Shown piece by piece: positions 1 through 64,000 of a stretch of DNA of 64,000 nucleotides. This DNA is from an uncultured Acidimicrobiales bacterium. GTDB taxonomy: Bacteria; Actinomycetota; Acidimicrobiia; Acidimicrobiales; SHLQ01. The notes under the pieces are model-generated. The model was not told where the DNA came from. It ran no database searches and saw only the letters and a program-made list of their open reading frames with translations. Numbering within the stretch: the first letter of the stretch is position 1; each line of letters starts with the position of its first letter. The position numbers and the translations under genes are program-made. The stretch is from positions 1 to 64,000 of the forward strand of contig CALLQB010000031.1 in assembly GCA_938015295.1 (NCBI GenBank), read 5' to 3'.

Positions 1-269
1 TTCAGCGTCACCCAAAGCGAGTTGCGAAGTGCCTTGTCGTCTCTCATCCGCTCGAAGTTGTCGAAGCCGATCCATTCGCCTTCGTTGGCGAGCAGGTTCC
101 AGTCGGTGAACGCCAGGTACACGCCTCGCAGCGTTGGATACAGGAAGAACACCACGAACCCAATAAGGCTCGGCAGCAGGAACCAAAAGGCCACCCGCCA
201 GCCGCCCGAGATGTTCTGACTACTACTTCGTGAAGCAGAGTCGGTTGTCGCTTTCGCCGTTGCGGTCAT
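1..269 (-). CDS. Carbohydrate ABC transporter permease (MalF/UgpA type), N-terminal 89 codons only; the gene runs off the left edge
   Basis: My own minus-strand translation from the ATG at 269..267 gives MTATAKATTDSASRSSSQNISGGWRVAFWFLLPSLIGFVVFFLYPTLRGVYLAFTDWNLLANEGEWIGFDNF. The LPSLIGF..FF.YP......LAFTDWN N-terminus is typical of sugar-uptake ABC permeases. It is absent from the ORF track because the window edge truncates it. Confidence 0.75.
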   Translation of the reverse strand, partial: MTATAKATTDSASRSSSQNISGGWRVAFWFLLPSLIGFVVFFLYPTLRGVYLAFTDWNLLANEGEWIGFDNFERMRDDKALRNSLWVTL

Positions 270-594
270 GTCGACCTCCAACCGCCACGCGGTCGCACTC
301 TGCGTGTCGATCGCCTCTCACAATGCTGCCGTTGTTGCACAACGCCCCCTCAACTGTGTGATGTTGCCTGCTCGTCGCTTGCCTTGCGTCGATACCTCAA
401 CCGTAGTTCCCCTCGGCTGATACGAACGAACGCACGCAACAACACACACTTTCTATCATTATTTACCACAAACATTCAACTTCTCGCATAAAAGCTCAAC
501 AAGAGCGCAGAGAACACCGCAAAGCACCATCGTGGGGTACTCTCGGTGCAACGCCTTGGATGATGTAGCCGAAGAACTAGAGGACCACCGATCG

Positions 595-1407
595 ATGCTC
601 GCTCATCAACGTCACGAACGAATCGTCGAAGCAGTCCGCAGTGGCGGGTCGGTTCGGGTCAGCGATCTCGCCGAGCTGCTCGACGTTTCGTATATGACCA
701 TTCGGCGCGACCTCGATATCCTCGACGAACGCGGGCTGATTATCAAAGTGCATGGCGGCGCTACCAGCATCGAGGACCGTAGCACCGACGAACCTGGCTT
801 TGACGCGAAGCAGCCACGTCAGCGCAACGAAAAGTTGGCAATCGCCCGCCTCGCTGCGGATATGGTCACCCCCGGTTCAGCCATTGGACTCACCGCCGGA
901 ACCACCACGTTTAACATGGCCGCGTACTTGCTCGACACTCCCGGCCTCACGGTCGTTACCAATGCTCCCGGTATCGCCCAGCAGCTGTACCGTTCGCCCC
1001 GAACCGACCTCACTGTTGTTCTCACTGGGGGCCACCGCACCCGCTCCGACGCGCTTATTGGGCCCATTGCCACGTCTGCGCTTCGCAACCTGCACGTTGA
1101 CCTGTTGTTTATGGGCATCCACGGCATGGACGCCGATGCGGGATTCACCACCCCGAACATCTCTGAGGCTGAAACCAACCAGGCATTTGCCCAATCGTCC
1201 CGGCAACTGATCGTGGTCGCCGATCACACCAAATGGGGCACCCGCGGGTTAGCCACCATCGCCCCGCTAGAGGCAGCCAACGTTCTGATCTCCGATGTTC
1301 GTTTGCCAGAATCGGCACGCACCTCGTTCGAAGAGTTTGGTACCGAGCTCCGCCTCGCAGAGGTGAGCGACGATGTCGCACTTGGCGACCAATCGGCTGC
1401 GAGCTAA
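595..1407 (+). CDS. DeoR family transcriptional regulator (HTH plus DeoR C-terminal sugar-binding domain)
   Basis: ORF 532..1407. MLAHQRHERIVEAVRSGGSVRVSDLAELLDVSYMTIRRDLDILDERGLIIKVHGGA is a classic DeoR HTH. I prefer the ATG at 595, which has GAGGA about 11 nt upstream, over the GTG at 532. It is divergent from the sugar permease. Confidence 0.88.
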   Translation: MLAHQRHERIVEAVRSGGSVRVSDLAELLDVSYMTIRRDLDILDERGLIIKVHGGATSIEDRSTDEPGFDAKQPRQRNEKLAIARLAADMVTPGSAIGLTAGTTTFNMAAYLLDTPGLTVVTNAPGIAQQLYRSPRTDLTVVLTGGHRTRSDALIGPIATSALRNLHVDLLFMGIHGMDADAGFTTPNISEAETNQAFAQSSRQLIVVADHTKWGTRGLATIAPLEAANVLISDVRLPESARTSFEEFGTELRLAEVSDDVALGDQSAAS

Positions 1408-1502
1408 TTCGCACACAACGCATTTTCGCACACAGTGCATTCGGGCCTAGATCGTTCGAACTGAAATGATCTAGGGTTTAATCTGGGCATTAGGGGAATG
1501 CG

Positions 1503-1940
1503 ATGACCGAAGAACGAACAGCCGAGCAACTCCACGGTGCCGATGCGGCAGCTTCCACGTTGGGCATCACGTTAGTGTCGGCGGACGCCAGCGGTGTTGA
1601 GCTGCGGATGACCGTTCGCGACGACATGCTCAACTTTGGAGGAACCTGTCACGGAGGCGCCCTCTTTCATCTCGCCGACACGGCGATGTCGTACCTCAGT
1701 AACGCCGGCACCACCACGTCTGTCGCGACCGCGGCGTCGATCGATTTTGTCGCCCCGGCGTTCTCGGGCACGACGCTGCACGCCGTTGGCACCACGGTGC
1801 TAGCGGCTCGAAACGCTGTGCATGATGTCACGATCAAAACCGCGCACGGCGAAGTCATCGCAATCTTCCGCGGCAAAACCCTGGGCCTCAAAGCTGCATC
1901 GCCAACGGCGCCTACGAAGACCAATCCGACCAATGGCTGA
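1503..1940 (+). CDS. PaaI/PaaD-type hotdog-fold thioesterase
   Basis: 145 aa. GTCHGGALFHLADTAMSYL is the PaaI-family motif. AGGGGAA lies upstream of the ATG. Confidence 0.8.
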   Translation: MTEERTAEQLHGADAAASTLGITLVSADASGVELRMTVRDDMLNFGGTCHGGALFHLADTAMSYLSNAGTTTSVATAASIDFVAPAFSGTTLHAVGTTVLAARNAVHDVTIKTAHGEVIAIFRGKTLGLKAASPTAPTKTNPTNG

Positions 1941-2442
1941 AGTCTCTCGATCACGAAAGTTTGAGCGAGCTTCGCTCGACATCGTCAGTAGGGACGTACC
2001 CGATGTCGACCTCGACGCGTTCGCTGCCACCGCAACCATTGTTCGCCTCGCTACCCGCATTATCCAAGATGTCGAAGCTGCAGTGCATCGTCCGGCAGGT
2101 TGGAGCTACGCAGGCTTTCGGGTCATGTTCACCATCTGGGTCGAGGGCGAGCTCGAACCTCGCGACATTGCGCTCTATTCCGGCTTGTCCCGTGCCGCCG
2201 TTTCGAGCGTACTGAATACCCTTGAGGGCGATGGTCTCATCACCCGAAGTCGCGAGTCAGCCGACCGAAGATTGGTCACCACTCGGCTCACCGACGAGGG
2301 CCAACAACGCCTCATCGAGGCCTATGGGCTCGATAACAAACGATGTTCCGAACTGTTTGGCAACCTCAACCAGTCAGAAGTCACCACCCTCATAAAACTC
2401 TGCGGCCGCCTCCTAGAAACCCCCCGCTCCCCCCGTGACTAA
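1933..2442 (+). CDS. MarR family transcriptional regulator
   Basis: ORF 1822..2442. The winged-helix region reads LYSGLSRAAVSSVLNTLEGDGLITRSRESADRRLVTTRLTDEGQ. The ATG at 1933 overlaps the upstream TGA (ATGgcTGA), which suggests translational coupling with the thioesterase. Confidence 0.85.
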   Translation: MAEVSRSRKFERASLDIVSRDVPDVDLDAFAATATIVRLATRIIQDVEAAVHRPAGWSYAGFRVMFTIWVEGELEPRDIALYSGLSRAAVSSVLNTLEGDGLITRSRESADRRLVTTRLTDEGQQRLIEAYGLDNKRCSELFGNLNQSEVTTLIKLCGRLLETPRSPRD

Positions 2443-2449
2443 CCCCAGG

Positions 2450-2496
2450 ATCTCGTGACACCCGGCGACAATTCTTGTCGCCTCGTGTCACGAGAT
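2450..2496. repeat. Palindromic intergenic repeat, copy 1 (CTCGTGACAC-nn-GGCGACA / TGTCGCC-nn-GTGTCACGAG)
   Basis: The sequence atctcgtgacacccggcgacaattcttgtcgcctcgtgtcacgagat lies between the convergent MarR and bioB stops. It is near-identical to the copies at 3675 and 4766. Confidence 0.9.
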
Positions 2497-2503
2497 TCTC
2501 GGT

Positions 2504-3601
2504 CTACCGGGTTGGACGGAGGTCAGTGATCGTTTTCAACGCTGGTGATCCGCCGATATCCACCGGTTGTTCGTTGGCGGACGGCTGCGCCTCGGCATCG
2601 AGCAGCAACGATTCGGCCGAGAAGTCACTCACAATCTCAAAACCGGCATCGGTAATCATCTGATAGGTCCGGTTTGAGGCCGCTCCTTTGGCGTTGAGAT
2701 AGCCATCGAGGAACAACGAGTTGGCTGCATAAAGCGACATGACCTCAAGGGAACGAAGGTGGAACTCTCGCCCGGCGGCGCATCGGATTTCCGCAGTGGG
2801 GTTCATAAAGCGAAACATGCACAACACACGCAGGCAGTACTCGGGTGAAAGCCCCGTCGACTCGACCAACTCATTGCCCTCAAAGGGCAAAAGAAAGTTG
2901 ACCGGAATCGACTCGGCACCAAGTTCGCGTAGCGTTGTTGCGATCTCCACGAGGTCCGATGCGGGCTCACCCATCCCGGCGATAAGACCCGAGCAGGTTT
3001 CGAGGCCATTGCGCTTGGCCGCCCGAAGTGTTTCGAGCCGGTCACGATAGGTATGGGTGGTGCAGATGTCGGCGTAGTGTTCTTCGGAGGTGTTGAGATT
3101 GTGGTTGAGCCGATCAAGGCCGGCATCGGCAAGCACCTTCGCCTTGTCGTCGTCGAGCAGCCCGGCTGACACACAAACCTCGAGGGGGTAGTTGTCCTTA
3201 ATTTCTCGTACCAGCGCGGCTAGCTGCTCTGCTCGCCCTTTCGACGGACCGCGACCCGAGAAGACCATGCAATAGCGAAAAGCGCCGTTTTCATAGGCCC
3301 GCTTGGCCTCAGCAAGAATCTCCTCGGTGCTTTTCATCGGGTATTCCTCGATGTCGACATCGCTGGTCTTCGCCTGGGTGCAGTACGAGCAATCTTCGGG
3401 GCATTTGCCGTTGGCAGCGTTGTTGAGGATGTGCACCTGGACGGTCTTTCCCCAATGCGCTTTCCTTACGGTGAACGCAGCATTCAGAAGCGGGAGAAGC
3501 TCGATCTCGGGGTCGGTGAGGAGCTGTTCGCAAAGCTCGGCAGAAGGAGCGACCCCGGCAAGTGAATCGGCAGAAAGCGTGGCATAGAAGTCGTTGCTCA
3601 T
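2504..3601 (-). CDS. bioB: Biotin synthase (radical SAM)
   Basis: The ORF 2504..3892 is trimmed to the ATG at 3601 (MSNDFYATL...). It has the radical-SAM triad CPEDCSYC. LNHNLNTSEEHY and SGLIAGMGE match the BioB blocks YNHNLxTS and SGxIxGxGE. The 5' part of the long ORF would run through the palindromic repeat. Confidence 0.85.
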   Translation of the reverse strand: MSNDFYATLSADSLAGVAPSAELCEQLLTDPEIELLPLLNAAFTVRKAHWGKTVQVHILNNAANGKCPEDCSYCTQAKTSDVDIEEYPMKSTEEILAEAKRAYENGAFRYCMVFSGRGPSKGRAEQLAALVREIKDNYPLEVCVSAGLLDDDKAKVLADAGLDRLNHNLNTSEEHYADICTTHTYRDRLETLRAAKRNGLETCSGLIAGMGEPASDLVEIATTLRELGAESIPVNFLLPFEGNELVESTGLSPEYCLRVLCMFRFMNPTAEIRCAAGREFHLRSLEVMSLYAANSLFLDGYLNAKGAASNRTYQMITDAGFEIVSDFSAESLLLDAEAQPSANEQPVDIGGSPALKTITDLRPTR

Positions 3602-3674
3602 GAGGTACTCAGTCAAACCCACACAACCCCTACCCCGCCAACCCGCACCACCTCCAAATACCGCACACCCCCCA

Positions 3675-3723
3675 AAACTCGTGACACCAGGCGACAGTAT
3701 TTGTCGCCTGGTGTCACGAGATT
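3675..3723. repeat. Palindromic intergenic repeat, copy 2; on the minus strand it is followed by TTTT and so looks like an intrinsic terminator for the DUF559 gene
   Basis: The sequence is aaactcgtgacaccaggcgacagtatttgtcgcctggtgtcacgagatt, with a perfect 18-bp stem. It lies 5 nt after the stop of the 3729..4646 gene on the minus strand. Confidence 0.9.
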
Positions 3724-3728
3724 GCGGT

Positions 3729-4646
3729 CTAGGAGGCGAGGAATGCTCGGGCCATTGCGACGAGTTGTTTGGGTTGGTCGACGTACATCGACCACAAGAT
3801 CTCTTGGATGTTCCAACCGAGTGCCTTGGCCCTGTTTCGTTTTCGCTTGTCGCGCTCGATGTCGGTGCGGCCAAAGTGGAACGCCAGACCATCGAGCTCC
3901 CATGCCTTCTTGTGCAGCGGCCAAGCCAAGTCGCTCTGAAGAACGAGTCGACCCGCTTGATCGACGATCCGAAACTCCAAAACCGGTCGGGGTATACCCG
4001 CCTCTACCAGCAAATTTGCCACAAGCCGTGAGAAGTCCGACAGCGGCACCGTTTGGTCGCCGAGCCGACGCTCCAGAAGCTTCCGGAGATTGCCACAGCC
4101 CGTTCGGCCCTGCACCGAATGCCGCATGAGGCAGTGCAGCAGACTCGGCCACGTGGTGTGCCGTTGACGTATCGCTGACTCGCACAGCCTCTCCAATGTT
4201 CGCACCGACATCACTGCGCCGCAGTCAAGCAACGTACGGTCAACGCCGGTACATGCAATGCCCCGCCGGACGTCGGCGTCGCGGCGTTCCCACTGCGTTG
4301 AGTGATGCACTATCGCCTGCTCGTACCGAAACCGCCGGCCATGCGGGATACTCACCTCGGGACAAGGAGCCGTATAGAGCTCGAGATGCCAGAGAGCGGC
4401 CGCCGCTCGATGCGAGGCTATGCCCCCGCTCGAGAGAACCACCGCCAACAACTGCTGCTCCCATGACGGCGGCGCTGCCGGATGTCGAAACACGCTGGGA
4501 AGATCCTCGGCCCAGACTCCGGTCGCAACCCGGTAACGCATCTGCCGGGCGCTGAGTCCACGGTCAGCTGCCTGCGCGCGACTTACGAGACCGTACTGAC
4601 AAGCAAAAAGATCGTCGGTTGTGGGTTCCACCACATTCCTCCTCAA
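3729..4646 (-). CDS. DUF559 / AbiEi_4-like N-terminal domain protein (Vsr-like endonuclease-fold C-terminus)
   Basis: 305 aa. The N-terminus QYGLVSRAQAADRGLSARQMRYRVATGVWAEDLPSVFR resembles AbiEi-type wHTH. The C-terminus AWELDGLAFHFGRTDIERDKRKRNRAKALGWNIQ fits the DUF559 pattern common in actinobacteria. Confidence 0.75.
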   Translation of the reverse strand: MRRNVVEPTTDDLFACQYGLVSRAQAADRGLSARQMRYRVATGVWAEDLPSVFRHPAAPPSWEQQLLAVVLSSGGIASHRAAAALWHLELYTAPCPEVSIPHGRRFRYEQAIVHHSTQWERRDADVRRGIACTGVDRTLLDCGAVMSVRTLERLCESAIRQRHTTWPSLLHCLMRHSVQGRTGCGNLRKLLERRLGDQTVPLSDFSRLVANLLVEAGIPRPVLEFRIVDQAGRLVLQSDLAWPLHKKAWELDGLAFHFGRTDIERDKRKRNRAKALGWNIQEILWSMYVDQPKQLVAMARAFLAS

Positions 4647-4765
4647 TCCGCCCCAACAAAGGGGTCGGTAGATGTAAGGAGGAAGTTCGTCAGACCTTAG
4701 ATAGCAAGTGTGACATTTCTAGCGAATCCCCAAGCGCTCCAACCCCAGATGCCCGCAAAACCCAA

Positions 4766-4813
4766 AAACTCGTGACACTAGGCGACAAAAATTGTCGCCG
4801 TGTGTCACGAGAT
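4766..4813. repeat. Palindromic intergenic repeat, copy 3; on the minus strand it is followed by TTTTT and looks like a terminator for the Liv-type operon
   Basis: The sequence is aaactcgtgacactaggcgacaaaaattgtcgccgtgtgtcacgagatt. It lies about 25 nt downstream (minus sense) of the ABC ATPase stop at 4839. Confidence 0.9.
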
Positions 4814-4838
4814 TCCGAAGTGGTGGGCGGGCTTGGGG

Positions 4839-5609
4839 TTAGGCGAACTCGGAGCCTAGGTACGCGGCGATTACTGCAGGGTCTTTTTGCACGACATCGG
4901 GGGTACCGATCGCTATGCGTTGACCGAAGTCGAGCACCATTACCCGATCGGCGATGTCCATGACCAAGCCCATGTCGTGCTCGACCATGATCATGGCGAT
5001 ACCCAACTCGTGACGAATGTCGAGGATGAACCGGGCCATATCCTCGGTCTCTTCCTGGTTCATGCCAGCTACTGGCTCATCGAGAAGCAGCAGTTCGGGT
5101 TCCATCGCCAAGGCCCGGCCGAGCTCAACGCGCTTTTGGATGCCGTACGGCAACAGTGCAACCGGCGACTTGCGCCAGCTTTCGATTTCGAGAAAGTCGA
5201 CGATGTCTTCGACGCGACGGCGGTTTGCCATCTCTTCCTTCTTCGCCGCGCCAAACCACATCGCGCCGGCAAGCCACGAGCTCTTCATGCGGATGTGGCG
5301 ACCGAGAAGAAGGTTATCGATAACCGTCATCTGCGGGAAAAGCTCGATGTTTTGAAAGGTACGAGCAATGCCGAGCTCGGCGACCTTGTCGGGGCGTTGC
5401 CCCATAATCGACTCGCCCTTCCACTTGATGTCACCCTCTTGCGGGCGATACACCTGGGAGATCGTGTTGAAGATCGAGGTCTTTCCTGCGCCGTTTGGTC
5501 CGATGATCGAGAACAGTTCGCCCTCTTGCACATCGAAGCCCACACTATTGATAGCAGTGACTCCGCCAAAGCGCAGTGTGATGTCTTGTACGTCGAGAAG
5601 AGTAGTCAT
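4839..5609 (-). CDS. livG: ABC transporter ATP-binding protein, LivG type (HAAT family)
   Basis: 256 aa. It has Walker A GPNGAGKTS, signature and Walker B LLLLDEPVAGM, and the LivG-type insertion GRHIRMKSSWLAGAMWFG. Confidence 0.9.
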   Translation of the reverse strand: MTTLLDVQDITLRFGGVTAINSVGFDVQEGELFSIIGPNGAGKTSIFNTISQVYRPQEGDIKWKGESIMGQRPDKVAELGIARTFQNIELFPQMTVIDNLLLGRHIRMKSSWLAGAMWFGAAKKEEMANRRRVEDIVDFLEIESWRKSPVALLPYGIQKRVELGRALAMEPELLLLDEPVAGMNQEETEDMARFILDIRHELGIAMIMVEHDMGLVMDIADRVMVLDFGQRIAIGTPDVVQKDPAVIAAYLGSEFA

Positions 5610-5624
5610 GATGAGCGTCGTCTC

Positions 5625-6416
5625 CTAAGACAACCAGCGCTTGCGGCGCTTGTAGTGCTTCACGTCGCGGAAACTCTTGCGTTCGCCGGACTCGTCGGTG
5701 TGCAGGCCAAGGTAGAACTCCTGCACGTCTTCATCATTGCGAAGTTTCTCGGCGTCGCCATCCATCACGATCTTGCCGGTTTCCATGATGTAACCGGTGT
5801 TGGCGATGGACAGCGCCATCGCTGCGTTCTGTTCGATCAACAGCACCGAGGTGCCTTCTGCATTGATCTCGAGGATGACGTCACGGACTTGCTGCACAAG
5901 CAGCGGTGCCAAACCAAGCGAAGGCTCATCGAGAATGAGGAGCTCGGGCTCGGCCATCATTGCTCGCCCGATTGCCAGCATCTGCTGCTCGCCGCCGGAG
6001 AGGTAGCCGGCTGTTTGATCGTGACGTTCAAGCAGCACGGGGAACAACGCCATGATGCGGTCGTAGTTCTTCTTCTCGTTGGCCCGGTTGGTGAATGCGC
6101 CGGTGGCCAGGTTCTCGTCGATGGTGAGCTCAGCGAAGATTCGCCGCCCTTCCATCACCTGAGAGATGCCGTTGTTCACGATGGCCGACGGCTTGTCCTT
6201 GGAGATGTCGCGACCCTTCCAGGTCACGGTTCCCTTGGTGGCAGCACCATCATGGACATCCAACAAGCCGGTGATAGCTCGCGACGTTGTGGTCTTACCC
6301 GCACCATTCGAGCCGAGCAGCGCAACAATGTCGCCCTCGGGCACTTCGATCGAAAGGCCGCGCAACACGAGGATGACCTCGTTGTAGACAACCTCAAGAT
6401 TCGCAACTTCGAGCAC
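5625..6416 (-). CDS. livF: ABC transporter ATP-binding protein, LivF type
   Basis: 263 aa. It has Walker A GSNGAGKTT, signature LSGGEQQML and Walker B LLILDEPSLGL. Confidence 0.9.
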   Translation of the reverse strand: MLEVANLEVVYNEVILVLRGLSIEVPEGDIVALLGSNGAGKTTTSRAITGLLDVHDGAATKGTVTWKGRDISKDKPSAIVNNGISQVMEGRRIFAELTIDENLATGAFTNRANEKKNYDRIMALFPVLLERHDQTAGYLSGGEQQMLAIGRAMMAEPELLILDEPSLGLAPLLVQQVRDVILEINAEGTSVLLIEQNAAMALSIANTGYIMETGKIVMDGDAEKLRNDEDVQEFYLGLHTDESGERKSFRDVKHYKRRKRWLS

Positions 6417-6538
6417 GGTTCCCCCAAATGGTTAGTGCGGTAGTACTTCAAACTGTGCGGTGCCTGCCCCGCCCGCCCAGGGCGGACGAAGCAGGCACCA
6501 TCAACAGCGTTGGCTATAGCAATAGCCAAGCAGCAGAT

Positions 6539-7948
6539 TTAGCTACTTGGCTCAATGCAAGGTCCGTCGAACACGTAGTCAGCGGCGACAGTGCCGATGT
6601 AGTCCTGCTCGAGCGGGATAAGGCCAGAAGAACCGGGGTTCTCCGGGGTGGCTTCGCCCATGGGAATGATGTTGAACGCCTCGGCGTCGACATCAAAGAT
6701 CCAGGTCGAACGCACGAGTGCGTCGTTGTAGTCGTTCGGCCAACTCTGCGGAGCCGACAGACCCATGAAGTCGACCTCAAGGCCGGAGGTGGCAAGAGCC
6801 ACCATGTTTTCGCGGGTCATGTCGCCAGCGTCGATCGCTGCGGTGATCAGCGTCTCGGCCATGATTCCTTCAATCCAACCAACGGTGTAACCATCGGAGA
6901 TGTTGAGGTCAGGACGACGAGCCGTCATTTCCTCAACGATTACCTCGGTGCCGGGGGCACCCCACGGAGCGTTGAAGGCTGACTGGAAGTAGTACTTATC
7001 GAACTCTGCCGCGAAGTCCGACGGCATCATGACGGGATAGCTGAAGGACGGGGTGTTACCCGACCAGGTAGCTTCGAAGCCCTGCGATACTGCGTTGCCG
7101 AAGATGTCGAGAAGCTCACCTGGGGTGAGCGTGGTCCACACGATGTTGGCACCCGAGCCGGTGAGCTCTGCGATCACACCGGTGCGGTCGTCGCCGGCAA
7201 CTGCGCCAGTTCCGTCGTACACAATTTCGATGCCGAGTTCTTCTGCAGCGATCTTGGCGCCTGCGGAGCCGTCTTCGCCGTACTCACCTGGGCGGCCAAG
7301 GATGGCAAGCTTCGGGTCATCGACCTGCGTCGACAGCCACTCAACACCATTGATGGACTCGACGCAGTACGTTGCCTGCTTCTCGAGAATCGTCGCACCA
7401 AACTCGGGGTCTGGCCACAGCGATGCCCAACTGAGAGGGATGACAAGCATGTTGTCGTCGGCTGCATCTTCAGCGATCGCTGCAGTAATTGGCGAACCGG
7501 TGTTCTCGGTGATCATAAGAACGCCCTCTTCGCTTTCCTGCGCCAGGGTCTCGTAGTTCTGGATGCCAACGTCGGTTGCATAACCGGAGTCGAGGGTTTC
7601 CATCTCAACCGTCCAGCCTTTGTAGCCACCGTTCTCGTTAAAGACTTCCCAGTAGACTTCCTGGCCAGTCACGATTTCGTTGACCAACGCAGCGAATGGA
7701 CCGGTGAGGTCGCCGTTTACGCCAACGCGAATGACCTTGTTTTCAGCGTCGACACCGAAGTCGGTGGCAACCTCGCCACCCTCTTCCATAGCACCGTCGT
7801 CACCATCGTCACCGCTACTGGACGTGTCGTCGGTGGTATCGCCACCATCGCCGCCGCCGTCGCTCGAACTGTCACCGTCACTTCCGCATGCTGCGGCGAA
7901 GAGACTGAAGACCGCTACTAGCGCTATCAACCATCGCATTCGTTTCAT
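6539..7948 (-). CDS. ABC substrate-binding lipoprotein (LivK/type-I periplasmic binding fold); ligand unknown
   Basis: The ORF is trimmed to MKRMRWLIALVAVFSLFAAACGSDG (signal peptide plus lipobox). A long acidic Asp/Ser/Gly linker follows. Its position inside a LivHMGF operon supports the call. Confidence 0.8.
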   Translation of the reverse strand: MKRMRWLIALVAVFSLFAAACGSDGDSSSDGGGDGGDTTDDTSSSGDDGDDGAMEEGGEVATDFGVDAENKVIRVGVNGDLTGPFAALVNEIVTGQEVYWEVFNENGGYKGWTVEMETLDSGYATDVGIQNYETLAQESEEGVLMITENTGSPITAAIAEDAADDNMLVIPLSWASLWPDPEFGATILEKQATYCVESINGVEWLSTQVDDPKLAILGRPGEYGEDGSAGAKIAAEELGIEIVYDGTGAVAGDDRTGVIAELTGSGANIVWTTLTPGELLDIFGNAVSQGFEATWSGNTPSFSYPVMMPSDFAAEFDKYYFQSAFNAPWGAPGTEVIVEEMTARRPDLNISDGYTVGWIEGIMAETLITAAIDAGDMTRENMVALATSGLEVDFMGLSAPQSWPNDYNDALVRSTWIFDVDAEAFNIIPMGEATPENPGSSGLIPLEQDYIGTVAADYVFDGPCIEPSS

Positions 7949-8096
7949 ATTCCCCTCCTGGGAGCTTTTGGTACTCAAGAGCACCGGTAATTTTCACGGA
8001 GCCGGAGGCCCCGAGATCTTTGGGCATGTGCCCGACCAAGTATCACTGCTCGATACGTTCCGAACAGGTCACCCTGGAAAAATGTTGTGAGACGGC

Positions 8097-9404
8097 CTAA
8101 TAGCTGAAGGGCCATCCCTTCCAATAGTTACGGATACGAACCCAAATGCCGTACAGACCTTGGGGTTCGAAGATCATAAAGACAACGATCAGCACGCCGA
8201 AGATCACGAAGTTCCACAGGAACACCGACATTGGCCAGCCGGGCGCCGCCGGGGTGAGCGAAATCGGGCCGAAATCGCCTGGTCCTTGGGTGAGTAGCAC
8301 ATCGGCAAACCAGCCAACCAAACCGCCGCCACCGACCTGATCGCCCAACCATTCGGTGAACTTTTTGACGACTTCCGGCGTGAGTTCGACAAAGATCAAA
8401 CCCAACATGGTGCCGGCGATAGTACCGGCGCCCCCAATGAGCAAGATGGCAATGAAGTCAACCGACAGGAACAGCGACCACTGGATCGGGGCAACCCGAC
8501 CGTTGTAGCTCGCAAAGAGTGCGCCGCCAATGCCCGCATAGAACGAGCTGATGGCGAAACCGATGAGCTTGTACTTGAACTCGGGAACACCCATAACCTC
8601 AGCGGCGATATCGCGGTCGCGAATGGCTTGCAGGGCGCGACCCGTGCGGCTTCGCACGATGTTCTTCGTGATAACGCCGAAGATCAGCAGCAAGGTAAAG
8701 AGGAAGAAGAACTGCTTTTGTTCTTCGGTGAGATGGATCAGTCCGAACCACTTGCCGTCGGAGGTCATATCGACCAGCGGCGTCTCCTCCTGCCAGAACT
8801 TAAACTGCAGCTTGGGCCACTTGCGGCCAGACTCGAAGTCGCCTGCGTACTCGGGAAGCATTCGTCCGAGGTGCAACCCGATGAAGATCAAGCCGATGGT
8901 CGCAATGGCGAGATACAAGCCACGAACCTTGACCGCTGCGGGCGACACCAAGATACCCATAAGGGTTGCGCCGATGCCGGCAGCAGGTAGCCAAATCCAC
9001 ATCGGCAAGCCCATGCCACACTGACCTGCTGTTTCGAGCAAGCCAACTTCGTCGTGGAACGGCACGCACGCCTTCCACCCACCGTCGCCGGTACCTCCAA
9101 GCGATACCGCAACGTAGGCGCCAACGCCCATGAAGAACGCATGGCCGATCGATACCTGGCCGGTAACGCCCACCAAGATCATGAAGCCGAGAGCCGCGAT
9201 GCCTAAGGGCAACATGTTGGTTATCGGGTTAATCCAAGTATTGCCAAGGAAAAAGCTTGGGATACCCGACAAGAACGGCGCACCCAAAGCAGCGAGGCCG
9301 AAGGTGAACACCAGCAAGAAAAACGCTACCCGCTGAAACCATGTGGGCAAGATGGCCGCATCTTGTTCGTACGCGGTGCGCAGGAGAGGTCGTCTATAAG
9401 CCAT
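8097..9404 (-). CDS. livM: Branched-chain-type ABC transporter permease, LivM type
   Basis: 435 aa polytopic membrane protein positioned between the LivH-type permease and the SBP. The sequence is typical of LivM (GQVSIGHAFFMGVGAY). Confidence 0.85.
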   Translation of the reverse strand: MAYRRPLLRTAYEQDAAILPTWFQRVAFFLLVFTFGLAALGAPFLSGIPSFFLGNTWINPITNMLPLGIAALGFMILVGVTGQVSIGHAFFMGVGAYVAVSLGGTGDGGWKACVPFHDEVGLLETAGQCGMGLPMWIWLPAAGIGATLMGILVSPAAVKVRGLYLAIATIGLIFIGLHLGRMLPEYAGDFESGRKWPKLQFKFWQEETPLVDMTSDGKWFGLIHLTEEQKQFFFLFTLLLIFGVITKNIVRSRTGRALQAIRDRDIAAEVMGVPEFKYKLIGFAISSFYAGIGGALFASYNGRVAPIQWSLFLSVDFIAILLIGGAGTIAGTMLGLIFVELTPEVVKKFTEWLGDQVGGGGLVGWFADVLLTQGPGDFGPISLTPAAPGWPMSVFLWNFVIFGVLIVVFMIFEPQGLYGIWVRIRNYWKGWPFSY

Positions 9405-9407
9405 GGG

Positions 9408-10412
9408 TCAGACCCTCCGGATCTCTGGTGTGCCGAACAGGCCGAAGGGTCTGACGACAAGAACGATAAGCATCACCACATACGGCACGATGGTTGAATA
9501 ACCAGGACCGAGGGTGCTGCCGTACTGCGAGAGATATTGGCCGGCGAAGACCTCGGCCAGTGCGATGGCGAATCCGCCGAACAACACGCCAAGGACCGAG
9601 TCGAGACCGCCGAGCACAATGACCGGGAGAACCCGGAACGCGAGGACCGGGTGAATCTCCTGGCTAACACTTCCGCCTGGAGGGAACGGCGCCATGCCGT
9701 ACGCGATGCCGGCAAGTGCCGCCAACGCAACACCCAGTGCCCAGGCAATCTGGAACACTCGCGCCACGTTGATGCCTTGGGCCATTGCCGCCTCTTGGTC
9801 GAACGCGACCGCTCGCATAGCTACACCGAAACGCGACCGGTAGAACACGATAACGATGGCACCGGCAATGAGCGCCATGATGATCGCTGCCACATACGAC
9901 TTGGGGACCAGCGCATCGCCGAGGCTCCAACTTTCTGCGCCCCACGGCACGCCCAGCGAGCGGCCTTCGAGCGCGGTGGCATCGATGTTGAACGGGCGGA
10001 TCGCGATTTCGACACCGAGGGTGATGACCGCCATAGCGAAGAGCGGTTGGCCGATCATGGGCCGAATAGCGAGGCGTTCGATGACCAGACCAAAGAGCGC
10101 AGCGAGCACCATGGTGATGGCAATCGTGAGGAGCCAAAGCGGGATCCCGGCGGTTTCACCATCGCCTGGTGCCAGCGGGTTGTCGAACGGCAGGAAGGGG
10201 ATTCCGCCATCGGCGATAAGAATCGACATGAACATGGCGCCGGCCATCGAGAGCGCACTGGCGGCGAAGTTCAACACCTGCGTGCCCTTGAAAATGATGA
10301 CGAAACCGAGGCCCATCATGATGTAGACCGAGCCCAAGGCAAGAGCCTTTATCAACGTTTGGATAAACGTTGTGGACGCGCTCGCCTGAGCGAGTAGTAA
10401 CAGGTCTTCCAT
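9408..10412 (-). CDS. livH: Branched-chain-type ABC transporter permease, LivH type
   Basis: 334 aa. GSVYIMMGLGFVIIFKGTQVLNFA is a typical LivH N-terminus. The start overlaps the stop of the upstream ligase gene. Confidence 0.85.
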   Translation of the reverse strand: MEDLLLLAQASASTTFIQTLIKALALGSVYIMMGLGFVIIFKGTQVLNFAASALSMAGAMFMSILIADGGIPFLPFDNPLAPGDGETAGIPLWLLTIAITMVLAALFGLVIERLAIRPMIGQPLFAMAVITLGVEIAIRPFNIDATALEGRSLGVPWGAESWSLGDALVPKSYVAAIIMALIAGAIVIVFYRSRFGVAMRAVAFDQEAAMAQGINVARVFQIAWALGVALAALAGIAYGMAPFPPGGSVSQEIHPVLAFRVLPVIVLGGLDSVLGVLFGGFAIALAEVFAGQYLSQYGSTLGPGYSTIVPYVVMLIVLVVRPFGLFGTPEIRRV

Positions 10413-12283
10413 TAGTACATCGACTCCACGAGTTCGCCGAAGTGATCGATCATGGCCGATCGCTTGAGTTTCTGCGTTGCGGTGAGCTCGCCGTCTTCGT
10501 GGTCGAGCTCTTTGGGAATGAGCCGGAACTTTTTGAGTCCCTCGACCCGGGCAAACTTTTCGTTGCAGTCATCGACGATTCCCTGCACAAGGGCGACGAC
10601 CTCTTCTTTGCCTGTGAGGTCGCGGTATGTGGTGTAGGAAAGATCTTGGCGTAGTGCCCAGTCGCCAACGGTGTCGAGTTCGATGCCGATGAGCGCAGTG
10701 AGGTATTTGCGACCGTCGCCGACCACCATGGCCTCTTTCACAAACGGCGAGGCTTTGAGCGTATTTTCGATCTCGCTTGGCGAAATGTTCTTTCCGCCCG
10801 AGGTGATGATGATGTCTTTCATCCGGTCGACAATTTTGACGTGGGTGCCATCGACCCATTCGCCGACGTCGCCGGTGCGAAGCCAACCATCGTCGGTCAT
10901 GGTTTCGGCGGTCTTTTCGGGCTTGTTCCAGTAGCCGGCAAATACGCCATCGTGCGCGGTTTGAATTTCGCCAGTCTCTTCATCGATACGAAGACCAATG
11001 CCGCTGTAGGCCTCGCCGACCGTGCCGAGCTTGAGGCGCCCGGGGAAGTTGCAGGTGGCGACCGCCGAGTTCTCGGTCATGCCGTACAACTCGTAGACCT
11101 CGATGCCGATGCCCATGAAGAACTCAAGCACCTCGGGGGCGATAGGCGCTGCGCCCGAAGCTGCCCGGCGGCAGTGACGGAGGCCGACCTTTTCTTGCAT
11201 CGCCCGAAAGATCAGCGGATAGAAGATGGCGTGGAGAAGTCGACTCTTGGCGGTGTGGTTGCCACCGTTGGCCACCTTGGCCTTGCCTATGGAGCTGGCC
11301 GCCTTCATGCCGGCATTAAGCCAGATTTTTTTGAACGGTGAGGAGTCGCCGCTGCGGATGATGAGGCCAGCGTGCAGGCGCTCCCAGATGCGCGGGACAG
11401 CAAAGAACAAGGTTGGCTGGATCTCGCGAAGGTTGGCGGGAACCGTTTCGATCGACTCAGCAAAGTTCAGCGTCGGCCCACCCGCCAGCATCGTCCAGGT
11501 CGAGAAGATTCGTTCTGCAACGTGGCAAAGAGGAAGATAGGTGAGGATCTGGTCGCTCTCGTTCGGCGCCTTGCCATCGGGGTACGCGTCTTGTTGTTCG
11601 ATAATCTTTTCCATCGCGAACAACGAGTTCTTGTTGGTGAGCATGGCGCCCTTGGGCGGACCGGTTGTTCCCGAGGTGTAGACCAACGTCATGACATCGC
11701 CGTCTTCGGCTTCAGCCATACGTTGGGCCACTGCGCCAGGATTGTTCTTACGGTGCTCGCGACCCAGGTCGAGGAAGTTGTCCCAAAAGAGCAGTCGCTT
11801 GTCGTCGGCGCCAGCGAAACCACGAGGTTCGACATAGATGATGGTCTGCATCGCCGAGATCTCGTTGGGGTCGATCTCGAAGACCTTGTCGACTTGTTCC
11901 TGGTCTTCGCCGAGATGAACTTTGGAGGCTGAGTCTTTGAGGAGGTACTCGACCTCGGCTGCAGGGTTCGTGGGGTAGAGGCCAACGGTTATGCCGCGAA
12001 CGGCGACGGTCGCCAGATCGAGAATGATCCACTCGGGCCGATCTTCGGCGTGGATGGAAACGCGGTCGCCGACGTCGATGCCAAGTGCCAGTAGGCCGTG
12101 TGCCGCGGTCTCGATGAGGTCCCAAGTCTCGGCCCAGTCGTATTCAAGCCAGATGCCAAAGTCCTTTTCGCGCATCGCAATATTTTTTGGCGAACGGTCG
12201 GCCCAGCCTTTGGCAAGCGATGCGACCGTGGCAGCACCCGAACCAACGCTCGGGGTACGGACTTGTTCTTCTGCGATCGACAT
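10412..12283 (-). CDS. AMP-dependent acyl-CoA synthetase/ligase (FadD-like long-chain type)
   Basis: 623 aa. It has the AMP-binding motif YTSGTTGPPKGAMLT, GYGMTE-like YELYGMTEN, and TGDVGEW...KIVDRMKDIIITSGGKNISP. It is the first gene of the transporter operon. Confidence 0.9.
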   Translation of the reverse strand: MSIAEEQVRTPSVGSGAATVASLAKGWADRSPKNIAMREKDFGIWLEYDWAETWDLIETAAHGLLALGIDVGDRVSIHAEDRPEWIILDLATVAVRGITVGLYPTNPAAEVEYLLKDSASKVHLGEDQEQVDKVFEIDPNEISAMQTIIYVEPRGFAGADDKRLLFWDNFLDLGREHRKNNPGAVAQRMAEAEDGDVMTLVYTSGTTGPPKGAMLTNKNSLFAMEKIIEQQDAYPDGKAPNESDQILTYLPLCHVAERIFSTWTMLAGGPTLNFAESIETVPANLREIQPTLFFAVPRIWERLHAGLIIRSGDSSPFKKIWLNAGMKAASSIGKAKVANGGNHTAKSRLLHAIFYPLIFRAMQEKVGLRHCRRAASGAAPIAPEVLEFFMGIGIEVYELYGMTENSAVATCNFPGRLKLGTVGEAYSGIGLRIDEETGEIQTAHDGVFAGYWNKPEKTAETMTDDGWLRTGDVGEWVDGTHVKIVDRMKDIIITSGGKNISPSEIENTLKASPFVKEAMVVGDGRKYLTALIGIELDTVGDWALRQDLSYTTYRDLTGKEEVVALVQGIVDDCNEKFARVEGLKKFRLIPKELDHEDGELTATQKLKRSAMIDHFGELVESMY

Positions 12284-12484
12284 TTTCCCCCTAGTAAACG
12301 AGCCACCCCGGCTCAGAATTCACATAACGTTTACACGTCGACACCGACCGTAGCCGGACCGGTGAGACATTAGCCACATCACCGGAAAAGAAACAAGGCT
12401 AGATAATCAAACCTTTGATGATCAAGGGCAACCATTTCGGATTTTGCCGAAACTGGGCGTCGGATTCCTTTGCCAAAACGGCTG

Positions 12485-13171
12485 CTACTCCGCCCTTTTT
12501 GCCACATGGGGCGTCATAATCGCGACAGGTAGCGAGATGCCGAGATCGCCGGTGCGAAGTGTCGCTATCCGGCGACCTCGCTGCACCGCAGCCTTCGGCG
12601 GGGAGACCAAATCACCGAGGAACTCAGCAGTGCCGTCAAGATCGTCGGCAGTAAAGGCCAAGCCCCAGAACGCCGCGGGTCCACTCCCCTGCTCGCCCAC
12701 CTCACCAATGAGTTCGATGATGACCGAACCAGCCCAGAAAAACGTTTGCTGGCGCTGCACGCCGGCAATCTCAAAGGTTCGCGTGCGACGCTCTTCGAAC
12801 CCTGCTTTGTTCAACGCAGCAATCGTGCGAGGCAAATTCGGCGTCGCAACAACAAGGTGGTCGATGCCGGTGACACCGTTCGGGTGCCCTAGGTCGTTCG
12901 CACCTTCGGCGCGTTGGCTGCCAGCGGGCTGCACAGAGCGACACGAAAGTCCGTCGACGTCGTTTGCGAGCCCGTCGATATCCCACGCAGCAATCCCAGA
13001 GGCATCGGCGTCATCGACAAGGTGAAGTCGAACTCCCGAAAGCACAACAGCATCGTCGACAATCGTGAATCCTGCCGCCTTCCAAGCCGACGGCGGGTCG
13101 GCGATCACGAGGCCAACAAGTTGACGATTTCTCGAATCCATCCACCACGTTCGACCAGGAGTCGGCCGCAA
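12485..13171 (-). CDS. VOC/glyoxalase-like domain protein
   Basis: 228 aa. GIDHLVVATPNLPRTIAALNKAGFE is a glyoxalase-fold N-terminal beta-alpha motif. An alternative start lies at 13141. Confidence 0.55.
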   Translation of the reverse strand: MRPTPGRTWWMDSRNRQLVGLVIADPPSAWKAAGFTIVDDAVVLSGVRLHLVDDADASGIAAWDIDGLANDVDGLSCRSVQPAGSQRAEGANDLGHPNGVTGIDHLVVATPNLPRTIAALNKAGFEERRTRTFEIAGVQRQQTFFWAGSVIIELIGEVGEQGSGPAAFWGLAFTADDLDGTAEFLGDLVSPPKAAVQRGRRIATLRTGDLGISLPVAIMTPHVAKRAE

Positions 13172-13194
13172 CGCAAAACAGCCTGACGACGCGG

Positions 13195-14508
13195 CTAGGA
13201 CACCTTGCGTAAAGGCGGCTGCTGGTGAGTCCCGTCAAGAAGATCCGTCACCAACGCAGCAACCGCACTTCTCTCCGACCGTTGAAGCGTGACATGGCCA
13301 AACAATCCGTGCCCCCTGAGTGCGGTCACCACCGACAAGATGCCGTCGTCTCGACCGACGCGAAGGTTGTCGCGCTGTGCAACATCGTGGGTCAATACCA
13401 CCTTGCTGCCCTCGCCAACCCGACTCAGCGCCGTGAGAAGCACGGACCGCTCAAGGTTCTGCGCCTCGTCGATGATGATAAAGCTGTCGGTCAGCGTCCG
13501 ACCTCTTATGTGGGTTAGGGGCAGAACCTCAATCAGATCGCGTTCTCGAATCTCGTCGATGACATTGGGCGACGCAATCGCATCAAGCGCATCGCCAACA
13601 GCGTCACCCCAAGGAGACATCTTCTCATCAGAATCTCCCGGCAGATAACCAAGATCCTGTCCACCGACCGCGTACAACGGCCGGAAGACAAGCACCCGCC
13701 GCTGAAGCTGTTGTTCGAGCACCGCGTCGAGCCCAGCGGCAATTGCAAGGATCGACTTACCGGTTCCGGCTTTGCCACCGAGACTCACGATACCAACCGA
13801 CGGGTCAGCCAGAAGTTCGAGCGCGAAGCGCTGCTCACTGCTGCGACCACGCACGCCGAATACTTCGCGCTCGGCGTGAATTTTCTGCGCCCATCCGTCG
13901 CTGCGAACTCGAGCGAGAGCCGATTGCGACGCGCCAGCCTCAAGAATGATGCCACCGTTGGTTGGATGCGGGCCGTCGAGTCGCACCTCTCCGTTTTCGT
14001 AGAGTTCATCGATGACATCAGAGGTAACCGCTACGCGCTCGACGCCGGTCCAGTCGGGTTCTCGAAGCACTTCGCCGCGGTACTCGTCGGTGTCGAGATC
14101 AAGCAACGACGCCTTGAGCCGCAGCGGCAGATCCTTTGAAAGCAACACCACATGGCGGCCCTCCATCGACAGCGCTTTCGCGACCGAAAGAATGCGAGAA
14201 TCGTTTGACCCATCGATCAACGACTCAGGCATTCCGGCACCGTCACGATGATTGAACTCGATGCGAACCGTGCCACCTTCGGCAGTGACGGGAGCTCCCT
14301 CAAGAAGGTTGCCGTCCTCGGTTCGAATCCGCTCCAACTCGCGCAGCACGGTACGCGCAGCCCAACCCAGCTCCGGGTGGTTTCGTTTCGCTTCGAGCTC
14401 GTTGATCACCACGATCGGCAGCACGACCTCGTGCCGCCCAAAGGCTCCGAGAGCGCCCGGTTCGGCAAGCAGAACTGAAGTGTCGAGCACAAATACAGAG
14501 ATGGTCAT
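13195..14508 (-). CDS. phoH2: PIN-domain plus PhoH-type ATPase (PhoH2/YlaK family)
   Basis: The ORF is trimmed to the ATG at 14508 (MTISVFVLDTSVLL is the PIN N-terminus). It has PhoH Walker A GKAGTGKS and IIIDEAQN. Confidence 0.88.
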   Translation of the reverse strand: MTISVFVLDTSVLLAEPGALGAFGRHEVVLPIVVINELEAKRNHPELGWAARTVLRELERIRTEDGNLLEGAPVTAEGGTVRIEFNHRDGAGMPESLIDGSNDSRILSVAKALSMEGRHVVLLSKDLPLRLKASLLDLDTDEYRGEVLREPDWTGVERVAVTSDVIDELYENGEVRLDGPHPTNGGIILEAGASQSALARVRSDGWAQKIHAEREVFGVRGRSSEQRFALELLADPSVGIVSLGGKAGTGKSILAIAAGLDAVLEQQLQRRVLVFRPLYAVGGQDLGYLPGDSDEKMSPWGDAVGDALDAIASPNVIDEIRERDLIEVLPLTHIRGRTLTDSFIIIDEAQNLERSVLLTALSRVGEGSKVVLTHDVAQRDNLRVGRDDGILSVVTALRGHGLFGHVTLQRSERSAVAALVTDLLDGTHQQPPLRKVS

Positions 14509-15024
14509 AAGCAAGAGTTTCCTGTTCCTAGTGTGAGCTCGTCGGTGATCAACATCGTAAAAACGACGATTGTCCGGCGCAGACCGGTCAGGTGAAGAGT
14601 TGGTGAACTGCCGCGCCAAGCGATCACGCTTACAGCGTCTTTACAACCGGTCGCACATACTCCGGTTACTGGTTCATACGACGAGAGGTCCATAGCGTCA
14701 GTGGGAATAGCGTCGACCTCCCACCGGTTGAACCTAAGAACGAATACTCAAAACAAGCAAAAATCAGAACGTTGCGGGGAGTACCCCTCACGATTGTGGT
14801 GTCGTCAACACGGGCTTGTAGCTCCGGCACCATGAGACCCATCAGGCCGGCTTCTGAGCATCTTCAACCCCTCCTGGAGATGCTCGAAGCGGGCCGATGA
14901 GGTCGGGAGAGACCGCACTAGGACTGTCGATAGGGGCTTTCGCACCATGCGAAAGCCCAACACGAAAGGCAGGACGGTGCGATCCACCTCCAACGACACA
15001 TTCTCCCTCGGACGAATACGAGGC

Positions 15025-15840
15025 ATGACCCTCGGGTTTCACTGGAGCCTGCTGGTCTTTGGCATCTTTGCGGCAACCAACATCGCCGGAGGCTTTCTGC
15101 CACAGCTGGTTCCGGGCTACGGGCCGACGGCCTACATCCTGGCCGCCACCGCGGCGGTGGTTGGGCTATTCATTTCTATCGGCCTGCACGAACTTGGTCA
15201 TGCGTTCGCGGCGCAGCGTGCGGGCGTGGAAGTCGACGGCATCACACTTTGGCTCTTGGGTGGAGTCGCACGGCTCAAATCCGAAGCGTCCTCCGCTGGC
15301 GACGCGTTTCGCATCGCCGCCGCCGGCCCCGCAGTAAGCCTCGCTTTGGCTGCAGGAGGAGCGCTTAGCGCCTTTGTCCTCAGCGCAGCGGGCACGTCGT
15401 CGCTGCTTGTGGCTCTGGCCGGCTACCTGGGCGTCGTCAACCTCGGCCTCGCCGTGTTCAACCTCATCCCAGCGTTACCACTCGACGGCGGCCGCATCCT
15501 CCAGTCGTACCTCTGGCACCGCGACGGCGACCGGCTCAACGCCACCATCTCGGCGGCGAAGATCGGCAACGGCCTCGGCTGGCTCGGCGTCGGTCTCGGC
15601 ATCGCCCAACTGCTCAGCGGCGTCGGCACCGGCCTCTGGACAATCCTGATCGGGTGGTTCGTGCTCAGTGGCGCAAGCCGCGAACGCCGAGCGGCCGAAC
15701 GTGAAAAGCGCCGCAAACAAAAGCCGACGTGGACGAGTTTCTTCGATCAGTTCGGCGGCGGCCCCGGCGGCGGCATGCCGCAGCGCCATCCTTGGCTCGG
15801 CGAACCGATACCAGTCAAGAGTTGGGAAGAGAAAAGCTGA
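15025..15840 (+). CDS. Site-2 protease family M50 metallopeptidase
   Basis: It has HELGHAF (HExxH) and NLIPALPLDGGRIL (NxxPxxxLDG) and is polytopic. I prefer the start at MTLGFHWSLL. Confidence 0.85.
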   Translation: MTLGFHWSLLVFGIFAATNIAGGFLPQLVPGYGPTAYILAATAAVVGLFISIGLHELGHAFAAQRAGVEVDGITLWLLGGVARLKSEASSAGDAFRIAAAGPAVSLALAAGGALSAFVLSAAGTSSLLVALAGYLGVVNLGLAVFNLIPALPLDGGRILQSYLWHRDGDRLNATISAAKIGNGLGWLGVGLGIAQLLSGVGTGLWTILIGWFVLSGASRERRAAEREKRRKQKPTWTSFFDQFGGGPGGGMPQRHPWLGEPIPVKSWEEKS

Positions 15841-15867
15841 GAAGATCAGCCTTCTCGCCGGCAACGA

Positions 15868-16233
15868 CTACTCGGCGTTGATCATGTGCGTGCTCGCCTG
15901 CGCAAAGTAGGCGAGCATCTCGGCTTCGAGGTCGGGCGCAAGATCGCCACCTTTCACTGCATCGACCATGTGACGCAGCCAGGCATCCTTCTCGGGTTCA
16001 CGAATCACAAAAGGCGCATGGCGCATGCGCAACCGCGGATGGCCACGGTCGTCGCTGTAGGTGCTCGGACCTCCCCAGTACTGCTGCAGAAACAGCACCA
16101 TGTGCAAACGCGACTCGGTGAGGTCTTCGGGATACAGCGGACGCAGCACAGGGTCGGTATCGACGGCGTCGTAGAACCTGTCGATCAGGCCTTCGAACCA
16201 GGGGGTGCCGCCCACCAATTCGAAGACTGACAC
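15868..16233 (-). CDS. glbO: Group II truncated haemoglobin
   Basis: 121 aa. FYDAV..DPVLRPLYPE......FL.QYWGGP..Y....GHPRLRMRH.PF is the trHbO signature. Confidence 0.88.
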   Translation of the reverse strand: MSVFELVGGTPWFEGLIDRFYDAVDTDPVLRPLYPEDLTESRLHMVLFLQQYWGGPSTYSDDRGHPRLRMRHAPFVIREPEKDAWLRHMVDAVKGGDLAPDLEAEMLAYFAQASTHMINAE

Positions 16234-16247
16234 GGATCGTGGCGTCT

Positions 16248-16865
16248 TCAGGGTCGCTCCCCGAATTCAGGACCCTCGGTGCGGGTGCGTTTCAGTTCCC
16301 AGAAACCCTCAACATCCATAAGCGCGTCGAGACCATCCCAGAGCTTCAGTGCGCTGTCGCCTTCGGGCACCCTGGTGATGACTGGGCCAAAGTACGCAAC
16401 CCGTTTCCCGACGCTGTTGATCTTGGCGATGATCGGTGTACCCACATCGTCGCCGGTGAGGCCCAGTCCATCGTCCATTGCGGCCTGGATTGCGGCATCG
16501 AAAGAGTCGTCGTCGACCGCCGCAGCGTGTACCGGATCGAGGCCCACAGACGTCAAAACGTCGGCCATCGAGAAATCAAGTTCGCGGTCGTGATGAATCC
16601 GAGCGCCGAGTTCGAAGTAGAGGTCCTTGATTGGTCCCTCACCTTCGGCGGCTCGCACCGACTCCATCACCCGCAACATATTGTGCGTTTTTTGTACCGG
16701 AGCGAAATAGTCGCTGTCGGGCTCGGGCTTGTTCTTCAACAACAAGCTGATCGATTTCCACGTGATGTGAAGATCGCGTTCTTCGGCGATATCGACGACC
16801 CACCTGGCCGTCACCCAGCACCACGGTCAAATGGGGTCAACCCAGAAATCAAGTTCAGTAGCCAT
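16248..16865 (-). CDS. DsbA-like / Rv2466c-type thiol oxidoreductase with an in-frame TGA at the first active-site position (candidate selenocysteine, UPWC); the alternative is a pseudogene
   Basis: The track ORF starts at the GTG at 16814 (MTARWVV...). Reading upstream in the same frame gives ATG(16865) GCT ACT GAA CTT GAT TTC TGG GTT GAC CCC ATT TGA(16829..16827) CCG TGG TGC TGG GTG, which translates as MATELDFWVDPI-*-PWCWV. From memory, Cys-containing homologues carry DFWFDPxCPWCW at this point. Confidence 0.6.
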
Positions 16866-16892
16866 CGCGCGATCTTACTTGCGACTCAGCGG

Positions 16893-18113
16893 CTACTTGC
16901 GACTCAGCGCAACTGGCAGCTTCTTCAGACTGTTGTTGAGGTTGCTTCTCACCCGCACTGGTTCGCCGCGTTGCTCAATGTGTCCAAAGGTAGAAAGTAG
17001 TTCCTCGAAGAACACCCGCCCCTCAAGCCTGGCGAGGTGAGCGCCCAGACAGAAGTGACCGCCGATGCCGAACGACAAGTGTGGGTTAGGCGACCGCGTG
17101 ATGTCGAAATCGTGGGGGCGATCGAACACCTCCGGATCGCGGTTCGCCGCGGTATAGATCATCCCGACTTTGTCGCCGGCCTTCATTGCCTGACCGCCCA
17201 GAACAGTGTCGGCAACAACGGTGCGTCGGAAGTAATGCAACGGGTTCGCCCAACGAAGAATCTCCTCGACCGCACCGGGCAACAGCGCGGAGCTGGACCG
17301 GACGGCTCCCAGTTGCTCGGGATGGTCGAGCAACGCCAGCAATCCACTCGCCAACATGGTCTTGGTTGTGTCGTTGCCCGCCGTCACGAGCTGCACGAAG
17401 AACATGCCAAACTCGAGATCACTCATCAGATGCCCGTCGGGAGTTCCGTCGGCGATCGGCGACTCGAGCAACACCGTGGTGATGTCATCGGTAGGCGGCT
17501 GGTCGCGCCGAGAAGCGGCGAACCCCATCGCGTACTGCATCATCTGCATACTCGCGCTCGGCTGCCCATCGTCCTCACCAGCGATGTCGGGGTCCTGGCC
17601 GCTGGTGTTGCGTTCGGCCATGTGATGCACCTTCATCCAGTCGCCCTCAGGCAAACCCATCAGCTCGCCCATCACCTGCGAAGGCAGCCGTGCCGTCACG
17701 TCGTGCACGAAATCGAGCTCTTCACCGTCGACCGAGTCGGCCAGAATCGTTCTGCAAATATCTCGGATTCGCTCCTCCATCTGCCCAATGACACGCGCTT
17801 TGAAACTCGGCGAAAGGGGTTTGCGATGCGCGCCATGCCGTGGAGGGTCCATTGCCAACAACATGCCGCGCATCGCTTGCAGGCTCTGCTCGTCGAGATC
17901 TTCAAGCACAACCCCGCCAGCCGTCGCTGAATAGATCTCTGGCTGACGAGACGCTTCGACAACATCGGCGTAGCGCAACAGCGCCCAGTAGCCCGACCCA
18001 TCGGGCATCTCCTGCCAGAAAACCGGTTGCTCGACTCGGAGTCGATCGAAGACGTCGTGCGGCGGCCCCGCCACATACACGTCTGGCGAATAGATATCGT
18101 TTTCACCTGTCAC
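16893..18113 (-). CDS. Cytochrome P450
   Basis: It has the haem loop FGIGGHFCLGAHLA, an ExxR (EEILRW) and I-helix VTAGNDTT. I prefer the GTG at 18113 (VTGENDIY) over the long ORF start. Confidence 0.9.
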   Translation of the reverse strand: MTGENDIYSPDVYVAGPPHDVFDRLRVEQPVFWQEMPDGSGYWALLRYADVVEASRQPEIYSATAGGVVLEDLDEQSLQAMRGMLLAMDPPRHGAHRKPLSPSFKARVIGQMEERIRDICRTILADSVDGEELDFVHDVTARLPSQVMGELMGLPEGDWMKVHHMAERNTSGQDPDIAGEDDGQPSASMQMMQYAMGFAASRRDQPPTDDITTVLLESPIADGTPDGHLMSDLEFGMFFVQLVTAGNDTTKTMLASGLLALLDHPEQLGAVRSSSALLPGAVEEILRWANPLHYFRRTVVADTVLGGQAMKAGDKVGMIYTAANRDPEVFDRPHDFDITRSPNPHLSFGIGGHFCLGAHLARLEGRVFFEELLSTFGHIEQRGEPVRVRSNLNNSLKKLPVALSRK

Positions 18114-18129
18114 GACACGGGCCCCCTGT

Positions 18130-19032
18130 TTGGCTCTTTCCACAACTCTGTACCTACGCTGGCGCCCTGTGCCAATCACTCCGCAAGACAACGACGCGAT
18201 CGCGATCCCTGGGGGCCGGTTTCGGATGGGCGGCGAAGACGACGTCGGCTACCCAAGTGACGGCGAAGGACCGATCCGAGACGTTGCGATTTCGGCGTTT
18301 GCGCTCTCACCGGTAGCGGTGACCAACGACGACTTTGCGGCCTTCGCCGACGCCACCGGCTACCGCACCACCGCGGAGACCGACGGCTGGTCGTTTGTGT
18401 TTGCCGGCCTTCTGCCCGAGAACTTCTCCCCCACCCGAGGCGTCGCATCCGCCCCGTGGTGGCGGCAGGTATTCGGAGCCAGCTGGCGCAACCCGCACGG
18501 CCCCAACTCGCCGGTCGAGAACCGCGGTGACCATCCGGTTGTGCACGTGAGCTGGTTCGACGCAGCTGCCTATTGCAACTGGGCCGGCGGGCGCCTGCCC
18601 ACCGAAGCAGAATGGGAATACGCCGCCCGTGGCGGCCTCGAGCAAAAACGATTCCCCTGGGGCGACGACGAGACCCCTGGAGGTGAGCACCGATGCAACG
18701 TCTGGCAGGGAGAGTTTCCGATGAGCAACTCCCTGGCCGACGGATGGTACGACACCGCCCCGGTCGATACGTTCGCCCCGAACGGCTACGGCCTTTACAA
18801 CATGGTGGGCAACGTCTGGGAATGGTGCGCCGACTGGTTCTCGCCACAACACCAACCCCAAGCACTCGACGATCCAATCGGCCCAGCAACCGGCGCCGCT
18901 CGCGTCATGCGCGGCGGCTCGTTTCTTTGCAACCCCTCCTACTGTTTCCGCTACCGAAACGCGGCCCGCAGTTCAAACACCCCCGACAGCTCCACCGGCA
19001 ACCTGGGCTTCCGTATCAGCTATGACCAGTGA
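18130..19032 (+). CDS. Formylglycine-generating enzyme (SUMF1/FGE) family protein
   Basis: HPVVHVSWFDAAAYCNWAGGRLPTEAEWEYAARGG and RVMRGGSF...STGNLGFR are hallmark FGE-sulfatase domain motifs. The start is uncertain, with an alternative GTG near 18169. Confidence 0.82.
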   Translation: MALSTTLYLRWRPVPITPQDNDAIAIPGGRFRMGGEDDVGYPSDGEGPIRDVAISAFALSPVAVTNDDFAAFADATGYRTTAETDGWSFVFAGLLPENFSPTRGVASAPWWRQVFGASWRNPHGPNSPVENRGDHPVVHVSWFDAAAYCNWAGGRLPTEAEWEYAARGGLEQKRFPWGDDETPGGEHRCNVWQGEFPMSNSLADGWYDTAPVDTFAPNGYGLYNMVGNVWEWCADWFSPQHQPQALDDPIGPATGAARVMRGGSFLCNPSYCFRYRNAARSSNTPDSSTGNLGFRISYDQ

Positions 19033-19837
19033 ACTTCCCGCCAGCCTGTTCATCCGAGACGGCGACTACATCACCCCAACCGCGGCAAGCCGCGGACCAT
19101 GGGCCGACGATGCGCTTCACGGCGGACCAGCATCGGCGCTACTCGCACATTTATGTGAAACCGTCCGACCACCTGCAGCGGCTCCGTTGCAAACCACCCG
19201 GATGACCGTCGAACTTCTCGCGCCTGTCCCGCTTGCGCCGCTGCGACCAGAAGTTGTGGTGGTGCGCGATGGTCGAAAGATCCGCCTCGTCGATGCACAC
19301 CTCTTCTCAGGCGACCGCATGGTGGCCACGGCCCGGGTCGCACAGATACGTACCGCCCACATGTCGTTGCCCGACAACCTTGCCGAACGCGAAGGCCCCC
19401 GCATCGCACCACCCCGCCAGCCCGCCGCGTCGATCAAGTCGACCGCCATTGGAGCATCTGAGGTCATCCGGTATCACTCACACAGCACCGAACACCGATT
19501 CGCCAGCGGTCAGTGGGGTGACCTCGGACCAGCCTTTGGATGGGTCAGGCTCACCGTGCCGGTCTTCGAAAATGTCCCGCTCTCACCAATGGTCCGAGTC
19601 GCCGCGGCAGCCGACTTCGGCAACGGTATCTCCGCACCGCTTACCTTTGAAGACTGGCTGTTCATCAACCCGGATCTCACCGTGCATCTCAGTCGGATGC
19701 CGGTCGGCGAATGGGTCGGCCTCGATGCACACTGTTACGTCGAACCGCACGGCATTGGCCAGTCAAACACCGAACTGTTCGACGAGACCGGGCGTATCGG
19801 GCACGCCAACCAGAGCCTGCTGATCGACACCCGTTAG
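19022..19837 (+). CDS. Thioesterase-superfamily protein (double hotdog, TesB-like 4HBT_3 type)
   Basis: 271 aa. ASRGPWADDALHGGPASALLAHL is typical of this family. The ATG overlaps the FGE stop. Confidence 0.65.
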   Translation: MTSELPASLFIRDGDYITPTAASRGPWADDALHGGPASALLAHLCETVRPPAAAPLQTTRMTVELLAPVPLAPLRPEVVVVRDGRKIRLVDAHLFSGDRMVATARVAQIRTAHMSLPDNLAEREGPRIAPPRQPAASIKSTAIGASEVIRYHSHSTEHRFASGQWGDLGPAFGWVRLTVPVFENVPLSPMVRVAAAADFGNGISAPLTFEDWLFINPDLTVHLSRMPVGEWVGLDAHCYVEPHGIGQSNTELFDETGRIGHANQSLLIDTR

Positions 19838-19858
19838 GTCAACGGCCTACCCGAGCAG

Positions 19859-20686
19859 CTAGTCGACCGGGGCAGTCTCTGGGAGTTGACGCTCGGTTAA
19901 CGCCTCGTATCGCACCCGTAGTTGTTCTTTGTAACTCGGCTTGGTGGCGATCAAGAAGTCGCCTGCCTTGACGCCTTGAAACGTTGCCTGCGCTGCTTCG
20001 GCTGGGCTGATGCCTTCCTGCAACATCGCATCGAGCGCATCGGCGACGAACGTCGCATCCTCGCCGCTGGTTGTGCCCAACTCGGCTGGCCGCACCCGGT
20101 CGGTGCGGGCGATACCCGTGGTGATTGCGCTCGGGCACAGAACCGATACGCCAACCTTTGTGCCTTCTGACCGAAGGTCATGCGCCAGACATTCGCTCAC
20201 CGAAAACGCCGCGCACTTCGACACCACATAGGGGCTCGAATACTGACCGTGCACAAAGGCCGCAACCGATGCCGTGTTGACAATGTGGGCTTCGGTGTTC
20301 TGAGCGATCATACGTGGCACAAACGACCGGGCGGCATGGATAATGCCCCACAGGTTTACCTCGAGCGCCCATTTCCAGTCGTCGAGACTTCGCTCCCACA
20401 ACAGACCGCCCTGAAAGACGCCGGCATTGTTGATCAACAGATCGACTTGCCCGAGTCGGCGGAAGGCCTCGTCGGCCAACGCATCGACCGAGGACTGATC
20501 GGCAACGTCCACTTGCATCGAGGTCGCTGCGTTGCCCAGATCTGCGACGGTCTCCTCGGCAGAAGCGCCATCGATGTCGCACGCCAGCACCGTCATGCCC
20601 TTGCCGACGGCATTGTCAACCAACGCCCGACCAATGCCGCTACCTGCTCCGGTGATGACCGCCGTGCGGCCCGAGAACGTCTTCAT
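19859..20686 (-). CDS. SDR family oxidoreductase
   Basis: The ORF is trimmed to MKTFSGRTAVITGAGSGIGRAL (TGxxxGIG). It also has NNAG and the catalytic YxxxK (YVVSK). Confidence 0.88.
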   Translation of the reverse strand: MKTFSGRTAVITGAGSGIGRALVDNAVGKGMTVLACDIDGASAEETVADLGNAATSMQVDVADQSSVDALADEAFRRLGQVDLLINNAGVFQGGLLWERSLDDWKWALEVNLWGIIHAARSFVPRMIAQNTEAHIVNTASVAAFVHGQYSSPYVVSKCAAFSVSECLAHDLRSEGTKVGVSVLCPSAITTGIARTDRVRPAELGTTSGEDATFVADALDAMLQEGISPAEAAQATFQGVKAGDFLIATKPSYKEQLRVRYEALTERQLPETAPVD

Positions 20687-20742
20687 ACCGCTACCTTTGT
20701 CGGTCCTCCGCGCTACGGCGAATTGAGAGATAGGTTTGCGCC

Positions 20743-21615
20743 ATGACACTTGCGACACGGCGACTTGGACGAACCGAACATCACTCGAGCGTGGCGATTC
20801 TCGGCGGCGCAGCGTTCTGGACTGGCGATCAAGCCTTGGCCGAAGAGGGTTGGAGGCTGGCGTTCGAACACGGCATCAACCATCTCGACGTGGCTCCGCA
20901 ATACGGCGAAGCCGAAGTTGTCTGTGGGCCGATCCTCGAACCGGTGCGAGACAACTGGTTCGTCGCAGGCAAGACGTTGCGGAAGAACCCCGACGGCGTC
21001 AAGGCACAATTAGCAACCACTCTCGAACGCCTTCGCACCGACCATCTCGATCTCTACCAGGCTCATGGGGTGGTTTCGGTCGAGGAACTCGACCGGCGGT
21101 CCGACGCTATCGAAACAATGTTGGCTGCACGCGACGAGGGGCTCACCCGATTCGTCGGTATCACCGGACACGACCTGGGCACGCCAAAGGCCCAACTCGA
21201 GGCGCTACGTCGATGGAATCTCGACACTGTTCTCTTCCCGGTCTATCCGCGACTCTGGGGCGACTCGCAATACCGGGCTGACGCAGAAGAACTGCTCGCC
21301 TATGCCGCCCAACACGACGTGGGAGTCATGACGATCAAGGCGGTTGCTCGCAAGCCTTGGGGCGACGCCGAAAAGTCGGAGCTCACCTGGTACGAGCCAT
21401 GGACGAAACCTTGGGCGATCGAGCGAGGAATCCGGTTCGCACTATCGACCCCAGGGGTCACCGGATTTTGCACCCCCGGCGACGTCAGCCTTTTGCCGGC
21501 GGTGCTCGCTGCGGCCGAGGCGTACACACCCATGTCTGACGAGGTGCGCGCCGAAGCGATCGAGGCGCAAATCGACGCTCCGCTTATTTTCCCTATCGCC
21601 GAACACGCAAAATAG
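20743..21615 (+). CDS. Aldo/keto reductase
   Basis: 290 aa. INHLDVAPQYGEAE and DHLDLYQAHG are AKR family patterns. Confidence 0.8.
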   Translation: MTLATRRLGRTEHHSSVAILGGAAFWTGDQALAEEGWRLAFEHGINHLDVAPQYGEAEVVCGPILEPVRDNWFVAGKTLRKNPDGVKAQLATTLERLRTDHLDLYQAHGVVSVEELDRRSDAIETMLAARDEGLTRFVGITGHDLGTPKAQLEALRRWNLDTVLFPVYPRLWGDSQYRADAEELLAYAAQHDVGVMTIKAVARKPWGDAEKSELTWYEPWTKPWAIERGIRFALSTPGVTGFCTPGDVSLLPAVLAAAEAYTPMSDEVRAEAIEAQIDAPLIFPIAEHAK

Positions 21616-21630
21616 CGGCCGCCTGCCGAT

Positions 21631-21653
21631 TAGGTCGGGCGACCTATCTTTCT
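21631..21653 (+). terminator. Possible intrinsic terminator after the aldo/keto reductase
   Basis: The hairpin taggtcgggcgaccta is followed by the T-rich tctttct, 16 nt after the stop. Confidence 0.35.
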
Positions 21654-21702
21654 GACCTTCGACATCGACCCCTTAGGTAGATGGCACAACCCGACGATCA
21701 CT

Positions 21703-22248
21703 TTGTTGATGGTTATCGTCGATCGAGTTCGCAACGGTCTCGGGGTTGTCCGCAACGACAGCACGCTGATTCGTACACAGCTGATCTTTTTGTCGATCCT
21801 GACCACCATTTCTTGGATCGGCGTCGCGATGACGCCCTTACTGCTGGAGCATCCGATCGTCCTGGTGGGATTCAGCCCTCGGCTGCTGTTTCTCACACTC
21901 GCTGCTCCGGTTACGTCGTTGCCAATGTTTCTTCTTGTTGGCACGTTTCGACTTTGTGTGGCGGACCCGGTCAACTTCTCGGTCGGCAAGGTCCTCGGCC
22001 CGCGCATTCACGAGCGCCTACAGCGAAAAAAGCGCCTACCCGAATGGTTCACCGAGCGACTTTCCCAGACAAAACTCTTTCGCAAATACGCCATGGCGGC
22101 GCTGATCTTTTTCCGTCCTAACGGCATCACGATGAACATCGCCGGCGCCAATGGCGTGTCTGGCAAACAAGCGGCTGTTCTCGGCCTCGCAGGCACGGTG
22201 GTGTACCTGATCACTCTGCACGCAGGTATCGGGTTTATCGCCCACTAG
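21703..22248 (+). CDS. Small polytopic membrane protein (possibly DedA/VTT-like); function unknown
   Basis: 181 aa with several hydrophobic segments. Its GC content is visibly lower than that of its neighbours. I recognised no diagnostic motif. Confidence 0.4.
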   Translation: MLMVIVDRVRNGLGVVRNDSTLIRTQLIFLSILTTISWIGVAMTPLLLEHPIVLVGFSPRLLFLTLAAPVTSLPMFLLVGTFRLCVADPVNFSVGKVLGPRIHERLQRKKRLPEWFTERLSQTKLFRKYAMAALIFFRPNGITMNIAGANGVSGKQAAVLGLAGTVVYLITLHAGIGFIAH

Positions 22249-22320
22249 CCGGCTCCCACCGGGTTCTCGATATGCCGACGATGAGTTCGCATTACTGACA
22301 AGCATTCGCGAAGCTGCGGC

Positions 22321-23223
22321 ATGCCAACAGACATCACCAGCTTCAGCCAGATCACCTTGTCGGTCGACGACGGAATCGCAACACTCACGCTGAACCGTCC
22401 AGACAAACTCAACGCGTTCACCGCCACGATGATGCATGAGGTCATCGCGGCGTTCGATCACACCGATGCGAACGACGACGTTCGGGCGGTTATCGTCACC
22501 GGCGCTGGTCGTGGTTTTTGCGCCGGCGCCGACCTTTCGAGCGGGTCGAACACCTTCGACTATGAGTCGCTCGAACCCACGCCTGAAACCACCCCACCTC
22601 GACCTACCGACAAGCTTGAAAAGATTCGCGACGGCGGCGGGCGCACCACCCTGCGCATCTTCGAATCGTTGAAGCCGGTCATCGGCGCAATCAACGGCCC
22701 TGCCGTCGGAATCGGTGCGACGATGACGTTGCCGATGGATATCCGCCTGGCGTCGAACACCGCCAAGATCGGGTTTGTGTTTGCCCGGCGGGGTTTGGTG
22801 CCCGAGGCCTGCTCGAGCTGGTTCTTGCCGCGCCTCGTCGGGGTCAGCAAGGCACTTGAGTGGACGTTCTCCGGCCGAGTCTTTCTTGCGCAGGAAGCTC
22901 TCGACGGTGGCTTGGTTCGTAGCCTGCACGAACCCGACGATCTCCTGCCAGCGGCTATCGAGATCGCTCGCGAGATCGCCGACAACACCTCGGCGGTGTC
23001 GATCAGCGCAACCCGTCAGCTGCTCTGGCGAATGTTGGGCGCCGACCACCCAATGGAAGCGCACAAGATCGACAGTCGTCTGATCTGGGAGCTCGGCAAG
23101 GGCGCCGACGTCGGCGAAGGCGTCACCAGTTTCCTCGAAAAGCGGGCGCCGGAGTTCACGATGAAACCCAGCGTCGATATGCCCGACGTGTACCCGTGGT
23201 GGGAAGACCGTCACTTCGAGTGA
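22321..23223 (+). CDS. Enoyl-CoA hydratase/isomerase (crotonase) family
   Basis: LTLNRPDKLNAF, VIVTGAGRGFCAGADL and AINGPAVGIG are crotonase oxyanion-hole motifs. Confidence 0.9.
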   Translation: MPTDITSFSQITLSVDDGIATLTLNRPDKLNAFTATMMHEVIAAFDHTDANDDVRAVIVTGAGRGFCAGADLSSGSNTFDYESLEPTPETTPPRPTDKLEKIRDGGGRTTLRIFESLKPVIGAINGPAVGIGATMTLPMDIRLASNTAKIGFVFARRGLVPEACSSWFLPRLVGVSKALEWTFSGRVFLAQEALDGGLVRSLHEPDDLLPAAIEIAREIADNTSAVSISATRQLLWRMLGADHPMEAHKIDSRLIWELGKGADVGEGVTSFLEKRAPEFTMKPSVDMPDVYPWWEDRHFE

Positions 23224-23241
23224 TCGCCCTCCCGTTCTGAT

Positions 23242-23274
23242 GTTGTAGGGCGACACTCCGTGTCGCCCTACAAC
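23242..23274. repeat. 15-bp-stem hairpin GTTGTAGGGCGACAC-tcc-GTGTCGCCCTACAAC between convergent genes; shares the GGCGACA/TGTCGCC core with the 2450/3675/4766 repeats
   Basis: Read directly from the sequence. It is probably a bidirectional terminator-like element. Confidence 0.7.
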
Positions 23275-23287
23275 AAAATTTCGGGGT

Positions 23288-23327
23288 GGGGTTTGGTGCA
23301 GGTGGGGGTTTGGTGCAGGTGGGGGTT
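23288..23327. repeat. 17-bp tandem repeat GGGGTTTGGTGCAGGTG x2 plus a partial copy; G-rich
   Basis: Copies at 23288..23304 and 23305..23321 are identical, followed by ggggtt. The repeat abuts the stop of the ADH gene. Confidence 0.85.
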
Positions 23328-24411
23328 ACTCGAAGTCGATGATTGTTCGCATGGTGTCGCCTTGCTTCATGGCGTCGTAGCCTTCGTTGACCTGCTCGAG
23401 ATGGATATGTTGCGACACCATCTCGTCGAGCTTGAGGCGACCATCGAGATACAGATCGATGAACCGAGGCATGTCGGTGCGGAACTGATTCGAGCCCATC
23501 ATCGAACCCTGCAGCTTCTTCTCCATGAGGAAAAGTTGGTAGCCGGGGATCTCGAGATTCTGGTTGATCGGGATCATACCGATCACCGTTGCCGTACCAC
23601 CCGGAGCCAACATGTTGAATGACTGCTCGGCGGTGGCCTTGAGACCAATCGCTTCGAACGAATAGTCGACACCGCCGCCGGTGATTTCCTGCACCGCTCC
23701 AACGGGGTCGCCCTCGCTGGCATTGACGACATGGGTAGCGCCGAGCGCCTGCGCCTGTTCGAGCTTTGTGTCAGAAAGATCAACCGCGATGATCTTGCCC
23801 GCTCCGGCAATGCGCGCACCCTGCACCGCCGACATGCCGATACCGCCAGCGCCGATCACACAGACCGTCGAACCCGGCTCGACTTTGGCGGTGCGGAACA
23901 CAGCGCCGAGTCCAGTGGTGACACCACAACCAATCAGCGCCGCCTTATCGAGCGGCATGTCCTCGCGAATCTTCACGACAAAGTGTTCGTGCACCAGCAT
24001 CTGTTCGGCGAACGCGCCAAGCCCCGTGAACGGCGTAACCGCGGTTCCTTCGTGGTTGACAAGCGAGGGCTGCGATCGTTCTTGCAGCTTTCGCTTGTTG
24101 GGACACAACGACAACTGTCCGTTGGTGCAGTAACGGCAGGTGCCACAAAACCCAGACAGGCAGGTGATGACGTGGTCGCCGGGCTTGACGTAGCTGACAT
24201 CCTCGCCAACCGCTTCGACAACGCCGGCCGCCTCGTGGCCCATCAGCAGCGGCGGTGGCATCTGCCAATCGCCGGTCATGAAGTGCAGGTCGCTATGACA
24301 CAACCCGGCATTCACTGTCCGGATCAGTACCTCACTGCGGGCGGGCTTGTCGATAGTGATCTCTTCGATCTCGAGTTCGCCCGGGATCTGATTGAGCACA
24401 GCAGCCTTCAT
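23326..24411 (-). CDS. Zn-dependent alcohol dehydrogenase (class III / mycothiol-dependent formaldehyde dehydrogenase-like)
   Basis: 361 aa. It has GLCHSDLH, GHEAAGVVEAVGEDV, structural-zinc Cys residues CGTCRYC, and GAGGIG. Confidence 0.88.
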   Translation of the reverse strand: MKAAVLNQIPGELEIEEITIDKPARSEVLIRTVNAGLCHSDLHFMTGDWQMPPPLLMGHEAAGVVEAVGEDVSYVKPGDHVITCLSGFCGTCRYCTNGQLSLCPNKRKLQERSQPSLVNHEGTAVTPFTGLGAFAEQMLVHEHFVVKIREDMPLDKAALIGCGVTTGLGAVFRTAKVEPGSTVCVIGAGGIGMSAVQGARIAGAGKIIAVDLSDTKLEQAQALGATHVVNASEGDPVGAVQEITGGGVDYSFEAIGLKATAEQSFNMLAPGGTATVIGMIPINQNLEIPGYQLFLMEKKLQGSMMGSNQFRTDMPRFIDLYLDGRLKLDEMVSQHIHLEQVNEGYDAMKQGDTMRTIIDFE

Positions 24412-24601
24412 GGCACGCTTCCTTCTCTACGTCTCTCTACGTCGTTGGCTTTCGGTCTTTCAGCTGTCGGTCTTTCGCACAGCCATGCAGCACTTGGTCA
24501 GCACCCGATGAACCACGTGTGCATCACGCCGAGACCTTACTTCGGTGAGATAGCCCACATCAGATAGCCGTCATTGGCTGCCGCGGCGGTACGGTCGATC
24601 C

Positions 24602-25432
24602 ATGAACATTTTGGTGACCAACGACGACGGCATCGACTCGATAGGCCTACACATTCTGGCTCGGGCCATGAAGCCTCACGGCGACATCACCATCGTTGCC
24701 CCAGACAAAGAATATTCGGGCGCCGGTTGTTCAATTGGCGCATTGCACTTGGCACGCCCCGATGTTCACAAGGCCCATGTCGAGGGCATCGACGATGCGT
24801 GGTCGATGAGCGGACCGCCAGCGTTATGCGTGATGATCGCCAGGCTCGGCGCCTTCGACAAAACCTTCGACCTTGTGGTGTCGGGTATCAACCCGGGCGC
24901 AAACGTCGGACGGGCGGTGTACATGTCCGGCACGATTGGCGCGACACTATCTGGCCGCATGGGCGGAGTTTCTGGGGTCGCGGTCAGCCAAGCCACCGAG
25001 TCGTGGGGAATCGAAGGACAAGGGTACGAAGAAATGTTGGTGCACCAGAAGTGGGACACCGCAGCAGAGGTCGCCGCAGCCGCCGTCGGAAGCCTCGTGT
25101 CCAACATGCCCGAAGAGGCCACCGTCCTCAACATCAATCTTCCCAACTGCCCGGTCGATGAGCTGCAAGGAGTTACCCGCACCTACGTCGGCGTAGCTCC
25201 GCCTCGCAAGATGTCGTCGGTCAACTTGCGCGCACAACCCGGCCATGAGGGGTCATTTCACGTCGACATGAACTGGGGCGAGCCCAGCGACGAACCGATC
25301 GACCCCAACAGCGACATCGGCGCGATTATCGCCGGAAATGTATCGATCACCGCGCTCGGACACCTCCGCGAAACCGATGAAACACAGACCAACCTGGCCG
25401 TGCAAGGCATCGAACACTTCTTGTCACGGTAG
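24602..25432 (+). CDS. surE: 5'/3'-nucleotidase SurE
   Basis: MNILVTNDDGIDSIGL is the canonical SurE N-terminus, and GINPGANVG is also present. Confidence 0.9.
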   Translation: MNILVTNDDGIDSIGLHILARAMKPHGDITIVAPDKEYSGAGCSIGALHLARPDVHKAHVEGIDDAWSMSGPPALCVMIARLGAFDKTFDLVVSGINPGANVGRAVYMSGTIGATLSGRMGGVSGVAVSQATESWGIEGQGYEEMLVHQKWDTAAEVAAAAVGSLVSNMPEEATVLNINLPNCPVDELQGVTRTYVGVAPPRKMSSVNLRAQPGHEGSFHVDMNWGEPSDEPIDPNSDIGAIIAGNVSITALGHLRETDETQTNLAVQGIEHFLSR

Positions 25433-25568
25433 GGACATCGAAACCACTGTCACCGCGGCGCCCATTTGCACTTTTCCTCGCGCGACGTTCAGACTTTACT
25501 TTCCTGTGCATATCCGCCCAGGTAGCGCTACCACATCTGCAGGTAGCCAAAGGCGAAGGAAACCAGGC

Positions 25569-27776
25569 GTGCGATCGCTTCAAAAGACAGCAACTGTTCT
25601 CGTTCTCGTGCTTGCACTGGTGGTGAGCGTGCTCACGCTCACCGTCGGCTCAGCCTCGGCATCGTCAGCGGGGTTCTTCCCAGATGACGTCAATGTCATC
25701 GACGGCCCGCTCGCCTGTCAAGACACCGTGTGGAACGAACTCTCCGGCGAGCGCAGCGTGCGGGTCACCTCACAGATGGCGCTCATCGATCCGCAACCTG
25801 GCGAAACGATCGTCAGCGTCACGATGGACGTCTCGTCGGTGCAGGCTGGTATCAACATCAGCGATCTCGAGGTCACCAACACGCTGAGCACTCCCAACCT
25901 GACCGCTCAGGTCATCGAGGCATACCCGGGCCAGGCGTCAGCCGCTTTCGGTGTCTTCGCCGACCTCGATCTGCCAGCGCCGCACGTCTATACGGTCACC
26001 ACTCGCTGGACCACCACAACCGGACAGGTGTACATCGACTCCCGCTCGCACAACGTGTCGCGACCATACATTTGGACCTACGCCCTTGCCGGTTCGTTCG
26101 GCAACAACGTCACCAACCTCGCGGACTACCCGCGGCCCTATCCCGACGGCGTGAATTACCCCGTCAACTCAACCAATCAGGAAATCGGTCTAGGAGATAC
26201 GTTGAGCGTGACCGCCAGCGCTTTCACCTGCGGCGGCTCTCAGGTAGTTCTGGCACGAGACCCATCGACCTATGCACTGTCGTTCGAGCGGGCGTTCATC
26301 GAAACATCAACGGTTCGATCCGCTGCCTGGGACGACGCCGCGCCCGGCGGTGGCGAAAATATTGAGACCTTCTTCGCTCTCAGCCCAACCTCGGTCAATC
26401 AGATGACCGCTTCGATCACCATTTCGCAAGCGCTGCTTGATCCGGCGGGTCCGTACTTCGGATCCGGAGACATCGAAGCCTTCAACCGCTGGGACTTCAC
26501 CGTGCGACGCGATGGCGAGGTCTTTGACGGCCCCAACGACGTGCCGGATTTCTTCGGCCCCGTCGAAAGCGGTTTCATCATCACCCAGGTGGGCGAATTC
26601 GTTCCCCCAGTCACGGAAACGACCCTCGAGTTGGGCGGCGGTCCACTCGGCGAAGCAGTCCAGCTTGCCGCAGCCCAATGCGTTTCCGGCGAACCGCGCT
26701 ACTCGGTCATCGTGTATCTCGAAGGAACCGAAATCCCCGAGCTACGCGACGCTGCACCCACGGGCGAGCCTGACATTGTGCTTGAGTATTCGACCGACGG
26801 CGGCACCACCTGGTCGAGCATCGACTACACCATCGACACGCCGCTAGGCGATCGCGTGGGTATTGCGTTCATTTGGGAAGGTTCGCTACAGAACTTCGAC
26901 CTGCGAGCAAGTACCCGCCTCGGCAATACCTTCGAACTCAACGACCTACCCGCCACGGTGTTCCGGGCCGGACCGCTCTATCAAGCGCCGATTACCGTCA
27001 CGCTTGTCGAGGCCGCAGCGGGCGACACAGGTGCCGGCGACATCATCGTCGACAGTAACGACCGCGCAGAGGTCATCGTTGAAGTGCGCTCATGCGAAAC
27101 CGGCGAACTGACCGCGACCGAACAAAGCCAGTTCCAGGCAACGGCCAGCGATGTCACCGAACCGTCCACCAACGTCGAAGTCTACGGTTTCGACGACTCG
27201 AGCTTTTCGCCGTTCGCAAGTGTCACTGCCGAGCTCAGCCTCGGCATCTACCAGGTAACCGTTTCTGGACTTGGCTACAGTCTCTCGACAATTCTGCGCC
27301 CCAATGACACGGTGAACTACAACCTCCTCATCGCACCGCCGTGGGGCGAACCCATCAGCACCCGTCGGGTGTATGTACGTGGCGAGTCAGCCGGCTCAGC
27401 CGAACATGAAGAGATCATCATCGCCTACCTCACCACACAGCCCCTGACCGACAACAACGGTGACGTGCGGCCATGGGTCTTTGGCAACGAGGCAACGTAT
27501 GAGAATCTTCTGCTGACTATCGACGCCGTCCTGGAGGATGCTTCGCTTTCCGCTGTCGACAAGATCATCGAGACAAAGCGTCTACTCCGACTGTACGAGT
27601 CGACCTACCGCGACGACTTCAAGGACTACAGGGCGCCGCTACTGTCGAACAAGAAGCTCGACAAGAGCGAGTACAAGGCAGATCTTGAGGCATTCAAGTT
27701 GTTCGACAAGCAGCTTCGCGCTTTCATCGAATCGGACTTCTTCCTGAGCGCCTACGACTTCTCGTCCGGCGCGTGA
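25569..27776 (+). CDS. Large secreted protein, function unknown
   Basis: The ORF 25338..27776 is trimmed to the GTG at 25569, with AAGGAAA upstream. VRSLQKTATVLVLVLALVVSVLTLTVGSASASSA is a signal peptide. No recognisable catalytic motif. It has a Lys-rich helical C-terminus. Confidence 0.6.
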   Translation: MRSLQKTATVLVLVLALVVSVLTLTVGSASASSAGFFPDDVNVIDGPLACQDTVWNELSGERSVRVTSQMALIDPQPGETIVSVTMDVSSVQAGINISDLEVTNTLSTPNLTAQVIEAYPGQASAAFGVFADLDLPAPHVYTVTTRWTTTTGQVYIDSRSHNVSRPYIWTYALAGSFGNNVTNLADYPRPYPDGVNYPVNSTNQEIGLGDTLSVTASAFTCGGSQVVLARDPSTYALSFERAFIETSTVRSAAWDDAAPGGGENIETFFALSPTSVNQMTASITISQALLDPAGPYFGSGDIEAFNRWDFTVRRDGEVFDGPNDVPDFFGPVESGFIITQVGEFVPPVTETTLELGGGPLGEAVQLAAAQCVSGEPRYSVIVYLEGTEIPELRDAAPTGEPDIVLEYSTDGGTTWSSIDYTIDTPLGDRVGIAFIWEGSLQNFDLRASTRLGNTFELNDLPATVFRAGPLYQAPITVTLVEAAAGDTGAGDIIVDSNDRAEVIVEVRSCETGELTATEQSQFQATASDVTEPSTNVEVYGFDDSSFSPFASVTAELSLGIYQVTVSGLGYSLSTILRPNDTVNYNLLIAPPWGEPISTRRVYVRGESAGSAEHEEIIIAYLTTQPLTDNNGDVRPWVFGNEATYENLLLTIDAVLEDASLSAVDKIIETKRLLRLYESTYRDDFKDYRAPLLSNKKLDKSEYKADLEAFKLFDKQLRAFIESDFFLSAYDFSSGA

Positions 27777-27794
27777 TCGCAGCCCGCTAGCTGT

Positions 27795-27833
27795 GGCGGA
27801 GCAGCTCGCCTTAGTAGCGAGAACTGCTCCGCC
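27795..27833. terminator. Long imperfect hairpin between convergent genes (possible bidirectional terminator, no U-tract)
   Basis: The structure is GGCGGAGCAG-CTCGC-cttagta-GCGAG-aa-CTGCTCCGCC. It overlaps the last codons and stop of the RarD-like gene. Confidence 0.35.
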
Positions 27834-28752
27834 GAGAAACGATCATCGATTCGGCGGCAAAGATAACCAGCCCCACCCAAATCACTGCGTACCCCACAAC
27901 CTGGCCGCCACGAAACGCTTCGTTGTAGAGCAGCACTCCAACCAGAAACTGGAGTGACGGGTTGACGTACTGCACCAACCCGACGATCGACAGTGGGACA
28001 AGTCGAACGCCGCTGGCGAAAGCAACGAGCGGCACCGCAGTGACTACCGACGTCAAAAGCAGCAGCACCACAACGCGTTCGTCGCCAAACGACATCGAGG
28101 ACGAGCCGTTTGCCTGCCGGGCGATGAGATACCCGGCCAACGGAAGTACCAGAAACATCACTTCAAGGCTCAGTCCATCAAGCGCCTCAAAGGCGGCACT
28201 TTTGCGCAGCGCGCCATAGATGCCAAACGAGATCGCCAGTGTTAAGGCAACCCACGGCATGGTCCCGACATCTATCGCCAACCACAGCACTCCGAGTCCG
28301 GCCAGACCCACGCAGAACCACTGCACCGGCCGCAACCGTTCATGAAAGAAGAGTCGGCCAAACACGACCGACACTAGGGGTAAAAGGAAATAGCCCAGGG
28401 CAGACTCTATGACTCGGTCCTCCCCTACCGCCCAGATGAAGATCGCCCAGTTCGCGAACAACATCACCGCCGTGACCGCAGCGATGAGGAGATTGCGCGG
28501 CACGCGAGCTATCGCAAAAAATGACCGCCAACGGCCCCGTGCCGTGTGCACTGCGGCCAACAGCAGCGTCGTCCAGACAACTCGATGCGCAACCGCTTCA
28601 AAGGCGGCAACACTCGTTAGCTGCTTCCAGAAAATGGGCGAAAGTCCCCACCACACGTTCGCGGCCACCACGAGTCCAAGGCCCAGACCGAGACTCGGAC
28701 TTTCGTCGGCACCGCTGCTCAAACCCGCCGAGCGGATTGCGGGTTCATCCAC
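27811..28752 (-). CDS. rarD: EamA/RarD family DMT transporter
   Basis: WWGLSPIFWKQL is a RarD-type first-helix motif, and the protein has about 10 TM segments. The long ORF to 29052 would overlap the divergent gene, so I chose the GTG at 28752. The start remains uncertain. Confidence 0.75.
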   Translation of the reverse strand: MDEPAIRSAGLSSGADESPSLGLGLGLVVAANVWWGLSPIFWKQLTSVAAFEAVAHRVVWTTLLLAAVHTARGRWRSFFAIARVPRNLLIAAVTAVMLFANWAIFIWAVGEDRVIESALGYFLLPLVSVVFGRLFFHERLRPVQWFCVGLAGLGVLWLAIDVGTMPWVALTLAISFGIYGALRKSAAFEALDGLSLEVMFLVLPLAGYLIARQANGSSSMSFGDERVVVLLLLTSVVTAVPLVAFASGVRLVPLSIVGLVQYVNPSLQFLVGVLLYNEAFRGGQVVGYAVIWVGLVIFAAESMIVSRRSSSRY

Positions 28753-28784
28753 CAGCCTGAGCGTACCGGTGCCATGCTGGACCA

Positions 28785-29390
28785 ATGCAGTCGGCCCATT
28801 CTCCTGTTTGGTACGTCGCGTTCGGCTCGAACCTCCTCGGCACCCGTCTCCGCGCCTACCTCGAGGGCACCGCCGTTCCCGGCTCGTCACAACGATTTGT
28901 TGAGCAAGGCGCCCGCGATCCAAGCCCTCCACGCGCCGATGAATCGATGCTGCTCCGCCATGAGTTGTACTTCGCCGGAAATTCGAACCGCTGGGGAGGA
29001 GGCGGCGTCGCTTTTGTCGACCCACGGCCGAGCGAGGCGCAAACCCTGGCACGGCGCTACCTGATCAGCTGGGATCAACTCGAAGATATTCACCGGCAAG
29101 AGAACCGCTCCGCCACGATTGAGCCGGCGAGCGAAACCGACCTCGAAAAACTCGGTGCACTCAAGCTCTACGGCGGCTCATATGAGACCCTATTGTGGTG
29201 TGGCCGACATATCGACGGAGCGCCGATGGTCACGATAACGAGCGGCATCCGGCGACCGGCCAACCCTCCGTCGGTCGACTATCTCGAGGTCATCGGGCGA
29301 GGTCTTACCGAATTGGGCCACAACGCCGACGAAATTAGCGCCTACCTGAGCGCTCATCGAGCTTCCGATAGAGATGGTGCGGTCGAATGA
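28785..29390 (+). CDS. Gamma-glutamylcyclotransferase-like (AIG2/GGCT fold) protein, tentative
   Basis: The VWYVAFGSNLL N-terminus resembles the YFAYGSN motif of GGCT-like proteins. The rest is unrecognised. Confidence 0.4.
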   Translation: MQSAHSPVWYVAFGSNLLGTRLRAYLEGTAVPGSSQRFVEQGARDPSPPRADESMLLRHELYFAGNSNRWGGGGVAFVDPRPSEAQTLARRYLISWDQLEDIHRQENRSATIEPASETDLEKLGALKLYGGSYETLLWCGRHIDGAPMVTITSGIRRPANPPSVDYLEVIGRGLTELGHNADEISAYLSAHRASDRDGAVE

Positions 29391-29841
29391 CCCAACAACG
29401 CTCAGAAAGCGATACGGTTTCATCTGCATGGCACGAGAATTTGATCCCTCCGCACCGCTGAAACCACACACCAAAGTTCGATCGGTCATCGATCTTGCTG
29501 GTGTGCCCAAGTTCAGCAATGGCAAAGTTGAAATAGCGAACGGCATCACCTGGCTGCGTTACTGGGTGCGCTTCGACAACGGCGAACTCATCGGCCACGT
29601 CAGCCACGGCGATGTCATCCCCGTGAAACACTGGCCGGCCTACCTGGTGCATAAAGAACAACTCGACCTCGAGGCCGCAGCAGCCGAGGCACGAGCAGCT
29701 GCCGCAGCCGAGTCGGGAACAACCGACAGTGGTGGCGGTGCCGCGGTGTCCGGCGACGCACCAGTGGTCAACGGCGTCACTATCCCACCACATCTGATCG
29801 CGGCGTCCGCCGCCGCCCGGATACGTCTCGGCGCAGCCTGA
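29374..29841 (+). CDS. Hypothetical protein with an Ala-rich C-terminus
   Basis: 155-aa ORF with a codon pattern like its neighbours. The alternative start is at 29428. I recognised no motif. Confidence 0.35.
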   Translation: MVRSNDPTTLRKRYGFICMAREFDPSAPLKPHTKVRSVIDLAGVPKFSNGKVEIANGITWLRYWVRFDNGELIGHVSHGDVIPVKHWPAYLVHKEQLDLEAAAAEARAAAAAESGTTDSGGGAAVSGDAPVVNGVTIPPHLIAASAAARIRLGAA

Positions 29842-29857
29842 GACCGAGCTCGTTTCC

Positions 29858-30700
29858 TTGTCATCCTGGTCAGCTGCCCTGTCACCCGCGGCCGAGCGGT
29901 ATCTCGACCTACTCACCGGGTGTCTGACTCGAGAACTCTTCCTCGACGAAGAGGTCCGCAATATCAACCTTGCGGACTGGCCCGGTACGAACGACGAACG
30001 CGACGGTATTCGAGCGACGTTGCGGCGCAACAAGTGGCGGGTGGTGCAAAGCGGTGGCGATGCCGAGGTTCGCGGCGTCGGGCACGACTGGCCGCCAACC
30101 GCCGAAACCATGGTCGGCCGAGCGAGACTCGACAACGCACGAACCCTCGCAACCCGCGCGGTGCTCGACGGGGTTCCCGGCGACTTCATCGAAACCGGCG
30201 TCTGGCGCGGCGGAGTAACCATTCTCTTCCGAGCGATCCTTGAGGCGTACGACGCGTCCGATCGCAAAGTCTGGGTTGCCGACAGCTTCGAGGGCCTACC
30301 CGCTCCGAATGCAGAGCAGTATCCGGCTGACGAAGGCGTCGACTTGTCTGGTGTCGACGCGCTGAAAATTGGTGTCGATGCAGTGAAGGCAAACTTCGCC
30401 CGATACGGACTGCTCGATGATCAAGTCGAGTTCCTCGTCGGATGGTTCTCCGATACGTTGCCCAGCGCTCCCATCGAACAGCTTGCCGTGCTACGCCTCG
30501 ACGGCGATCTCTACGAATCGACCATGGATGCCATCAGCGCGCTCGAGCCAAAGGTGTCGTCGGGCGGCTATGTGATCGTCGACGACTACGGCGCCTTCGA
30601 CCCCTGCAAAAAGGCCGTCGACGACTACCGGGCCGCCAACGGCATCACCGACGCACTGACCACCGTCGACTGGACCGGCGTATGGTGGCAGAAATCATGA
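29858..30700 (+). CDS. TylF/MycF-type (macrocin O-methyltransferase family) SAM-dependent methyltransferase
   Basis: GDFIETGVWRGG, VWVADSFEGLP, LRLDGDLYEST and GGYVIVDDY are characteristic TylF-family blocks. Confidence 0.82.
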   Translation: MSSWSAALSPAAERYLDLLTGCLTRELFLDEEVRNINLADWPGTNDERDGIRATLRRNKWRVVQSGGDAEVRGVGHDWPPTAETMVGRARLDNARTLATRAVLDGVPGDFIETGVWRGGVTILFRAILEAYDASDRKVWVADSFEGLPAPNAEQYPADEGVDLSGVDALKIGVDAVKANFARYGLLDDQVEFLVGWFSDTLPSAPIEQLAVLRLDGDLYESTMDAISALEPKVSSGGYVIVDDYGAFDPCKKAVDDYRAANGITDALTTVDWTGVWWQKS

Positions 30701-31311
30701 CCGAGTATCCGACGTACTATCACTTGTTGGCCGATCTCCATCGCCGCAAGAAACCCCGCACCTACGTCGAGATCGGCGTGCACGAAGGCCACTCTCTTGG
30801 GCTGGTCGGCGCCGACACCCGTGTCGTCGGCATCGATCCGGAGCCCAAGATAACCACTGAACTCCCCCGCTCCGTCACCATTGTTGCCAACACCAGCGAT
30901 GCGTACTTTGCCTCACCCGAGGGCGCCGCTCCGTTCGGCGATGACCCGATCGACCTCGCATTCATCGATGGGATGCACCACGTCGAGTTTGCGTTGCGCG
31001 ACTTCATAAACATCGAGCGACTGAGCTCACCAGACTCGACGATCCTGGTCCACGACTGCGTGCCAATCGACGAAGAGACGGCTAGCCGAGAGCGATCGAC
31101 AGTGATCTGGAGCGGCGATATCTGGAAGTTGATTCCCTTCCTTCGACAACACCGCCCTGACCTTGCAATCACCGTCCATGAGGTCGAGCCGACCGGCCTC
31201 GCCGAAATCACCAACCTCGATCCGTCGAGCACGGTGCTCGCCGATCGGTACGACGAACTCGTCGACGAACTTATTGCCATGCGGTTCGAGGACCGGCCGC
31301 ACGCCTCCTAG
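30697..31311 (+). CDS. Class I SAM-dependent methyltransferase (Methyltransf_24-like)
   Basis: The ATG at 30697 overlaps the upstream TGA (ATGA). The calling motifs are YVEIGVHEGHSL and AFIDGMHHVEFALRD. Confidence 0.7.
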   Translation: MTEYPTYYHLLADLHRRKKPRTYVEIGVHEGHSLGLVGADTRVVGIDPEPKITTELPRSVTIVANTSDAYFASPEGAAPFGDDPIDLAFIDGMHHVEFALRDFINIERLSSPDSTILVHDCVPIDEETASRERSTVIWSGDIWKLIPFLRQHRPDLAITVHEVEPTGLAEITNLDPSSTVLADRYDELVDELIAMRFEDRPHAS

Positions 31312-31314
31312 GAA

Positions 31315-32262
31315 CTATTTCACGTACTGGGTGGCCAGCTCGTCGAGGATTGCCAAACACCCTTCGGCGGTCTCCGCAAGGATGTCGGCAACGGGGCGCA
31401 CGCTGTCGATTCGCCCGGCTACTTCGCCACATAGCGCCAGCGCAGCGTTCATGTCCCCACCAAAATACAGGTCGGCCATCCCGGCCATCGCCGTCATGGC
31501 ATTGGTGTCGGTATCGAACTTCAGCGCCGTAGACGTGTCGGTCTTGAGTGCCCTCAGCGCTGGCGAAGTGTGGCTGTTGAGAAAGACCGTATCGGTCTCG
31601 GCTGCATCGACGATTGCTTGCTTCCAGTTCGTATGAATCGGTGACTCGGCGGCCGAGACCATACGGGTGCCCATCTGGATAGCTTCAGCGCCTAAGGCTA
31701 GGGCCGCGGCCATCGTCTGGCCGTCGACGAAACCACCAGCCGCCACGATCGGCACATCGACCTTCGAGCGCACGAGGGGCAGCAAGACCATGCTTGCCAC
31801 CGGGACCGGATTCTTGAACCCGCCACCTTCTCCGCCTTCGACCACGAGGCCGTCGACGCCAGCGTCTACCGCCTTCAGCGCTCCTCGCAACGTCGGCACA
31901 ACGTGGAACACCGTGAGACCGGCATCTTTCAATTGCGAGGTGTAGGCCTCGGGGTTACCAGCGGAGGTCGTCACAAACTTAACGCCCTGGTCGATCACAA
32001 AGTCGACGATTCCCGGATCGCGCACAAAGGCCTGCGCAATGTTCACGCCGAAGGGCTTGTCGGTGAGATCGCGCATCTTGCGAATCTCTTCTTTCACTGC
32101 ATCCAATTCACCAGAGGATGTTTCGATGATGCCCAAACCGCCCGCCTCAGAAACGGCTGAAGCGAGCTGGGAGCGGGCAATCCATCCCATAGGAGCTTGG
32201 ATGACGGGGATCTCGATTCCGAGCATGTCGGTGATGCGGTTCTGAAAGGCCATGCGCAGCAC
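31315..32262 (-). CDS. Nitronate monooxygenase / FabK-like FMN oxidoreductase
   Basis: IEIPVIQAPMGWIA, GLGII and AAGGFVDG are NMO family motifs. Confidence 0.85.
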   Translation of the reverse strand: MLRMAFQNRITDMLGIEIPVIQAPMGWIARSQLASAVSEAGGLGIIETSSGELDAVKEEIRKMRDLTDKPFGVNIAQAFVRDPGIVDFVIDQGVKFVTTSAGNPEAYTSQLKDAGLTVFHVVPTLRGALKAVDAGVDGLVVEGGEGGGFKNPVPVASMVLLPLVRSKVDVPIVAAGGFVDGQTMAAALALGAEAIQMGTRMVSAAESPIHTNWKQAIVDAAETDTVFLNSHTSPALRALKTDTSTALKFDTDTNAMTAMAGMADLYFGGDMNAALALCGEVAGRIDSVRPVADILAETAEGCLAILDELATQYVK

Positions 32263-32278
32263 GGTAGTGTCCAGAGTG

Positions 32279-32695
32279 ATGAACGTTGTAGTTATCTATG
32301 AGAGCCGATCCGGCAACACCAAGTACGCAGCCGAACTCATTGCTTCGGGCGTGATCCGCGATGGCGGAACCGCTGCTGCGTATCCATCCACAGCAGTCGA
32401 TCTTCATGCTGTATCCCAGGCCGATTTGATCGTGGTCGGCACCTGGACCGACGGGCTGTTCTTTTTCGGACAGCGGCCCGGGGGCTCAATGCGGCTCTGG
32501 CAGATGCCCGAAATCCATCACAAGCGCGCCGCGGTGTTCTGCACCTACGCCAAGAACCCGGGCAAAACTGTCGACAAGCTAGCGAGACTTGTCGAGGGCA
32601 AGGGCGCAACCGTGGTGGGTGGCAACGCCTTTCATCGCAACCGGCTGGAAGAAGAGGTCGAGGGGTTCGTCGACGGACTCCTCACGTTGGTCTGA
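32279..32695 (+). CDS. Flavodoxin-family protein
   Basis: MNVVVIYESRSGNTKYAA is a flavodoxin FMN-phosphate loop (S/T-x-T-G-x-T-like). Confidence 0.7.
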   Translation: MNVVVIYESRSGNTKYAAELIASGVIRDGGTAAAYPSTAVDLHAVSQADLIVVGTWTDGLFFFGQRPGGSMRLWQMPEIHHKRAAVFCTYAKNPGKTVDKLARLVEGKGATVVGGNAFHRNRLEEEVEGFVDGLLTLV

Positions 32696-32698
32696 CCA

Positions 32699-34261
32699 AT
32701 GTCGTTTCAGGCGCTGGTCGACACGTCGTCGCAGGTCGCCGCAACCTCGAAACGCACCGAAAAAACTGCGTTGCTCGCAGCACTTCTGGCGCCGTTGTCG
32801 CCAGACGATACCGTCGTCGCGCTGGGGTTGTTGAGCGGCGAGCCGAGACAAGGCCGTATCGGCGTCGGATGGTCAGCAATCTCGAACATCGATGCGCAAC
32901 CGTCCGCAACTCCAACCCTCAAGATTGCAACGATCGATGCCGCCATCGTTGCGCTGGCCGAGACAACAGGGCCCGGTTCAGCCTCGCGAAGGGCCGAACA
33001 GCTCCATGCCTTGTTTTCTGCCGCTACGGCGTCCGAAGCCGACTATCTGAAGAGATTTTTCGTCGGCGAAATCAGGCAGGGGGCACTCGAGGGCATTCTC
33101 GCTGACGCGATCGCTAAGGCGCACGGAGTTCCCGGAACCCTGGTGCGGCGAGCGGCGATGCTTTCTGGCGATCTCCGACGAGCAGCAGAAGCCGTCGTCC
33201 GTGACGGACGGCGTGGACTCGAAGCACTAGGGCTCACCGTCCTCACCGGAGTGCAACCAATGCTCGCATCGACCTCCACTGATGTGGCCGAGGCATTGGC
33301 GGCAACTGGACCAGCCTCGGTCGAGTGGAAACTTGACGGCGCCCGGATACAGGTACACCGCAGTGGCGACGAGGTCCAGATTTTCACGCGGAATCTCAAT
33401 GACATCACCAGCAGGCTGCCAGCAATGGTTGCGGCGGTGAGATCCCTGCCTGTGGCATCGGTCGTGCTTGACGGCGAGACGCTGAGCATTGGCGGCGATG
33501 AACGGCCCGAAACGTTCCAAGAGACGATGTCGCGGTTCAGCCAAGACTCGCCCGATGACCGTGGGCTCCGACCCTTCTTTTTCGACATTTTGCACGTCGA
33601 TGGCCGAGACCTGATCGACCTCCCGCTTCACGAGCGGCTAGCTGAACTCGAACGGGTCGCCGGGCAGTACCGGATTCCGGCGGAAACGACGGGCGACCCT
33701 GCCGTTGCCGCCACAGTCCTCGAGCAAGCGCTGTCAAGCGGGCACGAAGGCGTGATGGTCAAGGGTCTTGATGGGCTCTACCAGGCAGGCCGTCGGGGCA
33801 AATCGTGGCGGAAAGTGAAGCCGGTACACACCCTTGACCTCGTGGTGCTCGGAGCCGAATGGGGACACGGACGTCGATCCGGATGGTTGTCGAACCTGCA
33901 CCTGGGTGCACGCATCGATGATGCTTCCGGCACTGGGTCAGATGATTTTTTGATGGTCGGTAAAACCTTTAAGGGCCTCACCGATGAGCTCCTTCGTTGG
34001 CAGACCGCCGAGTTCCCCGCAAAAGTTGTCAGCGAATCCCGCGGCACGGTGTCGCTCCAGCCGCACTTCATCGTCGAGATTGCGCTCGACGGGGCCCAGT
34101 CTTCAACAACATATCCGGGCGGGGTCGCACTACGGTTCGCGCGAGTGCGGCGTTACCGCGAAGACAAACTGCTCAGCGAAGTCGACACCATCAACGCTGT
34201 GCGAAAGCTCCTGAAAGAGCGGCCAAGGCAAGAGAGCGAAAAGAACGACAGCTCACAGTAG
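32699..34261 (+). CDS. lig: ATP-dependent DNA ligase
   Basis: 520 aa. It has adenylation motif I EWKLDGARIQ (KxDG), motif IV LDGE and motif V EGVMVKG, plus an N-terminal DNA-binding domain and an OB C-terminus. Confidence 0.9.
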   Translation: MSFQALVDTSSQVAATSKRTEKTALLAALLAPLSPDDTVVALGLLSGEPRQGRIGVGWSAISNIDAQPSATPTLKIATIDAAIVALAETTGPGSASRRAEQLHALFSAATASEADYLKRFFVGEIRQGALEGILADAIAKAHGVPGTLVRRAAMLSGDLRRAAEAVVRDGRRGLEALGLTVLTGVQPMLASTSTDVAEALAATGPASVEWKLDGARIQVHRSGDEVQIFTRNLNDITSRLPAMVAAVRSLPVASVVLDGETLSIGGDERPETFQETMSRFSQDSPDDRGLRPFFFDILHVDGRDLIDLPLHERLAELERVAGQYRIPAETTGDPAVAATVLEQALSSGHEGVMVKGLDGLYQAGRRGKSWRKVKPVHTLDLVVLGAEWGHGRRSGWLSNLHLGARIDDASGTGSDDFLMVGKTFKGLTDELLRWQTAEFPAKVVSESRGTVSLQPHFIVEIALDGAQSSTTYPGGVALRFARVRRYREDKLLSEVDTINAVRKLLKERPRQESEKNDSSQ

Positions 34262-35386
34262 CGCCGTTCCCCTTTGCGGGAGCGACGCGATGATCTGTGG
34301 AATAGCGTCATAGCGTTGCGGGAATTCCTGCGCGATTCGCTCAACAGCAGTCTCCACAGCGTCGTTTCGCACTAGTGCAACGCAAGCGCCAGCGAACCCA
34401 GCACCGGTAAGCCGAGCGCCAATGACGCCGTCGGTCTCGAGTGCAAGCTCCACCATCGCATCGAGCGCCGGCCCCGAAACTTCGTAATCGTCGCGCAGCG
34501 ACTCGTGAGAGGCGACCATCAACGCACCAGCCGTCTCGAAGTCGCTGGCAGCGACAGCGGTCCCCCAATCGACAACCCGCTGGTTCTCGGTGATGACGTG
34601 TCGGGCGCGGCGACGAGCAAGATCATCAACGTCGGATGCGTCAAGCAGATCGATGGTGGCGTGCCGAAGCGAGCTGACGCCCAGTTCAAGGGCAGCGCGT
34701 TCGCAGGTGGAGCGCCGTTCGTTGTACTCCGAGTCGACCAAACCGCGCTTCGTCCCCGTGTGGAGCACCAGCACAACAACTCCTGACGGCATGGTCACAT
34801 GCTCGGAGGTGTAGTCCTCACAGTCGATTCGGCTAACCGATCCTTCGACAGCAGTGGCACAGATGAGCTGATCCATGACGCCACAAGAGACACCAACCCA
34901 TTGGTTCTCGGCGCGCACACATCGCAGCGCCATTTCACTGGCGTCCCACGGCACACCGGCGACTTCTGCCTGCACGCGCGCCACGGCAAGTTCAAGCGCT
35001 GCCGATGACGAGAGCCCCGCCCCCGATGGGATATCGGAAACAAGTGCTGCCTCAAAGCCTCGGATCGGGAGACCATCGGTTGCGAAATGTCGAAGAATTC
35101 CCTGCGGGTAAAGTCCCCAACCAGCGATCTTGTCGACGCTGTCGATATCGAACACCACGGGGTTTGGGTCACCCCCGGTGTAGAGAATTGCGCGACGGTC
35201 GTCTCGCGGCCGGAACGCCATGTCGACCCGCTGTTCGATCGCCATTGGACTGACAAACCCATCGTTATAGTCCGTATGTTCGCCAATGAGGTTCACGCGT
35301 CCGGGCGATGCCACGACCCCTGCAGGGCCTGTACCGAATCGGTCAGCGAAGAGCTGCTCTGCCACGTTGGGTTCGATGTCACTCAT
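34253..35386 (-). CDS. galK: Galactokinase (GHMP kinase)
   Basis: It has the GalK signature PGRVNLIGEHTDYNDGFV and GHMP motif PSGAGLSSSAA. The start is at the ATG at 35386 (MSDIEPN). Confidence 0.88.
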   Translation of the reverse strand: MSDIEPNVAEQLFADRFGTGPAGVVASPGRVNLIGEHTDYNDGFVSPMAIEQRVDMAFRPRDDRRAILYTGGDPNPVVFDIDSVDKIAGWGLYPQGILRHFATDGLPIRGFEAALVSDIPSGAGLSSSAALELAVARVQAEVAGVPWDASEMALRCVRAENQWVGVSCGVMDQLICATAVEGSVSRIDCEDYTSEHVTMPSGVVVLVLHTGTKRGLVDSEYNERRSTCERAALELGVSSLRHATIDLLDASDVDDLARRRARHVITENQRVVDWGTAVAASDFETAGALMVASHESLRDDYEVSGPALDAMVELALETDGVIGARLTGAGFAGACVALVRNDAVETAVERIAQEFPQRYDAIPQIIASLPQRGTALL

Positions 35387-35477
35387 CGACCAAGTTTGCC
35401 TGATGACTGATCGGTTCATCGATGTCGGCGGCGCGAGATTACCGTGAAGCAGTGGGCAGATACGCCAGATGCGATGC

Positions 35478-38400
35478 TCAGCTCAGCTCGTCGGCGACGA
35501 CCCCGAGCTCCGCAGCCACGACAAAGGCGGATCGTCGAGTCATGAGCGGGATGTCGTCGACGAGAACTCCCAAACGAGCGGCCTCATTGAGCACGTCGGC
35601 TAGGGGGCGAACAAGCACTTCGCTCACCCAAGTAACGCTCATGATGTCGTCGCTGGCCTGGGTGTCGAGCTGCTGAACAATCCAATCCAGGGTCTGGTTG
35701 AGATCGGCCGCGGCGTTGGTGGTGGCGTCAGGCCAACCAAGTGAAGCGACCACTGGTTCGCTAAGGCCCATCCAATCTGCTTCGACATAGGAAGCCAGGC
35801 GGTGCCGGAGTGTGCGAAGCGCCCGGCGCCCATCAAAGGGGGGAAGAGTACTCAAGAGATCGGTGCGAATGTTGATGCCTGCTGCACCGATAGCCACGAG
35901 CGGAAGAGGTTGAGGCCGGTTCCGCACGGCCCAGGCCAGGACAAGATTGCCTTGCCCATCGTTGGCGGTCGCGCCGCCAAGCATTCGTGTGGTGGCCATC
36001 AACGACTCGACCAATGCCTGCCGCGATTCGCTGAGCGTCGGCAACCAGGCCGCTTCGATCTTTGCAACGCCGCTTTCGGTGAGATCGATCACGTGTGGTT
36101 GTTGGCTGTGGCCGCTGCCGGTGCTGCCCGAACCACTCGAACCCGAAGGTACCGCTGCGCTAGGCGAGGTTTCGATGCCGTACGGGGCTTGTTCTTCGCC
36201 GTTACGGGCACTCTCGTCGAACGACTTGCCTGCCGCATGGCGGCTGACTCGAGAAATCGACGACCTTTCATCGTCGCTATCGGTCGTGTCGAGTACCCAA
36301 CGGTTGGAAACCCGCCGGGAGGACGTGTCGTCGCCCATCGTGTCGACATCCTGGGTGCCCGAATTTTCACTGGTTGGATCTTCGGTGATCGAAAAACCAG
36401 CCATGTCCGACGCCGCTGCCATCAGTCGAATCGTCTGATCGGCAACCGCACGAGCAAGGCTCTCGCGCCGCTCAACATCACCGATTTGTCCCTCGATGGC
36501 AACCAACACCTGCCGGAAATCATCGTCGAAGGTCACGGCCCGGCCGAACCGGGATTCAAGTTCGTCGGAGCGGTCGCGAAGCAGTGCAAAGTGTTCCGTC
36601 TGGTCAACAGGGAACTCTAGGATTCCCTCGACCGTTTGGCGAAGGACACGAGCGCCAACCGCGATTCCTGATGAGAACGTGCGGAACCGGACGGCCCATT
36701 CTTCGGGTATGTCGCCGTTGGCAAACCAGTGGCATGTGTGGAGTTCGCTACGTTCGTGTACCGAACGCCAGAAGCCTCGGTACAGATTGTTCTGAGCCAG
36801 CACATCGCGGTCGATGACGATCTGCGATGAGCTCAGGACCTCGCGGCGCATTTCGGCCGCATCGACAAATCGTTCGACACGACGGGGCGAACACGCCCGC
36901 CGCAGCACATCGGCAAGTCCGTAGCCGATATCGGGCAGATGCACGGCCGGATCGATTGGCTCTTCACCCACGCTCGGCAGACCCGAGGCAAACGGGTACG
37001 CTCCACAAATCATCTCATAGAGAAGGACCCCGGCGGCAAAAAGGTCAGGGGCAACATCCCAGCGTGTCCGCCCAGAATCAGGATCTGGATCGGTGTAACG
37101 ATGCTGAGGACGGGGCAAGTCCTCGTGCTCAAAACGAAGGAGCGGGTCGACAAGAGCTACGCCACCGTGCACCCGAATGATGCTCGACGGCTTCACGTCG
37201 CCGTGAACGAACCCTTCGGATCGTAGCTGACGAAGTTGCGACCGCTCCTCGGCCCGAAGAAGGCCGGAAGCTCCCCAAGCCTCAAGCTCCGCGATGTGGC
37301 GCGCGTCGGGATGCATTTCGCTATACACCTGAAGCAACGCGTCAAGTACCGCGATGGCCTCGCCTGCAACGAGCCGCTCGCCGCTGTCGGTCAATCCTGA
37401 GAGAGGTGAGCCGTCGACGAAGTCGACGATCATCCATGACCGGTTCTTTGCGTCGAGCAGAACCTCGGGGCGCTGCAGCACCGAATGTTCGGGCGTTCGC
37501 CTGGCGACCCGTTCGAGTCCAGACGCCTTGATGGCCGGGTCGAATACCTTGCCGACCTTCACTCGACCGGTCATCCCATCGTGCAGAGCAAAGGTGGCCC
37601 ATGCTGGGCCGATACCCAATCGGCGCTGCACTTCAAACCGGTCGCCGATGATCTCATTGGCCTCGACCTGCGGAACGCCAGACAGCTCGATCGCGACTCG
37701 CTTTGAGGCAATGAGTTCGTCAAGTACGTCGAGCAATGGTTCAACCGAGGTCACCCGGCTTGCCGCTTCAGGTTCAAGCATTGACGCAAGCAGGTCGCTG
37801 AGCTGTTCGGGGCAGTTCTCGGGAGCGACGTACCGATGAGCCTGCAAGCTCATCGCATCGCTGGCGTAGAGGTAATGCAGCGTGGCTGCCAGCCCGAACA
37901 CGTCGACGCGGGGGTCGCCAGGCGCCGCCGCGCCGTTCTTCTTTGGCGGCGCGGTTTGCCGGGCGCGCAGTTCTGGAGCGACAAACAAGGGATCGATAAA
38001 GGTATCGCTCGCATGCGGCGCGTCGAAACGGCGTGACGCGGCGAGGGCATCGCTGCTTGCTGCGGCGCCTTCGCCTCGTGCCACCACTGCAGGTGCCCAG
38101 TCAAACAGCGGCGCCGGGCTCGTCAACCTTGCCCGCGCATCGGGGCACACGACAAGATGTTCGGGCGCGACTCTCCCGTGGACAACGCCACGATTGTGGG
38201 CCTGCGCCAGCGCCTCGGCAATGTCGCGGAACCAACCAAGCGCGACGGACTCTGCGGCATCGACGCCGCGGTGCAGCAGGCCGCGAAGCGTTCGGCCTTC
38301 TGGTTCGACATACACAAGGCACGCGCCCAGGAAATCGTCTTCGAACAGATCGAGAACCTCAGCAAAGCCAGCAAGTAAGGAGACTTCGGCTAGCTCTTCG

Positions 38401-39095
38401 TGTCGCGATCGCAACCGTGCGACATCGCCGCCTCGATCGGCGCGAAGCAAGCGCATACCAGGACTGTCTGGCGACGTGGAAATGACGCGGAACAGGTCAT
38501 GAAAGCGCGACGATTCAAGATGGTCGACGACTCGGTAGGAGCCGAATTCGAGTGGTTCGGTGCTTGTGTAGCCGCACCGATTGAGCGCGAGAAGTACTTG
38601 TTCGGCGGCCAAACCATCTCGGGCGTGATTTGCGACAAGGCTCGGATCAGAAACGGCTTTCGCCAGTCCCTTCGGTCCGGTGATTCCGGGCCGGCCATTG
38701 GCCGCAATGTCGAGCGACGCTGGTGTTTGGGTAAGAACAGTAAGTGGTTCGAACTGAAGGGGAGCGAGTCGGCGGTCGCGCCCGACGAGGTGCTCGCGAA
38801 GCACCCGTGTTTTGTGTCCGGTCAGTGCCTGCGGCGCCCAGCGCTCGCGACCGTCAACTGACCATTGAAACTCGTCACCGCTCACCGTGCCGGTCCAGTG
38901 ACAGAGCTCGACGACGAATGCGGCATGGGGAGCGAGCACGACTAGGTCGACTTGCCATGGCCGGCCGTGCACATCTCGAAACTGGAGATCGGGAACAAGA
39001 TGGTATGTCTCGGGCAAGAGCGCCTTCAGCGCGTTGACCACGCCGAGGGACGCGGAGGAAGGCACGCCGCCACCGAGGATCTGAACAGTCGCCAC
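35478..39095 (-). CDS. 1205-aa multidomain protein: NERD-like nuclease-related domain, then a degenerate protein-kinase-like domain, then a protein-kinase-like domain, then a long uncharacterised C-terminus
   Basis: The NERD-like segment is WQVDLVVLAPHAAFVVELCHWTG. Kinase-like 1 has VVHGRVAPEHLVV, with no catalytic Asp and no DFG. Kinase-like 2 has FVHGDVKPSSII plus ALVDP. It is a single uninterrupted ORF. Confidence 0.7.
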   Translation of the reverse strand: MATVQILGGGVPSSASLGVVNALKALLPETYHLVPDLQFRDVHGRPWQVDLVVLAPHAAFVVELCHWTGTVSGDEFQWSVDGRERWAPQALTGHKTRVLREHLVGRDRRLAPLQFEPLTVLTQTPASLDIAANGRPGITGPKGLAKAVSDPSLVANHARDGLAAEQVLLALNRCGYTSTEPLEFGSYRVVDHLESSRFHDLFRVISTSPDSPGMRLLRADRGGDVARLRSRHEELAEVSLLAGFAEVLDLFEDDFLGACLVYVEPEGRTLRGLLHRGVDAAESVALGWFRDIAEALAQAHNRGVVHGRVAPEHLVVCPDARARLTSPAPLFDWAPAVVARGEGAAASSDALAASRRFDAPHASDTFIDPLFVAPELRARQTAPPKKNGAAAPGDPRVDVFGLAATLHYLYASDAMSLQAHRYVAPENCPEQLSDLLASMLEPEAASRVTSVEPLLDVLDELIASKRVAIELSGVPQVEANEIIGDRFEVQRRLGIGPAWATFALHDGMTGRVKVGKVFDPAIKASGLERVARRTPEHSVLQRPEVLLDAKNRSWMIVDFVDGSPLSGLTDSGERLVAGEAIAVLDALLQVYSEMHPDARHIAELEAWGASGLLRAEERSQLRQLRSEGFVHGDVKPSSIIRVHGGVALVDPLLRFEHEDLPRPQHRYTDPDPDSGRTRWDVAPDLFAAGVLLYEMICGAYPFASGLPSVGEEPIDPAVHLPDIGYGLADVLRRACSPRRVERFVDAAEMRREVLSSSQIVIDRDVLAQNNLYRGFWRSVHERSELHTCHWFANGDIPEEWAVRFRTFSSGIAVGARVLRQTVEGILEFPVDQTEHFALLRDRSDELESRFGRAVTFDDDFRQVLVAIEGQIGDVERRESLARAVADQTIRLMAAASDMAGFSITEDPTSENSGTQDVDTMGDDTSSRRVSNRWVLDTTDSDDERSSISRVSRHAAGKSFDESARNGEEQAPYGIETSPSAAVPSGSSGSGSTGSGHSQQPHVIDLTESGVAKIEAAWLPTLSESRQALVESLMATTRMLGGATANDGQGNLVLAWAVRNRPQPLPLVAIGAAGINIRTDLLSTLPPFDGRRALRTLRHRLASYVEADWMGLSEPVVASLGWPDATTNAAADLNQTLDWIVQQLDTQASDDIMSVTWVSEVLVRPLADVLNEAARLGVLVDDIPLMTRRSAFVVAAELGVVADELS

Positions 39096-39193
39096 GTCCC
39101 TACGCTAGGCAGTATCACTGCGTAGGTGGTGGTTCCCCGTGATATCTGGCGCACCACGTGCGATAACGAGCAAGAACCAGCACCCGGAGGACC

Positions 39194-39229
39194 AAAAAAG
39201 GGAAAGCCGCAGAGAAATCTCTGCGGCTT
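39194..39229 (-). terminator. Rho-independent terminator downstream of the PAP2-like gene
   Basis: On the minus strand, AAGCCGCAGAG-attt-CTCTGCGGCTT (11-bp stem) is followed by tcccTTTTTT. Confidence 0.8.
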
Positions 39230-39290
39230 CCACCGGAACCGAAGTCCCTAACGCTGTTCGTCCCAACAGCAGTACTGCCATCCTAGAGTC

Positions 39291-40187
39291 TTATGGCGCA
39301 TTCTGATAACTAGCAATTTGTGGGTTGGCGGCACAATGTGTGACGTCGGCCACGGTACCGGAAGACATGATTTCGCCAGCCGAAACGTCGGCGGTGGACG
39401 ACCATGCATGCCTTAAGCGTCGCGCAGCTGTTCGAAGCTGTCGTTCAGCTGGAACAATACAAAGCAACAACAACGCCGCCACGAGGCCGTCGACCCAATA
39501 GTGATTGCCCGTAATAGTAACGACAAGAAACGTCGCTACTGCGTGGAACAGGCCCCACCATCGCATGGGCCCACCGACCCGCCAACCAAACAGTCCAACG
39601 AGAAGCGCCCACGCAACGTGAATTGACGGCATCGCTTGCAACTGACCGGCGGTCTCATAGCCGAGAGCGGCGTAGACCGACTGGCCGTAAAGCGCTGGCG
39701 TGTCGACGACGTCGAACGCCTCGACGAACCGAGGAGGAGCAACCGGCAGCAGTTGCAACAGCAGACAAACCCCGGTTGAAGCCGCGAGAACGTTGCGTAG
39801 CGAACTGTAGTGTTCGCGATGCCGCACCCACATGAAAATGAGCATGGCAACCATGGCGGGCACGTGCACAAGTGCGTAGTAGCCGTTGTTCAGCTGAATA
39901 AACCAGCCGTAGGGCAGCACCGCCTGCTGTACTGAAGCTTCGTTTGGCAGCAGGAGTCGGCGCTCGAGATCCCACCACCACACCGCTCGGTCGTACGCGC
40001 CCTCAATGTCGTAGACCGAAAGTCGACCGGCCACGATCCAAATGGCGTACAACACCATGATGAGCGCCGCCTCCTGCGAGAACAAACTAATGACCCGAGG
40101 TCGCGGCCCCTCGAATCGCCTCGCGACCAAAGCCACACCGGCGAGAGCCGCCGCCATCCAAAGTGCCAGGTCCCAGGCAAGCCACAT
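39291..40187 (-). CDS. PAP2-superfamily membrane protein (PAP2_3 / inositolphosphoceramide-synthase-like phosphotransferase type)
   Basis: 298 aa, polytopic. MPSIHVAW (SxH) and GNHYWVDG (HxxxD) are conserved PAP2 C2/C3 motifs. Confidence 0.65.
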   Translation of the reverse strand: MWLAWDLALWMAAALAGVALVARRFEGPRPRVISLFSQEAALIMVLYAIWIVAGRLSVYDIEGAYDRAVWWWDLERRLLLPNEASVQQAVLPYGWFIQLNNGYYALVHVPAMVAMLIFMWVRHREHYSSLRNVLAASTGVCLLLQLLPVAPPRFVEAFDVVDTPALYGQSVYAALGYETAGQLQAMPSIHVAWALLVGLFGWRVGGPMRWWGLFHAVATFLVVTITGNHYWVDGLVAALLLLCIVPAERQLRTAARRLRHAWSSTADVSAGEIMSSGTVADVTHCAANPQIASYQNAP

Positions 40188-40190
40188 AGA

Positions 40191-41234
40191 TCAGGCGTCT
40201 TTCACAGCAACCCATGATTGCGTGGCAGCGCTCTCGACGAGTGCGTCGAGTGCCTCCATGTTTGCGACGGCATCAACCAACGGGGTCGGCGCTTCGATTC
40301 CTCTCGCCACAGCTTCGGCAAATCCGTCAGCCTGCAGCGCGTACTGGTCGCAAGCAGCAAAGGTTTCCTCGACCGTTCCGTTTGCGGTGGAAAGCCACGC
40401 TCGTGTTGGTTGACCAGCTGGCGCATTCACCGGAATTTCAATCTCAAAGCGCCCGCTTTCGAAATGCAGCACCGTCCGCTGGTACGGCTGCAGCTGCATT
40501 GAGCAGGTGAATGTCGCATGGCCGTGTTCGAAGCGAAGCATTCCCGACGTAAGCCGATCGACACCGAAACGAGCATCGATATCACTCATCGCCACGACGT
40601 GTGCCGGCTCGTCGCCAAAGAGCCAACGTGCCTGCGAGACCGGGTAACACCCAATATCGAACAGCGCTCCCCCGCCCCACTCCGGGTTATGTCGAATGTT
40701 TGCGGGATCTTCGGTGAAATAGCTGAAGTGTGTCTGCGTCGACCGCAAGCCGCCGAGGGCGCCTGAGTCGGCCAACGCCTTGGCTCGAACCCATTGTGGG
40801 TGGAAGCGGTACATGAACGCCTCCATCACGACAAGATCAGGGTAGTTCGCAGCGGCCGCGACCAGATGGCGCGCCTCGGTTGCGTTCAGTGCGACGGGTT
40901 TCTCGCACAGAACATGTTTGCCCGCCTCGAGGGCTTTGATCGTCCAGGGAACGTGCAGGTGGTTCGGTAGCGGGTTATAGATCGCGTCGATGTCGGGATC
41001 GGCCAGCAACTCTTCGTAGGTCCCGTACGCGCGTTCGACACCTGCCGCCTCAGCTGCATGCTGTGCGGCCGCGAGGGTCCGAGAAGACATCGCCAACACC
41101 TCGCCGCGACCAGAGCCGTTGATTGCAGGGATGACCTTGTTCGTGGCTATTCGCGCTGTAGAGAGCACACCCCAACGCAGCGTTGCCGCGTGAGACGCAC
41201 CAGTGGTCGAGGCAGCCGAAGATTCCATGCCCAA
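40191..41234 (-). CDS. Gfo/Idh/MocA family NAD(P)-dependent oxidoreductase
   Basis: LRWGVLSTARIA is the Rossmann N-terminus, and HVLCEKP is the EKP motif. Confidence 0.85.
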   Translation of the reverse strand: MGMESSAASTTGASHAATLRWGVLSTARIATNKVIPAINGSGRGEVLAMSSRTLAAAQHAAEAAGVERAYGTYEELLADPDIDAIYNPLPNHLHVPWTIKALEAGKHVLCEKPVALNATEARHLVAAAANYPDLVVMEAFMYRFHPQWVRAKALADSGALGGLRSTQTHFSYFTEDPANIRHNPEWGGGALFDIGCYPVSQARWLFGDEPAHVVAMSDIDARFGVDRLTSGMLRFEHGHATFTCSMQLQPYQRTVLHFESGRFEIEIPVNAPAGQPTRAWLSTANGTVEETFAACDQYALQADGFAEAVARGIEAPTPLVDAVANMEALDALVESAATQSWVAVKDA

Positions 41235-41261
41235 AGACTAGAAGACCCGAGCTGCAAGACC

Positions 41262-43181
41262 TCAGGCAGCCTTGGACTCAGCATCGTTGTACACGAAAAG
41301 CTCGGAGAACGACACGACCATGCTCGGGGCGCCCGAATAGGAACGCATCGTTGCCAGCTGCGCAGCGAAAAGTGCCTGAGAAAGTGCGCCCTGTGCCGCC
41401 CACTGGCCGGGCGAAAAGCCAACGGCAAAGCCCTCGTCGGTAGCCTTCTTCACGACGCCGGATAGCTCGGCAACGTTCTTCCCATCGTTGACAGCAACGA
41501 CGACGTCTTGGCCGACCACGAGCGAAAGCCTTGGCGTGAGATCGCCGACAGCTCGCGGGCCAATCGCGTCGGTCAGCAGGCCACCATTCATCGACGGGCG
41601 GACCAGGCGAACCCGACGACCATCGAGGGTGACCGGAATCGGAATTTCGAACCGCTGCGCGCCGCGACGCTCCGCCGCGAAACGCCACGAGGTCGCCCGT
41701 GCGAGCGCCACAAAGAGCACAAGAAGATCAAGCACCAGAAAGAACACCGCGACTGCTACCACGCCGAACTCGCGATACACGGTGGGCGTGAACCCAAGAA
41801 CACTGGCGATGAAGTACCCCCAAACCCCCAAACCAACAAGGGTGAGAAACATCAGGCTCGACGGCAGGTGGCCAAGTGCCCGCTCGTCGCCCGACCGGCC
41901 TTTGTTGGAGACGAGGAACTTGGCCCCCTGTGGCACCAGAAGCCGCCCGATGGCCCGGACGCTCGCCGGCAATCGAAAGAAGTCAAAGAGAAGTCCAGCG
42001 CCGAAACGGTGATACCCCCGCGACATCAGCATCATCGCCAGTTGTTGGCTGCAGAACACCGCCCCATACAGCGGGAGAAATACCTCGATTGGCGCGTCGA
42101 CGGGCGCCTTGCCGGACACTATGACCGCCAATGCCAGCGCGAAGTAGCCAAGGGTGCGAATGCCTTCGAACCAGCCACTCATGGTCGCCGCATACGACAG
42201 ACGTTGCCCCATGGTGAGCCCGCGCTTGAAAAAGGGTGTATCCGAACGAAGGATCTGCATCGCCCCAGCACCCCAGCGACGCCGCTGCACGGCGTATTCG
42301 ATGTAGCTGGCGGGAGCGAGTCCGCGAGCAAGAACTTCGTTGTGAAAGACCGTGTGCCACCCCTTACAGTGGAGCCGCATTGTGGTGTGAAGATCCTCGG
42401 TAAGACTCTCGGTCGCGACGCCACCGACCGACCGAAGTGCTTTTGTACGCAGCACAGCGTTTGTACCGCACCAGAACGCAGCGTTGTGACGATTCTTCCC
42501 CGGCTGGATGACCCGGTAGAACATCGCCTCTTCTTGATATGAGCCAACGTGCTCAAAGGAGTCTTCGTTGTAAAAGTCCTGCGGCGTCTGCACCAACGCC
42601 AACCGAGAATCGGCAAAGTAGCCGATCGTGTCAGTGAGAAACCCGGGCGCCGGGACATGGTCAGCATCGAGGATGCCAACGAGGTCACTATCGATGTACC
42701 GCAATGCGTGATTGAGGTTTCCGGCCTTCGCGTGTTTGTTGTCGGGGCGGTTGAGGTAGATCGCACCGAGGCTCTCCGCCATCTCACGTACCCACTCACG
42801 GTTGCCATCGTCAAGAACCCAGGTCTCGTGCGCCGGTTCAAGCGCAACCGCAGCGCTAACGGTGGGCAAAAGCACCTCGGGATCCTCGTTGTACGTCGGG
42901 ATCAGCATCGCTATCGAGAAGTCGGTTTGGTTCGTTGGTCGCGGCGGCACGACCGAGTCGACATCCCAAACAGAGAAGACGAACAACCCGAGACTGACGA
43001 AGCCGTGCACCTCAAGCAAAAAGAAGGGAACCGCGAGCCATAGCGCGTCGGGAGCGAGCGTGAAGGCCACCCGCCAACCGAGGTAGATCGCTCCGACAAC
43101 CATGGCGATGACCGCCAGCGCGCGCATCGTTGAACTTCGAGATGCCGAAGTTCGTGAAGATGAAAGATCAACGCTCGCCAT
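41262..43181 (-). CDS. BcsA-like processive family-2 glycosyltransferase with a C-terminal PilZ-like domain
   Basis: It has LIPTYNE, VLDDGNR, HAKAGNLNHAL, ILDADHVP, QTPQDF, TEDLHTTMRLH and QRRRWGAGAMQ (QxxRW). The C-terminus has RRGAQRF (RxxxR) and PSMNGG (xxSxxG). The ATG at 43181 has AAAGGAA 5 nt upstream, and the track ORF extends to 43202. Confidence 0.85.
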   Translation of the reverse strand: MASVDLSSSRTSASRSSTMRALAVIAMVVGAIYLGWRVAFTLAPDALWLAVPFFLLEVHGFVSLGLFVFSVWDVDSVVPPRPTNQTDFSIAMLIPTYNEDPEVLLPTVSAAVALEPAHETWVLDDGNREWVREMAESLGAIYLNRPDNKHAKAGNLNHALRYIDSDLVGILDADHVPAPGFLTDTIGYFADSRLALVQTPQDFYNEDSFEHVGSYQEEAMFYRVIQPGKNRHNAAFWCGTNAVLRTKALRSVGGVATESLTEDLHTTMRLHCKGWHTVFHNEVLARGLAPASYIEYAVQRRRWGAGAMQILRSDTPFFKRGLTMGQRLSYAATMSGWFEGIRTLGYFALALAVIVSGKAPVDAPIEVFLPLYGAVFCSQQLAMMLMSRGYHRFGAGLLFDFFRLPASVRAIGRLLVPQGAKFLVSNKGRSGDERALGHLPSSLMFLTLVGLGVWGYFIASVLGFTPTVYREFGVVAVAVFFLVLDLLVLFVALARATSWRFAAERRGAQRFEIPIPVTLDGRRVRLVRPSMNGGLLTDAIGPRAVGDLTPRLSLVVGQDVVVAVNDGKNVAELSGVVKKATDEGFAVGFSPGQWAAQGALSQALFAAQLATMRSYSGAPSMVVSFSELFVYNDAESKAA

Positions 43182-43240
43182 GATTCCTTTGTTTTCGACC
43201 ATGTGGCGGGGCTACCTGATGAGTCAAATAACCCATTCGC

Positions 43241-44425
43241 TTGAGACGGTTTTTGGCCGATCAACTGGTGGTGCGGCAACGTCTAACACTCGGAATCTTG
43301 ATGGTGACCGCCGTCATCCTCCTCGCGACCTCGATGGTTGCGATCGCGATCCGCCCAGAAGTGGACCTAACGGAACCATCGTTGTCGGTTGTGTCACCGC
43401 GTTTAGTGGGGGCCGAACCAATCGACGTTGGTGCCTCGGTTCCCGGCGAGGGTGGGTTGTCGGTGGTCCCGACGTTCGAGCAGCTCTATGAGTATGAGTT
43501 TCTCGACGACTTCCCCGACGGCAAGGTCATTGGCGTGACAACGCGGTCGGGCCTCGAGTCTGAGCTCGACAAGTTCGCGTTTTCGGCTGGTCGCCTGCCC
43601 AACCTCATCCAGGTCACCGCGGGCTGGGCCAGCGATGATTATCAGCCATGGTTTACCGAACGAATCGCCAACCGGGGTGCAATGCCGGTGATCTCCTGGG
43701 AACCTTGGAATTCCGCGCAGGAAAGTACCGTCGATCAGAAGCGGAGCGAGCAACCCGAGTACGCACTGGCCCGCATCGTTGCCGGCGACTTCGACGCCTA
43801 TATCGACGACTGGGCAGAGAACCTCGCCGACTGGGGTCACCCTGTCGCCATGCGATTCGCCCATGAGATGAATGGCTACTGGTATCCGTGGGCCGAGGGC
43901 CGAAATGGCAACGCACCCGGGTCCTACGTCGATGCATGGCGTTACGTGCATGACCGTTTCACCGAGGCAGGGGCCGACAACGTCCTTTGGCTCTGGTCGC
44001 CGAACGTCAGCTACGCAGGCTCGTCTCCTCTGGCGCCGTTGTACCCCGGCGACGACTATGTTGACTGGATTGGTGTGGTTGGCTACTTCGGACATGGTGC
44101 TGAAACGCCGACCGCCTATCCCACCTTCGACCAACTCTTCGGACCAACCCTCGACGAGCTCGAACTGCTGTCGGACAAGCCGGTGCTCATTACCGAAACG
44201 GGAGCGACCGAGCGGGGCGGCTTCAAACCCGAGTGGATAACCCACACGCTCAATGAGATTGCCACCAATCCTCGGATGATGGGCTTTATTTGGTTCGATG
44301 TCGACAAAGAGACCGACTGGCGCATCACCAGCTCAGCCGAGTCGGCGACGGCCTTCAAAGCCGCCGCTGCTGATTCCCGTTACGCGCCCGCCGGCCCGGT
44401 CCTTGCCGAGCGCGAAGACAGCTAG
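43241..44425 (+). CDS. Membrane-anchored glycoside hydrolase family 26
   Basis: It has an N-terminal TM anchor LTLGILMVTAVILLATSMVAIAI. GH26 blocks are MRFAHEMNGYWYPW and LITETG. The start codon is uncertain (TTG 43241, GTG 43268 or ATG 43301). Confidence 0.78.
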   Translation: MRRFLADQLVVRQRLTLGILMVTAVILLATSMVAIAIRPEVDLTEPSLSVVSPRLVGAEPIDVGASVPGEGGLSVVPTFEQLYEYEFLDDFPDGKVIGVTTRSGLESELDKFAFSAGRLPNLIQVTAGWASDDYQPWFTERIANRGAMPVISWEPWNSAQESTVDQKRSEQPEYALARIVAGDFDAYIDDWAENLADWGHPVAMRFAHEMNGYWYPWAEGRNGNAPGSYVDAWRYVHDRFTEAGADNVLWLWSPNVSYAGSSPLAPLYPGDDYVDWIGVVGYFGHGAETPTAYPTFDQLFGPTLDELELLSDKPVLITETGATERGGFKPEWITHTLNEIATNPRMMGFIWFDVDKETDWRITSSAESATAFKAAAADSRYAPAGPVLAEREDS

Positions 44426-44427
44426 CG

Positions 44428-45291
44428 TTATACCGCTAGCTTCGAATTTTCGACGACCGCAAAGCTCAGCACCGCGAGAACCAACGCCATGCCACCAACT
44501 TGGATCGCGGTGACGGTCTCATCGAAGAGCACAAAAGCTCCGGCGGTTGAAAACACCGGAACGATCAACGTCAGCAGCGAAAGAAGCGTCAGGCTCACGT
44601 GGGCGTGAGCCCAGCTGATCAGCAGATGTCCGGTGCTTGGAAATGCGACCAGACCCAGCACACTCCACCAAGAAGACCCGGTGGGGACAGCAATGCCGCC
44701 CGAGTCGATCAGCAGCACGACGAACAACACGGGTACGCCGGCGATCAGCGAATGCGTTTGTAGCGTGATGCCGCTAAGGGTCTCTCGCGCAACCTTGCCC
44801 AGCACGAAGTAGCCAGCAAACAGCAACAGCGCGACCACGGCAAGCGTGTCGCCAAGCGGGTTGATCGAAAATCCTGCAGTGGAACCGAAGATGACGGCAG
44901 CGACGCCGAGCAGCGCCAGAACCGTGGCGACCATTACGGCCCGCGAGACGCGCTCATCGAATCTGCGCATGGCAACGCCGAGTAGCAGCAGTGGCGTCAT
45001 CGAGCCAATGACAGTCACGTTGGCGACCGACGTGTTCTTGATGGCCACAAAGAATGCGGCAATCTCCAGACCGAGAACCACGCCCATCGGCGCCGCCACC
45101 CTAAAGTCGGACCACCGCAGCGGACCGACAACCACTTGGTGTCCAATTGCATAGATGACGGCAGCGATCAGGTAGCGCCAGAAGGCAATCTGTGGTCCGG
45201 TGAGGTCGGTTCCTCGAACGATGAGGTTGCCAAGCGACCAAAACGAGACCGCAACAAGGACAGCAATTTTCCCAAGACGAGCCTTTGACAC
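44428..45291 (-). CDS. EamA family DMT transporter
   Basis: 287 aa with about 10 TM segments and two EamA-like halves. Confidence 0.75.
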   Translation of the reverse strand: MSKARLGKIAVLVAVSFWSLGNLIVRGTDLTGPQIAFWRYLIAAVIYAIGHQVVVGPLRWSDFRVAAPMGVVLGLEIAAFFVAIKNTSVANVTVIGSMTPLLLLGVAMRRFDERVSRAVMVATVLALLGVAAVIFGSTAGFSINPLGDTLAVVALLLFAGYFVLGKVARETLSGITLQTHSLIAGVPVLFVVLLIDSGGIAVPTGSSWWSVLGLVAFPSTGHLLISWAHAHVSLTLLSLLTLIVPVFSTAGAFVLFDETVTAIQVGGMALVLAVLSFAVVENSKLAV

Positions 45292-45300
45292 CAGCGGAGG

Positions 45301-47319
45301 CTAGTTCACGCGACGCGAACCTCGGATGAATGCACCTCGAGCGGCTCCGGAGGAATCGAACCGCCAGTTTCCTTCGCCGTTGATCCCGGACTTGTCGACC
45401 TGGAACCAAAGCACGGCAGATACCTGTGGACGGTTGTCGAGGAACTTGAACATGTTGGTGATCCATGCCGCTTTGTCGCCGCCACCTTCGACACTTGAAG
45501 TCTCGGCGATGATGACCGGACGGGAGGTAAGTTGCGCGATCTCGTCCAGCGAAGGTTCGAAGATTTCGCGGAAGCTGCGCCATGGACCCATTCGTTCGAT
45601 GACGCCGCCGCCGTTATAGCCGTCGAGACCAATGAGGTCGACGTAGGCGTCGCCCGGGTACAGCTCGGTGTACGAAACACCGACCGGAGCGCCGACGTTG
45701 GGCGACCAAACCCATTGCACGTCAGTGGCACCAGCGTCTTGGAACACCTGCCAGGCATGGCGGTATGCGGCCACGACATGTGCGGGAGTATTGCCCCGTG
45801 CCCCGGTTGACCAGGGGTACCAATTGCCGTTCATCTCGTGCATGAAACGAAGAAGCACCGGTTGGTCGAGTTTGTCGAGTTCTTTGGCCCAGCGCTTGAG
45901 GTGGTTGTCGATCTCGCCAGTGATGATTGCGTACGCTGGGTTGTAGAAGTTCTCGATCGCCCACGGCTCGAGCGTAAGCATCACTACGTGTCCAGCCTGC
46001 TGGGCCTCGCGGATTTCTTTGAGTGGGACCCTTTGCTCGCCGTTGGTCGGGTCGATAAAGCCGTGCACGATGTCGGCTTTGCGGCCGACCGTGTTTTCGA
46101 AGAGGGCTGCTTCGTCGAGGGTCCAAGGAGTCGAAGCGCCGGTGACGCCGACCAGGAGTTTTCCGTCGAGCTTCGCCAGGCTTGGGCGTGTCGGCGAGGG
46201 AACAGCGCTTCCGACGGGGGTTACTACCGCTACCTTGCCGTTGAATTTTGACGGTGCCGAGAACACGAGTTCGATCGCCTTCGCCCGTCTGGTGGGAACC
46301 GAGATCTCGATGGTTTCACCCGCTGCGGTGAGTTTCCACGTCTGTACAACGACGCCGTCGACCTTTGCGGTGACCGTGACTGCTCCCGACACCGAACTGG
46401 CGAGTGGGTCAAGGTGAAGACCAGCCGCGAAGTGTCGGTAGTCGCGTTTGAGCGGATACGAAATGGTGCTTGTAGTCGTGGTTGACCCGGCGATGAGACG
46501 ACAGGAGTTGGAGGCGCCGATAACTCGGCCTCCCGAGGAAATCTTGCCGGACTCCCATTTGCCACCCGACGAGACGCAGCCTGAGGCTGAGCTTCGAAAG
46601 GCGAGCCAATACGGCTCACAGTTCACCGAGTTGGCCTCGTCCTGGCACCCGTCGACCCCAGCGCCGCCAAGAAGCGTGTCGGTGCCGTAGCCGCCATCGA
46701 GAAAGTCGTCGCCGCGGCCGCCAGCAAGGCGATCGTTGTCGACGTCGCCGTGCAGTTCGTCGAGACCTTCGCCGCCCATGAGGTTGTCGTTGCCAGCGCC
46801 GCCTCGGAGCGTGTCGTTGCCGCCGCTGCCGCCAAGAACATCGTTGCCGTCGCCGCCCTCGAGTCGGTCGCTCCCTACCCCGCCATCGAGATAGTCATCA
46901 CCCGGTCCGCCGACTACCCGGTCGTTGCCCGGGCCCGCGCAAATAATGTCGTTGCCTGCTCCCGCGGAGATTCGGTCGGCGCCCCCTCGGCCGACGATGA
47001 CGTCGTTGCCAGCGGTACCCACCAAGACATCGGGTCCGGCCGTACCGAGGATTGTGGCCTGTCGTCCCTGGCACGTGGTGATCGCCTGCGAGCGGTACGT
47101 GGCAAGAACAGACGAGACAGAGACCGTCTCGTCTGGTTGATCCTGAACTGGTTGATACTGGTCTGGTTGATACTGGTCTGGTTGATCCTGAACTGGTTGG
47201 TTATGTGCCAACGAGGGCTGTGCGGAAAGCTCTACTGCTCCACCGCCAGCTATGGGGAGAACGGCCGTTGCCAAGAGGGCGACAACCAGCACTAACACCA
47301 AATACAACGTACGTTTCAC
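45301..47319 (-). CDS. Secreted GH26 glycoside hydrolase with N-terminal QPDQY repeats and RTX-type Ca-binding nonapeptide repeats
   Basis: The signal peptide follows the GTG at 47319 (KRTLYLVLVLVVALLATAV). There are more than 10 GGxGxD-type repeats (GGAGNDNLMGGEGLDELHG...). The GH26 block LRFMHEMNGNWYPW lies in the C-terminal half. Confidence 0.8.
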   Translation of the reverse strand: MKRTLYLVLVLVVALLATAVLPIAGGGAVELSAQPSLAHNQPVQDQPDQYQPDQYQPVQDQPDETVSVSSVLATYRSQAITTCQGRQATILGTAGPDVLVGTAGNDVIVGRGGADRISAGAGNDIICAGPGNDRVVGGPGDDYLDGGVGSDRLEGGDGNDVLGGSGGNDTLRGGAGNDNLMGGEGLDELHGDVDNDRLAGGRGDDFLDGGYGTDTLLGGAGVDGCQDEANSVNCEPYWLAFRSSASGCVSSGGKWESGKISSGGRVIGASNSCRLIAGSTTTTSTISYPLKRDYRHFAAGLHLDPLASSVSGAVTVTAKVDGVVVQTWKLTAAGETIEISVPTRRAKAIELVFSAPSKFNGKVAVVTPVGSAVPSPTRPSLAKLDGKLLVGVTGASTPWTLDEAALFENTVGRKADIVHGFIDPTNGEQRVPLKEIREAQQAGHVVMLTLEPWAIENFYNPAYAIITGEIDNHLKRWAKELDKLDQPVLLRFMHEMNGNWYPWSTGARGNTPAHVVAAYRHAWQVFQDAGATDVQWVWSPNVGAPVGVSYTELYPGDAYVDLIGLDGYNGGGVIERMGPWRSFREIFEPSLDEIAQLTSRPVIIAETSSVEGGGDKAAWITNMFKFLDNRPQVSAVLWFQVDKSGINGEGNWRFDSSGAARGAFIRGSRRVN
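47132..47206. repeat. 15-bp in-frame tandem repeat (5 copies) encoding (Q/V)DQP(D/V)QY-type pentapeptides inside the RTX-GH26 gene
   Basis: The five units are gtctggttgatcctg / aactggttgatactg / gtctggttgatactg / gtctggttgatcctg / aactggttggttatg. Confidence 0.85.
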
Positions 47320-47457
47320 GGAGAAGAATCCCAGGACCTGTTGGCGAACGGCGAAATGAAATCCTATTAAACGTATTGAAAATACGCACAACGGGCGGAA
47401 ATCACTCTACGTGACAATGTAGGTCAAAATGCCCACAAATGGTAGTTCGGCCAATGC

Positions 47458-48219
47458 TTACCTGAGCAGAAGCCGATGAGCATGCAGTTCGTTGTACAAA
47501 TCCACTGCTTGCGCCGCCACCGATTGCAGGGCAATCGGGAGATCTCGCAATGTTGGCAACGGCCCCGGCGGCGGACCAAAACCCGTCGATTGTTTCACCG
47601 AGTCATACCAAACCGACGCCCAGATCCCGTCGGTTGAACGCCCGCCCGCCGGCCACGCCAACATGGCGTCGACAAACGGCACACCAAACGACTCGCACAT
47701 CGCTTCGAGGTACGCACGTGGTGCGCGGAGAAAGTCATCCGAATCAATAACCACCCGCGCCCGGTCGAGTAACGCAAGTTGCTGAGGCAACCCCGTCTCG
47801 TGAAGTGGTAGGAGCTCCCACTTTTGGGTATAGGACGCCATCACCCGAAACGGGTGTCGCAATAACAAACCATGAGTGAGCGCATCGAGCCATTCTCGCT
47901 GCCCATCCGGCGGCAAGTGAGCGCTCATATGTTTCTGGTACGAGATGCACGAGCGAGAAGAGTCGGCTGGACTCTCGACGCATCGCCTCGTCGCCTCGCG
48001 AAGATCTGCCGGACCGGATGCGATCACCTCGTCGCGAAGTGGATGGTCCATGCCAGTCTCGGCAAGGTGCCAGGCGTAGAGGGGTTCGTCGATGACCTCG
48101 CAGTCGGGTCTGTTCTCCCAACTCCGCATCATCGCAGTCGACAGATTGCGCGGACCCGACCACATAGCTAGGCGAACCGGAGCCCGGTCTGGCTGTGCAG
48201 AAGCATCGGTTGAAGGCAC
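47458..48219 (-). CDS. Sulfotransferase-like protein (tentative)
   Basis: 253 aa. The N-terminal MWSGPRNLSTAMMRSW resembles the PAPS-phosphate loop of a bacterial sulfotransferase-like family. The assignment is from memory only. Confidence 0.4.
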   Translation of the reverse strand: MPSTDASAQPDRAPVRLAMWSGPRNLSTAMMRSWENRPDCEVIDEPLYAWHLAETGMDHPLRDEVIASGPADLREATRRCVESPADSSRSCISYQKHMSAHLPPDGQREWLDALTHGLLLRHPFRVMASYTQKWELLPLHETGLPQQLALLDRARVVIDSDDFLRAPRAYLEAMCESFGVPFVDAMLAWPAGGRSTDGIWASVWYDSVKQSTGFGPPPGPLPTLRDLPIALQSVAAQAVDLYNELHAHRLLLR

Positions 48220-48304
48220 GCGTGCACGCTAGCGCTCCGCGTGGTTTGTTCGAGAGTTCCTACTGCTTGGCCAAGAAGCATTCGAACAGCGCGACGGTCG
48301 GTAT

Positions 48305-50188
48305 TTGTGCCCGAAGACAATTTTAGCCAATTGCGTGGCTACGGTAGTCAGCTTGAGTTCCGCCGTGGTGCCCCCAACCGAAAGTCCCGCTATCCACCGT
48401 TTCTTGTACCGGTGGCAGCTCGACGCCCTTGAGGCCTGGTTAGCGGTCGGTCGCCGTGGTGTGATCGAAGCGGTAACCGGTAGTGGCAAGACAAACCTGG
48501 CCATGGCGGCAGTCACCGACGCCCATCGTCGGGGGCTCTTTGTCTTGGTCGTTGTCCCCTCGAGAGTTCTTATCGAGCAGTGGCATGAGCGGCTCACCGA
48601 GACGCTCCCCAACTGCGTCATCGGCCGCCTTGGCGATAATCACACCGACAAGCCACCCGATTGCGACATCCTCATCACCACCAGGCATTCCGCCGCATCG
48701 CACCAGCCGAAGCCACCTCCGGGCGAAGGTGGGCTGTTGGTAGCCGATGAGTGTCACGGTTTCGGGGGAGGCGTCCTCCGCCGTTCGCTCATTAGCGAAT
48801 ACACCGAGCGACTCGGCCTCACCGCGACCCTCGAACGCTCCGACGACGCCGTCGACAAGATCCTTCTGCCATTCTTCGGAGGCGTTTGTTTCCGGTACCG
48901 GTTCGCCGCGGCGATCAACGACGGCGTGTGCGCCCAGCCACGTGTCGCGTTTGTCTCGGTGCCGTTATCGAAAGAAGAGCGTCAGGACTACGTCACCACC
49001 GAAGCGAAACTGGTCGATGCCCGACGGACGCTCCGATCGATTCCGGGTATGCCCATCGATCACTTCGGTGAGTTTCTCGCAGCGACGAACCACCTCGCGG
49101 CCAACGACGCAGGGCCGCACGGTCGGGCGGCAAACGAGTACCTGAAAGCTTTCGCGAAACGTCGTGAAATCGTCGCCACAAGTACTGCTAAATACGAAGC
49201 TCTCGGCAACTTCGCCAACAGCATCAGTGCTGCCGCCGGCGCGCTGATCTTCACCGAAACAGTGCGGGCCGCGAACCATGCGGTCAACCGCCTCGACCCC
49301 TTCGTTTCCATCGAGGTCATCACCGGATCCACGCCGAAGGGCGAACGTGAGAAGATTCTTGGCAACCTGCGCAACGGCACACTTGATGCTGTCGCCGCAC
49401 CGCGGGTGCTCGACGAAGGCGTCGACGTGCCTGATGCAAACCTTGGCATCGTAGTCAGCGCCAGCCGAACTCGCCGTCAGATGATTCAGCGTATGGGCCG
49501 GATCCTCCGCCGAAAGGCCGAGGGTAGCGGCGCCAAGTTTGTCATCATCTTCGCTCGCGATACCGCCGAGGACCCCACGGCCAGCGAGGACCGCGACGGC
49601 TTCCTCGACGAGATCGAAGAGATCTCTGAGTCGTCAGCGGTATTTCATCCGAACGACTTCAACAAGCTCGAAGGTTTCCTCGACTACAGCGGCCCTGAAG
49701 TCATCATCGAGCCCGATCGTGTTGGACCAATGCTGGTCGACGAGACCGCCAAAGCGCCGTCGCTCACCAAAGCAACCATCGCCAAACTCCGGAGTACCGA
49801 TCCGGCCATGTGGGCCGCCGCAGTCAATGGCGACGTCGACGAACTTTGGGACACGTTAGGAAAGCATGCGTTGTATGCACGCCTTTCGTATCTTCACTGG
49901 GAGTCTGTCACGCCGCTGCATGAAAAGGTCTGGTCTCGGTTCGCCGACGAACCACCGGTGGAAACCGACGAATTCGACTACCTCGAAGTCGACAAACTCG
50001 AAACGCCAAAGATCGAAAAGCCCAAGCCGAAGCCCAAACGCTTGTCCACCGGCGAACTGCCGGTCATGCTCGCGCAGGTGGGCAAAGAATGGGTTGTTAA
50101 ATGCAGCGGCTGCGGAACCGCCTCGGCGCCAACGCCCTACAAGTGGCAGGCGCTCGACCAAACGGTCGAGTGCGACTGCTGGGGCTAA
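48305..50188 (+). CDS. Superfamily-2 DEAD/DEAH helicase (ResIII/XPB-like core) with a unique C-terminal extension ending in a Cys cluster
   Basis: It has motif I TGSGKT, motif II ADECH, motif III LTAT and motif VI QRMGRILR. The C-terminal roughly 190 aa are unrecognised and end in CSGCG...CDCWG. The start is uncertain (TTG 48305, GTG 48335). Confidence 0.8.
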   Translation: MCPKTILANCVATVVSLSSAVVPPTESPAIHRFLYRWQLDALEAWLAVGRRGVIEAVTGSGKTNLAMAAVTDAHRRGLFVLVVVPSRVLIEQWHERLTETLPNCVIGRLGDNHTDKPPDCDILITTRHSAASHQPKPPPGEGGLLVADECHGFGGGVLRRSLISEYTERLGLTATLERSDDAVDKILLPFFGGVCFRYRFAAAINDGVCAQPRVAFVSVPLSKEERQDYVTTEAKLVDARRTLRSIPGMPIDHFGEFLAATNHLAANDAGPHGRAANEYLKAFAKRREIVATSTAKYEALGNFANSISAAAGALIFTETVRAANHAVNRLDPFVSIEVITGSTPKGEREKILGNLRNGTLDAVAAPRVLDEGVDVPDANLGIVVSASRTRRQMIQRMGRILRRKAEGSGAKFVIIFARDTAEDPTASEDRDGFLDEIEEISESSAVFHPNDFNKLEGFLDYSGPEVIIEPDRVGPMLVDETAKAPSLTKATIAKLRSTDPAMWAAAVNGDVDELWDTLGKHALYARLSYLHWESVTPLHEKVWSRFADEPPVETDEFDYLEVDKLETPKIEKPKPKPKRLSTGELPVMLAQVGKEWVVKCSGCGTASAPTPYKWQALDQTVECDCWG

Positions 50189-50210
50189 CACGCTCTGCCC
50201 AACGCTCGGT

Positions 50211-51590
50211 TTAGGCGTTGAGCAGCAGCCAGAGGCCGAGGCAGCTGTAGAGCACCATCACGAGCAACATCACGTACTGGCTTCGCAGCGCGTCGGTTTC
50301 GCCGCCACCTGCTGCAACAGCTAGCTGCATCGACGAGTCGTGCGCCACAAGCACCGCCCCGATATGGCCAAAAAGAATCGCCAACACTTGCACCCACGCG
50401 ATGAGATCGACACCGATAAGGGTGAAGTTGATGGTGCCATCCGCGGCGCCGAAAAGGTCCCAACCTTTGCCAGCTGGGTCCGATAGTCGGAACCAGAACG
50501 TCTGGGTTTCGTCGATCAACAGCTGTGCGTAGTGGGCGATCGCGTAGCCAAAAACTATCGGCACCAGCGACGGTGTGAACTTGTCGGTGATAAACGAAGC
50601 CTCATGACCAGTCACTTTGCATGTCCACCCGATACCGACGCCGAAAAGGGCGGTGACCAGCAGGATCGAAAGAATGAGACCCACCGTCAGTATCGCTGCG
50701 CCTCCCCATCCCGATGGGCGACCAAAAAGGTCGCGACCAGCCTCGCTCTCGACGAAGCCGTCAAAGGTCGTGCCGCCGAGAACGATAAGCAGCGTGGCAA
50801 GCGTGCCCGGAAGCACCGGCATGGTCGCCAACCCTGACATGGGAGCGCGCACACGCAACGCAGGACCCGGCGTTCCTGCGCCAGGCGAATAGCGGGCCGT
50901 TGGATCACGCTGTTCGGCGTACAAGGGCGCCATCGCAGCAACCATCGCGAACAGTGCAGAGAACGGCTCGTGCTCGGCGACCCACGCAGCCCCCCACTTC
51001 GCTGCAAGCACCACCGACACAACGAGGTGGGCAACGAGCATAAACGCCAAAACTCGCGGCGAGGTGCCCGAAGGGTGGGCTAACTCAAAGAACAAAAAGA
51101 CGAACAGCCCGGCCGCCGCTGGGAGATGCCCCAGACCCGCTGGCGGATCGGCCACCGACAGACCCGCACGAACCGCAAGTGCTTCTACGCCGCGAGCGAT
51201 GGTACCGACCGGATTGATTGCTTGCCAGAGGTCGCCGACGAGCCCGGCGAGAAGTTGAGCGCCGACCCACACGATGACGTACAAGGTGACCGGCAGAATG
51301 TTCTCTGCCTCGGAATCGGTACCGAACAGTCCCGCCCAGATCGCAATGCCCAGCAAGCCGAGAGCCGCTGCCCGACCGATTGCTAACACTAGTCGAATGG
51401 CGAACGAACCGCTGTCGAGCAGCTGCCGGCCAGAAGCTGCTCGAACAAGTCGAGGTTCCTTCCAGAGCACACCGAGGGCAACAAAGGAGAGCCCCAGCGC
51501 AAGAGCCGCCGCCCAGGTAAACATCCAGAGAGGCAACGGCAGATCGCCTCGGGACCCCACACCGTGGGCAAGCAGGTAGCTAGACATCAT
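50211..51590 (-). CDS. Polytopic membrane protein (about 12 TM), unknown function
   Basis: 459 aa, highly hydrophobic, with N-terminus HGVGSRGDLPLPLW. It lies 41 nt downstream of the His-rich lipoprotein gene. Confidence 0.55.
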   Translation of the reverse strand: MMSSYLLAHGVGSRGDLPLPLWMFTWAAALALGLSFVALGVLWKEPRLVRAASGRQLLDSGSFAIRLVLAIGRAAALGLLGIAIWAGLFGTDSEAENILPVTLYVIVWVGAQLLAGLVGDLWQAINPVGTIARGVEALAVRAGLSVADPPAGLGHLPAAAGLFVFLFFELAHPSGTSPRVLAFMLVAHLVVSVVLAAKWGAAWVAEHEPFSALFAMVAAMAPLYAEQRDPTARYSPGAGTPGPALRVRAPMSGLATMPVLPGTLATLLIVLGGTTFDGFVESEAGRDLFGRPSGWGGAAILTVGLILSILLVTALFGVGIGWTCKVTGHEASFITDKFTPSLVPIVFGYAIAHYAQLLIDETQTFWFRLSDPAGKGWDLFGAADGTINFTLIGVDLIAWVQVLAILFGHIGAVLVAHDSSMQLAVAAGGGETDALRSQYVMLLVMVLYSCLGLWLLLNA

Positions 51591-51631
51591 CGTGTCCGGC
51601 GATCATCACGAGGCACCAAGCTCGAAGAGGT

Positions 51632-52846
51632 TCATGAGGCACTGAGCTCGAAGAGGAGCAGGCCTGAATCTTCAAGCTCAATCTCGACGATTCCGGGGAT
51701 AGCGGCAACAAAGTCGATAGTCGACGCCTCGCCCTCCACCAGATCGGCGAAAATGTCGTAACCATGGACATGCACATGGTCGGCAGTATCGCTGGTCACC
51801 ACAAGCCGCACCATGTCGCCGACGCCGACCTCGACCCGGTCGGTCAGTGAACCCGCTGACATAACCATGACGGTGCCGTCGTTGTAGGTGGCTTCGACGA
51901 GCACGGGTGCAACCGTGTCGCTCGCTACCGACTCGTCGCCTGTTCCCGCAGCGGAATCGTTCGAGACAACAACCGTGGCTCGCACCGGCTCGCCATCGCG
52001 CACGTACGTAGCGTGGTTGTTAGCGCTCAGCTCGACCTCGACGGTGTGCTCGCCATCGCCCAACTCAGGAACGTGAAACCACGTGCCGTAGATACGCCCT
52101 TGTTTCACGCCGTCAATAAACAGATGTAGGTGCCCTTCATTAGCCACGTGCTCGCCGCCTACCTTTTCAGGGGCCAGGTCGAAGTGCGAAAGCGACACCG
52201 CAAAATTGTTGCCGTCGCCAGCCTTCGCAACCGGAACCCGGGTGAGCGCCACACTCGCCTCCCCGCCGTCAACGGTGTTGGCAGCGTCGACAGTGTCATG
52301 GTCATGCGCCGCCGCCTCGCCGACTACAACTACCTGTGATGCTGAGATTCGCTCGCCCCCGGTCGCATACGGAGCATGAGTATTTGCATTGAGTTCGACT
52401 TCGATCGTGTGTTCACCGGCGCTGAGATTGTCGACGTGAATCCACTCGTTGTAGAACCGCTGCACTTTTTCACCATCGACGATGAGGTGCATGTGTCCCT
52501 CGCCGTCAACATGTGCAGTGCTAACGCTTTCTGGAGCGATTGTGAGATTTGTTACCTCGACTCTCACGTTGACCCCTGATTTGGCGTCGGGCGAAGCCTC
52601 GATCGACACGGCCGGTGCGGCATCACTTGCCACGTCGATCATTTCGCTATGGGCCAAATCATGGTCGTGACCGCCCTCGGCCGCGTTCGTACTTTCTTCT
52701 TTTTCTTCTTCGGCGGCTGGGATCGACTCAGCTGCTCGGGTGGTGGTCGTAGCATCGCTTCCGCACGCGGCAACAGCCAGCGCGAGCGCGATCAAGCAAA
52801 CGACAGAACGCCCGAAATTGGGAGTGTTCATTGGTTGTCCTTGCAA
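51632..52846 (-). CDS. His-rich lipoprotein with two tandem DUF4399-like domains and a C-terminal cupredoxin-like domain (putative metal binding)
   Basis: It has a lipobox LALAVAAC. There is an internal ~95-aa duplication carrying EGHMHLIVDG / EGHLHLFIDG and GEHTIEVEL / GEHTVEVEL. It also has HDHD motifs and HVHVHGYD near the C-terminus. Confidence 0.65.
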   Translation of the reverse strand: MQGQPMNTPNFGRSVVCLIALALAVAACGSDATTTTRAAESIPAAEEEKEESTNAAEGGHDHDLAHSEMIDVASDAAPAVSIEASPDAKSGVNVRVEVTNLTIAPESVSTAHVDGEGHMHLIVDGEKVQRFYNEWIHVDNLSAGEHTIEVELNANTHAPYATGGERISASQVVVVGEAAAHDHDTVDAANTVDGGEASVALTRVPVAKAGDGNNFAVSLSHFDLAPEKVGGEHVANEGHLHLFIDGVKQGRIYGTWFHVPELGDGEHTVEVELSANNHATYVRDGEPVRATVVVSNDSAAGTGDESVASDTVAPVLVEATYNDGTVMVMSAGSLTDRVEVGVGDMVRLVVTSDTADHVHVHGYDIFADLVEGEASTIDFVAAIPGIVEIELEDSGLLLFELSAS

Positions 52847-52861
52847 GGTTGATGGATTCGG

Positions 52862-53431
52862 TCAGAAGTGAACGAATCGCATCGGGGGACCTCGCGGGGC
52901 GGCTGGCGAGACGAGCAAAACTGCCAGAATCGTTTGCTCCGTCGAGCTCGTGAACAGACGACTTCGGAGAACGGGACGAACGACCAGCTGTAAGACCAGG
53001 TCAACAACAAACTCTCCAACGCTTCGCAGTGTGCGGAACATTGCCGAGACAACCAACGGAGCAATGCACACGCCAAGAATCAGCGCTGGGTTTTGGAGGC
53101 CCTCGACGACCGACGTTCCCTTGATGGCGCCCTCGGTCAACTCCTGCGCAACAAAGAGCGCTGCAGCGGTGGCCGAGATCGGCAACGTTCGCACCGGAGC
53201 AGCGACCCCAAGATTTCTAACCTGACGAAGAATGAATACTGTGGCGGCAAGCACCGCCAGGGGTGTTGCGAGCGCCCACTGGACAGAAACATGACCATGT
53301 TCGCCGAGAGCGTCGGCCCGATCAACGAAGGATGGATACACAACCAGGTACGCAAGCTGGTGCACAACAAGCGCAGCCAACGCTGCGAATGTCAGTCCTG
53401 CCGCAAGGCTCTTCAGCCGATGTACCTGCAC
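52862..53431 (-). CDS. Membrane protein, unknown function
   Basis: 189 aa with 4-5 hydrophobic segments. It lies 15 nt upstream of the lipoprotein gene on the same strand. Confidence 0.5.
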   Translation of the reverse strand: MQVHRLKSLAAGLTFAALAALVVHQLAYLVVYPSFVDRADALGEHGHVSVQWALATPLAVLAATVFILRQVRNLGVAAPVRTLPISATAAALFVAQELTEGAIKGTSVVEGLQNPALILGVCIAPLVVSAMFRTLRSVGEFVVDLVLQLVVRPVLRSRLFTSSTEQTILAVLLVSPAAPRGPPMRFVHF

Positions 53432-53491
53432 ATCACAAGTGTATGCCCTTGCCGGGGTGTCGATCGATCAGTCTGGTGTCACACTGGACAC

Positions 53492-54403
53492 GTGGTTGTA
53501 CGAGTCCCGCACACACGTCGCAACATTTGTGCCCCAGCGCTTCTTTTGGCTCTAGCGATAGCTGTCGGCGCTTGCTCATCGGAGAAACCCGAGCTGGCCG
53601 ACCAACCTGCAGCACTAGCCAACGACGTCATCAACACCACCAGTGCGTCCACGGCAGCACCACCGCCGACTTCGTCGACCGCTCCTCCGCCAACCAGCGC
53701 TCCGGACGAACCCATAGTCACCACCACAAGCGTCGAGGTTGCCGCCGAAGACGAACTCGTGCGACGCCCCGAGACCAACCCCGGCACCAACGAAGGAAAT
53801 CATTGGCTCGGCCGCAATCAGATGAGCGACGACCTTGTCGAGCTTGTGTGGTCGCCAGTCGAAGGCTCCGCAGTGACCTACCGCATCTATCGCACCAAGA
53901 TCACCGCTGCGCTCGATCGTGAGGCGCTTGAACTGACCCCAGAACTGCTGATCTTTGAAGGATCCGAACCCGACGTCTCGATCTTCGTCGACACCCAAGT
54001 CGAGTCCGGCACCTTCTACACCTACATCTTGTCTGTCGAGGCCGACGGCGTGTTGCTCGACCGACGCTGGGCAAACGCGTTGACGGTCACCGACACCGAC
54101 CCACCTACGCCGATCACCGATCTGAGCGGTGAGCTCATCAATGGTGAGGTTGTGTTGCGTTGGGAGCCATCGTCAGACAATGTCGAATTCGCCGCGTACG
54201 CAGTGTCCACGGTCGACGCTGAAGGCAAGCTCACCTACCTCGGTGGCGGAGCAGACCAGGCGCTGAGCTCGTTCCTCGACACCCGACCCGACGCCGCGGC
54301 CGCAGGCTCTGGCGAGCCCGGCACTATCACCTACGCCGTCCAAGCGGTCGACTTCCACGACAACCGCACCGAACCAGCGCTCATCACCATCGTCTTGAAA
54401 TAG
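53492..54403 (+). CDS. Lipoprotein with fibronectin type III-like repeats
   Basis: The ORF 53093..54403 is trimmed to the GTG at 53492. It has a lipobox LAIAVGAC and a Pro/Thr/Ser linker. The patterns LVWSPVEGSAVTYRIYR and VLRWEPSSDNVEFAAYAV are FN3-like. Confidence 0.6.
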   Translation: MVVRVPHTRRNICAPALLLALAIAVGACSSEKPELADQPAALANDVINTTSASTAAPPPTSSTAPPPTSAPDEPIVTTTSVEVAAEDELVRRPETNPGTNEGNHWLGRNQMSDDLVELVWSPVEGSAVTYRIYRTKITAALDREALELTPELLIFEGSEPDVSIFVDTQVESGTFYTYILSVEADGVLLDRRWANALTVTDTDPPTPITDLSGELINGEVVLRWEPSSDNVEFAAYAVSTVDAEGKLTYLGGGADQALSSFLDTRPDAAAAGSGEPGTITYAVQAVDFHDNRTEPALITIVLK

Positions 54404-54497
54404 GGCTGTCCTGCAATGAGGCTGTCTTGAAATAGGGCTGTCCTGCAATGAGGCTGTCTTGAAATAGGGCTGTCCTGCAATAGGGCTGTCCTGTTAC
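54392..54497. repeat. Tandem repeat: 32-bp unit x3.3, equivalent to six alternating 16-bp units (AGGGCTGTCCTGCAAT / GAGGCTGTCTTGAAAT)
   Basis: Read directly: the period is exactly 32 (unit starts at 54392, 54424 and 54456). It begins in the last codons of the FN3 lipoprotein gene and ends 55 nt before the URC1-like start. Confidence 0.95.
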
Positions 54498-54552
54498 CAA
54501 CACCCATTTTCGGCCGATACTAGAACTATCTAGCAAGTGATTCGAGGCTGCC

Positions 54553-55788
54553 ATGGATCCCCACGTCGTTCTAACTTCTCACACCGCACATAAGTCTGAA
54601 CGCTTTGTGGACGTGAACTGGGGCGCGCCGGATCCTGCCACCCGGGGCCCCGTGGTTGGCACCATCTCGAACAAGGCCGACCGAAATGCGATTGGCAGCC
54701 ACGGCGGCAGCTATTCGATCTACCGGGCGCTCTCCATTGCGCAAGGTGCGTTTCCGCTCGATCATCGGCCCGATCTCACCGATACCGAACCCACTACCGA
54801 TATCGAGCCGCAGCCCTCGTGGGGACGAGAGGGCGCCATTGTTTCGCTCGACCCGTGGGGCGCAAACATCAAGCGCTATTTCGGCGAGCACCTCGAAAAT
54901 GGCTACAACGTGCAGCCGACGATCGCAGTCACCCAGGCACACCTGCAACTCCCCGAGATTCGCGAAGCGATTGCCGACGGACGTCTCGAGGTCGACGACG
55001 AATTTGTTCGTGCACAAGGTGACGTTGCCGTGACGAAGGTAGCGATCGATCCGGTATGGCATCTGCCGTCGATGGCCAGTCGCTTCGGGATCGAAGAACC
55101 CACCCTGCGTCGGGTGCTCTATATGGAGACGGGCGGAATGTATCCCGAGCTTGTAACTCGACCCGATCTCGAAATCTTGCTTCCGCCAATCGGCAGCACC
55201 ACAGCCTACGTCTTTGGGGATCCGGCCGACCTCGCCAAACCCGAGGTGGAGTTGACACTTCGGGTACACGATGAATGCAACGGGTCCGACGTTTTTGGCT
55301 CTGACATCTGCACGTGTCGGCCCTATCTCACATGGGCCATCGAGGACGCCGCCCGCACCGCGCAACGAGGTGGAGTCGGCCTTGTTGTGTACTACCGGAA
55401 AGAAGGCCGAGCGCTTGGCGAGGTCACCAAGTTCATGGTGTACAACGCCCGCAAACGACAAGACGGCGGCGACATGGCGTCGACCTACTTCGAACGCACT
55501 GAATGTGTCGCTGGGGTCCAAGACGCGAGGTTCCAGGAGCTCATGCCCGACGTGTTGCAGTTTTTCGGCATCACAAAGATCCACAATCTCCACTCGATGA
55601 GCAACATGAAGTACGACGCTATAGCTGGCGGCGGCATCGACGTGGTCAACCGCCTGAGTCTCCCGTCCGAGTTGATCCCGGCCGATGCGGTCGTGGAAAT
55701 CGAAGCGAAGAAGGCTGCTGGCTATTTCACCGACGAAGAGATCGTTGGCGACCTCGACAGTGTCGTTGGACGGACCCTCGACGAATGA
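54553..55788 (+). CDS. GTP cyclohydrolase II-like protein of the URC1 type
   Basis: 411 aa. RVHDECNGSDVFGSDICTCRPYL matches the RibA Zn/GTP motif (RVHSEC..GDVFGS..CDC). The extra N-terminal ~230 aa and the adjacency to DUF1688 and upp are typical of URC1 homologues. Confidence 0.75.
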   Translation: MDPHVVLTSHTAHKSERFVDVNWGAPDPATRGPVVGTISNKADRNAIGSHGGSYSIYRALSIAQGAFPLDHRPDLTDTEPTTDIEPQPSWGREGAIVSLDPWGANIKRYFGEHLENGYNVQPTIAVTQAHLQLPEIREAIADGRLEVDDEFVRAQGDVAVTKVAIDPVWHLPSMASRFGIEEPTLRRVLYMETGGMYPELVTRPDLEILLPPIGSTTAYVFGDPADLAKPEVELTLRVHDECNGSDVFGSDICTCRPYLTWAIEDAARTAQRGGVGLVVYYRKEGRALGEVTKFMVYNARKRQDGGDMASTYFERTECVAGVQDARFQELMPDVLQFFGITKIHNLHSMSNMKYDAIAGGGIDVVNRLSLPSELIPADAVVEIEAKKAAGYFTDEEIVGDLDSVVGRTLDE

Positions 55789-56993
55789 GCATCTTTGCCT
55801 CGTACGACCAGTTACTGAACGCCGAGGCGGTTCGGTCGCAAGCGGCTCGTGTCACGCAGCGTGTGCGAGACGGCGCCGGGCTCTTTGTGCTTCACGACGA
55901 CGCCATCGATGGCTGTGCGCAAAAGGTGGTCGACATCACGCTCGCCCGCTACCCCGACCTCGACATTCCCTATCACTCGCGGTGGCGTCATTTCTCCACA
56001 CCGGCAGCAACCGCACTCGAATCGCGGCTCTTCGAAGTGCTCGGTGAACAAGATCCGCAGGATGCGGCTCGTCTTGGGTTTGATCTTGTCATCCCGTCGG
56101 TGTTGCTCGACGCCGGAGCCGGGCCGGATTGGGGATTCCAGGCACCGGATGCCGATTCGCTCATTGGACGCAGCGAAGGGCTTGGGCTTGCTTCGCTCGA
56201 CATGTTTCTTGGCGGCGCATTCTCGACCAGCGGCGAAGCCCGTACCGATGCTGCAGCGCTGTCCGGTCTCACCGACGACGACCTCCGCCGCGGCTTTCAA
56301 GTAGACGACCAAAACCCACTTGTTGGCCTCGATGGGCGTCTGAACCTCCTGCGATCACTCGGCGCAACGATGATCGCCCGTCCGGATCTGTTCCCAACCG
56401 GCCGCCCCGGCGATCTGGTGACTCGCCTTACCGATGCGTTTGGCGACGAGATTCCGGCTCGCGAGATTCTGGGACTTGTCCTCGAGGCACTCTCCCCGAT
56501 TTGGCCCTCAGGTCGCTCAGAAGACACCGATGGCGTCGACCTTGGCGATGCTTGGCCCTATGCACCGTTTGGCGACGGACCCGACGCCATCGTGCCGTTT
56601 CACAAACTCTCTCAGTGGCTGACCTATTCGCTCGCCGAAACGTGCGAAAAGGGTGGGTTGACCGTCGTTGGTCTCGACGTGCTGACCGGTCTCCCCGAGT
56701 ACCGAAACGGCGGCCTGCTGTACGAAACCGGTGTGATCTCGCTGCGCGACGCCGTCCTGGCCGGATCGCTTCATACGCCCGGGAGCGAACTTATTGTCGA
56801 ATGGCGCGCCCTCACCATCAGCATCCTGGACGAGGTAGCCGACCTTGTGCGCGCCAAACTATCGCGTCCCGAGATGCTTCTCGCCGAGATCCTCGAAGGC
56901 GGGACATGGGCCGCTGGCCGCTCGCTTGCCTTCGATCGAACCCCCGATGGTTCACCCCCACTTCACCTCGATAGCGATGGGACGGTTTTTTGA
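55785..56993 (+). CDS. DUF1688 (URC4-like) protein
   Basis: The ATG at 55785 overlaps the upstream TGA. MSIFASYDQLLNAEAVR...YHSRWRHF... matches my recollection of the URC4/DUF1688 family. The assignment is from memory. Confidence 0.65.
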   Translation: MSIFASYDQLLNAEAVRSQAARVTQRVRDGAGLFVLHDDAIDGCAQKVVDITLARYPDLDIPYHSRWRHFSTPAATALESRLFEVLGEQDPQDAARLGFDLVIPSVLLDAGAGPDWGFQAPDADSLIGRSEGLGLASLDMFLGGAFSTSGEARTDAAALSGLTDDDLRRGFQVDDQNPLVGLDGRLNLLRSLGATMIARPDLFPTGRPGDLVTRLTDAFGDEIPAREILGLVLEALSPIWPSGRSEDTDGVDLGDAWPYAPFGDGPDAIVPFHKLSQWLTYSLAETCEKGGLTVVGLDVLTGLPEYRNGGLLYETGVISLRDAVLAGSLHTPGSELIVEWRALTISILDEVADLVRAKLSRPEMLLAEILEGGTWAAGRSLAFDRTPDGSPPLHLDSDGTVF

Positions 56994-57622
56994 TGTCGTT
57001 GCAGGTCCACACGATTACGCACCCGCTCGCGCAACAAGCGCTAGGTCAGGTGCGAAACAAAGAGACACCGAATCCGATTTTCCGCGCGGCTGTGGCCAAC
57101 CTGACCCGACAACTGGTGTACGCCGCAACGTCGGATCTCACGACCCGCACCGAACATATTTCGACGCCGTTCGCCGAGACCACCGTAGAGACGATCGACC
57201 AGCTGGTGTCGCCGATCGCTATCTTGCGGTCGGGCGCAGCGATGCTCGAAACCGCGATTGACACGCTGCCAGACGGACAAGCGGGCCACTTCGGCGTGTA
57301 TCACGACAAACGCGTCGGCGCGACGGTCGAGTATTACCTGAAACTTCCCGACGAGATCGCGAAGAGCCGCGTGCTGCTGCTCGACCCGGCAATCGGAACC
57401 GGCAAGACAGCGATCGCTGCCGTCGCCCGACTCCAAGAGTTCGGTGTTACCGACATTTGTTTTCTCACCCTTGTTGCGTCCAGTGGCGGACTCAACCTCA
57501 TCGGCGAGCACTTTCCTAATGTCGCGGTGTATGCGATTGCCACCATCGACAAGGTTGGGCCCAATGGTTATCTACTTCCGGGCATGGGCGACTTCGGCGA
57601 TCGGTACTACGGATCGAAGTAG
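56993..57622 (+). CDS. upp: Uracil phosphoribosyltransferase
   Basis: HPLAQQALGQVRNKET is Upp-like (HPL....L..LRD..T). It has the PRPP loop VLLLDPAIGTGKTA and C-terminal YLLPGMGDFGDRYYG. The start overlaps the upstream stop (TGATG). Confidence 0.9.
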   Translation: MSLQVHTITHPLAQQALGQVRNKETPNPIFRAAVANLTRQLVYAATSDLTTRTEHISTPFAETTVETIDQLVSPIAILRSGAAMLETAIDTLPDGQAGHFGVYHDKRVGATVEYYLKLPDEIAKSRVLLLDPAIGTGKTAIAAVARLQEFGVTDICFLTLVASSGGLNLIGEHFPNVAVYAIATIDKVGPNGYLLPGMGDFGDRYYGSK

Positions 57623-57713
57623 CCGCCTGATCGTGGAGCGGGCGGCAGAACTGGAGCGAGGTTTTTGACGACGGCTTTCGTGACGCCAACGATCACCGCC
57701 TAGTTTCAGCGGT

Positions 57714-58952
57714 ATGGCTATCGATTTCACTCTTTCTCCCGAGCACGAAGAAATTCGCGACCGCATCCGCACATTTATTAACGATGTGGTGAAGCCGGTC
57801 GAGCACACGATCGAGGGAGCCGATGGTGGCGAAGGCCTCACCGGTCGGGCCCGGATCGAGGCGTTGATCGAGCTTCGCAAGAAGGCGTACAAAGCTGGCC
57901 TGTGGCTTCCGCACATGCCGGTTGAAGTAGGCGGCATGGGTCTCGGACATGTGGCCATGGCGATGGTGCAGGCCGAGGCCGCAAAGTCTTACTACGGGCC
58001 CTGGGTGCTCAACGCACAGGCGCCCGACGAAGGCAACATGCACACTCTGCATCACTGGGCCACCGATGAGCAGAAGGAGAAGTACCTCAAGCCTCTGCTT
58101 GAGGGAAACACCTGGTCTTGTTTCGCCATGACCGAACCCGAGGTTGCCGGATCGGACCCGACACTCATTCAAACCAACGCCTACGAAGACGGCGACGAGT
58201 GGGTTATCAACGGCCACAAGTGGTTCATCTCGAACGCCCATCGAGCCAACTTCGCGATCCTTGTTGCCCGCACTGAAGAAAACCCCGACATTCCCCAAGC
58301 CGCAAACAGTGCGTTCCTGGTCGACCTTCCCAGTGAGGGCTGGAACGAGGTCCGCCAGATCGAAACCATGCACGGCGGCACTGGCCACAGCGAAATCCTC
58401 ATCGAGGACCTGCGCGTACACAAGGACCAAATGCTGGGCGGGCGCGGCCAAGGTCACCTACTCGGGCAATACCGTCTGGGGCCGGCCCGTCTCGCGCACT
58501 GCATGCGATGGATTAGCCAGGCCGAAACTGCCCTCGACATGATGGTCGACCGCTCGCTCAACCGGTTCTCTCACGGCTCGCTCCTGGCCGAAAAGCAGGG
58601 CATCCAGTGGATGATTGCCGACTCGGCGATGGAGCTCTACCAAGGCAAATTGATGGTGCTTCATGCAGCATCGAAGATCGACGCCGGCGAAGACTTCAAG
58701 GCCGAGGTCTCGATGGCCAAACACTTTGTGGCCAACTCGCTCGGGCGCATCATCGACCGGTCGATTCAGGTGCACGGTGCACTCGGCTACTCGACCGACA
58801 CTCCACTGGCGCACATGTACCAACACGCCCGCTGGGCGCGTTTCGCTGACGGAGCCGACGAAGTCCACCAGATGCGTATCGCCCAGCGAACTATCGCTGC
58901 GTACACCGATGACGGCACCACAAAGCGAGCAACCGGCAACCTGCCTATCTAG
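57714..58952 (+). CDS. Acyl-CoA dehydrogenase
   Basis: 412 aa. It has FAMTEPEVAGSD, INGHKWFISNA and QVHGALGYS. Confidence 0.9.
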   Translation: MAIDFTLSPEHEEIRDRIRTFINDVVKPVEHTIEGADGGEGLTGRARIEALIELRKKAYKAGLWLPHMPVEVGGMGLGHVAMAMVQAEAAKSYYGPWVLNAQAPDEGNMHTLHHWATDEQKEKYLKPLLEGNTWSCFAMTEPEVAGSDPTLIQTNAYEDGDEWVINGHKWFISNAHRANFAILVARTEENPDIPQAANSAFLVDLPSEGWNEVRQIETMHGGTGHSEILIEDLRVHKDQMLGGRGQGHLLGQYRLGPARLAHCMRWISQAETALDMMVDRSLNRFSHGSLLAEKQGIQWMIADSAMELYQGKLMVLHAASKIDAGEDFKAEVSMAKHFVANSLGRIIDRSIQVHGALGYSTDTPLAHMYQHARWARFADGADEVHQMRIAQRTIAAYTDDGTTKRATGNLPI

Positions 58953-58958
58953 CTACGG

Positions 58959-59636
58959 TCACAAACCTTCGAGAAACTCGGCGATGGCTTTGGCCACCGG
59001 CGCTCCGTGCTTCTTATGCACCGAGTGTCCGGCGTCGGCAATCACGACCGATGAGCGAACATCGAGATATTTTTCGAACACCGCGGCCGACGCAGCGAAT
59101 CGCTTGTCGTGTTCTCCGACGATGACCAGTGTCGGAGCAGTGATCTGATCGAGGTTGTCGATCACCCACGAGTCAATGTGTTTCGAGATCATCTCGCTGC
59201 CTTCCGGAACCTGAAACTTGGCGGCTGACGCATCGACCGAGTCGTTCCACTGCTCTCGGGCTTCGTCGTTACGAAAGCCGGGGCCGGCTGCCACCAGCAC
59301 AAGAGCACGCACCTGCTCGGGATGCACGAGCGCATGAGCAAGCGACAGATACCCGCCCAGCGAATGACCGACCAGCACGGCCGGTGTGCCGGCCTCCTCG
59401 ACAACCCGGGCCAGATCGGCCAATGCATGGTCGCGTGTGTACTCGCCCGGAGGTGGCACGTCGGACTTGCCGTGACCACGTAGGTCCCAGGCCACGTGCT
59501 CGACACCAGAATCAGCGTCGATCATCGCTGCAATAACGCCGTCCCAGGCGGTGGAATCATCGATCCAGCCGTGGGTATACACCAGCGAAGATCCGCCACC
59601 TGACCTACTGACATGGAGATTAATCGTTGGTACCAT
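58959..59636 (-). CDS. Alpha/beta-fold hydrolase
   Basis: It has HGW oxyanion-type THGWIDD, the nucleophile elbow GHSLGG, and a C-terminal DAGHSV. Confidence 0.85.
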   Translation of the reverse strand: MVPTINLHVSRSGGGSSLVYTHGWIDDSTAWDGVIAAMIDADSGVEHVAWDLRGHGKSDVPPPGEYTRDHALADLARVVEEAGTPAVLVGHSLGGYLSLAHALVHPEQVRALVLVAAGPGFRNDEAREQWNDSVDASAAKFQVPEGSEMISKHIDSWVIDNLDQITAPTLVIVGEHDKRFAASAAVFEKYLDVRSSVVIADAGHSVHKKHGAPVAKAIAEFLEGL

Positions 59637-59754
59637 TCGGTGAGCGTAGGCCCAATAGAGCCTCACCCCCTAGCTCATATTGCTATCCGTAGCGTTCCGG
59701 CGCACGGTGATTGGTTTCGTTTTGTCATCATTGAATCAACGCACGTTTGGTGCG

Positions 59755-61320
59755 ATGTCCGCTGCTCTCGTCGTTGCGGCGTTGCTCGCGGTGTCTCTCG
59801 CTTTTGTCAGTCCGGCTGCCGCTCAGGCGTCGAACTGCTCGTCTAGTCAGGTCGACCTGTCGACGGCGAACTGGTCGCAGGTCGCTCAACTCAACGGTAT
59901 GACCGACCGTGCAGCCAAGAAACTCGTCGCACTGCGAACCAAGGGAAAGATTGCGCAACTCGAGGATCTGCGGATTCTGCGCATCAACGACCGCCGCTTC
60001 CTCAGCTTCGCCAACGACGCCCGCTCGTGTTTCGACGGCCGTGCGGTGGCAGAACTGTTCCCCGATGCCATCTGTGCCACAGCAGACGCTCGCATCAATA
60101 CCGGCACCACTGGCTCGTTGGCCGAACGCATTGGCTGGAAAAACGCCCGACCGCTGGTAGCTGCACGTCCGATCGATAACCTCAGCGATGTCTCGGCAAT
60201 TCCCGAGCGTGGCAAGAAGATCCTCGGCCGGCTCGCTCGCAAGGGTGGCACGTGCCTCGACCCGGTCGCGCCCAACGCCGCAACTTCAATGGGTGCCGGC
60301 ACGTTCCTGGTTGGCTCACAGATTGTGCCCGGCCGCTACGTCGCCAAGAACGTGAGCGGTTGTTACTGGGAGCGCGGATCCGCCAAGACCAGCACGTCCG
60401 CAGCGGTCATTGCGTCGAAGTCCATCGGCAACGCCCAGCAGGTCATTGCCGATATTGCTTCGTCTGACACCAGCTTCACGTCCACTGGATGTGGCACCTG
60501 GGTTGCCGTCGCAGATGCGAACCTTTCAACGATCGACGGGGTGCCGGGCGATGGCGACTGGCTCATCGGCACACAGGTCACCGCGGGCATCTACCGGGCA
60601 TCGAGCCCCGCGGGCTGCACATGGGCACGTCAAGCTGGCCTAAGCGGCCAACCAACCGACCCGATCGACACAAGCCAGCTTCCGAGCAAACTCACCCTCA
60701 TCGACCTGCGCTCGAGCGACGCAGCCTTCACCAGCACCGGGTGCGGCACATGGGAGCTTGTGCCCGCCGCCTGCATGAACCAGCTTGAAGCGATCCATCC
60801 GGCCATCCCTGAGGTGAAACCTCACATCTACGGCGTTAGCGACTCGGTCCTGCTCTCCACCCGCTGGGAGATGGAGATGACCATGAAGAGCTTTACGTTC
60901 AACTGGGGTGGCTTTGGCGGTCTCAACACGCGCGACGCTCCACCGATTGTCGAGATCGAGATCGGCGAGCAGAAGGTGACCGGCACAACCGTCATCGTTG
61001 GCCTTGGGCACAACTACCGCGGCTCGATGCTGGCCGACTTCCCGGGCTACATCGACACGATGATCAACACCTTCCCGAGCCATGTCGATCGGGTCATCTG
61101 GGTCGCACCGAGCCGGTTCAACAGTACGATGCCCGATGTCGTCAGAATGCTGAACGAGGCAACAGCACGTTGGCCACAGATGGAGATCGCCGACTTCTGG
61201 ATTGAAGGCGACGCCCAGAACCACCCCGAGTGGTTCGAGGACGACCTGCATCACGATGCGGTTGGCCGTCAGGCAATATCTAACTACCTCAACGACAAGC
61301 TGCTGTTCCCCTGCGGCTAA
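59755..61320 (+). CDS. Secreted multidomain protein: ComEA-like helix-hairpin-helix motifs, two Cys-containing repeats and a C-terminal SGNH-type hydrolase
   Basis: It has the signal peptide MSAALVVAALLAVSLAFVSPAAAQA and an HhH-like DLSTANWSQVAQLNGMTDRAAKKLVALR. The repeat G.Y......GC.W.R....FTSTGCGTW occurs twice. SGNH blocks are YGVSDSV, GLGHN and DDLHH. Confidence 0.6.
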   Translation: MSAALVVAALLAVSLAFVSPAAAQASNCSSSQVDLSTANWSQVAQLNGMTDRAAKKLVALRTKGKIAQLEDLRILRINDRRFLSFANDARSCFDGRAVAELFPDAICATADARINTGTTGSLAERIGWKNARPLVAARPIDNLSDVSAIPERGKKILGRLARKGGTCLDPVAPNAATSMGAGTFLVGSQIVPGRYVAKNVSGCYWERGSAKTSTSAAVIASKSIGNAQQVIADIASSDTSFTSTGCGTWVAVADANLSTIDGVPGDGDWLIGTQVTAGIYRASSPAGCTWARQAGLSGQPTDPIDTSQLPSKLTLIDLRSSDAAFTSTGCGTWELVPAACMNQLEAIHPAIPEVKPHIYGVSDSVLLSTRWEMEMTMKSFTFNWGGFGGLNTRDAPPIVEIEIGEQKVTGTTVIVGLGHNYRGSMLADFPGYIDTMINTFPSHVDRVIWVAPSRFNSTMPDVVRMLNEATARWPQMEIADFWIEGDAQNHPEWFEDDLHHDAVGRQAISNYLNDKLLFPCG

Positions 61321-63566
61321 CGAGTTGCGCTGCTTTGCAGCGCTGCTAACACCCGACTGGGTGTTAACGGAAATTCGTTAAACCACACCCCGGTGGCATC
61401 GTGCACTGCTGCGATGACCGCCGGGGCGTAGGTGATATAGGGCATCTCGGCCATTCCTCGCACGCCCCAGGGGCCAAGGGGATCAGCCAACTCGAGGATC
61501 ACGCTCTCGACCTGTTCGGGGATATCGCCGATGCCGGGGATCAGGTACTGCGACAGCCTCGGGTTGAGGATGTGGCCTTCTTCGACCACAAGGTTTTCGC
61601 TGAGAACATAGCCATGCGCCTGCACCACTGCGCCTTCGATCTGCCCCTGCACCAGACGAGGGTTGATCGCCCGGCCCACATCGTGAGTACTGATTACTCT
61701 GTCAACCCGGATATGGCCGGTTTCGATGTCAACCGAGACGTCCACCGCCTGCGCCATGTAGCCGTAGGCGAAGTTCGGTTGACCGACACCGGTTTCGGGG
61801 TCGAGCGTCTCGGTCGGGGGTGGCGTAAAGCGAAACTTGCCTACCGCAGGTCGGTCGCCATCGCGCCACGCTTTTTCGGCTTCTTCGGCTGCCCCAAGGA
61901 TCGAGTTTCCGGCCATCCAGCTCAGCCGAGACGCCGACGCTGAACCTGAGTCGCCCGTAACCGCCGTATCGGAGAACGTGCCCCGAACGGCTTCGAGCGG
62001 AACTCCCGTGGCCTCGGCAGTCATCTGCAGGCATGCCTGGTGCATACCCTGACCAACCTCGGCGCCCGAATGGAACACCTCAGCACCGGTTGGAACATCG
62101 TCGGCGTCGGTACCAAAGAGGTGAATCTCGGCCTCGCAACGCTCGGGGAAACCGAAGCTGAAGCCGACATTCTTGTAGCCGACGGCGAACCCGCGTCCGT
62201 GTTTCACCGCAGCAGGTTCGCACGGCAGTGAGGCCACCGGGTTGAAGGGTGCAGGTTGTGAAATCTCCGAGGCCGACGCGGCACAGGCATCGATCACCTG
62301 CGGCAACGTAACGCCGGGAGGCATGATTGCCTGGGTGATACCTTCGCTTCCGTCTCGAAGCGTATTGATGCGTCGGATCTCAACCGGGTCGATACCGGTC
62401 GCTTCGGCGAGTTTGTTCATCTGTGTTTCGGCCACAAAGGCACCCTGGGGCCCACCAAACCCCCGGAAGGCGCCACCAGGAACAGCGTTGGTGTACACCG
62501 CATGGCTATCGATGCGGGCGTGAGGAATCTCGTACGCTCCGCCGACGCTGAGGTGGGCGTTTCCGAGCACCTTGTTCGACGTGTAGTTGTAGGCACCAGC
62601 GTCGAGCCAAACATCGGCCTCAACGGCCGTTATCTTTCCTTCGCTGGTCGCACCTAGCCGAGCAAAGATCGTCCCCCGGTGGCGTTTGTGGTGGCCGATG
62701 ATCGATTCTTCACGCGACCACCGACAATGCACCGGGCGGTCGATGCCGATCGCCCGTAGACGTTGCGCCGCGAGGGCAAGAACGATCTGCAAGGTCATGT
62801 CTTCTTTGCCGCCGAACGCTCCCCCGATAGCTGCGTACACCACGCGGACCTGCTCGTCGTCGAGATCGAGTGCGTGGGCTATTTGTTCGCGGTCTTCATG
62901 GGTCCACTGGCCACTTGTTTCAACCGTCAGCCGGCCTTGTTCGTCAACCCACGCGGTGGCCGCCTCGACCTGCAGATAGGCGTGCTCCTGATACGGAAGT
63001 TCGTAGCGCCCCTCGACGACAACGTCGGCTTCGGCCCAGCCGCGATCGATGTCGCCTTTGCGGATTTTGAGATCGTAGTACGAGTTGGTGCCAGCCTCTT
63101 CGTGTACCAAGGTGTCGTCGGATCGAGCTGCCTCGATGTCGGCGACGACCGGTAATTGTTCCCACTCCACAACGAGTGCCTCGGCTCCGGCGGTGGCTTG
63201 CTCGGCCGTTTCGGCAACAACAATGGCAATCTTGTCGGCTTCCCAGCGGCTGACGTCGGACGCAACCGTCGACCGGCCGGTAGCCCCCAGCCCGACCAGC
63301 ACCGGCTGGTCGAACATGGTGAGGCCATATTCATTTACCGGCACATCGGCTGCGGTGAGCACGAGGACGACACCGGGTGTTGCCTCAGCCAGCGACGTCT
63401 CGAGCGACAGCATGCGAGCGTGCGGTTGATTCGAAAAGACGATCTTCGCAAAAAGTGCGTCGGGAGCGACACCGTCAGCCGGATACCGGGCAGCGCCCGT
63501 GACTTTGCCAGCAGCGTCAAAGCGAATAGGCGACTGACCAACCGGACCGGAAGTTTGGGCGCTCAT
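61317..63566 (-). CDS. Molybdopterin-binding large subunit of a xanthine-dehydrogenase/aldehyde-oxidase family enzyme (CoxL-like)
   Basis: The ORF is trimmed to the ATG at 63566 ([28 protein letters not shown]). It has GGAFGGKE and the typical family length of 749 aa. The ATGA overlaps the small-subunit stop. Confidence 0.88.
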
Positions 63567-64000
63567 GCGATCGTCGCGTTGTTGTCGGTGACCGACGCAG
63601 CTCGTTGAGCGGCCGCGGACTTCACCGCAGCGATGATGGGGTAATACCCCGTACAGCGACACAAGTTGCCGCTCAGGGCCATCTTGATTTGGTCGTCGGT
63701 GGGGTTCGGGATCTCGTCGAGCAGCGCCGAAGCGGCAACGATGAACCCCGGAATACAGAACCCGCATTGGGCGGCAAACTCATCGATGAACGCCTGCTGG
63801 ATGTGGTCGAGTGAGTCGTCGTCGCCAAGATGTTCGATAGTCACTACCGCCGAGCCCCCAGCTTGCGCGGCAGGCACTAGGCAACTCATGACCGCCGCTC
63901 CATCGAGCCGGACAGTGCACGCACCGCATTCGCCTTCGGCACATCCTTCCTTTACGCCAGCGAACCCGATGCCTGCGGATCCTGCTCGCTCATGAACGAC
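63563..64000 (-). CDS. [2Fe-2S]-binding small subunit (CoxS-like), truncated at the right edge
   Basis: My own translation from position 64000 gives ...[27 protein letters not shown]...CGFCIPGF...CRCTGY. Both Fe-S cluster motifs are present. Confidence 0.88.

What the first reader, a model, noticed from the sequence alone, without database searches (positions are those of the whole stretch)
16248..16865. Candidate selenoprotein: TGA replaces the first Cys of the CxxC site in a DsbA/Rv2466c-type oxidoreductase (UPWC)
The annotated-style ORF (GTG at 16814) lacks any redox motif. The 17 codons upstream are in the same frame and read M-A-T-E-L-D-F-W-V-D-P-I-TGA-P-W-C-W, with a good ATG at 16865 lying 27 nt after the P450 stop. 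In Cys-containing members of this actinobacterial DsbA-like family (typified, from memory, by M. tuberculosis Rv2466c) this segment is DFWFDPxCPWCW. The only stop therefore sits precisely where the nucleophilic Cys should be, and both flanks keep family-like sequence. That pattern is the classical signature of Sec/Cys pairs. A Sec form of this mycothiol-linked reductase family would be unusual. The alternative explanation is a nonsense-mutated pseudogene.
Basis: partly seen in the sequence, partly recalled or inferred. Interest (0 to 1): 0.8.

Follow-up and report, generated by a model that had tools for sequence, protein, structure and literature searches.

The report
Selenocysteine form of Rv2466c-like reductase
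The in-frame TGA is almost certainly a genuine selenocysteine codon in a thiol-reductase gene of an uncultured marine-type actinobacterium, conserved with its RNA insertion signal across more than 130 related genomes and metagenome contigs, but this selenoprotein family was already catalogued in 2008 under the name "DsbA 2", so it is a real but not new kind of thing.

Summary
On the minus strand, 16865..16248 reads MATELDFWVDPI-TGA-PWCW..., with one in-frame TGA at 16829..16827.

It is neither a pseudogene nor a sequencing error:
- Five independent assemblies of this gene keep the TGA.
- 79 of 80 species-representative Acidimicrobiia genomes carry TGA at exactly this codon, down to about 57% protein identity. 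So do 56 of 77 metagenome loci. The rest have TGC or TGT.
- Both flanks are under protein-level selection.
- All 136 TGA-form genes have an upstream in-frame start.
- 97 of 135 end in an ordinary TGA stop, so recoding is position-specific.

A 7-bp hairpin (16812..16794) sits 14 nt after the UGA. It meets all four published bacterial SECIS criteria, shows compensatory changes at synonymous sites, and freezes synonymous positions only in TGA forms.

The protein is Pfam Rv2466c-like (E = 1e-42). The UGA aligns to the nucleophilic Cys19 of M. tuberculosis Rv2466c/Mrx2.

Sec machinery could not be checked in this genome. It is reported in cultured relatives (Ilumatobacter, Ca. Microthrix) and in Actinomarina.

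The family is not new. The 2008 GOS survey lists it as selenoprotein family "DsbA 2" (56% identical member). What this analysis adds is the Rv2466c assignment, the breadth across Acidimicrobiia, and the finding that databases truncate the gene.

The parts
16248..16865 (-). Full selenoprotein coding sequence: 205 residues including Sec13, from ATG 16865-16863 to terminal stop TGA 16250-16248. Rv2466c-like (Mrx2-type) thioredoxin-fold reductase.
   Evidence: Translation. Pfam PF22234 E=1.1e-42. PDB Rv2466c chains 4zil/4nxi/5xur E about 1e-40. 56% identity to GOS 'DsbA 2' selenoprotein JCVI_READ_1004683.
16827..16829 (-). In-frame UGA read as selenocysteine (residue 13), replacing the nucleophilic Cys (Cys19 of Rv2466c).
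   Evidence: TGA in 79/80 genome loci and all readable independent assemblies, and in 56/77 metagenome loci, the rest being TGC/TGT. Aligns to residue 19 of the solved chain. Cys19 is the nucleophile (PMC8280269 and PMC11841060).
16818..16829 (-). Active-site motif U-P-W-C. The resolving Cys codon TGC is at 16820-16818.
   Evidence: The motif is invariant as *P[WF]C in 119 distinct TGA-form sequences.
16830..16865 (-). The 12 N-terminal codons upstream of the UGA (MATELDFWVDPI). They are translated in the same frame and form part of the thioredoxin-fold beta1 strand leading into the active site.
   Evidence: FW[VI]DP is conserved at the amino-acid level while third positions vary freely (entropy 0.5-1.8 bits). 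All 136 TGA-form loci have an in-frame start before any stop, most often 10 or 12 codons upstream.
16813..16826 (-). 14-nt spacer between the UGA and the hairpin (CCGUGGUGCUGGGU).
   Evidence: It puts the apical loop 21 nt after the UGA, inside the 16-37 nt range of the bacterial SECIS model (PMC13188914).
16794..16812 (-). SECIS-like hairpin: 5' arm GACGGCC 16812-16806, apical loop AGGUG 16805-16801, 3' arm GGUCGUC 16800-16794.
   Evidence: MFE -11.7 kcal/mol, z=-3.3. 99.8% of cells paired over 71 distinct sequences, two pairs with compensatory change, one pair showing GC/AU/CG/UA/GU, and 0/500 shuffles reaching the observed score. RNAalifold predicts the same helix. All three purely synonymous pairs are formed in 68/72 Sec forms against 2/20 Cys forms, and the loop is always NG[U/G]UG in Sec forms.
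16812..16814 (-). GTG that gene callers take as the start codon of a truncated 188-aa ORF lacking the active site. It is really Val18, and its third base is the first base of the SECIS stem.
   Evidence: ORF list. All 19 nearest database homologues are truncated to 188-193 aa starting MTARWVV.
16248..16250 (-). Ordinary terminal stop codon, also TGA.
   Evidence: 97/135 TGA-form genes end in TGA, so UGA is a normal stop in these organisms and recoding is context-specific.

Best explanation
The gene at 16865..16248 (minus strand) encodes a 205-residue cytoplasmic thioredoxin-fold reductase of the Rv2466c/Mrx2 family. [quoted passage not shown]

During translation, the UGA at 16829-16827 is recoded. 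The 7-bp hairpin 14 nt downstream (16812-16794, loop AGGUG) acts as a bacterial SECIS element. It recruits SelB carrying Sec-tRNA(Sec) to the ribosome. The same triplet at the end of the gene, which lacks such a hairpin, terminates translation.

The enzyme then presumably works like Rv2466c. The selenolate attacks a mixed disulfide or an oxidised or nitro substrate. Cys16 resolves the intermediate into an intramolecular selenenyl-sulfide. The enzyme is re-reduced by a low-molecular-weight thiol system, most likely mycothiol, mycothione reductase and NADPH.

Shown here: the conserved UGA opposite Cys, selection on both flanks, the covarying hairpin specific to UGA forms, and family membership.

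Inferred: actual Se incorporation, presence of selA/B/C/D in this genome, the electron donor, and the physiological substrate.
For: (1) TGA sits at exactly this codon in 79/80 species-representative genomes, down to about 57% identity, and in 5 independent assemblies of the window gene. It is also TGA in 56/77 metagenome loci even though that scan was seeded with Cys forms. The remainder are TGC/TGT.
(2) The upstream peptide FW[VI]DP[I/L/V/A] is conserved with free synonymous variation. 136/136 TGA-form loci have an in-frame start upstream.
(3) 97/135 of the same genes end in TGA, so the genetic code is not reassigned.
(4) The hairpin is 99.8% paired, has compensatory changes at two pairs, and 0/500 shuffles reach the observed score. 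Slid controls give 14-68% paired. RNAalifold finds the same helix independently. MFE is -11.7 kcal/mol.
(5) The hairpin meets every constraint of the published bSECIS model. That model requires a 3-9 nt loop, a 4-16 bp stem, a G in the first two loop positions followed by G or U, 16-37 nt from UGA to loop, and MFE <= -7.5 (PMC13188914). Here the values are a 5-nt loop AGGUG, a 7-bp stem and 21 nt.
(6) The constraint is specific to UGA forms. Third-position entropy at the Thr/Ala/Arg codons inside the hairpin is 0.59/0.12/0.67 bits in Sec forms and 1.53/1.71/1.71 bits in Cys forms. The three synonymous-only pairs all form in 68/72 Sec forms against 2/20 Cys forms.
(7) Pfam Rv2466c-like E=1e-42. 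The UGA aligns with Cys19 of solved Rv2466c, which is the experimentally defined nucleophile.
(8) The same family is listed as a selenoprotein ('DsbA 2', UxxC) in the GOS survey.
(9) SelD, SelA and SelB are reported in Ilumatobacter (2 species) and Ca. Microthrix parvicella, with 15, 10 and 7 in the supplement's per-organism count table, taken here to be numbers of selenoproteins (PMC5029168 supplement). selA/B/C/D are reported in all 84 complete Actinomarina genomes (bioRxiv 10.64898/2026.04.03.716425). Ca. Microthrix MAGs (L056, L058) are among my TGA-form loci.
Against: No selA, selB, selD or tRNA-Sec was found in the 64-kb window or in 86 related loci. That is uninformative for a whole genome, but it leaves the machinery unverified for this organism.

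There is no experimental evidence of Se incorporation for any member.

The peptide T-A-R-W-(V/A)-V fixes about 5 of the 7 stem pairs by itself, and a Cys form (L074) can fold a similar hairpin. The RNA evidence therefore rests on the three synonymous pairs, the loop sequence and the compensatory changes. The statistics are not corrected for phylogeny.

Rfam has no matching SECIS model.

Mycothiol dependence is extrapolated from mycobacterial and corynebacterial homologues. The support for mycothiol in this class is indirect: mycothiol-dependent enzymes are annotated in Acidimicrobiia genomes.
Confidence: 0.92

Rival explanations
1. Nonsense-mutated pseudogene: a once Cys-containing gene inactivated by a TGC/TGT-to-TGA mutation and now decaying.
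For: A single-base change from TGT or TGC gives TGA. Gene callers treat it as a stop.
Against: The same TGA is present in 135 other loci across Acidimicrobiia at 57-99% protein identity, with no other frame disruptions. Both flanks remain under purifying selection. Compensatory changes maintain a downstream hairpin.
Confidence: 0.01
2. Sequencing or assembly error in this contig at 16827.
For: None beyond the prior possibility.
Against: Five independent assemblies from different samples read TGA and differ from the window by at most 1 base in 700 nt.
Confidence: 0.005
3. The real product is the 188-aa protein starting at GTG 16814, a thioredoxin-fold protein without a redox motif. The upstream 12-codon ORF would be a separate leader peptide or untranslated.
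For: A GTG immediately follows the motif and is conserved. All databases annotate this form.
Against: The upstream codons encode exactly the family's beta1/active-site entry sequence (FWVDP-x) and evolve under amino-acid constraint with free synonymous change. The GTG is conserved because its third base pairs in the hairpin, and it becomes GUA with a compensating change in L036 and L081. A protein starting at residue 18 would lack beta1 and both active-site residues of the fold solved for Rv2466c. Some reinitiation at the GTG under selenium limitation cannot be excluded.
Confidence: 0.03
4. UGA is read through by something other than Sec: near-cognate Trp or Cys insertion, or a lineage-wide UGA reassignment.
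For: The Sec machinery has not been verified in this genome.
Against: 97/135 of these same genes, including this one, terminate with TGA, so UGA is not reassigned. The hairpin matches the SelB-dependent bSECIS model in geometry and loop sequence. The position is the catalytic Cys, the classical Sec site. Cultured relatives have SelA, SelB and SelD.
Confidence: 0.03

Closest known systems
GOS selenoprotein family 'DsbA 2' (Zhang & Gladyshev 2008, PLoS Genet, PMC2398784; Table 1 and supplementary file 3)
   Same: It is the same protein family. Listed members read ...FWVDPIUPWCWVTARWVVDG...FWELKRTRKEGPDFGERP. The window protein is 56% identical over 204 residues to JCVI_READ_1004683 (E=6e-85). 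The UxxC motif and the Sec position are the same, and the survey notes Cys homologues (235).
   Different: The GOS entries are anonymous shotgun reads (18 Sec sequences from 10 samples), described only as a weak pfam01323 match (e>0.001). No taxon was assigned, no link to Rv2466c or mycothiol was made, and the text I read gives no family-specific SECIS analysis. Here the family is placed in Acidimicrobiia genomes, assigned to Pfam PF22234, and given a covariation-supported SECIS.
M. tuberculosis Rv2466c / Mrx2 (DsbA-like mycothiol-dependent reductase and nitroreductase; PDB 4NXI, 4ZIL, 5XUR) and C. glutamicum NCgl2339 and NCgl2478
   Same: The Pfam family is the same (PF22234, E=1e-42). Full-length homology to the solved structures is at E about 1e-40. 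The motif x-P-W-C is the same and aligns with C19-P-W-C22. By homology it is expected to act as a cytoplasmic reductase, not an oxidase.
   Different: The nucleophilic Cys19 is replaced by Sec. The host is an Acidimicrobiia MAG, not Mycobacteriales. Mycothiol dependence, SigH control and nitro-prodrug activation are untested here. The glbO and P450 neighbourhood of the window is not conserved.
'DsbA-like' selenoproteins of the Sargasso Sea and of Deltaproteobacteria/Clostridia ('DsbA 1'; 'DsbA-like protein form 1', COG2761/PF01323, UxxC; PMC1088965, PMC1794560, PMC13188914)
   Same: They share the thioredoxin/DsbA superfamily, the U-P-W-C motif near the N-terminus, similar length (about 200 aa) and a SECIS immediately downstream.
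   Different: They are a different family. Sargasso members match Pfam DSBA over its full length (75-105 bits) and do not match PF22234. They are only 25% identical to the window protein over 149 residues. The window protein matches DSBA only weakly and partially (32.7 bits, profile positions 2-97).
E. coli fdhF-type bacterial SECIS and the consensus bSECIS model (bSECISearch; summarised in PMC13188914)
   Same: A stem-loop inside the coding region directly after the UGA. The small apical loop has G followed by G or U, the distance from UGA to loop is 21 nt, and the stem is stable.
   Different: There is no sequence similarity to the E. coli elements (my own knowledge, not tested), and no Rfam model matches. 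SelB binding is inferred, not shown.

Membership tests
Bacterial selenoprotein gene (Sec-UGA recoding) | In-frame UGA aligned with a conserved, catalytic Cys in homologues (Sec/Cys pair) | tested here: met
   TGA opposite TGC/TGT in 22 Cys-form loci and in full-length database homologues. It aligns to Cys19 of Rv2466c.
Bacterial selenoprotein gene (Sec-UGA recoding) | UGA conserved in orthologues of other species, with coding constraint on both sides | tested here: met
   79/80 genome loci and 56/77 metagenome loci carry TGA. The upstream peptide is conserved with synonymous variation. 136/136 have an upstream in-frame start.
Bacterial selenoprotein gene (Sec-UGA recoding) | bSECIS: 3-9 nt apical loop, 4-16 bp upper stem, G in the first two loop positions, 16-37 nt from UGA to loop, MFE <= -7.5 kcal/mol (PMC13188914) | tested here: met
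   Loop AGGUG (5 nt), 7-bp stem, 21 nt spacing, -11.7 kcal/mol. Covariation and specificity to UGA forms are shown.
Bacterial selenoprotein gene (Sec-UGA recoding) | selA, selB, selC (tRNA-Sec) and selD present in the same genome | not testable with these tools
   None is in the window or in 86 related loci (ARAGORN, and tblastn with E. coli SelA/B/D). The literature reports the machinery in Ilumatobacter, Ca. Microthrix and Actinomarina.
Bacterial selenoprotein gene (Sec-UGA recoding) | Selenium demonstrably incorporated (75Se labelling or mass spectrometry) | not testable with these tools
   This needs an experiment.
Rv2466c-like / Mrx2 (Pfam PF22234) | Match to the family profile above the curated threshold over the full domain | tested here: met
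   146.7 bits against a cutoff of 27, covering profile positions 1-180 of 180. Rv2466c structures match at E about 1e-40.
Rv2466c-like / Mrx2 (Pfam PF22234) | C-P-W/F-C active-site motif of the 'DsbA-Mrx1 cluster' (PMC8280269) | tested here: met
   U-P-W-C, with Sec substituting for the first Cys. The second Cys is retained.
Rv2466c-like / Mrx2 (Pfam PF22234) | Mycothiol-dependent reductase activity | not testable with these tools
   The only support is indirect. Mycothiol S-conjugate amidase and mycothiol-dependent formaldehyde dehydrogenase are annotated in Acidimicrobiia.
GOS selenoprotein family 'DsbA 2' | Sequence membership: close similarity to listed members, with Sec at the same UxxC position | tested here: met
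   56% identity, E=6e-85, to JCVI_READ_1004683. The segment FWVDPIUPWCWVTARWVVD is identical.
Sargasso/'DsbA 1' FrnE-type DsbA-like selenoproteins (COG2761, PF01323) | Full-length, strong match to Pfam DSBA (PF01323) | tested here: not met
   The window protein scores 32.7 bits over profile positions 2-97 only. Sargasso members score 75-105 bits over positions 2-190 with no PF22234 hit. Pairwise identity is 25%.

The most novel reading that the evidence does not exclude
Selenocysteine may be the prevailing, possibly ancestral, state of the Mrx2/Rv2466c-type reductase across the class Acidimicrobiia. That would make it a natural selenoenzyme version of a mycothiol-dependent reductase and nitroreductase, a link I did not find in the literature searched: no paper in the library mentions both Rv2466c and selenocysteine. 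Its SECIS appears to have been built on a hairpin already about 70% pre-encoded by the conserved T-A-R-W-(V/A)-V peptide. That could explain easy switching between Cys and Sec. A simple NJ tree needs at least 3 switches, and L114/L116 are Cys forms that still carry the intact hairpin.
Probability: 0.4. Interest if true: 0.45.

Novelty: new member of a known kind. Interest (0 to 1): 0.3.

Why it matters
Practical value: every database entry among the nearest homologues of this clade is truncated to 188-193 aa that lack the active site. They are named 'hypothetical protein' or 'DsbA', and NCBIfam has no model for the family. A redox enzyme that appears widespread in Acidimicrobiia is therefore systematically mis-annotated. 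The UGA, its flanks and the hairpin defined here are enough to correct this.

Biological value: it connects an anonymous 2008 metagenomic selenoprotein family ('DsbA 2') to a biochemically and structurally characterised enzyme, Rv2466c/Mrx2. This gives a concrete, testable hypothesis for its function and a natural Sec/Cys pair for studying catalysis in that fold.

It does not change what is known about Sec decoding or about the kinds of proteins that use Sec. UxxC thioredoxin-fold proteins are the commonest class of bacterial selenoproteins.

Tried and rejected
- I searched for Sec machinery locally. ARAGORN on the window and 86 loci, and tblastn with E. coli SelA, SelB and SelD (fetched from NC_000913.3), gave no hits. 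This is uninformative for whole genomes.
- Rfam gave nothing at gathering thresholds on the whole window. A permissive scan of 16700-16900 gave only two sub-threshold, irrelevant hits.
Only the 19-25 nt hairpin stands out (z=-3.3). The longer lower stem in the window's MFE fold was not predicted in the alignment.
- I scanned the window for other UGA-interrupted coding regions as same-contig evidence of Sec use. The 28 candidates had no redox motifs. The two best (TGA at 11339/11930 on the plus strand and 49636 on the minus strand) translate to R/G/D/V-rich shadow-frame sequence. The score cutoff also failed to recover the target gene itself, so the screen is weak.
- Conserved synteny with the flanking P450, globin (GlbO-like) and M50 protease genes was found in only 2-3 of 80 loci. 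The operon context gives no functional clue.
- The hypothesis that this is the Sargasso Sea 'DsbA-like' family was rejected. That is a different Pfam family at 25% identity.
- Raw hairpin presence as a Sec-specific feature was rejected as too weak, because the peptide itself encodes most pairs and Cys-form L074 folds similarly. I replaced it with the synonymous-pair and loop tests.
Full report
1. THE OBSERVATION

On the minus strand, 16865..16248 translates as MATELDFWVDPI*PWCWVTARWVVDIAEERDL...TRTEGPEFGERP*, with one internal stop. Reading the ruler gives these positions:
- ATG at 16865-16863;
- the internal TGA at 16829-16827;
- the second motif cysteine (TGC) at 16820-16818;
- the GTG of the mechanically listed 188-aa ORF at 16814-16812;
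- the terminal stop, also TGA, at 16250-16248.

The upstream P450 ORF ends at 16893, 27 nt before the ATG. With the TGA read as Cys, the protein matches Pfam PF22234 'Rv2466c-like' over the whole profile (146.7 bits, E=1.1e-42). It matches DSBA (PF01323) only weakly (32.7 bits, N-terminal part). It has no NCBIfam model.

2. NOT AN ERROR, NOT A PSEUDOGENE

The called 188-aa product occurs on seven contigs from separate samples. The five assemblies that reach the codon all read TGA and differ from the window by at most 1 base in 700 nt.

In a protein search, all 19 nearest homologues (99% down to 70% identity) are 188-193 aa, cover 92% of the query and begin MTARWVV. More distant homologues of 204-207 aa are full length and read FWVDPACPFCWATARW. 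That truncation pattern is what a conserved in-frame stop produces in gene callers.

The DNA confirms it. In 80 species-representative genomes, the codon is TGA in 79 and TGC in one. These are all Acidimicrobiia/Acidimicrobiales MAGs, including Ca. Microthrix, Ca. Poriferisodalis, Ca. Aldehydirespiratoraceae and MedAcidi-G3. The codon always sits inside FW[VI]DP[ILVA]-*-PWCWVTARW.

That scan was seeded with truncated (TGA-form) proteins, so 79/80 is not an unbiased frequency. However, a metagenome scan seeded with Cys forms still returned 56 TGA, 16 TGC and 5 TGT.

All 136 TGA-form loci have an in-frame start codon before any stop, most often 10 or 12 codons upstream. 97 of 135 end in an ordinary TGA. 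UGA is therefore a normal stop in these organisms, and recoding is specific to this position. The codons upstream of the TGA keep their amino acids (F, W, D, P) while third positions vary (entropy 0.5-1.8 bits), so they are translated in this frame.

3. THE RNA SIGNAL

Synonymous positions vary freely upstream of the TGA. They are nearly frozen for about 40 nt downstream: CCn UGG UGy UGG GUG ACG GCC (AGG|CGU) UGG GUC GUC.

A hairpin GACGGCC / loop / GGUCGUC starts 14 nt after the UGA. In the window, the 5' arm is 16812-16806, the loop AGGUG is 16805-16801, and the 3' arm is 16800-16794.

Evidence on 80 sequences (71 distinct):
- 99.8% of cells are paired, against 14-68% when the 3' partner is slid by 1-3 columns.
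- Two pairs show changes on both sides.
- One pair occurs as GC, AU, CG, UA and GU.
- No shuffle out of 500 reaches the observed covariation score or the paired percentage.
- RNAalifold predicts the same helix on its own.
- The window hairpin folds at -11.7 kcal/mol, z=-3.3.

It satisfies every constraint of the published bacterial SECIS model. That model requires a 3-9 nt loop, a 4-16 bp stem, a G in the first two loop positions usually followed by G or U, 16-37 nt from UGA to loop, and MFE <= -7.5 kcal/mol (PMC13188914). Here the values are a 5-nt loop, a 7-bp stem, a loop beginning A-G-G, and 21 nt.

4. A CAVEAT AND ITS CONTROL

The peptide T-A-R-W-(V/A)-V is also conserved in Cys forms. 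It fixes about five of the seven pairs by itself, and Cys-form L074 can fold a similar hairpin. I therefore restricted the test to the three stem pairs made only of synonymous or free positions:
- All three are formed in 68/72 distinct Sec-form sequences and in 2/20 Cys-form sequences (Fisher p about 2e-13, not corrected for phylogeny).
- The loop is always N-G-(U/G)-U-G in Sec forms. The Arg codon there is essentially only CGU or AGG. The commonest Cys-form loop is CGCUG.
- Third-position entropy at the Thr/Ala/Arg codons in the hairpin is 0.59/0.12/0.67 bits in Sec forms and 1.53/1.71/1.71 bits in Cys forms. Upstream of the codon, the Sec set is the more diverse of the two.

The RNA constraint therefore goes with the UGA, as expected of a SECIS.

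5. WHAT THE PROTEIN IS

The protein matches solved structures of M. tuberculosis Rv2466c (4ZIL, 4NXI, 5XUR) at E about 1e-40 over its full length. The UGA codon aligns with residue 19 of the chain.

The literature establishes C19-P-W-C22 as the active site of Rv2466c (Mrx2). Cys19 is the nucleophile and Cys22 the resolving residue. Reduction depends on mycothiol, and the enzyme acts as a reductase rather than a DsbA-type oxidase (PMC11841060 and PMC8280269).

By homology, the window protein is a U-P-W-C selenol/thiol reductase that cycles through a selenenyl-sulfide. The electron donor is inferred, not shown. Mycothiol use in the class is plausible because mycothiol S-conjugate amidase is a conserved marker protein of Acidimicrobiia, and mycothiol-dependent formaldehyde dehydrogenase is annotated in marine Acidimicrobiales (PMC5962788 and PMC4337565).

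The same-strand neighbours in the window are the P450 gene upstream and a Bac_globin gene 14 nt downstream. They are not conserved partners: 2-3 of 80 loci.

6. SEC MACHINERY

No tRNA-Sec and no SelA, SelB or SelD homologue is present in the window or in 86 related loci.

The literature supports the trait in the lineage:
- Peng et al. 2016 score Ilumatobacter coccineus, I. nonamiensis and Ca. Microthrix parvicella as SelD+/SelA+/SelB+. The supplement's per-organism count table gives 15, 10 and 7, which I take to be numbers of selenoproteins (PMC5029168 supplement).
- A 2026 preprint reports selA/B/C/D in all 84 complete Actinomarina genomes.

Two Ca. Microthrix MAGs are among my TGA-form loci (L056, L058).

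7. COMPARISON WITH WHAT IS KNOWN

'DsbA-like' selenoproteins were first reported from the Sargasso Sea (PMC1088965). Those sequences share U-P-W-C but are FrnE-type DsbA proteins. They match PF01323 over its full length, do not match PF22234, and are 25% identical to the window protein. They are a different family.

The 2008 GOS survey (PMC2398784) lists a separate family, 'DsbA 2': pfam01323 e>0.001, UxxC, 18 Sec sequences in 10 samples, 235 Cys homologues. Its members read VEKKFWVDPIUPWCWVTARWVVDG...FWELKRTRKEGPDFGERP. The window protein is 56% identical to one of them (E=6e-85). The selenoprotein family itself is therefore already in the literature.

What I did not find there:
- The identification with Rv2466c/Mrx2. 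No paper in the library holds both 'Rv2466c' and 'selenocysteine', and the 2026 review of prokaryotic selenoproteomes mentions neither Rv2466c nor mycothiol.
- A taxonomic home for the family.
- A family-specific SECIS analysis.

8. VERDICT

This is a genuine, conserved selenocysteine codon with its SECIS, in a new member of a known selenoprotein family. Its expectation of rarity is not.

I put confidence that this is a Sec-decoding gene at about 0.92, and lower for the mycothiol-linked mechanism. Interest is modest. The result corrects a systematic annotation error and ties an anonymous metagenomic family to a well-studied enzyme, but it does not reveal a new kind of system.

Noticed in passing
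L114:1001-1080 and L116 (metagenome contigs Ga0209303_1000020 and Ga0115029_1000008): These are Cys forms (TGT) whose nearest relatives are Sec forms. They still carry the complete 7/7 SECIS-type hairpin with loop CGUUG, which looks like a recent Sec-to-Cys switch by a single A-to-T change. A simple NJ tree needs at least 3 Sec/Cys switches in the sampled set.
   Followed up: partly
Database proteins P0001-P0019, P0030, P0034, P0050, P0064, P0120 and others; window 16812-16814: Every public protein record of the TGA-form clade among the nearest hits is truncated to 188-193 aa. Each starts at the GTG that lies inside the SECIS stem, lacks the active site, and is named 'hypothetical protein' or 'DsbA'. 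NCBIfam has no model for the family.
   Followed up: yes
L067 (NZ_CBDCEO010000013.1) and L084 (NZ_CBDCEO010000005.1): Two TGA-form copies occur on different contigs of the same Ca. Poriferisodalis MAG (isolate aea9684f...). This could be a true paralogue pair or strain heterogeneity or duplication in the bin.
   Followed up: no
window 15868-18191, minus strand: The genes run P450 (16893-18191), then the selenoprotein (16248-16865), then a Bac_globin/GlbO-like gene (15868-16233) on one strand, with gaps of only 27 and 14 nt. This looks operon-like here but recurs in only 2-3 of 80 related genomes.
   Followed up: yes
L029, L034, L038, L039, L041, L044, L049, L050, L053, L055, L066 (positions about 270-1780): A tRNA-Arg(CCG) gene lies 1.2-2.7 kb upstream of the selenoprotein gene in a subset of loci, mostly Ca. 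Aldehydirespiratoraceae. This suggests conserved local synteny in that family. There is no obvious link to Sec decoding.
   Followed up: no
window 16794-16812 and the equivalent codons in Cys-form loci (L074, L089-L119): The conserved peptide T-A-R-W-(V/A)-V by itself encodes about 5 of the 7 SECIS stem pairs, so Cys-form genes already carry a near-hairpin (5-6 of 7 pairs). This may predispose the family to acquiring or losing Sec.
   Followed up: partly
window 10655-12094 (+) and 48968-49855 (-): These are long same-frame open stretches interrupted only by TGA, and they scored as 'coding-like' in a crude codon-usage screen. Their translations are R/G/D/V-rich and look like shadow frames of genes on the other strand in a 60% GC genome, not selenoproteins.
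   Followed up: partly

Follow-up and report, generated by a model that had tools for sequence, protein, structure and literature searches.

A BcsA-family synthase paired with a membrane-anchored GH26 glucanase-like enzyme at an Acidimicrobiales locus

Results

Gene content of the locus

The window (the entire 64-kb stretch of DNA that was analyzed) derives from an uncultured Acidimicrobiales bacterium, and the nearest named loci are in Acidimicrobiales MAGs with 69–74% identity, in agreement with the actinobacterial background proposed in a first-pass annotation of the sequence. Pfam searches identified genes for a BcsA-family GT2 protein of 646 residues, two GH26 proteins, an EamA transporter, a Gfo/Idh/MocA oxidoreductase and a PAP2_3 protein (Table 1). 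The annotation had named all of these neighbors, with the positions of the PAP2_3 and EamA genes interchanged, and had missed a Sulfotransfer_5 gene just outside the cluster as it was then drawn. BcsB, BcsC and GH8 models matched none of the large open reading frames between 27.8 and 57 kb, which bears out the reported lack of BcsB, BcsC and BcsZ-type genes. Instead of the usual BcsB/BcsZ, the synthase has a dedicated membrane-anchored GH26 glucanase-like partner.

Table 1. Features of the synthase locus, ordered by position in the window.
Feature	Position	Strand	Basis
PAP2_3 integral-membrane phosphatase/phosphotransferase-family protein	39291..40187	-	PF14378 3.4e-35
Gfo/Idh/MocA sugar oxidoreductase	40191..41234	-	Pfam
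BcsA-family processive GT2 synthase, 646 aa	41262..43202	-	Pfam GT2 + Cellulose_synt
PilZ-derived domain of synthase, residues ~505-620	41343..41690	-	AF2, hhalign
Second PilZ motif, degenerate (R-PSMNGG), Arg for Asp/Asn	41580-41597	-	translation
RxxxR motif, intact (RGAQR)	41652-41666	-	translation
Gating-loop motif FLVSNK	41901-41918	-	translation
Synthase catalytic motif block	42273..42728	-	read from translation
QRRRW	42273-42287	-	translation
TED	42393-42401	-	translation
QTPQ	42579-42590	-	translation
DADH	42657-42668	-	translation
KAGNLN	42711-42728	-	translation
Membrane-anchored GH26 endo-β-glucanase-like enzyme	43241..44425	+	Pfam GH26 4.8e-17
Probable true start of anchored GH26 (GTG)	43271	+	
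Catalytic Glu209 of anchored GH26	43865-43867	+	
Catalytic Glu319 of anchored GH26	44195-44197	+	
EamA/DMT transporter between the two GH26 genes	44428..45291	-	Pfam EamA 2.1e-23
Secreted multidomain GH26 (RTX-GH26)	45301..47391	-	HemolysinCabind 2.4e-31, GH26 1.5e-18 (Pfam)
GH26 catalytic domain of RTX-GH26; Glu519 + Glu630	45328-46107	-	Pfam
Weak NPCBM-like module	46255-46479	-	NPCBM E 0.0015, below cut-off
RTX Ca-binding repeats	46642-47055	-	HemolysinCabind 2.4e-31
QPDQY repeat	47133-47199	-	TRF: 15-nt x 4.5 tandem repeat
Sulfotransfer_5 sulfotransferase	47458..48219	-	PF19798 9.6e-62

The GT2 synthase and its C-terminal domain

All of the BcsA-type blocks noted in the first-pass annotation are present in the GT2 translation, as are the RRGAQR and PSMNGG segments. 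Key residues of the motifs are invariant across 119 homologs, and gating-loop residues F429, V431 and K434 are kept in 118–119 of these sequences. The protein comprises two N-terminal transmembrane helices, a GT-A domain, interface helices, a C-terminal transmembrane bundle and a PilZ-derived domain. An AF2 model (pLDDT 91.2, pTM 0.90) gave BcsA structures 9b8v and 4p00 as the best Foldseek matches, with TM(query) values of 0.79–0.83 and a superposition that spans the whole chain. Escherichia coli BcsA matched the protein at 2e-68, and the TIGR03030 CelA model scored 342 bits which is about half of the 699 cut-off. Thus, as judged by motifs and homology, the GT2 belongs to the BcsA family. Source records label the homologs as ‘cellulose synthase (UDP-forming)’. 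The phylogenetic placement advocated in the annotation was achieved in part: an NJ tree positions BgsA of Sinorhizobium meliloti outside the actinobacterial/chloroflexal synthase family, and E. coli BcsA and BgsA are equally far from the GT2 (31.6% and 32% identity, respectively), so that sequence cannot separate a cellulose synthase from a mixed-linkage β-glucan (MLG) synthase.

The C-terminal domain was predicted by AF2 to form a β-barrel of six strands (residues 522–596) followed by a helix (601–619), and aligned with canonical PilZ-positive relatives in hhalign (99.5%, E 3.7e-23). The PilZ-like character assigned earlier to this module therefore holds as far as ancestry is concerned, and the domain is PilZ-derived on the evidence of profile and model. 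The annotation had also staked its proposal of c-di-GMP control on a PilZ HMM match: PF07238 did not match this copy even at E ≤ 10 and was matched weakly by 8 of 14 subclade members. Furthermore, R535 sits where the Asp/Asn of the D/NxSxxG motif is expected; this Asp/Asn occurs in none of 15 sequences of the subclade to which the synthase belongs versus 92 of 104 in the rest of the family. The suggested check for GGDEF/EAL proteins covered the 64-kb window, within which no GGDEF-motif open reading frame was found. As PF07238 fails and the subclade has lost the Asp/Asn residue, c-di-GMP control is unproven, and c-di-GMP as the ligand of the domain in this subclade is a tentative proposition that we rather doubt.

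The anchored GH26 is a conserved partner of the synthase

The first GH26 gene is divergent from the GT2 gene, and its product possesses an N-terminal transmembrane helix as was annotated initially. The very short intergenic gap also was confirmed, at 38 bp by mechanical ORF calling or 68–143 bp with the starts used by homologs. A basic N-terminus followed by the transmembrane helix, and both catalytic glutamates, are invariant in 16 orthologs. Clustering of 88 loci revealed this enzyme as the commonest conserved neighbor of the GT2, with a transmembrane-anchored GH26 adjoining the synthase gene in about 20 cases. The pairing persists down to 43% GT2 identity in unrelated genomic contexts, including synthases at 43–54% identity whose neighborhoods are otherwise unrelated (loci L006/L010, L013, L015, L047, L052, L070 and L073). 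In the reverse test, a CelA-like GT2 was located within 3 kb of the GH26 relative in 16 of 21 well-flanked metagenomic cases, 12 of the 16 in a same-strand GT2→GH26 arrangement. GH26 is missing within 10 kb of the synthase gene in the majority of the family (Chloroflexota and many Actinomycetes), and thus the hydrolase is not obligatory. Overall, the anchored GH26 is a conserved partner of the synthase and not a chance neighbor, and it is proposed to be an analog of BcsZ/CcsZ.

The second GH26 protein carries a signal/anchor sequence, and its fusion to RTX and QPDQY repeats was verified by Pfam and TRF. It is 40% identical to the anchored enzyme and is confined to relatives whose GT2 is at least 66% identical; second GH26 copies also are present at loci L047 and L056. 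The co-conservation of GH26 genes with the synthase on which the annotation relied is seen for the anchored enzyme down to 43% GT2 identity, and for RTX-GH26 only within this narrower group.

Accessory genes

The Gfo/Idh/MocA gene lies 27 bp downstream of the synthase gene and the PAP2_3 gene is the last in the GT2-Gfo-PAP2 string. The best named PDB relatives of the former are a sugar 3-ketoreductase and aldose oxidoreductases, and no PDB relative was found for the PAP2_3 protein. The oxidoreductase gene was detected only in close relatives and is absent from L009, and the PAP2_3 gene only in L001-3, L008 and L009. Both are lineage-specific accessories. The EamA gene had no tblastn match in any of 87 related loci, and in relatives without it the two GH26 genes are directly convergent; it is an insertion specific to the window and probably outside the system. 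The Sulfotransfer_5 gene lies upstream of the RTX-GH26 gene in the same orientation, 66 bp away. It is syntenic in eight close-relative loci and absent from more distant GH26-linked loci; its product is a possible polymer-modifying enzyme. Because their conservation stops at a closely syntenic clade, the accessory genes may be bystanders. The inclusion of the EamA, Gfo/Idh/MocA and PAP2_3 genes in the cluster by the annotation is weakened: as conservation does not extend beyond close relatives, it is unproven that they belong to the system.

Discussion

Proposed function and nature of the polymer

The interpretation put forward, to which we would give an even chance, is that the locus, from a monoderm Acidimicrobiales bacterium, directs BcsB-independent, synthase-dependent exopolysaccharide production with a β-glucan as product and GH26 as partner. 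The intact motifs and predicted fold suggest that the GT2 would polymerize the glucan, presumably from UDP-glucose, and carry the chain across the membrane through its own transmembrane channel. The anchored GH26, held on the external side of the membrane by one N-terminal helix, may trim, release or quality-control the emerging chain, a putative activity for an enzyme whose pairing with the synthase is evident from co-conservation. Secreted RTX-GH26, which has calcium-binding RTX repeats and possibly a carbohydrate-binding module, could remodel or disperse the matrix. The PilZ derivative has probably retained gating of the active site, by way of its invariant RxxxR arginines, and the Gfo/Idh/MocA, PAP2_3 and sulfotransferase proteins may modify precursor or polymer in this lineage only.

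The annotation had suggested that the polymer might not be cellulose, with mannan, β-1,3-xylan and mixed-linkage glucan as candidates suggested by GH26. The nearest solved relative of both GH26 domains is the lichenase CtLic26A, the GH26 domain of Clostridium thermocellum CelH (PDB 2bv9, 2v3g), which matched the anchored and RTX-fused enzymes at 3.5e-38 and 4.7e-42, respectively, over the entire catalytic domain, in alignments that match up the two catalytic glutamates. In contrast, PDB mannanases (about 1e-8 to 1e-10; about 1e-8 for the anchored enzyme) and a β-1,3-xylanase (1.6e-9) were far weaker. By sequence, both domains group with CtLic26A rather than with mannanases or β-1,3-xylanase, which argues for a β-glucan, possibly mixed-linkage, and not a mannan or xylan. 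The non-cellulosic part of the earlier suggestion therefore stands as one option and its mannan and xylan versions are disfavored. Identity to CtLic26A is roughly 30–35%, a range in which substrate specificity can shift, and GH family is a poor predictor of exopolysaccharide chemistry. The matches point to mixed-linkage β-glucan or cellulose as the realistic alternatives. Since both hydrolases are of lichenase-type GH26, the product would most likely be a β-glucan that is non-crystalline and joined by β-1,4 and probably also β-1,3 linkages, like those of RiGT2 and BgsA.

An ordinary cellulose (β-1,4-glucan) system, in which GH26 is another GH family recruited for the BcsZ/CcsZ/CslZ job, is a somewhat unlikely alternative. 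Cellulose synthases are the closest curated models and structures, the homologs are annotated as such, and exchange of the partner hydrolase has precedent in GH8, clostridial GH5 and Streptomyces CslZ endoglucanases (PMC8892547). However, the lichenase nearest to both hydrolases requires a β-1,3 linkage beside the scissile β-1,4 bond, the TIGR03030 score falls well short of the equivalog cut-off, and MLG synthesis has been proven for BcsA-like synthases that carry PilZ-type tails (PMC10374906). It is improbable that the polymer is no glucan at all, but a β-mannan, β-1,3-xylan or heteropolymer: although characterized GH26 enzymes are mostly β-mannanases, GT2 motifs do not reveal the sugar donor and the adjacent oxidoreductase could alter a nucleotide sugar, the lichenase match is ~30 orders of magnitude better than that of any PDB mannanase or xylanase and all of the nearest characterized synthase relatives use UDP-glucose. 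That the GH26 proteins serve in the catabolism of plant or algal β-glucans from the environment, and are encoded by chance beside a synthase that acts alone, is highly improbable, as the divergent GT2/GH26 pair recurs where every other neighbor differs, the metagenomic relatives also lie close to CelA-like genes, and the GH26 is tethered to the membrane and has no sugar-uptake genes next to its own, whereas this reading draws on the missing GH26 in most family members, the resemblance of the RTX/CBM-bearing protein to a secreted degradative enzyme and synteny in the closest relatives that reaches unrelated housekeeping genes.

Comparison with known systems

No description of a GH26-coupled BcsA-type system was found in the literature searched, consistent with the suggestion in the annotation that the cluster may be undescribed. 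The GT2/GH26 locus shares with the BcsA/BcsB/BcsZ/BcsC systems of E. coli and Cereibacter (Rhodobacter) sphaeroides the GT2 fold, catalytic motifs, an FxVTxK-type gating loop, a C-terminal β-barrel at the PilZ position with RxxxR, and a dedicated endoglucanase encoded alongside. It differs in the lack of BcsB, BcsC and GH8 BcsZ, in the GH26 partner, in having only two N-terminal transmembrane helices, and in loss of the Asp/Asn of D/NxSxxG and replacement of the Glu371-equivalent salt-bridge residue by Ala298. CtLic26A is a cellulosomal catabolic lichenase, whereas the GH26 proteins here are membrane-anchored or RTX-fused and coupled genetically to a synthase.

BgsA of the S. meliloti BgsBA system is a BcsA-related, MLG-producing GT2, activated by c-di-GMP via its C-terminal region; this tail is a non-PilZ c-di-GMP-binding region, and the partners in this diderm are HlyD-type BgsB and TolC (PMC5567048). 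In neither S. meliloti nor A. fabrum was a GH26 gene found within 4 kb of bgsA. The Streptomyces CslA-GlxA-CslZ system, compared by description, similarly pairs a cellulose-synthase-like GT2 from an actinobacterium with a dedicated endoglucanase and does without BcsB, but requires the copper oxidase GlxA and its CslZ is BcsZ-like (PMC8892547). The clusters obtained from the 88 loci, domain-scanned in part, included no GlxA-like conserved neighbor.

In its proposed role, the anchored GH26 resembles both periplasmic BcsZ (GH8) of proteobacteria and membrane-tethered CcsZ (GH5) of clostridia. In CcsA/CcsB/CcsZ, a Gram-positive synthase-dependent cellulose system (Scott et al., 2020, PMC7710045; reviewed in PMC8892547), the BcsZ role likewise is held by an (α/β)8-barrel endoglucanase that is membrane-tethered and belongs to another GH family (PMC8892547). 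CcsZ acts only on cellulosic substrates, and Ccs operons encode a BcsB-like protein and acyltransferases that are lacking at the Acidimicrobiales locus; CcsA was compared by description. RiGT2 (Cgs) of Romboutsia ilealis, also compared by description (PMC10374906), is a Gram-positive, BcsB-independent BcsA-like GT2 whose C-terminal PilZ-type β-barrel is needed for activity and did not bind c-di-GMP in vitro. It keeps both PilZ motifs (RTSER and NLSEKG), whereas the second is degenerate in the synthase studied here, and the passages of PMC10374906 that were searched do not mention a partner lichenase or GH26. The locus is a variant of the synthase-dependent β-glucan systems with clostridial CcsA/CcsZ and Romboutsia RiGT2 as its closest analogs, the latter of which shows that such an architecture is able to make (1,3;1,4)-β-glucan.

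Organization of the gene cluster

ORF calling combined with Pfam searches placed six large ORFs within 39291-47391 of the window. All six genes described in the first-pass annotation are present, but the positions that it gave to the PAP2_3 and EamA genes are swapped, and its list of neighbors overlooked a Sulfotransfer_5 gene that lies directly upstream of the gene for the secreted RTX-GH26 protein, on the same strand and at a distance of 66 bp. The genes for the synthase (GT2) and the membrane-anchored hydrolase (TM-GH26) are divergent and are separated by 38 bp with mechanical ORF calling, or by 68-143 bp with the start codons of homologues. The Gfo/Idh/MocA gene follows GT2 after 27 bp, and PAP2_3 follows the Gfo gene after 3 bp.

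Features of the cluster and its surroundings in the window
Feature	Position	Strand	Evidence or remark
NERD-domain protein, 1205 aa	35478-39095	-	
PAP2_3	39291-40187	-	Pfam, E 3.4e-35
Gfo/Idh/MocA	40191-41234	-	Pfam
GT2, 646 aa	41262-43202	-	Pfam
Ala298 of GT2	42309-42311		Equivalent, by manual mapping, of R. sphaeroides Glu371
GH26 (TM-GH26), 394 aa	43241-44425	+	Pfam
EamA	44428-45291	-	Pfam
RTX + GH26 protein (RTX-GH26), 696 aa	45301-47391	-	Pfam
27-nt periodic arrays	46770-46978		RTX region of RTX-GH26
Sulfotransfer_5	47458-48219	-	E 9.6e-62
Two adjacent ORFs, 459 aa and 404 aa	50211-52846	-	

In agreement with the first-pass annotation, which reported no BcsB, BcsC or BcsZ-type gene, the Pfam models for BcsB, BcsC and GH8 matched neither the large ORFs between 27.8 and 57 kb of the window nor the loci of relatives. 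The best named PDB relatives of the Gfo/Idh/MocA protein are sugar 3-ketoreductases and aldose oxidoreductases; PDB searches with the sulfotransferase and PAP2_3 proteins returned nothing informative. The Gfo and PAP2_3 genes are confined to the closest clade, with Gfo lacking from locus L009, and the sulfotransferase gene also is clade-specific, being syntenic in eight loci of close relatives. The EamA gene, situated between the two GH26 genes, has a counterpart in none of the 87 related loci and looks like a recent, window-specific insertion into the cluster. The GC content of the window is uniform (about 0.58-0.63), and thus the cluster bears no compositional sign of recent transfer. No tRNA genes were found in the 64-kb window.

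Synteny in relatives extends to two regions that flank the cluster. The 1205-aa protein on one side, with a NERD nuclease-related domain at its N-terminus and a protein-kinase match short of the threshold, is retained in close relatives and apparently is unrelated to the exopolysaccharide (EPS) genes. On the other side, beyond an intervening helicase gene, are two adjacent ORFs, the first with no Pfam match and the second with a weak DUF4399/CE2_N match, which may encode secreted proteins.

The synthase belongs to the BcsA family

The GT2 protein falls within the BcsA family without being a canonical BcsA. Every motif quoted for it in the first-pass annotation (KAGNLN, DADH, QTPQ, TED, QRRRW, RRGAQR and PSMNGG) was recovered, as were LDDG and a gating loop, FLVSNK, of the FxVTxK type. 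Across 119 homologues, the key residues of LDDG, DADH, TED, QRRRW and the gating loop vary little or not at all. Among solved structures, BcsA of E. coli (2e-68) and R. sphaeroides (1e-56) are the closest relatives, and identity is 31.6% to E. coli BcsA and 32% to S. meliloti BgsA. The scores of 341.7 bits against TIGR03030 and 276.5 bits against NF008558 lie below the respective cut-offs of 699.1 (equivalog) and 992. An AlphaFold2 model based on the 119 homologues (pLDDT 91.2, pTM 0.90) superposes on BcsA along the whole chain with query-normalized TM-scores of 0.79-0.83, the value for 4p00 being 0.83.

The GT2 family is large: of the candidates that were scored, over 2,700 reached E≤1e-20. 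The listed homologues with 43-57% identity belong to Acidimicrobiales, other Actinomycetota and Chloroflexota; among named loci, Acidimicrobiales MAGs are the nearest, with 69-74% identity. The phylogenetic placement suggested in the first-pass annotation was attained in part: a rough NJ tree, read without the branches of seven loci with unreliable ORFs, separates the family from E. coli BcsA and the rhizobial BgsA proteins, but product specificity is not assignable from this tree.

The PilZ-derived tail and the prospect of c-di-GMP control

The C-terminal tail of GT2, annotated at first pass as a PilZ-like module, is predicted from sequence profiles and the structural model to be PilZ-derived but atypical. 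The accompanying suggestion of a check with the PilZ HMM went against the module, as PF07238 gave no match to the isolated C-terminal 139 aa even at E≤10. The same model is matched weakly by eight of 14 members of the subclade to which the window GT2 belongs (best 1.1e-4), and is carried by many homologues at 45-50% identity according to precomputed assignments. Other evidence upholds the PilZ ancestry. The full-length alignment with E. coli BcsA reaches into the RxxxR motif, and the AlphaFold2 model places six β-strands at residues 522-596 followed by a helix at 601-619, which is the PilZ arrangement, with pLDDT mostly 78-97 across the block. Alignment by hhalign of the subclade tail profile with that of PilZ-positive relatives gave 99.5% probability. 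When the canonical-tail profile was searched against the PDB, the PilZ structures of Alg44, BcsA1 and PlzD came first, with weak E-values of 0.02-0.3. The profile of the subclade C-termini yielded a single marginal match (E 0.047) to Lpg0364, which we take to be a PilZ-type protein.

The arginines of the RxxxR motif, R513 and R517, are present in all 119 sequences. The second motif reads R535-P-S-M-N-G in the window, Arg535 and then proline replacing the D/N of D/NxSxxG. This D/N is found in none of the 15 sequences of the window subclade, compared with 92 of 104 in the rest of the family, although S537 and G540 are essentially invariant in the family alignment. Other PilZ proteins, among them Alg44 and YcgR, reportedly can no longer bind c-di-GMP once the motif aspartate is mutated. 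A manual mapping through the E. coli BcsA alignment and the BcsA residue numbering points to Ala298 of GT2, at a position that is variable in the 119 family members, as the equivalent of R. sphaeroides Glu371. In R. sphaeroides BcsA, the salt bridge between Glu371 and the first RxxxR arginine is auto-inhibitory (PMC10374906). The classical resting-state lock therefore may be absent in this GT2 family.

The proposal in the first-pass annotation that the cluster is controlled by c-di-GMP has lost ground. In addition to the subclade-wide loss of the D/N residue, a motif scan of the long ORFs of the 64-kb window detected no GGDEF motif and two EAL-like strings that probably are chance occurrences, and an Rfam search of the same 64 kb at the gathering threshold returned no RNA family and hence no c-di-GMP riboswitch. 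The PilZ domain of the Romboutsia synthase RiGT2 retains both motifs and is needed for activity, but did not bind c-di-GMP in vitro (PMC10374906). In view of the atypical tail and of this failure to bind despite intact motifs, control of GT2 by c-di-GMP is only a hypothesis, and a doubtful one. A histidine kinase gene adjoins the GH26/GT2 pair in certain Acidimicrobiales loci (L006, L010 and L013, as well as L007, L014, L058, L063 and L067), the kinase of L006 having a GAF-HisKA-HATPase architecture, which hints at two-component rather than c-di-GMP control. The loss of the motif aspartate throughout the subclade alongside an invariant RxxxR motif constitutes a natural experiment on a PilZ tail with compromised c-di-GMP binding; what such a tail does is a question that the RiGT2 result also raises.

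Both GH26 domains resemble a lichenase

The GH26 domains of TM-GH26 and RTX-GH26 match PF02156 with 62.7 and 67.7 bits, respectively (gathering cut-off 20.2), and share 40% identity. Conserved catalytic pairs, E209/E319 in the former and E519/E630 in the latter, align with those of CtLic26A, the GH26 lichenase domain of Clostridium thermocellum CelH, and the acid/base glutamate (HEMNG) and the nucleophile glutamate are invariant in 16 orthologues. CtLic26A is matched over the full domain with E-values of 3.5e-38 for TM-GH26 and 4.7e-42 for RTX-GH26; the matches to other GH26 relatives are weaker, at about 1e-8 to 1e-10 for mannanases and 1.6e-9 for a β-1,3-xylanase. Both domains thus appear to be lichenase-type, the similarity to CtLic26A being decisive at the family level.

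The N-terminus of TM-GH26 is basic and leads into one TM helix, from which the positive-inside rule predicts that the catalytic domain is located outside the membrane. In RTX-GH26, the catalytic domain is joined by a signal sequence and RTX repeats, with a further weak match to an NPCBM-like module at E 0.0015, which misses the cut-off. The RTX and QPDQY repeats ascribed to this protein at first pass were borne out: the former match HemolysinCabind (PF00353) in four stretches with 107.7 bits (E 2.4e-31; cut-off 23) and are reflected in 27-nt periodicity at the DNA level, and the latter form a tandem array of 4.5 copies of a 15-nt unit.

GH26 is a recurrent partner of cellulose-synthase-like enzymes

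In close relatives (GT2 identity 66-79%) the sulfotransferase, RTX-GH26, TM-GH26, divergent GT2, Gfo and PAP2_3 genes recur without EamA, but this order proves little by itself because the synteny of those genomes reaches far past the cluster. The co-conservation of GH26 with the synthase, raised as a check at first pass, holds at GT2 identities of 43-54% in entirely different neighborhoods, where a TM-anchored GH26 lies directly upstream of, and divergent from, GT2 (loci L006/L010, L011, L013, L015, L047, L052, L070 and L073). GH26 is downstream of GT2 in L045 and L022, and two copies are present in L056. When ORFs within ±6 kb of GT2 in 88 loci were clustered all-versus-all, GH26 was the commonest conserved neighbor (21 loci), although most Chloroflexota and many Actinomycetes members of the family have no GH26 neighbor. 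Otherwise, the clustering revealed lineage-specific synteny only, namely MiaA/MiaB-like, SGNH-like and molybdopterin-oxidase-like genes in Chloroflexota, as judged from representative sequences, and a histidine kinase in some Acidimicrobiales. No BcsB-, HlyD- or GlxA-like conserved neighbor was seen within this interval in the 88 loci.

The association was examined in reverse by a metagenome scan seeded with the GH26 alignment, in which the count was restricted to loci with flanks of 3 kb or more on each side (n=21). A CelA-like GT2 gene was located within 3 kb of GH26 in 16 of these loci, with 12 in the same-strand order GT2 then GH26. The CelA-like GT2s upstream of lichenase-like GH26 in soil loci lack PilZ; those of L097 and L169 match TIGR03030, and in both loci the GT2 and GH26 ORFs overlap. 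Taken together, the pairs in distant loci and the reverse test indicate that this GH26 subfamily is a recurrent, dedicated partner of cellulose-synthase-like enzymes.

Several individual loci merit description. GH26 is directly downstream of a CelA-like GT2 in the soil metagenome loci L092-L099, L102-L107, L112, L153, L155, L168 and L169. In L097, moreover, the second gene upstream encodes an EAL-GGDEF protein, and a GT4 gene follows downstream; L169 has another GH26 in addition to genes for a Wzx-like flippase and a PMT_2 protein. At 9051-9967 of L011, GH26 is split after HEMNG into two short ORFs, by a frameshift or pseudogene formation or by an assembly error. The cultured Blastococcus sp. 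KM273128 (L080, 3503-5707 and 10001-11725) possesses a GT2 of the family at 46% identity with canonical RxxxR and DxSxxG motifs, 4.3 kb downstream of a 734-aa GH26-containing ORF, and is a possible experimental model. Canonical motifs are likewise seen in L052 and L073, and another cultured carrier, Paraconexibacter antarcticus, has a GT2 of the family with a PilZ match.

Candidate product, mechanism and significance

The synthase sequence does not separate mixed-linkage glucan from cellulose. As the associated hydrolases are lichenase-type, a mixed-linkage or otherwise non-crystalline β-glucan tentatively is favored as the product. Plain cellulose is somewhat less probable, and other polymers are less likely still; the first-pass suggestion of a polymer other than cellulose would narrow to a mixed-linkage or similar β-glucan. 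The GT2 protein would polymerize and export the β-glucan alone, without BcsB, as has been inferred for RiGT2. The tethered GH26 would trim or release the nascent chain at the outer face of the membrane, and the secreted RTX-GH26 would remodel the matrix. What the analysis demonstrates is the GT2-GH26 pairing, the fold of the synthase and its intact catalytic machinery; the substrate, regulation and product linkage are deductions. Sulfation of the polymer in this lineage is a possibility.

In a full-text literature search, GH26, cellulose synthase and PilZ were not brought together in any paper, and a GH26-type system is not among the types covered by a recent comprehensive review of Bcs systems. 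Good descriptions of synthase-dependent β-glucan secretion exist for proteobacteria, clostridia and Streptomyces, but not for Acidimicrobiia or for this actinobacterial and chloroflexal BcsA-like family. To our knowledge, mixed-linkage glucans in bacteria so far have been proven only in rhizobia and Romboutsia. The lichenase-like partner leads to the prediction that abundant uncultured marine and soil actinobacteria may make such glucans, and a subset of these systems can be recognized in genomes simply by the conserved GH26. In the most extended reading, the divergent pair of the window and the GT2-GH26 operons of soil metagenomes would represent an undescribed class of mixed-linkage (1,3;1,4)-β-glucan EPS systems that is widespread among Actinomycetota and other bacteria of soil and sea and has a lichenase-type GH26 for its 'Z' signature. 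In this Acidimicrobiales lineage, the polymer would be sulfated by Sulfotransfer_5 and regulation would be through a PilZ-derived domain without c-di-GMP; as a whole, this combination is improbable. The wider GT2-GH26 association and the link to lichenases are most worth following.

Comparison with known systems

Membership of the BgsBA system of S. meliloti was rejected: the window locus has no HlyD-type gene, its GT2 tail is PilZ-derived whereas that of BgsA is a non-PilZ tail that binds c-di-GMP, and the NJ tree places BgsA outside the family. The window system departs from BcsA in its score below the equivalog cut-off, the lack of a BcsB partner and the incomplete PilZ motif. A Wzx/Wzy EPS cluster with GH26 and two sulfotransferases was described in Actinoplanes in 2026 as a previously uncharacterized type of GH26-containing cluster, in a paper that notes reports of bacterial sulfated EPS for cyanobacteria only (PMC13390465). 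That cluster makes a sulfated polymer an interesting possibility for the window, in which the adjacent sulfotransferase gene touches on the question of sulfated EPS beyond cyanobacteria. In its proposed mode of operation, the window system would work like BcsA/BcsZ and, judged by published descriptions, like the clostridial CcsA/CcsZ and RiGT2 systems. The likeness extends to the hydrolase, as CcsZ is a membrane-tethered GH5 enzyme (PMC8892547) and TM-GH26 matches that tethering.

Follow-up and report, generated by a model that had tools for sequence, protein, structure and literature searches.

A translationally coupled URC1-URC4-upp operon in an uncultured, probably marine actinobacterium and a predicted Qng1-like nucleotide N-glycosylase role for its DUF1688 protein

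Three genes on the plus strand of the window, by which we mean the whole 64,000-nucleotide stretch of Acidimicrobiales DNA that was analyzed, encode, from position 54553 to position 57622, a URC1-type UTP cyclohydrolase (urcA), a DUF1688 protein (URC4), and a URC6-type uracil phosphoribosyltransferase (upp). We consider it very likely that the trio is a translationally coupled URC-type operon that would give access to uracil as a nitrogen source, and the complete explanation, in which the operon is joined to the nucleotide-level route proposed below, is in our view likely. Taken alone, the operon adds little, being one more copy of a widespread module. The wider value of the analysis lies in URC4: its match to a known fold, its conserved residues, and its place in natural fusions together single out one reaction and the residues to be mutated. 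If URC4 is of the Qng1 type, the fourth pyrimidine degradation pathway would have no unassigned step left.

The open reading frames of the trio extend from 54553 to 55788 (411 amino acids [aa]), from 55785 to 56993 (402 aa), and from 56990 or 56993 to 57622 (210 aa). The first two overlap by the letters ATGA (55785 to 55788). At the URC4/upp junction, which reads TTGATG (56990 to 56995), the URC4 stop codon TGA occupies positions 56991 to 56993 and shares one base with the upp ATG at 56993; the TTG at 56990 is a possible alternative start. These coordinates and junction letters agree with the preliminary description of the locus, which had reported a trio overlapping start to stop (ATGA at 55785, TGATG at 56991). 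Its naming of the products as a cyclohydrolase-II-like protein, a DUF1688 protein, and a UPRTase homologous to URC1, URC4, and URC6 was borne out by Pfam matches to all three. The first protein matched PF12471 (GTP_CH_N, 2e-74) and PF00925 (GTP_cyclohydro2, 1.8e-14), the middle one matched PF07958 (DUF1688) over its full length (3e-120, 402 bits), and the third matched PF14681 (UPRTase, 3e-51, 174 bits). Among curated models, the UPRTase exceeded the cutoff of NF001097 (178 bits versus 114) and stayed under that of TIGR01091 (169 bits versus 208). It shares only 29% identity with the other upp product of the genome, encoded on a different contig, and on this comparison it appears to be a divergent paralog; the trio is an accessory module that brings its own second upp to the genome.

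The URC pathway of Lachancea (Saccharomyces) kluyveri was reportedly described, together with the bacterial URC1-URC4-upp linkage, by Andersen et al. in J Mol Biol in 2008. The URC set of L. kluyveri comprises URC1, URC4, and URC6, with URC3,5 and URC8, and Schizosaccharomyces pombe has the counterparts urg1 and urg3. The compact bacterial operon had been put forward as a handle on the enzymology of this pathway; as such it is not new, since, according to a passage of PMC3869809, the 2008 URC paper had reported an operon of URC1 and URC4 that is conserved among bacteria and fungi and since NCBI already uses the name "URC4/urg3 family protein." The operon is thus a further copy of a described bacterial URC operon. 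The order URC1-URC4-upp on one strand was found in 74 of the 80 loci that we compared, which span Actinomycetota, Pseudomonadota, Bdellovibrionota, Cyanobacteriota, Myxococcota, and Acidobacteriota, and at least some 600 stretches in a one-genome-per-species collection carry the module. Several neighbors related to pyrimidines recur in the compared loci, namely, an aldehyde dehydrogenase (24 loci), a uridine kinase (20 loci), and an amidohydrolase (17 loci); a PnrA-type nucleoside ABC importer (about 11 loci) and a RutR-like TetR regulator (7 loci) recur as well.

The first protein scored 679 bits on NF005536 (cutoff, 403) and aligned over residues 4 to 410 with PDB entries 7EJ3 and 7EEV (575 bits). 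In Foldseek, it was 65% identical over its full length to these entries, entitled "Structure of UTP cyclohydrolase," with a TM score of 0.85 to 0.87, and it shares with UrcA the two-domain build and the catalytic residues; the crystallized protein comes from another organism, and the one studied here is known from its sequence. Residues C242/C253/C255, Y297, and R326 align with C54/C65/C67, Y105, and R128 of Escherichia coli RibA, and the zinc cysteine, tyrosine, and arginine positions are invariant among 32 homologs. We infer from these alignments that the first gene is an ortholog of the crystallized UTP cyclohydrolase gene and that UTP is the probable substrate of its product. The shared catalytic-domain fold, with its three zinc cysteines, tyrosine, and arginine, raises the alternative that the gene is a paralog of riboflavin-pathway ribA and that the cluster is noncatabolic, and the PF00925 domain as well as the name "GTP cyclohydrolase II," carried by NF005536 and by many records, would suit this view. 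We nevertheless hold it to be extremely improbable: identity to E. coli RibA (PDB 2BZ0) is only 19%, the URC1-type protein carries a 190-residue GTP_CH_N domain, and its scores on the RibA models (56 bits on NF001591 and 48 bits on TIGR00505) lie far under the cutoffs of 148 and 206, respectively. Furthermore, another contig bears a ribBA-type gene with a 412-aa frame that scores 236 bits, the closest solved structure is that of a UTP cyclohydrolase, and the genomic context differs from that of ribA, the first gene being linked to DUF1688 and upp across six phyla. The grouping with RibA that the preliminary description had named as fatal to its proposal therefore did not occur, and neither did the other such outcome, a middle gene failing to match DUF1688. 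Its statement that the chemistry of both URC1 and URC4 was unsettled no longer holds for URC1, given the 65% identity to 7EEV and 7EJ3, but stands for URC4, for which we found no activity assignment among the openly accessible papers searched. One passage of PMC12507026 lists Zhang et al. (ACS Catal 2021;11:8895) as a URC reference.

We propose that the operon's UPRTase would convert uracil and PRPP to UMP, which housekeeping kinases would presumably raise to UTP. The URC1-type enzyme would then remove pyrophosphate from UTP and open the uracil ring hydrolytically at its zinc site, yielding, by analogy with GTP cyclohydrolase II, malonate semialdehyde as the three-carbon product and N-ribosylurea 5'-phosphate. 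DUF1688/URC4 would cleave the N-glycosidic bond of the latter by a Qng1-like mechanism, with urea and ribose 5-phosphate as predicted products. Urea would pass to the nickel urease of the genome rather than to a urea amidolyase, and malonate semialdehyde would pass to an mmsA-type dehydrogenase encoded elsewhere in the genome.

The gene content of the assembly, which is 94.7% complete, is consistent with these two outlets. The genome encodes a urease alpha subunit (904 bits) and MmsA, a malonate-semialdehyde dehydrogenase (704 bits). The observation that URC3,5 is not adjacent to the trio was confirmed, and the genome-wide search for urea amidolyase that had been suggested alongside it returned neither urea carboxylase nor allophanate hydrolase above the curated cutoffs anywhere in the 94.7%-complete assembly. 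Two other ring-opening routes, Rut and the reductive pathway, were tested and neither was recognizable, RutA and dihydropyrimidinase both lacking a match above the cutoff in the assembly; an NCS2 uracil permease was likewise not found in it. In comparison with the yeast URC pathway, the three core proteins are thus held in common, whereas urea would here be consumed by urease instead of urea amidolyase, the three-carbon product would probably go to a CoA-acylating mmsA-type dehydrogenase instead of the URC8 reductase, and the genes are translationally coupled, with no linked transcription factor or permease. Locally, these findings suggest that an uncultured marine actinobacterium is able to draw nitrogen from uracil via urea and urease.

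The whole-chain fold predicted for the DUF1688 protein is that of Qng1 (DUF2419, PF10343; PMC9881137), at a Z score of 27. The AF2 model (pLDDT, 94) matched Qng1 with Z scores of 27.7 (root mean square deviation, 3.2; 321 residues) and 26.9 (311 residues) and HhH DNA glycosylases with a Z score of about 10, and Foldseek linked the model to Qng1 at 1e-9. In the structure alignment, K274, E305, Y306, and R307 of DUF1688 correspond to K199, D231, Y232, and K233 of StQng1. The K274 and E305 pairs were repeated in a profile-profile alignment; E371, W375, and R379 align with positions corresponding to Qng1 D298, W302, and Q306, and the terminal F402 pairs with Y323. Both K274 and E305 are invariant among 61 DUF1688 homologs, and R307 and R379 are invariant arginines. 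In DUF1688, therefore, Asp is replaced by Glu, Lys and Gln are replaced by Arg, and the terminal Tyr is replaced by Phe; the protein is also about 80 residues longer than Qng1, and its predicted leaving group is urea rather than queuine.

Based on the model and on the roles of the Qng1 residues in catalysis and in ribose and phosphate contacts (PMC9881137), E305 would act as the nucleophile or stabilize an oxocarbenium, K274 and Y306 would hold the ribose, R307 and R379 the 5'-phosphate, and E371 and W375 the ureido group, while the free C-terminal carboxylate of F402 would shut the active site. At the sequence level, DUF1688 and Qng1 resemble each other only weakly (hmmsearch E value, 0.15; hhalign probability, 72 to 75%). 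PF10343 (Q_salvage) gave 16.3 bits on the DUF1688 protein, which lies under family membership (gathering cutoff, 25), and a phmmer search against PDB sequences returned no match at E values up to 1, Qng1 being reached by profile and fold searches only. Since this similarity is weak, the assignment rests mainly on the predicted fold, and we do not file DUF1688 as a member of the Qng1/DUF2419 family, only as a protein that would work like one. We think it reasonably likely, on the model, that URC4 is a nucleotide N-glycosylase that releases urea from ribosylurea 5'-phosphate and leaves ribose 5-phosphate. With slightly more reserve, we favor the view that DUF1688/URC4 represents a new branch of Qng1-type nucleotide N-glycosylases acting on N-ribosylurea 5'-phosphate, with Glu substituting for the HhH Asp and with its own C-terminal carboxylate in the active site. 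Because the genomic context is one of pyrimidine catabolism, activity toward queuosine 5'-phosphate is expected to be absent.

The termini of DUF1688 proteins are in line with such an active site. The stand-alone homologs end in T-[VLI]-F in 120 of 120 cases, and in the long forms the DUF1688 part comes last and terminates in Phe in 119 of 120 among the matches listed. URC1-URC4 fusions account for 118 of the 120 listed DUF1688-containing proteins of 705 to 2010 aa, those of Hoyosella and of marine protists included. By analogy, the C-terminal Phe parallels the essential free C terminus of Qng1 and probably has a comparable structural role; a need for a free C-terminal carboxylate in the active site would explain why DUF1688 is the last domain in almost all of these long forms, the fusions among them. 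The predicted complex between the URC1-type protein and DUF1688 scored 0.00 against a mark of 0.32 and counts neither way. Three of the 80 loci, all cyanobacterial, have DUF1688 without URC1 within 8 kb, so that DUF1688 may also act outside the URC pathway.

Yeast genetics places ribosylurea upstream of URC4, and in the yeast model, as a passage of PMC7530994 presents it, URC4 turns unphosphorylated ribosylurea into urea. The pathway as usually drawn for yeast would thus have URC4 release urea and ribose after a phosphatase step. We regard this as unlikely for the DUF1688 protein, since the Qng1 residues that contact the 5'-phosphate, K233 and Q306, correspond to the invariant R307 and R379 and since Qng1 itself favors the 5'-monophosphate (PMC9881137). 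Moreover, no phosphatase recurs among the conserved neighbors of the compared loci, and the URC1-URC4 fusions, in which the partner of URC4 works at the nucleotide level, suggest direct handover.

Direct handover would also suit a labile intermediate, and the exact product of UTP cyclohydrolase is itself deduced, which leaves some room for a cyclohydrolase that performs only the first ring opening and for a URC4 that acts on a ring-opened ureidoacrylate ribotide or another intermediate rather than simply releasing urea as a glycosylase. In GTP cyclohydrolase II, both hydrolytic steps take place at a single zinc site, and the first protein retains all of the catalytic residues, which makes partial opening a little less likely still than the unphosphorylated substrate. 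A Qng1-like site is built for cleavage of the C1'-N bond and would be compatible with a larger ureido leaving group as well, so that partial opening is a variant of the proposed cleavage of N-ribosylurea 5'-phosphate and not its opposite.

Downstream, as the preliminary description had stated, an acyl-CoA dehydrogenase gene (57714 to 58952) follows; it lies on the same strand, after a gap of 91 bp in which we found no canonical terminator. The operon might thus reach into this gene, the product of which would process the three-carbon product. We judge this very improbable, because neither the acyl-CoA dehydrogenase gene nor any other flank of the window adjoins the trio in four of four related genomes and because the contigs of co-occurring strains part from the window exactly at 57624, two bases past the upp stop codon. 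A GC-rich 8-bp hairpin without a U-run (57622 to 57646, plus strand), directly 3' of that stop codon, is a weak candidate for the end of the operon, its RNA fold not being significant (z-score, -0.40). The acyl-CoA dehydrogenase gene is therefore present but lies outside the operon.

Upstream of the trio, a tandem repeat (54392 to 54490) with a 32-bp unit, 3.1 copies, and a 16-bp subperiod (TRF score, 184; 97% matches) ends 62 bp 5' of the first start codon, and 4 copies of its 18-mer core are present where 0.03 would be expected. The repeat could be an array of operators or simply a minisatellite without function; it cannot be called an operator, since the motif is absent upstream of the trio in all other compared loci, and no second copy was found in the genome. 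Because public contigs break within the repeat, its copy number is unverified. A promoter scan gave no sigma-70-like site upstream, with a model that may not fit the phylum of the host, and an Rfam scan of positions 53900 to 58000 gave no riboswitch, the only hit being a subthreshold PtaRNA1 on the opposite strand (24 bits versus a gathering cutoff of 47). An upstream 436-aa open reading frame provides a weak fibronectin-III lead (score, 0.88), with no tie to the operon. All three genes of the trio are covered by DNA contigs in four marine metagenome runs from one study.

The three genes and their family identities correspond in every detail to the preliminary description. A URC1-type ORF of 411 aa (54553-55788, + strand; Pfam GTP_CH_N, 2e-74, and GTP_cyclohydro2, 1.8e-14) is followed by a URC4 ORF of 402 aa (55785-56993, +; DUF1688 over its full length, 3e-120) and by a upp ORF of 210 aa (56990/56993-57622, +; UPRTase, 3e-51). 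The first two ORFs have in common the ATGA at 55785-55788, and the URC4/upp junction reads TTGATG, with the TGA stop at 56991-56993 and an ATG from 56993. In NCBIfam, the URC1-type protein belongs to NF005536 (679 bits), well under all RibA cut-offs, and the upp product lies above the NF001097 cut-off and below that of TIGR01091. The trio is correctly identified and ordinary, one more example of a known operon.

The operon is known from earlier work and is widely distributed. In a pattern scan with one genome per species, at least 600 stretches carrying it were returned, and tblastn found URC1-URC4-upp on one strand and in the same order in 74 of the best 80 of these loci, contig ends cutting two of the six that deviate. 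Record titles place it in Actinomycetota, alpha-, beta- and gamma-Pseudomonadota, Bdellovibrionota, Cyanobacteriota, Myxococcota and Acidobacteriota. PMC3869809 attributes to the 2008 URC paper a conserved URC1/URC4 operon in bacteria and fungi. The abstract of that study reportedly states the bacterial linkage with a UPRTase gene, and the name "URC4/urg3 family protein" is in use at NCBI. The first enzyme of the operon is already solved; what remains of interest is a proposed URC4 reaction that is specific and testable.

The preliminary description had held the chemistry of URC1 to be unresolved, a view superseded by the match to a solved enzyme: residues 4-410 of the URC1-type protein align at 575 bits with PDB chains 7EJ3 and 7EEV, entitled "Structure of UTP cyclohydrolase" (released 2021) and "UTP cyclohydrolase". 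The AlphaFold model (32 homologues as input, pLDDT 79) matches both chains with 65% identity and a TM of 0.85-0.87. In PMC12507026, the UTP cyclohydrolase paper (Zhang et al., ACS Catal 2021;11:8895) is one of two references for the URC pathway. Another reading considered, that the first gene is a genuine RibA, is contradicted by its scores under every RibA cut-off and by a separate ribBA-type gene on another contig of the genome (PF00925, 236 bits, 412-aa frame), which makes the URC1-type gene an additional, non-riboflavin paralogue. Aligned with E. coli RibA (2BZ0), C242, C253 and C255 of the URC1-type protein stand opposite C54, C65 and C67, the RibA zinc ligands, and Y297 and R326 opposite its catalytic Y105 and R128; all five residues are invariant among the 32 homologues.

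The DUF1688 protein of the trio, searched singly, had no match among PDB sequences. With the AlphaFold model of DUF1688 (61 homologues, pLDDT 94, pTM 0.92), an exhaustive structural search ranked human and Sphaerobacter Qng1 (DUF2419), queuosine 5'-phosphate N-glycosylases, at the top (Z 27.7 and 26.9; 321 and 311 aligned residues, rmsd 3.2), ahead of HhH DNA glycosylases at Z about 10, and Foldseek gave a Qng1 match at 1e-9. The family profile retrieved only Qng1 chains from the PDB, and these weakly (E 0.15), setting its F-H-K motif opposite F-Y-K199 and E-Y-R opposite D231-Y232-K233 of Sphaerobacter Qng1 (StQng1), whose numbering is corroborated by a D231N mutant entry. The lysine and carboxylate pairs recurred in a profile-profile alignment with nine same-phylum Qng1-family sequences (E 2.5e-5), and a more permissive alignment of the C-terminal half placed E371, W375 and R379 opposite the residues of the Qng1 motif D-x3-W-x3-Q, whose distances from the C-terminus equal those of D298, W302 and Q306 in StQng1. 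PMC9881137 names D231 as the probable nucleophile and assigns K199 and Y232 to positioning of the ribose, K233 and Q306 to contact with the 5'-phosphate, and D298 and W302 to holding the base. It counts the free C-terminal carboxylate, together with the invariant Tyr323 at the end of the chain, among the parts of the active site; C-terminal tags inactivate the enzyme. All these positions are conservatively kept in DUF1688, as K274, E305, Y306, R307, E371, W375, R379 and F402, each invariant or nearly so among homologues. The nine PF10343 Qng1-family genes (L122-L130) come from 301 same-phylum genomes; 9/9 end in a C-terminal Tyr, and two (L127, L130) sit within far longer open reading frames (643 and 521 aa).

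Stand-alone DUF1688 homologues end in T-[VLI]-F in 120/120 cases. A search among longer proteins yielded 233 DUF1688 relatives; in the best 120 of them, 118 are URC1-URC4 fusions in constant order, and in 119 the DUF1688 part continues to the very end of the chain, which is a Phe. Among the matches listed, the linker has a median of about 8 residues and the carriers include Hoyosella (P0131, P0138) and marine protists. A Qng1-like active site would require just such an arrangement, with two consecutive enzymes in fixed order and the C-terminus of the second left free, and the fusions so support one; the same need would account for URC1 preceding URC4 as separate genes and for their ATGA overlap, a possible source of such fusions. 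Single-chain fusions of ~720-870 aa (P0124-P0243), common in marine protist transcriptomes (MMETSP, EukProt) and found also in the actinobacterium Hoyosella, are widely annotated merely as 'GTP cyclohydrolase II'.

Our working pathway begins with the linked UPRTase converting uracil to UMP, which housekeeping kinases would raise to UTP. The cyclohydrolase would then remove pyrophosphate and open the ring, giving malonate semialdehyde and ribosylurea 5'-phosphate, whose C1'-N bond DUF1688 would cut to release urea and ribose 5-phosphate. Yeast genetics, as summarised in PMC7530994, puts ribosylurea ahead of URC4. Because arginine occupies both phosphate-contact positions (R307, R379), we prefer the 5'-phosphate as the probable true substrate; our search of the open literature found no assignment of a URC4 reaction of this kind. 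Urease would turn urea into ammonia, and mmsA the three-carbon product into acetyl-CoA. The genome encodes a urease alpha subunit (904 bits, above cut-off) and an mmsA-type malonate/methylmalonate-semialdehyde dehydrogenase (704 bits). The urea amidolyase search proposed in the preliminary description left urea carboxylase and allophanate hydrolase below cut-offs genome-wide, as were RutA and dihydropyrimidinase, and no NCS2 permease was found; these absences are provisional, since the assembly is 94.7% complete. The genome has two upp genes, the trio-linked one only 29% identical to the other; two relatives also have two, and in one Bradyrhizobium and two Bdellovibrio genomes, the trio-linked upp is the sole strong one.

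Clustering all ORFs of the best 80 loci gave five recurrent neighbour types, all compatible with pyrimidine uptake and breakdown: an aldehyde dehydrogenase directly upstream (24 loci), a downstream uridine kinase (20), an amidohydrolase (17), a PnrA-type nucleoside ABC importer (about 11) and a TetR regulator with a YcdC/RutR C-terminal domain (7). None of the five was found within the window. At three cyanobacterial loci (L045 and L059 over their whole length, and L086, 10475-11086; Elainellaceae, Leptolyngbyaceae and Okeania), DUF1688 lacks a URC1-type gene within 8 kb, and at two of them upp as well, which may suggest a second context for the protein. In L033 (Cellvibrionaceae), two upp-like genes (6221-6844, 6872-7501) lie back to back on opposite strands directly after URC4.

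The closest named DUF1688 relatives are Acidimicrobiales metagenome bins, and DUF1688 occurs in 6 of 41 genomes searched, those of the window and of 40 relatives. With the window, four genomes from its genus or family share the trio alone (identity 83-92% for URC1, 53-76% for URC4, 62-82% for upp), every flank being different. The runs containing the stretch are marine metagenomes, and in two of four, contigs match the operon up to 57624, two bases past the upp stop codon, and continue into unrelated sequence, so co-occurring strains have the trio in another downstream context. Together, these observations make the trio an accessory module that is self-contained. The downstream acyl-CoA dehydrogenase gene already reported, at 57714-58952, is a chance neighbour. 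Upstream, the ORFs at 50211-51590 (-), 51632-52846 (-) and 53093-54403 (+) have no Pfam match above cut-off and were not kept beside the trio in relatives; the last, nearest the trio, gives a weak fibronectin-III lead (score 0.88).

Between the upstream ORF's stop and the URC1 start codon, 62 bp ahead of the latter, lies a tandem repeat (54392-54490; 32-bp unit, 97% matches, 16-bp sub-period) of 3.1 copies. Public contigs break within the repeat, and its copy number is provisional for that reason. No further copies were found elsewhere in the genome or upstream of the trio at the other fetched loci. A GC-rich hairpin of not unusual folding energy follows the upp stop codon, and 3.7 kb downstream of the trio is a gene (61317-63767, -; 816 aa) for a molybdopterin-binding subunit of the xanthine dehydrogenase/aldehyde oxidase family.
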